Under the pieces are notes generated by a model. The model saw only the letters and a list, made by a program, of their open reading frames with translations, did not search any database and was not told the DNA's origin. Positions 1 to 26,211 of a DNA stretch of 26,211 nucleotides are shown here, one piece after another (the first letter of the stretch is position 1; every line of letters begins with the position of its first letter). The translations under genes were made by a program, and so were the position numbers. This DNA comes from a virus (taxonomy: Duplodnaviria; Caudoviricetes), in IMG/VR virus record IMGVR_UViG_3300005512_000287, positions 1 through 26,211 of that record; one strand, written 5' to 3'.

Positions 1-26
1 GCGGTTGACACGGCCCCTTACCCCTA

Positions 27-1754
27 TTACCCGCAAAGGGAACCCCCCCGCCAGTCCTCGGTCCAGCCACTACCAAGATTGTCAAAGTAGGTATAAAAAT
101 AATCTGTGATTTTTGTCGAACTTGTTGCGCCTACCGTTGCGGGTAGAAAGCCCCGCATGAGTTGCGCAAGCGTGTCAAGGTATCCATCAACAAGCGCCAG
201 ATCACCCACAACCTCATAATTAACTGCGGTATCATCTGCAAAATTAGCCTCATTATTACAAGCCAACAGCCTGGAATATGCGCCTGCCTCATTGTTATAA
301 ACATTTACACCATCTATAAATTTCCAGATATTACCAAAGAAATTCTCGATGCCTCGATACGTCATGTAGGCATTGTTAGAATTACCACCAATAGAATTGG
401 TTCCGTTCCCGTCGGCATTTGATTTCCCACATTGCCCGATATAGCTATCGGCAACCCACGAGCCACCAGAAAGTCCTGTACGTCCTTCTCCGATCATTGA
501 CTGACTGTCAAAATCTGCATATTCCGTTAAATACAGTAATTGGACGGCACTCATCAGGTCAAAGTCAATATTGCGCCAACCTGCGCCACGTTGGGACGCT
601 GCGCCTCTGAACTTAGCACGAGTTTCATTTGTTTTCGGGAATTCTCCAGAGATTGAACAGAGTTTATCCCCAGCTGCGTACAGACTCGTGACAATATCGG
701 CACTGGCAACCATAGCACCGGCGCTTGCATCGTACAAACTACCTTCGTAAGCTCCGACATAGCGAAAATCAACCTCACCCCCATCTTTGATAAATGCGGG
801 ATGTAGTACAAAACCAGGATGCCTTATTTCTGAGATAGACCAAGAATGAGTAGTGCCATTATAATTATAACTGACATAAAATTTAGGGATTTCAACCATC
901 ACCTGACCATGAGACTGATCATTAATAGTCGCTGCTGTACCATCAGCTTTTTTAGTGGAGTCTGTTGGGTCTAAATAATACAGAACACTACCAGCATCAT
1001 TTAATACACAACGTCTCATTTTGTCATGTACTGGTAAAGAAGTCAATGGGGATAAACCAGCCGAATAATCAGACAGTGCTCCAATACGTGTATACACATC
1101 AGTGGATTCGTTCCATTGTACACCATAAGAACTATATAAAACAGATTTTAGTAAAGCAAGATTCCCACCATAGTTATTAACCTCTGAGGCTATGGCTCCT
1201 TCCATTGAGGAAACGTGGGAAGGAATAAGAACATCCCAAATACTTGAGGAATAACCAGTGACCGAGGCAATATCTTCCCAAAGGGTTGTCCCTGCTGTCA
1301 TGCCCGAAAGCCCCAAGTCCTCAAGTGCGAGAACGTGCTGGGCTGTCATTGCTCCCAATGCGGTCAAGTCAAAGACTGATTCGGTGTTGGCTGTAGGAGT
1401 AGCGTCCTCGGTTGCTGTGGATTCGTGGATGTTCCAAGTGATTGTACCAGCCGTATTGATGCGCTCAAGGTAGAAGTTGCCACTGATTGATGGATATGTT
1501 GCGCCACCATTCAGGATGTCTTTATCAAACGCTTTGCCGAATAGCTCAAGGGAGATGAGGCCGGATGTTACGTCTTCGACAACAGCAACAGAACCAGCAG
1601 AACCAGAGGTTACGTCTGCCTCGTTTTTTACCAAAGAGGCAACGGTTGCCTTCTTTGTCTCACCAGCACTCGTATCTACGATTGCTATTTCATCGTCTAC
1701 CGCAATATCCGCAGCGACGAGCTCAGTTAATTCACTAATCTTTTTATCAGCCAT
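27..1754 (-). CDS. Virion fibre / receptor-binding protein with C-terminal C-type-lectin (FGE-like) domain; 3' end probably frameshifted or incomplete
   Basis: N-terminal MADKKISELTE...IAIVD...TKKAT motif typical of phage fibre proteins. Later motifs VMVEIPKFY, HPAF, YVGAYEG and YRGIENFFGNIWKFIDG are typical of CLec-fold phage proteins. SD-like AGGTGAG lies upstream. Confidence 0.75.
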   Translation of the reverse strand: MADKKISELTELVAADIAVDDEIAIVDTSAGETKKATVASLVKNEADVTSGSAGSVAVVEDVTSGLISLELFGKAFDKDILNGGATYPSISGNFYLERINTAGTITWNIHESTATEDATPTANTESVFDLTALGAMTAQHVLALEDLGLSGMTAGTTLWEDIASVTGYSSSIWDVLIPSHVSSMEGAIASEVNNYGGNLALLKSVLYSSYGVQWNESTDVYTRIGALSDYSAGLSPLTSLPVHDKMRRCVLNDAGSVLYYLDPTDSTKKADGTAATINDQSHGQVMVEIPKFYVSYNYNGTTHSWSISEIRHPGFVLHPAFIKDGGEVDFRYVGAYEGSLYDASAGAMVASADIVTSLYAAGDKLCSISGEFPKTNETRAKFRGAASQRGAGWRNIDFDLMSAVQLLYLTEYADFDSQSMIGEGRTGLSGGSWVADSYIGQCGKSNADGNGTNSIGGNSNNAYMTYRGIENFFGNIWKFIDGVNVYNNEAGAYSRLLACNNEANFADDTAVNYEVVGDLALVDGYLDTLAQLMRGFLPATVGATSSTKITDYFYTYFDNLGSGWTEDWRGGSLCG

Positions 1755-1763
1755 GATCTCACC

Positions 1764-1898
1764 TTAAAATAAAATTTTATCGTCATTCTCCTGGGCCAGA
1801 AAACTTCCGTCTTCCTGGAGTATTCTTCGCAATAATCTACCGACACCCGCCGCGATATTACTCCGCAGCAGTGATGCCCCTAATCCAAGCCAGCCCAT
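1764..1898 (-). CDS. 44-aa fibre/spike-associated protein, not in the ORF track (MGWLGLGASLLRSNIAAGVGRLLRRILQEDGSFLAQENDDKILF)
   Basis: ATG overlaps the upstream stop (TAATG) and the ORF fills the gap exactly. GLG N-terminus and duplicated LQEDGS/AQENDD motif are seen in phage fibre modules. Confidence 0.75.
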   Translation of the reverse strand: MGWLGLGASLLRSNIAAGVGRLLRRILQEDGSFLAQENDDKILF

Positions 1899-2188
1899 TA
1901 TGTGGGACTCGCGGTGCCCTTGTAGATCCTGACGGCACCTGAGGTGAGAGTTATCGCAGTGAAGTTGCCATAGATGATAGACCCAGCTACATAAGTTACT
2001 GTCGTGGCATCATCACCTGAATGGTTTGTCTCGGTGAGTGTGGCAAACACCGTGTCAGTCAGCATCTGGATTGCGACAAAGTTCCCAGTGATCGCGGTTG
2101 TACCGGTCTCAGTGATCACACCACCCTGCCCAAGCGCAAGATTACCTGCTGACTTTACATCGTATTTCTTGAAATCTGGTTCGGCCAT
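1898..2188 (-). CDS. Small beta-rich virion protein, possibly a head-spike base
   Basis: 96 aa, Thr/Gly-rich beta-strand pattern, strong SD AAGGAGG, first gene of the fibre module. Confidence 0.6.
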   Translation of the reverse strand: MAEPDFKKYDVKSAGNLALGQGGVITETGTTAITGNFVAIQMLTDTVFATLTETNHSGDDATTVTYVAGSIIYGNFTAITLTSGAVRIYKGTASPT

Positions 2189-2257
2189 GTTAGCCTCCTT
2201 GTGTTTAGTGTCACTTTCCGCCCGAAGCTATCCTGACATGGTGACATCGTTGCTCAT

Positions 2258-2286
2258 AATATAACTTAAATGAGAACCATTCTCAA
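2258..2286 (-). promoter_or_regulatory. Sigma70-type promoter for the spike/fibre module
   Basis: Minus strand reads TTGAGA-17 nt-TATATT, immediately after the stop of the 1482-aa gene. Confidence 0.65.
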
Positions 2287-2289
2287 TTA
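2267..2289. promoter_or_regulatory. Fur-box-like operator overlapping the -35 and spacer
   Basis: TAAATGAGAACCATTCTCAATTA, two mismatches from the perfect palindrome at 21120. Confidence 0.65.
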
Positions 2290-2293
2290 GGTT

Positions 2294-5200
2294 TTAGAAC
2301 TCAAATTCATATTCAGACAATCCCTTCTTTTTCCGGGATTCTTGTATCGCTCTGATCTGCTGCTTGCTCGGAATGTATGGGATATACTTACCTGACATCA
2401 GCGATCCGATCATCTTCTGACTTACACCTATCTCACGCATTGCCGAGACGATCTCTTTGTCAGTCATTCCGAACTTCTTAAAATCAGTTGCAATCTCACG
2501 CATCTGCTTCCATGCACCCTGGCGCCGTTTCTCACCTTCCTCAGAATACATCTTGATAATGTTCTCATCAGACTCATTGCGCATCTTTCGGGTGGCCCCA
2601 CGCATCGATAGTTGGTATGCCTCTTTTGTGGTCCATAGATTATTTTTCATGGCCTGCTCAGGGATAAATGTCTGCTCACGGACACCACGCACCAGGTTCT
2701 TAGCCTCCTCAGCCACTGTGTACCTCTTACCGTACTCATCTACGATGCCATCCTTGGCTTTCTGGATTCTGCGAGTCTGATACCCTACCCCCTCCCAATA
2801 TTCGCCGGTGTCAGCTTCGCCATCACGTATCTTGACAGGAAGGAACTCAGATATATCAAAGTCACCTGATTTAATGTCAGCCTTTATCTTGAGGATGTCA
2901 GGTGCCATAGCCCACGGCGATATTTTAGACATCGTGAATGATATTGTGTTTGCAATATTATTGATTGCCTCATCATTCTCAGTCCACACTACCTTACCCA
3001 TCTCATCCTTACCGCTATACAGGGCAGATGCTAGACTTGCAAGCATAGATGGATCGACATAGGGCTGGAGTGCCTGATACGCTGCGGCCCCTACCTCACC
3101 ACGGCTTAATGCCTCAAGAGGTTCTGATATAGTAGACCAGGGATTGGTGTAACTCATATTCACATAACTGATACCCTTTGTCCCATTCTCAGTCTCAACG
3201 ATGCCGTAAGGTATTAATTCTGCATATTCTTCCCACGGAGATACATATTTCTGCATTAGCTCGGCGGTCTCAGATATTGACATTCCCCACTCGTTAAATG
3301 GTTCACCGTTGCCGGACATCTGGTTATACATTTCTACGAACTTTTCCTTGCCACCATAGTATGCAGCAACAGATGCAAGCCCTAAAGCACGAGAGAACGA
3401 TCTCTTGCCAAGGCCACTCGTCCCGGCCATCTCTTTTGCTGCGAGTTTAACCGTGTTGCCAGCAGTCATTACAACAGATGTCGGGAACGCTGTAAACGTA
3501 CCAACGAATGACCCAAGGCCACTATTACGCATCTTGTCATTCCAACGCGGTAAATTCCCGTAGTTGGGGTATATCAGTCTGGTGTTCGCCATAGCCTTAT
3601 CTTTTGGATACCCCTTAGACACTTCGTTAAGATAGCCGTACACCTTCCACACATCATCCCAATACTGATAGAGTTTCTGCGCCTTATTGTTAGGCAGGTT
3701 TGATGCAAGTTTATCTATCTGCTTCAATGATAATTTATCAAAGTCCTTACCGAACAGCCCGAAACTTTTCCGTGTTAGGTCAGCAAGGTCAGACGTGATT
3801 ATGTCGGAACTCAGCACACCGTTGGCAATAAGCTCACCAACCAGATCCTCATTCTTTGCCTTGCGAGTCACGATATCAAGCGCCTCTGCCATCTTGTCAA
3901 CTCGCCAGTGCCCATTTGCAGCGGCGAATCCAATGTTACCCACAAAGTTTCTGATATGAGAGTTGGGGTTGTAAACAGTTTGCATACCTTTAAGGGCGCC
4001 ATTTGCCTTCATCAAGAGTTTGTTTATCTTGCCCTGGGATATAGTCGCTTCCTGGAATTCTTTCGCAAACTCTTTCGTGGTGTACATTGTCTTTTTCTGC
4101 CCGAGGCCCATGTCTATTGATACTGGCGTGTCAAAATTGCCCTGTTTCTGTATAAACATGATTGGGTCATCACCACCGGCCATGAACTTCTCGACCAGCA
4201 TCCTGTTGGTGCGAGACTGTTCAGCCTGAATCACCATATTCTGTGCCGTGAATACAGCGTTAGCAACTGGGTCATCGAACTCACCCATTAATTTCCGTAT
4301 CTGGACGGGGATATGCTTGCGCTTTTTCAGGTTATTGCGATTAACAGATCCGAGCCATTTAGTAAAATTACCCATAGACTCAGATGTCCAATCCTCGGTT
4401 GCAAGCGCCTTAACCTCTGCATCGATAGCGTTAGAAAACATATCCTCTGTAATTTCTTTTCCAGGATGATCTATTTCAAGGCGCCTCATAATGTCATCGC
4501 CATAAGCATCATTAATAAATCCCCTGGCACCTTCAATCACATCAGTATCTTTTGATACCTTGTCCCACCACTTTGGATCATAAAACTTTTTGTATGACAT
4601 CTTTAGATAGATGCCCATATTCTCATCGACAGTCGCTTCCAACTTTTTAGAGAGTATCTTGCCATCCTGCTTCAACATGGTTGACAGATTATCGATGTAC
4701 TGGCGCATATTATCAACAGCATCTAGAACCTCAGCCGGTAATAGCTGGTCAGCACGATATTTTTCTCTGAGCTCTGGGGAGCCAAGGAGTGCATTGATGA
4801 CACTGCGGTCTTGGTCTTTTATAGCTTTCTCGAATTTCCTGGCATTATTCCTTATCTTGAACATGCCAGCCTTAATACGAGACTCCTGTGATTTTGTAAG
4901 ATCACGCAACTTGTTCCTGATGCCAAACGAGTTCACCCACTCTTTAGCATTATCAACAGTTTTAACCCATCCAGTTCTCGTGTCAGGAGAAGCAGGCTTC
5001 AAGTCTGGTTTCTGCTGCGGCAGGTCTTTAATATCTATATTGGGTTCAGCACCCCTTGGCGCCTCACCGACCCTCCTGCCATTATAGTCAGCAAGCGCCT
5101 CTTCGTATGAGACTTTCTCCAGGTCAGCCTTATTCTTTATAGTCAATGTAGATGCGGGTGTCTTCTTAGGCGGAATGATCTCTCCAAGAACGCGATCAGC

Positions 5201-6742
5201 GTCATCAGGTATAGCATTAGTGGTCTGACTCTTAGCGGATGGTATTTCATCTGATTTTTTTAGTGTATTCACTATCTCATCGATACCGCGAAGTTCATCA
5301 TAAACAGTTGTTCTCAATTTCCGCATCTCTGTCAGATCCTGTTCCACCTGTTTAACTACAGGCCCCCTGCCACCAGACGTTTTCTTGAGATTGTCAAGTT
5401 CTTTCTCTGCCCCAGAGATGGCCGACTCAATGCGTCTGCGCTGGGAATCAAGATCAATCTTATATTTAGAAAATTCTTCATCTGTGCCCCTCAGTGTCAA
5501 TTCTTCTTGAGTGCCATCCACTAGTACTTTACGCTTAGGAGTACCAGGCTTTTTAGGCATCTTCGCCTTCAATTCATCGAGCCGTTTGCCACTTGCCATT
5601 TTTATGACATCTACATCCTTATCCATAGCAATGGAGTTGGACAGTGCAAAATCTTTATCAGTGATCCCGAGTTTCTTTAAGACAGCAGACTTGGCTTTAT
5701 CTGCCTTGGCTGCCTTGAATTCTTCCACATGATCAGCCATCATGTTACGGATCAGTGCCCTATCTTCCTTTGGTAACTCCTTCACAATTTTCAGGGCACC
5801 CTTACCGCCCATGACTCGACCGAATGCAAGATTGAGCGCATACCCCTCAATAAAGTTCTTTGAGAAGTCACCCTCATTAAGCCCGGCGTATATCGCATCA
5901 GGAACTGGATTTGTGTCAGGGTTAGCCAATAGGCCACCAACAGTCTTCAACGTCTTTGACTTCGCAGCAGAGACGAGCGTCTTGCCAAGCGCACCGGTGG
6001 ATGCGATACCAACAGCAATATTGGCAACAGCACCCACTACCTGCCCAGTCTTTCCAACGCCTTCCCTGTCAGCAGTGAGCGCCATATCCTTACCGCCAAA
6101 GGCGGTGATGGTCTGTAGTCCACCCTCAAGGACTTGAGATGGCAGAGAGGTGTCTACTGTCGTACCTTCCTCCTGTGCCTCAGCGAGATTAACTATCTCA
6201 GCTAATTGTAATTTAATCCACTGAGATGACTTTTTGTTCGCTGTGGCATATTTGCGCAATGTCTCATTTATCTGCTTTTTGTCGCCACCAAAAGCATCAT
6301 AGACCTCTCTGGCGCGTTTTTGCTTATCAACCCTTGCTACCGCTGACACGTCCTGACCTGACGGCCTCTTAGTAAGATAATCAACCAATGCCTTACTCCC
6401 TGGCTTTGGTGTGGCTGTCGCTTCGACAGGTACGGCAGGGGTGATGCGTCTGGGGTCTCGCCCAGATGTGACAGGCCCTGGCTCGGTAAGAGCCCTCTTC
6501 TTAGGATGATACTCAACCGGAGCCCCAACATCCTTGGCTGCCTTTATCTGAGATACGACATAACTAGACTCAGATAGTATCTTATTAGCATTAGCTATCA
6601 AAGATTCGACGTTAGCTATCTTATTTATAGTCTCAGGTGACGCCGATTGTTCAATAGGTTTCGGTTCAGGCGCATTAGCCTTAAACTTATCCGGGTCGAA
6701 CCCACCTTTTTTAGTGGCGAATTTGTCAGGGTCGAATACCAT
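2294..6742 (-). CDS. Large internal virion / DNA ejection protein
   Basis: 1482 aa, helical and Lys/Ala-rich, FDPDKF duplicated at the N-terminus. Last and largest of three genes after the tail genes, as in podovirus ejectosome modules. Confidence 0.7.
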   Translation of the reverse strand: MVFDPDKFATKKGGFDPDKFKANAPEPKPIEQSASPETINKIANVESLIANANKILSESSYVVSQIKAAKDVGAPVEYHPKKRALTEPGPVTSGRDPRRITPAVPVEATATPKPGSKALVDYLTKRPSGQDVSAVARVDKQKRAREVYDAFGGDKKQINETLRKYATANKKSSQWIKLQLAEIVNLAEAQEEGTTVDTSLPSQVLEGGLQTITAFGGKDMALTADREGVGKTGQVVGAVANIAVGIASTGALGKTLVSAAKSKTLKTVGGLLANPDTNPVPDAIYAGLNEGDFSKNFIEGYALNLAFGRVMGGKGALKIVKELPKEDRALIRNMMADHVEEFKAAKADKAKSAVLKKLGITDKDFALSNSIAMDKDVDVIKMASGKRLDELKAKMPKKPGTPKRKVLVDGTQEELTLRGTDEEFSKYKIDLDSQRRRIESAISGAEKELDNLKKTSGGRGPVVKQVEQDLTEMRKLRTTVYDELRGIDEIVNTLKKSDEIPSAKSQTTNAIPDDADRVLGEIIPPKKTPASTLTIKNKADLEKVSYEEALADYNGRRVGEAPRGAEPNIDIKDLPQQKPDLKPASPDTRTGWVKTVDNAKEWVNSFGIRNKLRDLTKSQESRIKAGMFKIRNNARKFEKAIKDQDRSVINALLGSPELREKYRADQLLPAEVLDAVDNMRQYIDNLSTMLKQDGKILSKKLEATVDENMGIYLKMSYKKFYDPKWWDKVSKDTDVIEGARGFINDAYGDDIMRRLEIDHPGKEITEDMFSNAIDAEVKALATEDWTSESMGNFTKWLGSVNRNNLKKRKHIPVQIRKLMGEFDDPVANAVFTAQNMVIQAEQSRTNRMLVEKFMAGGDDPIMFIQKQGNFDTPVSIDMGLGQKKTMYTTKEFAKEFQEATISQGKINKLLMKANGALKGMQTVYNPNSHIRNFVGNIGFAAANGHWRVDKMAEALDIVTRKAKNEDLVGELIANGVLSSDIITSDLADLTRKSFGLFGKDFDKLSLKQIDKLASNLPNNKAQKLYQYWDDVWKVYGYLNEVSKGYPKDKAMANTRLIYPNYGNLPRWNDKMRNSGLGSFVGTFTAFPTSVVMTAGNTVKLAAKEMAGTSGLGKRSFSRALGLASVAAYYGGKEKFVEMYNQMSGNGEPFNEWGMSISETAELMQKYVSPWEEYAELIPYGIVETENGTKGISYVNMSYTNPWSTISEPLEALSRGEVGAAAYQALQPYVDPSMLASLASALYSGKDEMGKVVWTENDEAINNIANTISFTMSKISPWAMAPDILKIKADIKSGDFDISEFLPVKIRDGEADTGEYWEGVGYQTRRIQKAKDGIVDEYGKRYTVAEEAKNLVRGVREQTFIPEQAMKNNLWTTKEAYQLSMRGATRKMRNESDENIIKMYSEEGEKRRQGAWKQMREIATDFKKFGMTDKEIVSAMREIGVSQKMIGSLMSGKYIPYIPSKQQIRAIQESRKKKGLSEYEFEF

Positions 6743-8013
6743 TAAATCTCCAGGCTAGGGTAGCGTGATTTCAAATCCTGCATAATAGCATTGAAATTCT
6801 CATGCCGTTGTGACTCAGGGAGCGCCATTTGTGACTGCACCCAATCATACTGGTCCTTATCGTCACCCTTGAGATTAACATTGGCCTTGGATGTTGACTT
6901 GGCTGGGACCTTTTTCACAGTCTGTTTTATCTCATAGCCACCATCTTCACTACGCATTTCCTCTGCTGTTGCCTTGACTCTTCCGATAAACTCGGGATCA
7001 GAGATAACTTGCCTAAGTGCCTCTGGGTCGCTAAAGTCCAAGCCACCTAGATCCATACTTCGCAACATATCGCCAGCAGCCTGCCATTCATACGAATCTA
7101 GCAGTAAGTTGGGGAATGGGGTGTTATATGAAACGAGAGGCGGTGACTCATTTATGCCTGCGAGCGCATTCACCTTCATAGCGTTATCAGCACCAAGAAT
7201 AAAATTCTCATAATAGTCATACACTGGCGCAGTGCCCCAGACATCCACACTACCATGTTTCAGCATATTTGTCGTGAAGTCTTTCACAAGTTTATCATTT
7301 GCCTCGACCAGTGGTTGTGCATCCTTGATATACTGATCGGCAGGAGAAACACCGGCAGCGGAAGCTCTGGATGTGTATGGGTACCCTGCCTCAGCAGCAG
7401 CAGCCTTCGAGTCAAACACATCATACTCTTTGTCATTTTTCCACATGACAACCTTATCAGGCTCCTTGATCGCCTCTAGTGCCCTGTTCTGAGCGACAGC
7501 AGCACCATCAAAGTCACCAATAGACTGGAGATGCAGTGCGGTGGCCTTATAACTGCCATACAGAGATTTCTGGAGATCGGTCATGTCGCTATCCTTGACA
7601 AACTTATCTGTTGCACTGAAGTCCATAGGTGCGCCAGTGTCAGGTGCATCAGGCATTGCGGGTGCCATGATACCTGCCTTGCCGTAGTACCCTGTCTGCT
7701 CGAAATATTTCCACCGAGCAATAGGATCATCTATGGCAGTGCCAACTTTCCAGATAAGGTCAAGCTCCGTTTTGAGCTTCTTCTGCTGGGCCTCCATGTT
7801 AAGCCTGTTCTGCTCACGCCGGTATTCTTCCTGTACAACCCTTCGCTCAGATTCTGAGATGGCCGACTTAGCCAAACCCTCAGAAATCCCACGGGCCATT
7901 GGCGAATCAGATGCGAGGCCAAACCCAAGAGCAGCGACAGCCTTGATCATTGGCGAGTATTTTGCGATAGTAGACTCAGCCGTTGTATCTTCAATATTTA
8001 CATTATCTGGCAT
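6742..8013 (-). CDS. Internal virion / ejection protein (start revised to MPDNVN, 423 aa)
   Basis: TAAAGGAGTTACCATG gives a clear SD at 8013 and removes the overlap with the upstream gene. Hydrophobic Gly/Ala stretch followed by a coiled coil. Confidence 0.65.
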   Translation of the reverse strand: MPDNVNIEDTTAESTIAKYSPMIKAVAALGFGLASDSPMARGISEGLAKSAISESERRVVQEEYRREQNRLNMEAQQKKLKTELDLIWKVGTAIDDPIARWKYFEQTGYYGKAGIMAPAMPDAPDTGAPMDFSATDKFVKDSDMTDLQKSLYGSYKATALHLQSIGDFDGAAVAQNRALEAIKEPDKVVMWKNDKEYDVFDSKAAAAEAGYPYTSRASAAGVSPADQYIKDAQPLVEANDKLVKDFTTNMLKHGSVDVWGTAPVYDYYENFILGADNAMKVNALAGINESPPLVSYNTPFPNLLLDSYEWQAAGDMLRSMDLGGLDFSDPEALRQVISDPEFIGRVKATAEEMRSEDGGYEIKQTVKKVPAKSTSKANVNLKGDDKDQYDWVQSQMALPESQRHENFNAIMQDLKSRYPSLEI

Positions 8014-8023
8014 GGTAACTCCT

Positions 8024-8695
8024 TTAGCCGGGGATGATTGCGTCGATAGCCTGAACGATAAATGACCACCCCTGAGCCTCTTGTTCTTCCTCTGCAAGCC
8101 TAAAACCTTCTTTAGTTTTCCACTTCTCAAAGTCGAACTGTGCCTGTCGCATTCTGTTATCAAAGTCAGCCTGTTGCTCCATCGATAACTGCCCACGGAG
8201 ACTCAGTATCATATTTAGCGCCTGCGCCTTGTTCGCGTCAGACCGAGCGAGCGCCTGGCCCTGTATCTCTGTGATCCCCTGGCCAAGTGCCTGTTGCTCA
8301 CCACGCAATATCCCGGAGATGTTTGCAGCGGTAGCACCACCAGCAGCGAAAGTACCAGCAGCGAGGTCTTTGCCAGCCAATGCAGACCTCTGACTCAGGA
8401 TGGAACTTAGTTGGCTGATCTGAGAGTTCGCCAGATCAGTATTCGCCTGCTGGTCCATAAGACCGAGTAACAAAGCATACAGTGTGGCAGTGTAATCATT
8501 CATACTGCCAGCCGGTGTGGCATCGTTCGGGTCAGGAGGAGGTGCTACCTCGCCGGGGACAGGTGCATTTGATCGGTCATATAACCATCGTCTGTACAGC
8601 GCTATCGTATTACTGGTCCGCCCTGAGTAATTATTTGGTGTAGGAATTTCAGGGTTTTCTTCTGTATATTCGAAGTTAGATTGTCTACCAGGCAT
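8024..8695 (-). CDS. Small internal virion / pilot-type ejection protein
   Basis: Gln/Ala/Gly-rich helical protein, first in the ejection cluster, SD GGAAGGTG. Confidence 0.55.
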   Translation of the reverse strand: MPGRQSNFEYTEENPEIPTPNNYSGRTSNTIALYRRWLYDRSNAPVPGEVAPPPDPNDATPAGSMNDYTATLYALLLGLMDQQANTDLANSQISQLSSILSQRSALAGKDLAAGTFAAGGATAANISGILRGEQQALGQGITEIQGQALARSDANKAQALNMILSLRGQLSMEQQADFDNRMRQAQFDFEKWKTKEGFRLAEEEQEAQGWSFIVQAIDAIIPG

Positions 8696-8699
8696 GTCA

Positions 8700-9437
8700 T
8701 CACCTTCCTATGGTTATTAACTCTTTAGTGTATTGATTGATACTGCCATGATCATCAAATGGCACATGGAAATCAAACTCTAACAGATAGATGTCTGAGG
8801 CATAAGTATCAGACGCATCAGCGCCCATTCGTGAGAATGAGCAGATGATCATAGAACTTAGACCTTTTGTTCCACCGGTCATCGCTGTAAAACTCGTAAG
8901 ATCATGATAGTCAGCCGTTCCAGATACAGCAACGGTAACATCATCAGTTGTCTCCGCTGGAAATGCTGTATGGATAGAAGCCCACGAATGAGTGAACCTA
9001 AACACCACATTTCCGCTGTTTGCATTGGGAACTGTCCAATGAACATGAGGTTCAATATCTGACGATTCTACACGGCCATGTGGCAGTTGAACCACGAAAG
9101 AACATTTCTCTTGTCGCCCACTGTCAAATGCTAATACAGCTCCGCCCTTATATGATACCCAGTCAGGTGCCTGCACAGGATCCACGCGAGCACTATTAAC
9201 GGGAACCCTGACATCTCCCCACCTTATAATGCGCGGACTGCCAAGCTCACGGCTCCACCAGCGTTTGTTAAGACGGTGGAATGTCCAGCACCTGTCTCCG
9301 ATCGCAACATACCTCAACTCGCCATCATATCCATCTTGTCCCTGTGGGATACGGTCATAGATGCGGGCTTTTGGATTGCGCGTAGAGAACTCAGTGTTGA
9401 TCAGCGTTTTAATTTCACGGCGCAATGAAGCATCCAT
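8700..9437 (-). CDS. Tail-associated protein (needle/spike-like position) with C-terminal beta-sandwich domain
   Basis: Coupled to the nozzle gene (TGATG). C-terminal QLPH...PHVHW...LLEFDFH pattern recurs in phage tail appendage proteins. Confidence 0.5.
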   Translation of the reverse strand: MDASLRREIKTLINTEFSTRNPKARIYDRIPQGQDGYDGELRYVAIGDRCWTFHRLNKRWWSRELGSPRIIRWGDVRVPVNSARVDPVQAPDWVSYKGGAVLAFDSGRQEKCSFVVQLPHGRVESSDIEPHVHWTVPNANSGNVVFRFTHSWASIHTAFPAETTDDVTVAVSGTADYHDLTSFTAMTGGTKGLSSMIICSFSRMGADASDTYASDIYLLEFDFHVPFDDHGSINQYTKELITIGR

Positions 9438-11833
9438 CAGATACCAGCCCTTCTCTCGCGCACGGGTACCAGGATTGCCCTGACCTCTCTGACTTCATCA
9501 ATCTGCGTGAAGTTGTGCCCAGGTTTAGATACCTCTAATGTAACATTAGAAAACTCTCGTGATACTCGTTTCCCTTTAGATGGTGAGTCATCTGAATCGA
9601 AAACCTCAGTGATCCCAAGTGTTAAACCTTCAGAATCATACACCTTGACAGTATAATCAAGATCCTCAGCAGTATAATCAAGGAACAATTTCTTCATCTT
9701 CCAGATATACCTCTCATCGAGAGTGATGACATTGCTTTTCGCAACCGCTGTCGCAGTGGTTGACACGCCATCGTCATCTAACTGGTATGCGTTATCTGAA
9801 TCTGCCCAATAAACATATCCATCCGGGTCATTAAAAACATCAACTGAGTCTGACCCAAGCGTCGTATTCTTTGTCCAGGCTTTCTCTCTAAGGTTGAAAA
9901 TGTAAATATCATCAGTATCGCTAAACAATATTTGATACTGATTACGCTTGGGATAGTAAGCAGCACGAGAATCCTGGCGAACAGCTAAAGATATATCCTG
10001 GTAATCACCACGCCATGAGTCAGCGATGGGAATAGTATTGATACCATCAGTATAATAAATATTGTCAACACCGGCGAATATCACACCATTGGGGACCCTA
10101 ACGACACTACGCCTTGATACCGCACCAACATCCTCGTTTGACATGGCAATGGTCCAGGTGTCCATGCGCCCACCACCAAAGTCAATATAGTGTACAGAAT
10201 TCTCCTTGATGGCAACCAAACCGCCATTAAGTTCCTCAAGTCCCATCACCTTATCAGCTTGCTTTGTGCGGATATCTATATGCTCAGATAACCCAAGACC
10301 AAAAACATCATTATTAAATGTACCGTTGGCATGTGGCTGTGCTGCAGCAATACGGAAAACATATTGCTCAAAGTCTTCGGGGTTCGGCTGTCTCATGTCA
10401 CCAACAATCCTGCGCCCACGGACCATCGTCTGTACAGAACAGAAGCCCATCACATTGGTAGGTCTATCCTCTTCGATATATGGGTAACTACCAAATCCAG
10501 TGCGATCAGCATATTCGCCAGCCCTTGCAGACCACATCGTCCCAGTGATTGTTCTCGTACCAGTTGGCGATATGGTACCAGTTGAACTGTCGGCCGACAG
10601 TTTTAAAGTGTCTACCAAGTAGTAATTAACTTGGTCATTACTAAGATACACCATCAAATCTGTGATGCGTTGTGACATAAACATAGGATTGCCAACGGTC
10701 TCAGAGCCGTCCCTGAAAATCATTGGCGGAGATGTCCCGATGGAGGGGAACTCAGCGTACAGATACTGCAACGGCTCATAAGACAGTGCCTTACCAGATG
10801 TAACCGTAACATCGAGAATTGATGAATCGTAATCCATCAACGGGCCTTCCTGATTCCCATCATACATGTATGACATGCGAATTGTGTAATCATCAGGTGG
10901 AAGAGGGTCCGTTGATGCAGGGAGACCTAAATTGCTATCCAAAGCGATGGGACTCATCCTCTGCATCTCTTGATTCTCGCAGACCCAACCACCACGACAG
11001 AAACCGTTGGGCGTAGACGCATCAGTATTCTGGTTGCCATCCAACAAATATCTATCTATGTATCCGAACCAAATTCCACGCGCAGTGTTCGCGTCAGACC
11101 CAAAGTTTATCCTTAAAGCCTCATTATCCAAAGTAAATGAGACATCATCATAATCAGATACAGATAAGTCATAATCAGTCGCAGAATACGAAGATGGGTC
11201 ATAATATCCAATCAGGGGGTGTCTTTGGATCAGTATCGTATCGCCAGTTGTCCCAGATAGGCTGTCAGCAGTTGTTAAATCGGTAACACCGCCACCATCG
11301 TCAGTCGATGCAGTGACAATCGAACTGGTGCCCCTGGTTAAATTTATAATGAGCCATCCAAGAGCAGCATCATCCTGAAGTGTGAAGCCAGGGATAGTAA
11401 CGAGCGTAGTTGTACCAGAAGTCCCTGCTACAGCCGTAAGTTCATAATATTCAGTCAAATCTCGCCAACCATTAGAATCTGGGTACACAGCAAAAAGCGT
11501 CGTGTTTACAGCATACACCTTAACTATGCCACTCAGTTCGCCTATGACAATAGTAATATCCTGTGCGGAAGGTTTTGTCACCTTATACTTAAAAACTCGT
11601 TTGATCGCCAGCCCAGTAGGTACGTTGCTAAGTGCAGAGGAATATCCGTTGATGTCAACGAGCTTTCCCTTCCTCGAAATATCAAAATTATTCAGAATAG
11701 AACAGGTATTGTTAGCTATATCACGAGGATCGTCCTCTGTGTTCAATCCACCGGACCAATCGCGCCACCTTAGCGTAACCGGCTCAGGCAACGATGGTTG
11801 CTGAATGGAGGGGACGTTTTCTATCTTACGCAT
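9437..11833 (-). CDS. Tail nozzle / tubular protein B (P22 gp10 / T7 gp12-like)
   Basis: About 800 aa, N-terminal WSGGLNT motif, beta-propeller-like C-terminal half (LVAIKENSVHYI, VGAVSRRSVV, VIFAGVDNIYYTDG). Follows the adaptor genes. ATG at 11833 preferred to TTG at 11836. Confidence 0.75.
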   Translation of the reverse strand: MRKIENVPSIQQPSLPEPVTLRWRDWSGGLNTEDDPRDIANNTCSILNNFDISRKGKLVDINGYSSALSNVPTGLAIKRVFKYKVTKPSAQDITIVIGELSGIVKVYAVNTTLFAVYPDSNGWRDLTEYYELTAVAGTSGTTTLVTIPGFTLQDDAALGWLIINLTRGTSSIVTASTDDGGGVTDLTTADSLSGTTGDTILIQRHPLIGYYDPSSYSATDYDLSVSDYDDVSFTLDNEALRINFGSDANTARGIWFGYIDRYLLDGNQNTDASTPNGFCRGGWVCENQEMQRMSPIALDSNLGLPASTDPLPPDDYTIRMSYMYDGNQEGPLMDYDSSILDVTVTSGKALSYEPLQYLYAEFPSIGTSPPMIFRDGSETVGNPMFMSQRITDLMVYLSNDQVNYYLVDTLKLSADSSTGTISPTGTRTITGTMWSARAGEYADRTGFGSYPYIEEDRPTNVMGFCSVQTMVRGRRIVGDMRQPNPEDFEQYVFRIAAAQPHANGTFNNDVFGLGLSEHIDIRTKQADKVMGLEELNGGLVAIKENSVHYIDFGGGRMDTWTIAMSNEDVGAVSRRSVVRVPNGVIFAGVDNIYYTDGINTIPIADSWRGDYQDISLAVRQDSRAAYYPKRNQYQILFSDTDDIYIFNLREKAWTKNTTLGSDSVDVFNDPDGYVYWADSDNAYQLDDDGVSTTATAVAKSNVITLDERYIWKMKKLFLDYTAEDLDYTVKVYDSEGLTLGITEVFDSDDSPSKGKRVSREFSNVTLEVSKPGHNFTQIDEVREVRAILVPVRERRAGI

Positions 11834-12647
11834 CAAGAATGTCCTTGCTTGTCACAACAACTGGAAACGACTCAGTGTTTCTCGTGCTCATGTCATTTGC
11901 AATCTCACCCATGTACATATTGAACATAGAGAGATAATGCATCTTCAGGTCAATCTGGTTCATCTGCTCGGCCACCCTGTATGATGCCCCCATTACAATA
12001 GCATCATGATAAAGCTCAGGGATGTCAGGTGTTGCGGTGTCACTGCTCAATGTAGCCGGTATAGCCCTGTATGTGAACTTTCCTGCGTAACCATCACCAG
12101 GAATAGGATAAAGCCCATACGTCCCAGCCTCGCGGTCAATATAATAGTAATACGGCGTACCACGGTCTGGATCGGTTGTGTAAAGCCTGTCGATCTCCTC
12201 CTCAATCTTATACTCAAGGAATATGGATCCTATCTTCATGGCTGAGGATTTATGGAAATCAGACGGGAGAGCGTACTCATGCTGTGACCAATACCCGGAA
12301 CTACCAGTTGCCACGAACGTATCGACTATCGAAAAATTACTTTCATCTGCCACAGTAACAGCATATACCCCATCATAGCTCGTACCAGTTAGCGTTACCA
12401 AGTCCCCAGTAGATAATGTGTTTGCCGCAACAGTATTAATATTAACTGTCCCAGCACCACCATTCGTGATCGCAGCTATGACCCCAGCTTTCGTCAATAC
12501 TGACGCACTTTTTTTCAAGCATAATGTCTGCCTGACAATTTCCTTCTGAGCCAAATTGATAAAAAAGTTGATAGACTCATCAGGCATGTTCATCGAATCT
12601 GCCTTGGTATTCCTCTTTACAAGGCTACGGATCTGTTTGAGGTTCAT
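11826..12647 (-). CDS. Head-tail adaptor / ring protein 3, with an inserted beta domain
   Basis: MNLKQIRSLVKR...FINLAQKEI, YALPSDF, GTPYYY, LYPIP and DIPELYHDAIV motifs of podovirus adaptor proteins. Confidence 0.75.
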   Translation of the reverse strand: MNLKQIRSLVKRNTKADSMNMPDESINFFINLAQKEIVRQTLCLKKSASVLTKAGVIAAITNGGAGTVNINTVAANTLSTGDLVTLTGTSYDGVYAVTVADESNFSIVDTFVATGSSGYWSQHEYALPSDFHKSSAMKIGSIFLEYKIEEEIDRLYTTDPDRGTPYYYYIDREAGTYGLYPIPGDGYAGKFTYRAIPATLSSDTATPDIPELYHDAIVMGASYRVAEQMNQIDLKMHYLSMFNMYMGEIANDMSTRNTESFPVVVTSKDILDA

Positions 12648-13276
12648 TGATCATTCCCCCTTTCGCCAGCCCGTTCAGCCTGATACTCATTCCCATAAGC
12701 CTGCTGAATGTCGCGCCACTTCAATGCAAGTTCTTCTTCTTTCGGCCCAATAGGCATCCCTAACCGCTGCATAGCTTTCTTCTCTGCAAAAGATACCACC
12801 ATGTCCTGGAACTCATCAGGCACGTCCATGTTAAGTGAACTAGACATGGAAACCGGCTTCCTGTAATAATACAATTTTAATGTGCCAACTGTCGGGGCAT
12901 CAGGCCCTGCATACACATCGAGCACCTGACCAAAGTGACTTACTGCCCTAACAGAATCATACGCGCTGTTTTTCTTGATCTCCTCAAAATCTTTTTCACC
13001 GAAGAAAGGCACCACCCCGTTGGTACCATCGATCAATTTAATGATCCGCATAATGCTGTAGGAAGATATATCTATCTCACCACTTGAGATAGTGACGGTC
13101 TGCTTATCGCCATACCAGATGTTATTGATGCCTGACAATTTAAGCGCAGTATCATATTGGCCCAGGTTCAAGAACCTATCAAGCTCATTGTCAAGTATTT
13201 CAGTCCTATTTGCCTCGGGAAGCCGTGCCCTTAGGTCGTTTCTCAACGTCGCTAGTGTAACACTACTAAGTGCCAT
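12644..13276 (-). CDS. Head-tail adaptor / ring protein 2
   Basis: TLATLRNDLRARL...ELDRFLNLGQ, LYYYRKP and DVPDEFQDMVVSFA; paralogous to both neighbours. Confidence 0.7.
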   Translation of the reverse strand: MALSSVTLATLRNDLRARLPEANRTEILDNELDRFLNLGQYDTALKLSGINNIWYGDKQTVTISSGEIDISSYSIMRIIKLIDGTNGVVPFFGEKDFEEIKKNSAYDSVRAVSHFGQVLDVYAGPDAPTVGTLKLYYYRKPVSMSSSLNMDVPDEFQDMVVSFAEKKAMQRLGMPIGPKEEELALKWRDIQQAYGNEYQAERAGERGNDQ

Positions 13277-13890
13277 TATCTACCTCGATTCAAATGATTG
13301 ATGCCATACGTCTGCTGCTGGACCATTGCGATGGTCTGATAAAACTCATTCTTCTCAGCAATAGCAAGCTGGGCACTCTCGCGCTCAATAGCCAGTGCAT
13401 ACGCCCACGATATCACCAAGTCAATATGGCGATCAGGAACAATCTTGGCGCCCTCGGTAGCTGTTGGGACATACCTGAATTTAACTGTCTGAGTTACATC
13501 GGCATCAATATCAGGGGTAAAATAAAACTTACCATCCTCAAACCACCCCACAGGGTTTGTTTCGCTTGCCGCATACTCTGAATCACGACCAGGCTCAATC
13601 ACCCTGACACGTTTGTAATTTGTCGCATTCGATGGGGTAAGCTCAATGTTTACGATCTGCTGCATTGGTGCTGTACCAGGAAGAGCTACATACCCATGCG
13701 TTTTGTCAGCCTCAGTCTCTTCCTCCACTTCCTGAATATCCCAAAAGGCATCAGCGGGCAGTAACGACAAGACCTTTAATTCTGCGAGGTATGTGTAATC
13801 CTCTAGCTCCGCATTAGTCCATGCATCAGCAGTAGGCTCGGATAACCTCGACCTTAGTATTGTTTGAGTGTCTGCAAATGTTAATGCCAT
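13276..13890 (-). CDS. Head-tail adaptor / ring protein 1
   Basis: TFADTQTILRSRL...WTNAELEDY, YFTP, FRYVPT and IVPDRHIDLVISWA; directly after the capsid gene. Confidence 0.7.
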   Translation of the reverse strand: MALTFADTQTILRSRLSEPTADAWTNAELEDYTYLAELKVLSLLPADAFWDIQEVEEETEADKTHGYVALPGTAPMQQIVNIELTPSNATNYKRVRVIEPGRDSEYAASETNPVGWFEDGKFYFTPDIDADVTQTVKFRYVPTATEGAKIVPDRHIDLVISWAYALAIERESAQLAIAEKNEFYQTIAMVQQQTYGINHLNRGR

Positions 13891-13910
13891 AGATGCCTCT
13901 TAGGTTATTC

Positions 13911-13934
13911 ATGGGGCGGTATTACCCGCCCCAT
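13911..13934 (-). terminator. Stem-loop after the major capsid gene (leaky terminator or mRNA-stabilising hairpin)
   Basis: ATGGGGCGG-TATTAC-CCGCCCCAT, a 9-bp perfect stem with no U-tract on the coding strand. Confidence 0.55.
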
Positions 13935-13951
13935 AATGATCACGCTATAAT

Positions 13952-14947
13952 TTACAGGTCAGTACAGGCCGTGTAAATAGCGATATGAGCAAAATCAAGA
14001 GAGTTGAACACAGTCTTGATGTTTCCACCGGTAGCAGATGAATCGTAACGATTGCACATGAAACCAGCAGAGATACCGAGCTCATTACCATAGTCAAAAG
14101 TCTTCTCACGCCAGATGGTCTGACGGTTTTGAGCTTTTACCATAGCCTGCGCACCGAGCAATGAAGCCATTGCACCGTGGACAGTTGCGCCACCACCATC
14201 GTCAAAGGTAGTCACATCTTCATGCTCGTACACAATAACGCCATCAAAGACACCAATGGAATCGGTGAAGATGGGATTGGTGGATCCGCGAGGACCAGCT
14301 TCGCGCTGTGCCTGGAGCCATTCAGCATTGCGCTTCAGATCATAAGCCTGTTCAGGGGAGATGATCATGAAGTAATAACTCTTGCCCTCAATACGAACAG
14401 GACGGATACGCTGGTGGCCACCGGTAGGCAGTTTACAGCGGGCCTTGGCCTGAGAGATCAGAGCAGGGGTGAGAAGGTCAGTAGCAGCAAGAGATGCCTT
14501 CGCAGTGCCAACCACGTTTGTGGGAGAGATGGCCAGGGCGTCGAAAAAATATTTATCCATTTTCTCGGCCAACCAGACCTTCAGAGCATCCATAGCTTCC
14601 TGACGGAAACTGTACAGATACTTGCTCTCGAACTCCATACCTTCAGAGCGCACAGCATTGCGGAGCTGAGACACGCTGACAGAGTAGTTCTTCACAGGCA
14701 TATTCTCTTCGTTACCCTCGAGAGTATCATCATTCTCGACACCATCACCAGACAGCCGGTAGCGAAGACCAAAATGGATGGTATCACCCTTTTTGGCATT
14801 CAGTTCATTTTTGACCTGGATGACGTTGTTTGAGCCGGTGCCCATAAACTTCGCCCAGAACAGGTCCTTGTTTGTTTCGTGAAATAGTTCTTTACTCCAC
14901 GCTTCAACTTGAAGGCCATCAGACCAACTATTTACACCAGTAAGCAT
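13952..14947 (-). CDS. Major capsid protein, N4-gp56 / DUF4043-like (HK97 fold)
   Basis: KGDTIHFGL, DTLEGNEE, QLRNAV, LKVWLAE, NPIFTDSIGVFDGVIVYE, LLGAQA and FDYGNE motifs; SD AAGGAGG. Confidence 0.9.
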   Translation of the reverse strand: MLTGVNSWSDGLQVEAWSKELFHETNKDLFWAKFMGTGSNNVIQVKNELNAKKGDTIHFGLRYRLSGDGVENDDTLEGNEENMPVKNYSVSVSQLRNAVRSEGMEFESKYLYSFRQEAMDALKVWLAEKMDKYFFDALAISPTNVVGTAKASLAATDLLTPALISQAKARCKLPTGGHQRIRPVRIEGKSYYFMIISPEQAYDLKRNAEWLQAQREAGPRGSTNPIFTDSIGVFDGVIVYEHEDVTTFDDGGGATVHGAMASLLGAQAMVKAQNRQTIWREKTFDYGNELGISAGFMCNRYDSSATGGNIKTVFNSLDFAHIAIYTACTDL

Positions 14948-14960
14948 AGTCTAATCCTCC

Positions 14961-15386
14961 TTACTGAATTTTCGTGTACCGTGCAAAGATATAAATCTTG
15001 GCAAGGTCAGCAGCGTTGTTAAAAAGAACATCAACTGTATCTGCGGATGCAAGATATTTACCACCATCCTGAGCGTTCTGAGTAGATTGATACTCTTGAC
15101 TCGAATAGCTGGCATTGGCGGAATTCATATCCACACCATCCAGGAATGCATCAACATCCCCACCGGTGAACCCAACATCAACTGTCAATGTTGCGCCCTC
15201 GGCTGTCAGACACACAGCCCCGATCTCGTGGACAAGGGTGCCAGCGGGTAGACTGAAAGCCTGCCACACAGCACCGGAACTGATATTGTCAACAGCAGTG
15301 TCAAGCACCGCACCAATATAGCCACCAGCGGCTATCTGAAGCCCCCCCTGAGTTACCAGAGAAGCATCATAGGTTTTTCCGGCCAT
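14961..15386 (-). CDS. Putative capsid decoration / cement protein
   Basis: 141 aa, acidic and beta-rich, with LPAGTLV...ATLTVDVG...DAFLDGVD...YLASADTVDV. Strong SD AAGGAGGT; adjacent to the capsid gene. Confidence 0.6.
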   Translation of the reverse strand: MAGKTYDASLVTQGGLQIAAGGYIGAVLDTAVDNISSGAVWQAFSLPAGTLVHEIGAVCLTAEGATLTVDVGFTGGDVDAFLDGVDMNSANASYSSQEYQSTQNAQDGGKYLASADTVDVLFNNAADLAKIYIFARYTKIQ

Positions 15387-15406
15387 TACGACCTCCTTAT
15401 TTCATT

Positions 15407-16153
15407 TTAAGCATCAGCCCTCAAGAGCCGGTCACGCTCAGCCTTTGGCATATTGTCCCATGCCTCCTGACTGATCTCTGACACACTGACCTCACGATCT
15501 CCACCGGTACCTGAATCGGTAAGGGTGTTGGGAAGGTCTTTTACCTTCTTCCCGAGGTCACTCTTCTCTTTGGGGGTTGAATGCTGCTTTTTCGCATTCA
15601 TAACGATATACGCATCCTCAAGATTCGATATGCCGTTGTCCCTGGCGTATTCTGCGACTGCAAAAGTATCACGCTCACTCAAATCGCTATGCGACTCAAT
15701 GAATCCAGCGATCATCTCCAGACGTTTTTCCTCGCTTGCCTTTTCATTGGCAATACGCTCGTCCTCAGCTTTTTGCTTCGCTAACGCCTCACGCGCCCAC
15801 TTCTCATTGAAGTATTTGACATTATCAGGATCATACGGGTCATACTCGGAATAAGGTTCATCTTCAGGCTTTTCCACCTTAGGCGGAGCCTCGACCTTCT
15901 TCCTGAGTTCACCGAGCTCAGTGCCCTGTTTCCCAATCGTCGCTTGCGCGTTTTTATAGCTTTCGACCATCGCTTCCAAACTCTTGAACCCTAATTGCGC
16001 CCATGCGGGTTCTGGTTCATCTGCGTTATCCGGCTCCTGCTTATCCTCGTCCTCCTTGTCAGGTGTTTCCTGGGGTGGCTTCTGGACAGATTCCGCGATC
16101 TGCTGTTCAAGTTCCTCTTGGATCTTGTCGTTTTCTTCTGGCGTGATAGGCAT
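15407..16153 (-). CDS. Capsid scaffolding protein
   Basis: Acidic Pro-rich N-terminus, SYKNAQATIGKQGTELGELRK coiled-coil motif, C-terminal helix-turn-helix-like hook. Lies between portal and capsid genes. Confidence 0.8.
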   Translation of the reverse strand: MPITPEENDKIQEELEQQIAESVQKPPQETPDKEDEDKQEPDNADEPEPAWAQLGFKSLEAMVESYKNAQATIGKQGTELGELRKKVEAPPKVEKPEDEPYSEYDPYDPDNVKYFNEKWAREALAKQKAEDERIANEKASEEKRLEMIAGFIESHSDLSERDTFAVAEYARDNGISNLEDAYIVMNAKKQHSTPKEKSDLGKKVKDLPNTLTDSGTGGDREVSVSEISQEAWDNMPKAERDRLLRADA

Positions 16154-16250
16154 AGTAGGTTCCTCCTTAGGGGTTTGTCCTGGTTATCACATCAACCGCC
16201 AACCGTTGGCAGTATCAAAAGACTATAATTTTATCAAAAAACGATCTGCT

Positions 16251-16976
16251 TTATGCAGATAAATTTAAAGCCGCTGCAGCAGGATTTGCTGGCCAGGCAG
16301 CGCCCGATCCACCAACACCCAATACTGCAGCGTAATTAGTGTCACCAACAGTCGCATCAGCATCCAGTTTTGCCATCAGCGCGTCATAAGCAGCGCCCAT
16401 CGCTGTTCTGTCTGTTCTGAGCTCATTTGCTAATGTCTGCACTGCTGTCAAATATGTTACCAAGTCAGGCTGTGACACGCCCTGAGCACTCAGGGCAGCA
16501 TCAGTAACCGCTGCAGCAGACGGGACAGCAGGCCAGGCATCACCGGTACCGCCGACACCAAGAACAGCAGCGTAATCAGTATCAGTTAATCCGTCAGCAT
16601 CCAACTTTGCCATCAATGCATCCCAGGCTGTCCCAATCTGAGTCCTGTCTGTCCTGAGCTCATTCAATAACGTCTCAACAGTCGCCAAGTAGTCAGTCAT
16701 GTCCTCTTGGCTCATATCAATAGATGTAAACCCAGACACGACAAGGGCAGCAGCAGTGGGGTCGCCCGGCCAAGAATATGCCTCAGCACCAGGCTCAAAA
16801 AGATCCTCATAATCTATATCTGTAACACCAGAATCAAGATCGAGCTTCGCCCAAAGCGCAGTAGCCCCAGTCAACATAGTTGCCCGATCAGTTCTTAATT
16901 CATTTGCTAATGTGGCAACAGCTCTCAAGAAAGTGTCCAAGTCAGGCTGTCCCATTCCCTGTGAAGTAATAGGCAT
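16251..16976 (-). CDS. Hypothetical virion protein built from three ~80-aa repeats
   Basis: NELRTDR and AKLD.D...D..Y each occur three times; SD AAGGAG. Confidence 0.7.
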   Translation of the reverse strand: MPITSQGMGQPDLDTFLRAVATLANELRTDRATMLTGATALWAKLDLDSGVTDIDYEDLFEPGAEAYSWPGDPTAAALVVSGFTSIDMSQEDMTDYLATVETLLNELRTDRTQIGTAWDALMAKLDADGLTDTDYAAVLGVGGTGDAWPAVPSAAAVTDAALSAQGVSQPDLVTYLTAVQTLANELRTDRTAMGAAYDALMAKLDADATVGDTNYAAVLGVGGSGAAWPANPAAAALNLSA

Positions 16977-16986
16977 ATTAATCTCC

Positions 16987-18828
16987 TTACTCAGCTATCT
17001 GTTGCCGAGTGTTTTGTTTGCCGTTGGTAGCCTTTGGCGCAGTCGGACCAGCACCACTAGCAAGCTCCAAGGCTGTTTGTGTATTTAACTTCTGAGTCTG
17101 TATCCCTACAGCCTGCAGGATCTCATCTCTATCAGGATGGTTCGTCAACTTGATCGCATACGGCAATAATGCCATGCGATACTCAGGCGCCAACTGCATC
17201 AGCTCCATCGTCTTGAGGAATGTAGAGTTACGCTCCGTAACGCTATTCTCACCCTTGTCAAGTTTGATGTCATACTGCATCAGCGTATCACCAGATAACA
17301 TCGCATCTGCAATAGCTTGGGCCTTCTGTGGACCCATGTCACCGGTCATCGAGCCCAATATCCGTAAAAACTTTTTCCGGTCAAAATACTGACGCGCCAA
17401 CATGAATGCCATGCGCATCACTGTCAGTTTCGCCTTGTCATGATTGTCAAACAACTCCTGGACAGTCCTCGTACCCTGGCGAATACGTACCTGAGCAGCA
17501 AGGCCACTCTCCTTTGCGCCTGTCGGAATGCCAAGCATTGGATCGTTGAGCCCGGTGACTTCCTTGGCATCCTGCTCAGTTATCTCCTCAAGGCTGGCAA
17601 TCTGATTAAGTACCGGTAAATACCCATATCCACGCTCTTTAATGTCATCGATACGGTTCACGCCAACCCAGCGGTTCGCTCCACCCATACTGTTCAACTG
17701 ATTTACATCAGCAGCAGTCTTCTTAAAAAAACCACCGCCAATAGGCGCAGTCTTTAATATCTGAGATGTCATAGTATGACGACTATTCTTCTCATCCTGG
17801 AGGTCGATCAAATTCTTTATAATACCAAAACGGTGAATAACCTCGCCATCATCCTCGACATACGCATAGCTCGGCACAGCAGGGAACATATTGTGCGCAT
17901 ACGGAGACTTCTTATCCTCAAGCACCTCATGACCGCTAACTGTCAAAAGCCATATTTCATGATCACGTTTCACCACCATCTCATACCCGGCATTCGCATA
18001 TCTCTCAGCGACAGCCTCAGCCTTCTTGATAGGTAACGGGCTCTGGATTACCTGCCCAGTGTCACTATCAATAAAATATGCCACATCCTTGTATTTCTTG
18101 TACCACATCTCAATGACACGCACCCTGCCGTTCAACGTGTCTTTGTACATAGAAATATTGCGATCACCCTTGGCATTACGATAATAACTACCATCCTCAA
18201 CACCCATGCGGGGAAGATCACCGCGCTCACTCAAGTCAACATGCATCTTATCAGGGTTCAACTTATAAATAGATGCGACCTTATTAGGTGCCAAAAATTT
18301 CTGCCTTAGCATGAACTCAGCGTCTTCATTCGGGTCGATTGCAATACTCTCAGGATCCCATATCACAGCCCCAAGAGGTTCGCGGGTTATCTTAACGTCA
18401 ATAGAAAAATCTTTTGCCAACTTAGGCTCAACCCAATAATTCCCCAGTCCGTGGATAGCACCATCCTTAAACACACGACTGCTCGTGGAATCCCATGAGT
18501 TGTTATTCTTAATGTACTCCATTGTCAGGTCAATCCCTGTCGCTGCCAATACATCGCCATTCTCGATTGCATACGCCTTGGTACCAACGCGGGTCTCGCG
18601 CTCAATGCCTGTCAGCAGGTCAACCTTGGGTTTACACAGATTATCCTCGATCTTGGGCAACCGCGCCATCTTCAGATTTCGCTTCTGCTCCTGAGTGTAA
18701 GAGTCACCTACATAATACCTGACAGACTTACGTGCCTGATCGAACGTCTCTTTCCAAATATCATAGGCCGCCTCAAAAGTATCATAGACATAACCTATCT
18801 TGTCACTCTTTGTCTTCAAGTTTTTCAT
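16987..18828 (-). CDS. Portal protein (P22-like)
   Basis: Follows TerL with ATGA overlap (start revised to 18828). Motifs YYVGDSY, NLCKPKVDLLTG, VIWDP, FPAVP, GIIKNLIDLQDEKN, ESGLA and YDIKLD. Confidence 0.9.
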   Translation of the reverse strand: MKNLKTKSDKIGYVYDTFEAAYDIWKETFDQARKSVRYYVGDSYTQEQKRNLKMARLPKIEDNLCKPKVDLLTGIERETRVGTKAYAIENGDVLAATGIDLTMEYIKNNNSWDSTSSRVFKDGAIHGLGNYWVEPKLAKDFSIDVKITREPLGAVIWDPESIAIDPNEDAEFMLRQKFLAPNKVASIYKLNPDKMHVDLSERGDLPRMGVEDGSYYRNAKGDRNISMYKDTLNGRVRVIEMWYKKYKDVAYFIDSDTGQVIQSPLPIKKAEAVAERYANAGYEMVVKRDHEIWLLTVSGHEVLEDKKSPYAHNMFPAVPSYAYVEDDGEVIHRFGIIKNLIDLQDEKNSRHTMTSQILKTAPIGGGFFKKTAADVNQLNSMGGANRWVGVNRIDDIKERGYGYLPVLNQIASLEEITEQDAKEVTGLNDPMLGIPTGAKESGLAAQVRIRQGTRTVQELFDNHDKAKLTVMRMAFMLARQYFDRKKFLRILGSMTGDMGPQKAQAIADAMLSGDTLMQYDIKLDKGENSVTERNSTFLKTMELMQLAPEYRMALLPYAIKLTNHPDRDEILQAVGIQTQKLNTQTALELASGAGPTAPKATNGKQNTRQQIAE

Positions 18829-20318
18829 ATCTGTGATACCCAATCATAATTTGAGCTTACGGGTGCTGCCCACGCATCTCCCCAGACCTCATCCCATCCG
18901 TCCTTAGACTTCACCGGACCAACCGCGTTGTCATGCACCCACATCACCAAATAGCGCAACACGTCCATCAAGTGATCATTCTTCTTCTTTGGTGCCTCAG
19001 GATCAGGCTTGTCCTGGCCAGCCTTGATATCCTTCCACACGTACCCACCAATCTCCTTCAGGAACTCATGGATATGAGGGATATCATTAAATATATACAA
19101 ACGGCACTTGTCATTCTCATCCTGCATCAGATATTCACCGACACGGTTGATACCAGCGCCTACGTCATTATTCGCCGGATTCCAGAAAATGCCAAACTTC
19201 TCGTACTCAGATGAAATAGTCTTACCGTCGAACCCCTGTTTAGATATACTTGGGTCTGCCAACCAATCCTCTATCATGTCATTACCGCACTTCGCATGAA
19301 TCACCGGCACATGATCAGCAATACGCCACTCAGCCTGGTAATGACTGTCATACACAAAAATCTGTCCATGAGGACTCACTGCAGCCCAGAGAATGGCAGT
19401 TGGGTTACGGTACCCATAATCCATTACAACATACCTGGCCCAACTCCTCGGTATAGCAAAACGCTGGACCAGATGCACGTTCTCCTTGAACTCAGGCCAT
19501 ATCAGCCCCTCGAACGAGTCCCAATGGCAGTGGACGAATCTTTTTTTCCACCTCTCCGGGTACGCCAAAAGCGACCTGATATAATCCGCAGGTAAATACG
19601 GATTGTCAGAATGCGCCGCCACTTCCGCAGAATCCATCGGACCCGGGACACCCTCTGGCCAAGTGACGCTCTCCACCAACCCATACTCATCAGCCTGCCC
19701 ATCCGGTGCCTCGCCATTAACCCAAGTACGCCAGATCCAATCGTGCCCAGCAGGGTTGACAGTATGAAAATCACAGCGATTGCTCCCCTTGCGACGGAGA
19801 CGACCCTGCGCAGCAAGATAGACCTCATTGTCAACCTCCTCCAACTGATCAACCGCAAACCACCCCAGGTTCATCGATTTGATGCGCTCCACCGCATCAC
19901 GCCCAGCGTCCAACTGCATGTACACAATCTTAGACTTGTTGATGAACTCTATCTCATGCTCAGTCTTGTTGTGACGGATAATACTGCCCTGAGGCGCAAG
20001 ACGTAGTAACGTCTCCAACGTACTCTTGCGAAAACTGTCAATAGTCTTTCGACCTATCAGCCCCAAGTTCCCCGGGATAAGTAATGTCTGTGCCAACGCC
20101 TCGATCACCAGCGCATCGGTCTTTCCAGTACCGAACCCACCAGCGAACACCACATGCTTCTTGCGCTTGAAAGGGTCAGGATTGTTAACCATATTATGGA
20201 AATCATCCTGCTTGGGTGTCGGCAAACTCGCAGCCCCATTGTCACCCAAATAATTCAGGTCAAGCGAAATATTGCGCTCAGGCAACGAAAGCCCACTGAT
20301 ATGAGGGTTACTTACCAC
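18825..20318 (-). CDS. terL: Terminase large subunit
   Basis: Walker A GGFGTGKT, Walker B-like WFAVDQLEE, coupling motif TVNP, nuclease motifs MDYGYRNPTA, ADPS and DHLMDVLRY. Confidence 0.95.
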   Translation of the reverse strand: MVSNPHISGLSLPERNISLDLNYLGDNGAASLPTPKQDDFHNMVNNPDPFKRKKHVVFAGGFGTGKTDALVIEALAQTLLIPGNLGLIGRKTIDSFRKSTLETLLRLAPQGSIIRHNKTEHEIEFINKSKIVYMQLDAGRDAVERIKSMNLGWFAVDQLEEVDNEVYLAAQGRLRRKGSNRCDFHTVNPAGHDWIWRTWVNGEAPDGQADEYGLVESVTWPEGVPGPMDSAEVAAHSDNPYLPADYIRSLLAYPERWKKRFVHCHWDSFEGLIWPEFKENVHLVQRFAIPRSWARYVVMDYGYRNPTAILWAAVSPHGQIFVYDSHYQAEWRIADHVPVIHAKCGNDMIEDWLADPSISKQGFDGKTISSEYEKFGIFWNPANNDVGAGINRVGEYLMQDENDKCRLYIFNDIPHIHEFLKEIGGYVWKDIKAGQDKPDPEAPKKKNDHLMDVLRYLVMWVHDNAVGPVKSKDGWDEVWGDAWAAPVSSNYDWVSQI

Positions 20319-21078
20319 TCTTACCCCCAGCCACAGTGTTCTTTGGTATCCCCAGCCCCCTGATATTACTGTTCACCTGGATATTAACCTGGCCCATATT
20401 GAACGTGTCACCCTTATAACTCTCGCGATAACGCGCAGGATCCCCAGCTTTCATCAAAAATATTCGCTCGCTCGTCGCCTTTGGGTTCAATGCATTATGG
20501 AAACTGACGATCTCCAACAGCTCAAGGTGCTTCCGGTCACACGCGGCCACTGCCTTTGAGAACTCATCGTACTTCTTCATGTCCAGCTTGAACCGCTTCT
20601 CAGAAATACCCAAGTGCTCCAGGATTAATAGCACCTGCCTAGGCATCTTTACATACAAATTCAAGAATATCTGCTTCAAAAACGGCGTAAACTCATTGTT
20701 CGGATCATGGTCAACAGGCCCAAGCTCGGGCGGTGTCAATGTCAATAATGTAGAATTCCCCTGCGACCCGAACTGCTGCATCGTCGCAACATACGCAGAT
20801 AACAGCTCGTCGGCCCTTAACTGTACCTCAGCCTCATATTCACTGATCTGCTCAGGCACCGAGCCATTGAACCCCTTCTCCTGCAACCGAAGATGTACAT
20901 GCTTCCTTTTTGTCTGAGCAGAAATACGCTCCTTATGGCACCTGTCACACGAATCCTTGTGGATTTTCCGATCACCCAGCTTGTATTCAGCACCACACCC
21001 CGCGCAGTACCGAACTTTTGTAGGCGCCTCTAGCGCCTCACGCTCCTTTTTTCGCATTGGTGTCTTCGTAGCTGGCAT
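20308..21078 (-). CDS. Putative terminase small subunit with N-terminal Cys4 zinc finger
   Basis: Overlaps the terL start. C-terminal IFLMKAGDPARYRE resembles TerS oligomerisation motifs; CxxC-x15-CxxC near the N-terminus. ATG at 21078 preferred to TTG at 21096. Confidence 0.65.
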   Translation of the reverse strand: MPATKTPMRKKEREALEAPTKVRYCAGCGAEYKLGDRKIHKDSCDRCHKERISAQTKRKHVHLRLQEKGFNGSVPEQISEYEAEVQLRADELLSAYVATMQQFGSQGNSTLLTLTPPELGPVDHDPNNEFTPFLKQIFLNLYVKMPRQVLLILEHLGISEKRFKLDMKKYDEFSKAVAACDRKHLELLEIVSFHNALNPKATSERIFLMKAGDPARYRESYKGDTFNMGQVNIQVNSNIRGLGIPKNTVAGGKSGK

Positions 21079-21119
21079 ACGGGCACAATTTACCAAAATA
21101 TGTAGGAAAGATGAAAGAG

Positions 21120-21142
21120 TAAATGAGAATCATTCTCATTTA
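21120..21142. promoter_or_regulatory. Perfect Fur-box-like palindrome upstream of the packaging/structural operon
   Basis: TAAATGAGAAT-C-ATTCTCATTTA, a perfect 11-1-11 inverted repeat. Confidence 0.75.
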
Positions 21143-21152
21143 TGATATACAC

Positions 21153-21184
21153 AAAATGAAAGAGCCCTCATTTAGAGGGCTCTC
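21153..21184 (-). terminator. Rho-independent terminator after the small-ORF operon
   Basis: Minus strand GAGAGCCCTC-TAAAT-GAGGGCTCTT followed by TCATTTT. Confidence 0.7.
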
Positions 21185-21253
21185 GTCGGCAACTAACCGA
21201 AGGGGAGGAGAATGGGCCTTAATATAGGCGCATATCTTCGCTGTCCAAACTAT

Positions 21254-21460
21254 TTATTCCTTATATGCCTCATTTCCGTCCACAGCCCTCAACTCAACAC
21301 CAACATGCCAGTCGATCAATGCAGGTGCCCAACTCACAAGATACTCCGTTGTACCACCCTCAATGTACTTATACCCGATGACAACACCTGGATTCTTCTC
21401 AGCGTCGTTCACCATGTACACCATAGCACCTGTATCGAACTCAGTTTCCAGCATTATCAC
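21254..21460 (-). CDS. Hypothetical protein (SH3-like small beta-barrel pattern)
   Basis: 68 aa, ATGA-coupled to the upstream gene, pattern F.tG..VY...GVV.G...YLVSW. Confidence 0.65.
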   Translation of the reverse strand: MIMLETEFDTGAMVYMVNDAEKNPGVVIGYKYIEGGTTEYLVSWAPALIDWHVGVELRAVDGNEAYKE

Positions 21461-21834
21461 AACATACCACCCTTTGCACTCTCATTCACTGTGCGCACCA
21501 ACGCCAGCACCCACTCAGGATCCAGCCGATCAGTGTCTACCGGGGGAGCTACCACGGAAGCTCCGCACTTACACGACTCCTCACACTCCTCCACAATGTC
21601 GCTCGCTGGGATACTGTCCAGCAGCACATCAGGAATATGCACATGCTGGCCAATGTCAGCATATATCAGCCACGGAAGCTGGCCTTCCGGCTGGGTTATA
21701 TACATATTATACTGAGAAAACTGCTTTGCGAATACAATCATACCAGGTGAGGGCACATTCAAGTCCACAAAGTCCTGACCATACGCATCATCCGGGATGT
21801 CCAGCGTCACGACAGGCAGATACGCATCGGTCAT
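21457..21834 (-). CDS. Hypothetical protein
   Basis: 125 aa acidic ORF, ATGA-coupled on both sides. Confidence 0.6.
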   Translation of the reverse strand: MTDAYLPVVTLDIPDDAYGQDFVDLNVPSPGMIVFAKQFSQYNMYITQPEGQLPWLIYADIGQHVHIPDVLLDSIPASDIVEECEESCKCGASVVAPPVDTDRLDPEWVLALVRTVNESAKGGML

Positions 21835-22349
21835 TTCTTCACCACTGATCGCAGATTCTCGACTGCATAGCTGGCAATCAGATAACAGTCATGATCACGG
21901 AAGATAAGATGCCCATATCCAGGGCCACCCTCTCTCGTATGAGCCACCTGCTCCAGCACATCCACAGTCCCGTCAGGCCGGACATACGTCAACTCGTAAG
22001 TGTAAGGTTCAGGGACAGGCGTGAGCTCCTTGACCCTGGCCTCAAGATTATCGACCTTTGTACGCAGTTCGACATTTTTGGCATTATACCCCTGTGCTTT
22101 CTTGTACGCGGCAGCGAAATCACGCTCCAACTTCTCGATCATCTTCGCTTCCTTATTAAACATCTCCTTGATTCCTTTCCATATTGATTTTTTCTTATGT
22201 GTTGATGGGATTACATCCCACGTACCATTCTTATACTCCAATGGCATCTCAATAGGACGACCACCACAGCCCAATGGGTAATCACGATACCGCTCCCAAA
22301 AAACGTCTGCATTCCTGGCGTATGGAATACTAAGGTCAGCCAAGCTCAT
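21831..22349 (-). CDS. Hypothetical protein with central coiled coil
   Basis: 172 aa, ATGA-coupled on both sides. A possible internal start (AAGGAAGCGAAG-ATG) also exists. Confidence 0.6.
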   Translation of the reverse strand: MSLADLSIPYARNADVFWERYRDYPLGCGGRPIEMPLEYKNGTWDVIPSTHKKKSIWKGIKEMFNKEAKMIEKLERDFAAAYKKAQGYNAKNVELRTKVDNLEARVKELTPVPEPYTYELTYVRPDGTVDVLEQVAHTREGGPGYGHLIFRDHDCYLIASYAVENLRSVVKK

Positions 22350-22804
22350 TCGTCCACCTCTATTGCTGTGTAGTCGAGACGTTTGTATTCTGGACTGTCA
22401 AAATGACTGTATGTCTTTAACAGTTCCTCTTTGGTCTCATAATACTCTTGGGCCTCAAACCATCCGTTAGCATCCTTCAAGGCCCACTTGTAAAGCGTCT
22501 TTGTCTTGGGCTTGATGCGGTAGCTGTCAGGGCTTTTGTCGAACATTGGCTTAAAGTTAAGGTCTTGCCAGCAGTCATCAGCAAACCACTGAATAACCTC
22601 GCCCATGTCATACGCCTCCCTTAACTCTAGGTAGGGGTCGATACGGCGGTATTCTATGCCATCAACCCACATGGAGCCACTTGATGTACATTTGTACCAT
22701 TTGCCACCAGGAAAATGACTGCCCTCCCACCGCTCCCACGGCTTATCAGTCTCCTGCGCGTCCTTCGCGTACTCCATCATTTGTCTAGCGTGTTTGTGTT
22801 TCAT
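22346..22804 (-). CDS. Conserved phage hypothetical protein (HKHA...YAKDAQETDKPWERWE family)
   Basis: Recognisable N-terminal motif, duplicated W...YR(R/I) module, SD AAGGGAG. Confidence 0.75.
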   Translation of the reverse strand: MKHKHARQMMEYAKDAQETDKPWERWEGSHFPGGKWYKCTSSGSMWVDGIEYRRIDPYLELREAYDMGEVIQWFADDCWQDLNFKPMFDKSPDSYRIKPKTKTLYKWALKDANGWFEAQEYYETKEELLKTYSHFDSPEYKRLDYTAIEVDE

Positions 22805-22826
22805 AAAAATCTCCCTTCTGGCAACG

Positions 22827-22854
22827 AATATAGCACACGAAAATGTGGGTGCAA
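22827..22854 (-). promoter_or_regulatory. Sigma70-type promoter
   Basis: Minus strand TTGCAC-16 nt-TATATT with extended TG, upstream of the 22804 start. Confidence 0.6.
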
Positions 22855-23068
22855 AGAAATTATTTAGGTATTGGGGATGTAAGATAGCAAATAGTATGGC
22901 TTCAAAAATACGAAGTAATATACGAAATAAAATAATCTACACAATATTTTATTTATAATAATTGTAATATAGGTTTTTTTGGGATTTTGATTTTTTCAGG
23001 GTTTTGGTCTGTGGGGCAGGGATGTTATGCAGAATCGGGCATACCCCCAGGGTCCCTACCCCCCCCTA

Positions 23069-23091
23069 TAAATGAGATCGAGTCTCATTAT
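23069..23091. promoter_or_regulatory. Fur-box-like site
   Basis: AATGAGA-TCGAG-TCTCATT, with the same arms and N5 spacing as the 21120 palindrome. Confidence 0.5.
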
Positions 23092-23233
23092 CACCTGGTT
23101 AGCCCTGCTATCCACCTTGCAAAATGTACAGAATCCGCACAGTGATGGCGTAAGTGCATGTAAATACTATAAGCGCGAAGTTTTGACACAACTCCGACAC
23201 TATCGAGGCGACAAAATGAAGGGGGGCGACCCA

Positions 23234-23273
23234 ATGTAAAGTATACTTGACATCATGTAAAGTATACTTGTCA
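23234..23273. repeat. Tandem pair of 19-bp near-palindromes (21-bp period), candidate operators
   Basis: ATGTAAAGTATACTTGACA at 23234 and ATGTAAAGTATACTTGTCA at 23255. Confidence 0.75.
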
Positions 23274-23454
23274 CGCGAGGCGTTATTCCTTCAATATCGG
23301 GTCCATACGACATAGTTATCAACATAACTATAAGCCAATATATCCAACCTAAGCCAATGAATAACAATACTATACTAATTCGCCGCTAAAAGTTATCAAC
23401 ATTTTACCTATCTTCTTTTAGCTGCGTATTATTGGATCAACCTTTCCCCCAAAT

Positions 23455-23484
23455 AAAAAGCCCGCCAATTAAGCGGGCTTTTTT
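23455..23484. terminator. Bidirectional rho-independent terminator
   Basis: AAAAAGCCCGC-CAATTAA-GCGGGCTTTTTT just after the 23506 stop. Confidence 0.85.
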
Positions 23485-23505
23485 GTGTCCTTGTGTTTCT
23501 AGGGG

Positions 23506-23778
23506 TTATCTAAGGAATACCACTTGAATATCATATACATTATTGCCAAGGTGCCCATCGATATCATTATAGATTGCGAAGTATGGTTCTTGGTCATCTT
23601 CGGGCACGCCAATGATAAAGTACTCTGCTTTTAGGGCATCTTGCTCAATTTGTAGGTGCGTATAAAATGCTTGGATATTCCTTATGTCTTCTTCTTCAAG
23701 GCCGGATTTGTCTCCATTGTGTATCATTGGCATGGAATAATCCGGGAGCCTATATTCACGCCTTTCAACTATCTTCAT
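23506..23778 (-). CDS. Small acidic early-type protein (DUF6926-like motif, tentative)
   Basis: YRLPDY...NGDKSGLEEED motif seen in small phage/plasmid proteins; SD AAGGA. Confidence 0.65.
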   Translation of the reverse strand: MKIVERREYRLPDYSMPMIHNGDKSGLEEEDIRNIQAFYTHLQIEQDALKAEYFIIGVPEDDQEPYFAIYNDIDGHLGNNVYDIQVVFLR

Positions 23779-23784
23779 CTTTCC

Positions 23785-23868
23785 TTATCCTTTCCATATT
23801 GCTATCACTACCAGTGCCACAAGGCAAAGGGCTTGCCAGGCCAGGGTCAGTTTGATAGCGGCTTTCAT
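23785..23868 (-). CDS. 27-aa single-pass membrane peptide, not in the ORF track (MKAAIKLTLAWQALCLVALVVIAIWKG)
   Basis: ATGA overlap with the upstream stop, fills the gap, one hydrophobic helix flanked by lysines. Confidence 0.6.
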   Translation of the reverse strand: MKAAIKLTLAWQALCLVALVVIAIWKG

Positions 23869-24137
23869 TTATTCACCTGTACACCAATCAAAAGGGCATT
23901 GATCCGATTGTAAAGGTCTCGCTTGTTGATATCCCCGCTTGTAAATACATCGTGCACACAGCCGGTTGCAGTTGTGACTTCGTGCAAACAAAGCCCTTTA
24001 AACCCCTCAGCAGCGTGGAAATTCCCGACATTGCCAATCAGCTTGCCGCCTATGCGGGTCCAAGCTGTCAAAGGTCTATTTAGTTCCTTGTTCAGTTGTG
24101 CTACCTTCAGATCAATGGCCTTCTTTGTTATTTTCAT
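23865..24137 (-). CDS. Conserved small early phage protein
   Basis: KITKK...LN...GNVGNFH...KRDLYNRINALLIG pattern; ATGA-coupled. Confidence 0.7.
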   Translation of the reverse strand: MKITKKAIDLKVAQLNKELNRPLTAWTRIGGKLIGNVGNFHAAEGFKGLCLHEVTTATGCVHDVFTSGDINKRDLYNRINALLIGVQVNK

Positions 24138-24325
24138 CTCTCATTCCCTTCACTTACATTGTTATTAGTTGTCATTGGTTCACATTGCCCGCGCTTATAT
24201 CCTCTGGCATAGTCTTGAGATTTCACGCGCTCAATTTTCTCAAGGTCTCTGAATGACCCCCGCTGCCGGTCCTGGATCCCATCGAGAAATCCAAGTCTAA
24301 ACTGGTGATTGCAATTCATGGTCAA
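24134..24325 (-). CDS. Small hypothetical protein (F..GF.DG / Y..GY..G repeat type)
   Basis: FRLGFLDG and YARGYKRG; first gene of a coupled cluster. Start may be the downstream ATG (MNCNHQ). Confidence 0.6.
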   Translation of the reverse strand: MTMNCNHQFRLGFLDGIQDRQRGSFRDLEKIERVKSQDYARGYKRGQCEPMTTNNNVSEGNER

Positions 24326-24378
24326 ATTTTTCCTTCATCCTGTAAAATCCTCTCCCTAGTTGTTTAGTTGCCTGCCAT

Positions 24379-24407
24379 ATAATAATGATAAAAAGTGATA
24401 TTTCCAC
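24379..24407 (-). promoter_or_regulatory. Possible sigma70-type promoter of the early cluster
   Basis: Minus strand GTGGAA-17 nt-TATTAT in AT-rich context; the -35 is weak. Confidence 0.4.
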
Positions 24408-24464
24408 AAAAACTTTCACGATCTCAAAAATAATTTAAATCGTTATATAGCCCCATTCCGGGGC

Positions 24465-24528
24465 ATTTTCTAAATGCGAACGAGTCTCAGTTGCGAATTT
24501 TCTAAATGCGAACGAGTCTCAGTTGCGA
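24465..24528. repeat. Perfect 32-bp tandem duplication containing a degenerate Fur-like box
   Basis: ATTTTCTAAATGCGAACGAGTCTCAGTTGCGA at 24465 and 24497. Confidence 0.9.
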
Positions 24529-24529
24529 C

Positions 24530-24554
24530 AAAAAACCCACCGGTTAGGGTGGGT
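24530..24554 (-). terminator. Rho-independent terminator
   Basis: Minus strand ACCCACC-CTAACC-GGTGGGT followed by TTTTT. Confidence 0.7.
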
Positions 24555-24596
24555 CGAATCCGATATATCGGATAGGTTGGTGTGATATCGGATAGG

Positions 24597-24743
24597 TTAG
24601 GGGGCGTCGCTATCCATAATATCGATAAGATTATTGTGGTCCCGGATCTGATCCCTTGTGTGCATATTCACAACCTGGGCGATAAACAGCATGATAACGC
24701 TTGCCAGGGCTAACACAGTCATTGCGATCTCACATTTACTCAT
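24597..24743 (-). CDS. 48-aa membrane protein (start revised to MSKCEIAM)
   Basis: SD GGAGG before ATG 24743 and one hydrophobic helix. The upstream extension in the ORF track looks non-coding. Confidence 0.6.
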   Translation of the reverse strand: MSKCEIAMTVLALASVIMLFIAQVVNMHTRDQIRDHNNLIDIMDSDAP

Positions 24744-24973
24744 ACATCCTCCAAAATTTGGGGAGTGACCAATGTATCTCGTGCAGGACACTCCCCTGTT
24801 TTCCAAGTTCCTCGTTTCGAGGTTCGCGCCATCACAACTTTTTGTGCAAGCTGACACTCCCGAACGGCATTGGGGTGGTTCTTGCTGTCTGATGAGGCTT
24901 GCGCCATTTCTACGCTCCGTCCGTTCCATAGCCACGTAACCGCTAGTTAAAGGACACACAACCGATTAAAGAT

Positions 24974-25100
24974 AATGTGCCTGTGGCTAATTTTTTACCG
25001 CTATAATGTGCCTGTGGCTAATTTTTTACCGCTACAATGTGCCTGTGGCTAATTTTTTACCGCTACAATGTGCCTGTGGCTAATTTTTTACCGCTACAAT
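24974..25100. repeat. 4 x 31-bp tandem repeat (iteron-like)
   Basis: AATGTGCCTGTGGCTAATTTTTTACCGCTAY at 24974, 25005, 25036 and 25067. Confidence 0.95.
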
Positions 25101-25392
25101 ACCCATTTTGCAGAATATGACCACAATAAAACCCATTATGCGGGCTAATGTCCAATATATTACCGCTTAGGCGCATATTCTGGGCTAATATCCTAAATGT
25201 TGCACTTTAACATAAGTAATGTTACTGTGCATATTAAAAGTTATTACTTCCTGCCGTGCGGTTGCTATTAATTGGCGTATTATCATAATATTCTGCCATT
25301 CAAATATCATTTGGTTATGTAATTCCATTTACCCGGCCTCGCTCTTGTCTTTGGCCTTCTCCGATCCCTTCATCGAGGACTATTCGGCTACT

Positions 25393-25442
25393 GGCTAACT
25401 CCGATTTGAGGCCGACTAAAGCGGCCTAAATCAAAGTTATAT
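25393..25442 (+). mobile_element. attC-like recombination site 1 (50 bp)
   Basis: R'' GGCTAAC - 5 nt - L'' TTTGAGGC (one extra base) - CGACTAAAGCG - L' GCCTAAA - 5 nt - R' GTTATAT. Confidence 0.7.
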
Positions 25443-26188
25443 CTACACCAGCCAAACTCAGAATAATTCATGCTGTACCGTGTTTAGCTGAAATCTCTTG
25501 ACACCATCATTGAAATATTCTTCGTCAATTTCTATTATATCCAAATCAAACCCCTCTTTATGGCAAGCAATCGCCGATGAGAAACTACCGCCGTGGGTGT
25601 CGATGATGCGTTGACCCGCAGTTGCGTAGTTCTTTAGGAGCCAACGATATAGGGCAACGGGCTTTTGGGTGGGGTGGATGCGCTCTTCTTTTTGGCTCAT
25701 GTTCTGTTGCAACATCCCAGCCCATTTCCATTCAAACTTCCGTACTGCAGTATTGAAAGATGTCCACGCCAACTCGCAATCAGCAAAATCAGATGATCCG
25801 TTCATTTTATCCCAAACGATAAAGCAGGGTGACGGTCTTAAATAGAAATAATTGCCCCCCCATATTATCTGATTTTTAGATACACGCATGAGCCAATCAA
25901 AATATATTTTGTCTGGAGTTTCCCTATCCCAATCCTTTACAGTATATTCAATCTTTCGCGCAACACCACCACCCCTGCCCTGAGATTGGTTGTTTATGTT
26001 TATCCCATACGGCGGGTCAACTATTGCAAGATCATAGGCATTATCGGCGGTAGCTTTCATCAGCTCCATGCAATCACCAAGATATGCTCGGATTAAAGGC
26101 TGGTGAGATATAACCACGGCTTTAAGCTGACCACCATCGTTTATTGTTTTACTCATGTTTATTGCCTCCGCAGCTTAAGCCGTTCACG
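25437..26188 (+). mobile_element. Integron-like gene cassette (752 bp) carrying the methyltransferase in inverted orientation
   Basis: Runs from G|TT of site 1 to G|TT of site 2. The left core GTTATATCTACACCAGCC is complementary to GGCTGGTGAGATATAAC at site 2, with one bulged base. Confidence 0.7.
25458..26156 (-). CDS. DNA methyltransferase, N6-adenine/N4-cytosine, beta class
   Basis: Catalytic DPPY near the N-terminus, IIWGGNYF, HPTQKPVALY, C-terminal SAM-binding DTHGGSFSS; SD GGAGG. Confidence 0.95.
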   Translation of the reverse strand: MSKTINDGGQLKAVVISHQPLIRAYLGDCMELMKATADNAYDLAIVDPPYGININNQSQGRGGGVARKIEYTVKDWDRETPDKIYFDWLMRVSKNQIIWGGNYFYLRPSPCFIVWDKMNGSSDFADCELAWTSFNTAVRKFEWKWAGMLQQNMSQKEERIHPTQKPVALYRWLLKNYATAGQRIIDTHGGSFSSAIACHKEGFDLDIIEIDEEYFNDGVKRFQLNTVQHELF

Positions 26189-26194
26189 TTATGT
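26108..26194 (+). mobile_element. attC-like recombination site 2 (87 bp) containing the RBS and start codon of the methyltransferase
   Basis: R'' ATATAAC - CACGG - L'' CTTTAAGC (one extra base) TG ... CA L' GCTTAAG - CCGTTCAC - R' GTTATGT. Confidence 0.7.
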
Positions 26195-26211
26195 GGTCTC
26201 GTTAATCTTTC

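Follow-up and report, generated by a model that had tools for sequence, protein, structure and literature searches.

A DNA methyltransferase gene lying antisense between integron-type attC sites in a podovirus-like phage

Background

Integron cassettes are understood as promoterless genes obliged to face the Pc promoter. At the right-hand end of a viral contig, a DNA methyltransferase gene lies between two attC-like hairpins and runs antisense to both of them. Does this locus represent an integron cassette and, if so, which way does it face and which integrase would move it? The initial annotation, made from the sequence alone, had recognized the two hairpins and proposed a phage-borne cassette of a divergent system, and it had overlooked the strand of the gene.

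Results and discussion

Phage setting of the locus

The window, that is, the whole 26,211-nt viral record analysed here, is a linear contig estimated to be 41% complete (about 59% of the genome is missing). Its leftward-running block of morphogenesis genes is that of a podovirus-like phage, with a large terminase, a P22-type portal, a capsid, a tail and SU10-type adaptors; small leftward genes come next, then a stretch rich in repeats and finally the attC/methyltransferase locus (Table 1). The contig ends 17 nt past site 2, and a single complete cassette is visible. Small ORFs left of site 1 (25185-25328 and 24597-24959) gave no family match. A search for tyrosine recombinases (PF00589) gave no match anywhere on the 26,211-nt contig, attI side included, and the absence of an integrase reported in the initial annotation is thereby supported.

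A contig from an independent metagenome (L076) matched window positions 24536-25811 at 1272/1276 nt (99.7%), with site 1 included and the junction identical, and related phages (L072-L074; terminase identity 82-83%) stopped short of the cassette region; none of these contigs is a relative without the cassette that spans the locus. Comparison of the terminase with 301 genomes of the phylum of G003 gave 2 distant matches (44% and 34%), which are uninformative on the host.

Several repeats were observed in the window. A 31-nt unit occurs in four head-to-tail copies in non-coding DNA left of site 1 (24974-25100) and is present in L076 too; it is possibly related to an origin or to packaging. A 32-nt unit, in two exact tandem and two weaker copies (24465-24528, 23063-23094 and 21114-21145), sits upstream of the small-gene and terminase blocks, with a similar motif in L072 before a candidate gene for the terminase small subunit, and is possibly an operator or late-promoter element. 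A palindromic motif with two 19-nt copies 21 nt apart (23234-23273), between small leftward genes, is possibly a repressor site. Terminator-like hairpins numbered 7, as compared with 3.5 in shuffled sequences.

Table 1. Positions of features at the attC/methyltransferase locus, in window coordinates
Feature	Position	Strand	Remarks
Terminator-like hairpin	24534..24555	-	Could end the leftward transcript; consensus match only
Terminator-like hairpin, weaker	25130-25146		Consensus match only
attC site 1	25393..25442	+	50 nt, minimal loop; 10/10 stem pairs; 24.9 bits, E 2.7e-4
Unpaired bases of site 1	25408 (G), 25415 (A)		Top-strand bases; crossover between G and TT at 25436/25437
Left cassette end, non-coding	25436..25453	+	Pairs with 26098-26114, 17 bp, one bulge
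Predicted mobile cassette	25437..26188	+	752 bp, from TT of the site 1 core to G of the site 2 core; carries site 2
Orphan N6-adenine/N4-cytosine DNA methyltransferase	25458..26156	-	232 aa; PF01555, E 2e-12
Extended inverse core of site 2	26098..26114	+	Minus strand there codes for methyltransferase residues 15-20
attC site 2	26108..26194	+	87 nt; 10/10 stem pairs; 42.7 bits, E 2.3e-8
Unpaired bases of site 2	T (one of 26121-26123), A (26130)		Crossover at 26188/26189
Shine-Dalgarno-like GGAGG	26165..26169	-	Within the loop of site 2, with 8 nt between it and the ATG
Start of the following unit (resident phage DNA or a further cassette)	26189..26211	+	Cut off by the contig end

Two attC sites with canonical bulges

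A strict attC scan gave 2 matches in the window; 200 order-3 Markov copies made from it had 0, as did 928 kb of viral DNA around relatives of the methyltransferase. A covariance model built from 22 bacterial sites, with the window sites left out, picked just these two sites, on the plus strand only, the next best score being 8.4 bits; covariation was detected in 10 of the 16 pairs of the model stem, the input sites having been picked for pairing. Chance occurrence of the sites is excluded. Their coordinates and box layout agree with the initial annotation, as does the observation that within each site the R boxes pair only over TAAC/GTTA, and the check suggested there, an attC covariance model combined with a pattern scan of the contig, found only sites 1 and 2. 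Rfam returned nothing at gathering score, and patterns made from the exact sequences of sites 1 and 2 gave 0 matches.

Both sites have the order R''-5-L''(8)...L'(7)-spacer-R', with right spacers of 5 and 8 nt and R' boxes GTTATAT and GTTATGT in sites 1 and 2, respectively, and they conform to the attC hairpin pattern of R''(..YAAC), a 5-nt spacer, L''(8)...L'(7), a 5-8-nt spacer and R'(GTT..). The bottom strand of site 1 folds as DNA with a z of -4.9, and site 2 folds modestly only (z -1.7). According to the available text of PMC5027507, an attC site has two or three unpaired bases in the L'' arm, the last being a bottom-strand T at position 23 or 24, with a 6-bp stem separating the first of these from the last; the first is usually a G on the bottom strand, and attC sites are 57-141 bp long. 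Careful examination revealed in each window site a second unpaired base, a top-strand A at position 23 (25415 and 26130), which had been overlooked in the initial annotation. The bulges of both sites thus lie at positions 16 and 23 of the L'' arm, with a 6-bp stem between them and a bottom-strand T as the last. The usual first base and length are departed from, the first bulge being a bottom-strand C in site 1 and A in site 2, and site 1, at 50 nt, falling below the range. By the rule quoted, the arm that carries the bulges identifies the plus strand as top strand and the minus strand as bottom strand, the one that recombines. Either site would be expected to react with IntI through its folded bottom strand.

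Since the bulges have canonical positions and spacing, both sites are ordinary IntI-type sites, and the divergent system proposed initially on the basis of the G and T first bulges and the short length of site 1 finds no support, as these features were found in ordinary sites too. Two scans of viral contigs, each with a two-arm pattern, yielded 154 loci, and 129 of these contained 295 distinct sites. C was the first bulge in 246 of the sites, G in 32, A in 10 and T in 7, and G was the first bulge in 11 of 18 bacterial loci; both sets were chosen by our own patterns, and the counts show occurrence, not frequency. Sites of 48-53 nt made up 15/295 in the viral set, the search pattern having been made to catch short sites.

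The left-arm pattern of site 2 matched 96 genome loci, of which 14 had a full site and 82 did not. Full sites of this type were found in Marinimicrobia, Deferrimicrobium, Methylomirabilota and others, and an IntI (TIGR02249) scored above the cut-off in 3 of the 5 searched genomes with such sites; in L254, L255 and L258 sites of this family adjoin IntI. In viral DNA this degenerate pattern matched 3 loci, all of them rejected as chance matches in coding DNA. It was also noticed that in L255, L256 and L258 the integron integrase and the attC sites are on the same strand, with the array beyond the 3' end of the integrase gene, a geometry that resembles the inverted integron-integrase group mentioned in the available text of PMC4889954.

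Cassette boundaries and the translation start inside site 2

The bounds of the cassette follow from the bulge polarity and from the crossover between the G and the TT of the core (PMC5027507 and PMC9892861, available text), and they support the unit that the initial annotation had placed between the two attC sites, 25437-26188. The core of site 1 and the inverse core of site 2 are complementary across the gene, as expected of a gene cassette, with 9 + 8 = 17 pairs and one bulge, just as first described; this pairing is identical when read on either strand and gives no polarity. The description of the unit as the last cassette holds in transcription order only, since the bulge polarity makes it the complete cassette nearest to attI. 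An adjacent integrase would then be expected on the left and within the window, and none was found there.

The methyltransferase has DPPY at residue 47, ahead of the SAM-binding DTHGGSFS at residue 186. In the usual layout a top-strand ORF ends before its attC; here a minus-strand ORF starts inside site 2, with its ATG (26156) in the loop and codons 1-14 running down the left arm before the core. Other genes of the same phage carry Shine-Dalgarno-like motifs, and the GGAGG in the loop probably serves as the ribosome site. With the ribosome-binding motif, the ATG and 14 codons all inside site 2, the unit brings its own translation start. The mRNA over site 2 folds no better than shuffled sequences (z 0.4).

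On the right, positions 26189-26211 leave one minus-strand frame open to a TAA in the R' box, a weak sign with 6 codons only. On the left, the nearest candidate for a cognate core of site 1 is a 7-mer at 23098; three such 7-mers occur on the plus strand, for which chance suffices, and a long cassette reaching from 23098 to site 1 was dismissed on this ground. As site 1 is without a convincing partner core to its left, the cassette that brought it is degraded or lost.

Reversed polarity in viral arrays

The viral loci contained 153 cassettes in 64 loci. Strand calls by longest ORF at the 295 sites in these GC-rich loci (156 antisense, 49 sense, 42 unclear and 48 at an edge) were noisy and were therefore replaced by a Pfam test, applied to viral cassettes only, on the 75 longest. 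Pfam matches were found in antisense ORFs of 18/75 cassettes, from 15 loci and including 11 DNA methyltransferases, and in sense ORFs of 0/75. In bacterial arrays the longest ORF upstream of the site, a cruder measure than the Pfam test, was sense at 17, antisense at 1 and uncallable at 6 of 24 sites. Among 119 long viral sites, the loop held a Shine-Dalgarno motif with a start codon on the bottom strand in 53 and on the top strand in 3; among 20 bacterial sites the corresponding numbers were 1 and 3. Viral contigs commonly have the reversed layout, which was rarely met in the bacterial arrays examined.

Pairing of at least 9 bp was found across the cassette in 97/163 adjacent pairs of viral sites, as against 9/163 within sites, and the window agrees with this viral rule. 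An IntI-like gene was present in the examined flanks of 4/154 viral loci, one of which is a class 1 resistance integron. On another contig, that of a temperate phage, an intact IntI (TIGR02249, 429 bits) is divergent from an attC array (L271:3600-7414); the genes of this array appear antisense, and an excisionase-like gene and a phage integrase adjoin. Viral stretches matching the short-site pattern alone number about 270 by estimate, as compared with 17 phage CALINs (clusters of attC sites without an integrase) in the available text of PMC9892861.

Relatives of the methyltransferase

A search with the methyltransferase gave 3300 matches at E <= 1e-60 among 8000 scored candidates, the best among them having 76% identity. 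Relatives at 76% are without the 14-residue N-terminal extension, and among those at 65-67% some carry an extension peculiar to themselves; in GenBank phages the matches are confined to the methyltransferase gene. End repeats of the form GTT...AAC of at least 9 bp were found around 20 of 47 distinct relatives.

Two relatives sit in comparable units. In L093, a relative of 52-53% protein identity has different neighbours (replication-initiator-like and DnaB-like, by ORF reading), and its cassette ends match those of the window at 15/18 positions at the non-coding left end, the counterpart of which is the 3' end of the L093 cassette, and 14/17 at 26098-26114. At both of its ends (L093:2291-2434 and 3069-3130) the cores are ATT/AAT, not GTT/AAC, the stem has 14 bp and three bulges, and the cassette is docked at the upstream gene's stop codon; it is either a decayed cassette or one of variant site specificity. 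In L139 (2154-2928), a 46% relative lies antisense between two near-identical attC-like sites of 57-58 nt, upstream of a terminase-like gene and with its ATG just outside the hairpin.

Model R1, run over 100 loci around methyltransferase and terminase relatives, gave 3 weak matches only, and therefore most of the cassette-borne relatives use other hairpin types. Relatives in L012, L015, L020, L036, L049, L118 and others were seen to start inside hairpins of about 127 nt with 10-bp end repeats. These hairpins are a second type, undetected by the two-bulge scan and by model R1.

Origin and mobility of the cassette

The reading that we favour, and hold to be probable while leaving it appreciable room for doubt, is that of a reversed integron cassette in a podovirus-like phage, a 752-bp unit inserted, and excisable, by an IntI that is likely the host's. 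The folded bottom strands would recombine between the G and the TT of the core, with a circle being released or inserted, and an IntI acting in trans, most likely that of the host, would have inserted this circle and could excise it. The available text of PMC9892861 reports that IntI1 recombined 5/6 phage attC sites, the bottom strand better, and gives anti-restriction as the usual reading of orphan phage methyltransferases; the present one would likely protect the DNA of the phage against restriction by the host. Transcription of the gene would come from the leftward operon of the phage, not from an integron Pc promoter. The attI side would be the far end of the transcript, where new cassettes could be appended without parting resident genes from the promoter, and the same reversed cassettes would be silent if placed in a bacterial array. 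The temperate phage with its own IntI (L271) displays this geometry, with the attI side at the far end of the transcript. The reversed layout likely lets phages swap anti-restriction genes via the integron integrase. Movement of the cassette as a unit is suggested indirectly by the end repeats around relatives of the gene, by the L139 locus, by the ends shared with L093 and by the pairing across viral cassettes. Against the favoured reading stand the lack of a cognate core for site 1, the shortness of that site, the unusual first bulges of both sites and the modest folding of site 2; neither an empty site nor an excised circle nor a cassette-free strain was seen, and a phage-encoded integrase retains some probability in a genome 41% complete, as the temperate phage has its own IntI beside a reversed array.

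It is unlikely, yet deserving of some weight, that the cassette is a frozen relic, built by the integrase of an ancestor, brought in as a block by phage mosaic recombination and now immobile, in which case site 2 would have been retained since the start of the gene sits in it. The absence of an integrase from the contig, the identical junction in L076 and the loss of the GTT/AAC cores from the L093 cassette are all in keeping with this, and erosion of the unit that brought site 1 keeps such a reading alive; yet site 1, although non-coding, retains its two bulges and 10/10 stem pairs, and the 17-bp end repeat, non-coding as well, has stayed intact. Still more doubtful is an integron of the phage's own, with an intI in the unseen part of the genome that shuffles a longer array continuing rightward. 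The contig lacks about 59% of the genome and stops 17 nt past site 2, and L271 offers a precedent in its IntI divergent from an attC array of antisense genes; however, both integron layouts met in this work put intI on the attI side, which here is the left, sequenced and empty side and argues against an adjacent phage integrase, and IntI-like genes were near only 4/154 viral loci, the class 1 resistance integron included. It is very improbable that the system is a divergent one served by a non-IntI recombinase of its own, or that the hairpins have a different function, for instance as terminators: the G and T first bulges on the top strand, the short site 1 and the many methyltransferase relatives behind longer hairpins missed by the two-bulge scan and model R1 speak for it, but the two-bulge rule holds for both sites, both match a bacterial family that occurs next to IntI, their bulge letters and lengths are within the range of other sites, neither was called terminator-like, and chance is excluded.

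Taken beyond the favoured reading of this one locus, phages may run a mirror-image cassette economy, in which canonical attC loops would act as bottom-strand translation-start modules and the IntI of the host, or sometimes of the phage, would add counter-defence genes at the far end of an operon, expressed at once and silent in a bacterial array; the case for and against so general a scheme seems to us evenly balanced. The window alone is one cassette, and the weight rests on the pattern across viral contigs. If the scheme is true, polarity would tell phage from bacterial cassette pools, and paired cassette and non-cassette versions of a gene would offer a direct way to study cassette making. 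The origin of cassettes is an open question, on which a gene family having cassette and non-cassette members with inherited ends provides a handle. Chromosomal arrays have been cast as stores of anti-phage defence (10.1101/2024.07.02.601686, available text); if phages routinely carry reversed, methyltransferase-rich cassettes, the same recombination system would serve counter-defence too.

Comparison with known systems

The nearest counterparts are the phage CALINs of Qi et al. 2023 (PMC9892861, available text), which have at least two phage attC sites and no intI, as here. By their definition, which asks for two or more attC sites in 3 kb with no intI close by, the locus is a CALIN, its sites being 665 nt apart on one strand with the right side unseen; a complete integron, with intI and attI beside the array, was not found in the 26,211 nt, attI side included, of a genome 41% complete. 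Their cargo also includes PF01555-type genes, with five methyltransferases, e.g. that of Polaribacter phage P12002L, and an anti-restriction role was proposed. In that text the cassettes of two phages are called same-direction, typical of bacterial arrays, and divergent sites are given for a third; genes antisense to the sites or starting inside them are not described in the main text ('antisense' and 'opposite' each occur 0 times). Nor was a description of reversed phage cassettes with starts in attC loops found in the literature searched, which lay mostly outside subscription papers and supplements. Phage CALINs with methyltransferases are thus already published, and the reversed layout with starts inside attC appears new within that literature.

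Bacterial integron cassettes (Nivina et al. 2016, PMC5027507; Cury et al. 2016, PMC4889954; available text of both) share with the window the R''/L''/L'/R' boxes, the bulges at 16 and 23 with the 6-bp stem, the crossover between G and TT of the core and the pairing cassette ends, and the site 2 family occurs beside IntI in Marinimicrobia and in the arrays of other bacteria. They differ in that the window gene occupies the bottom strand and starts in the loop of an attC site, in that no intI, attI or Pc was seen, and in that site 1 is under the quoted length range and the first bulge on the bottom strand is C or A, not G. The window holds canonical two-bulge sites of an IntI-linked family, here in a phage whose genes carry Shine-Dalgarno motifs. 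With the orphan phage N6/N4 DNA methyltransferases (PF01555; phrog_67 and phrog_23224) the enzyme has the DPPY and SAM-binding motifs in common, and it differs from them in its 14-residue N-terminal extension, which is encoded by the attC site.
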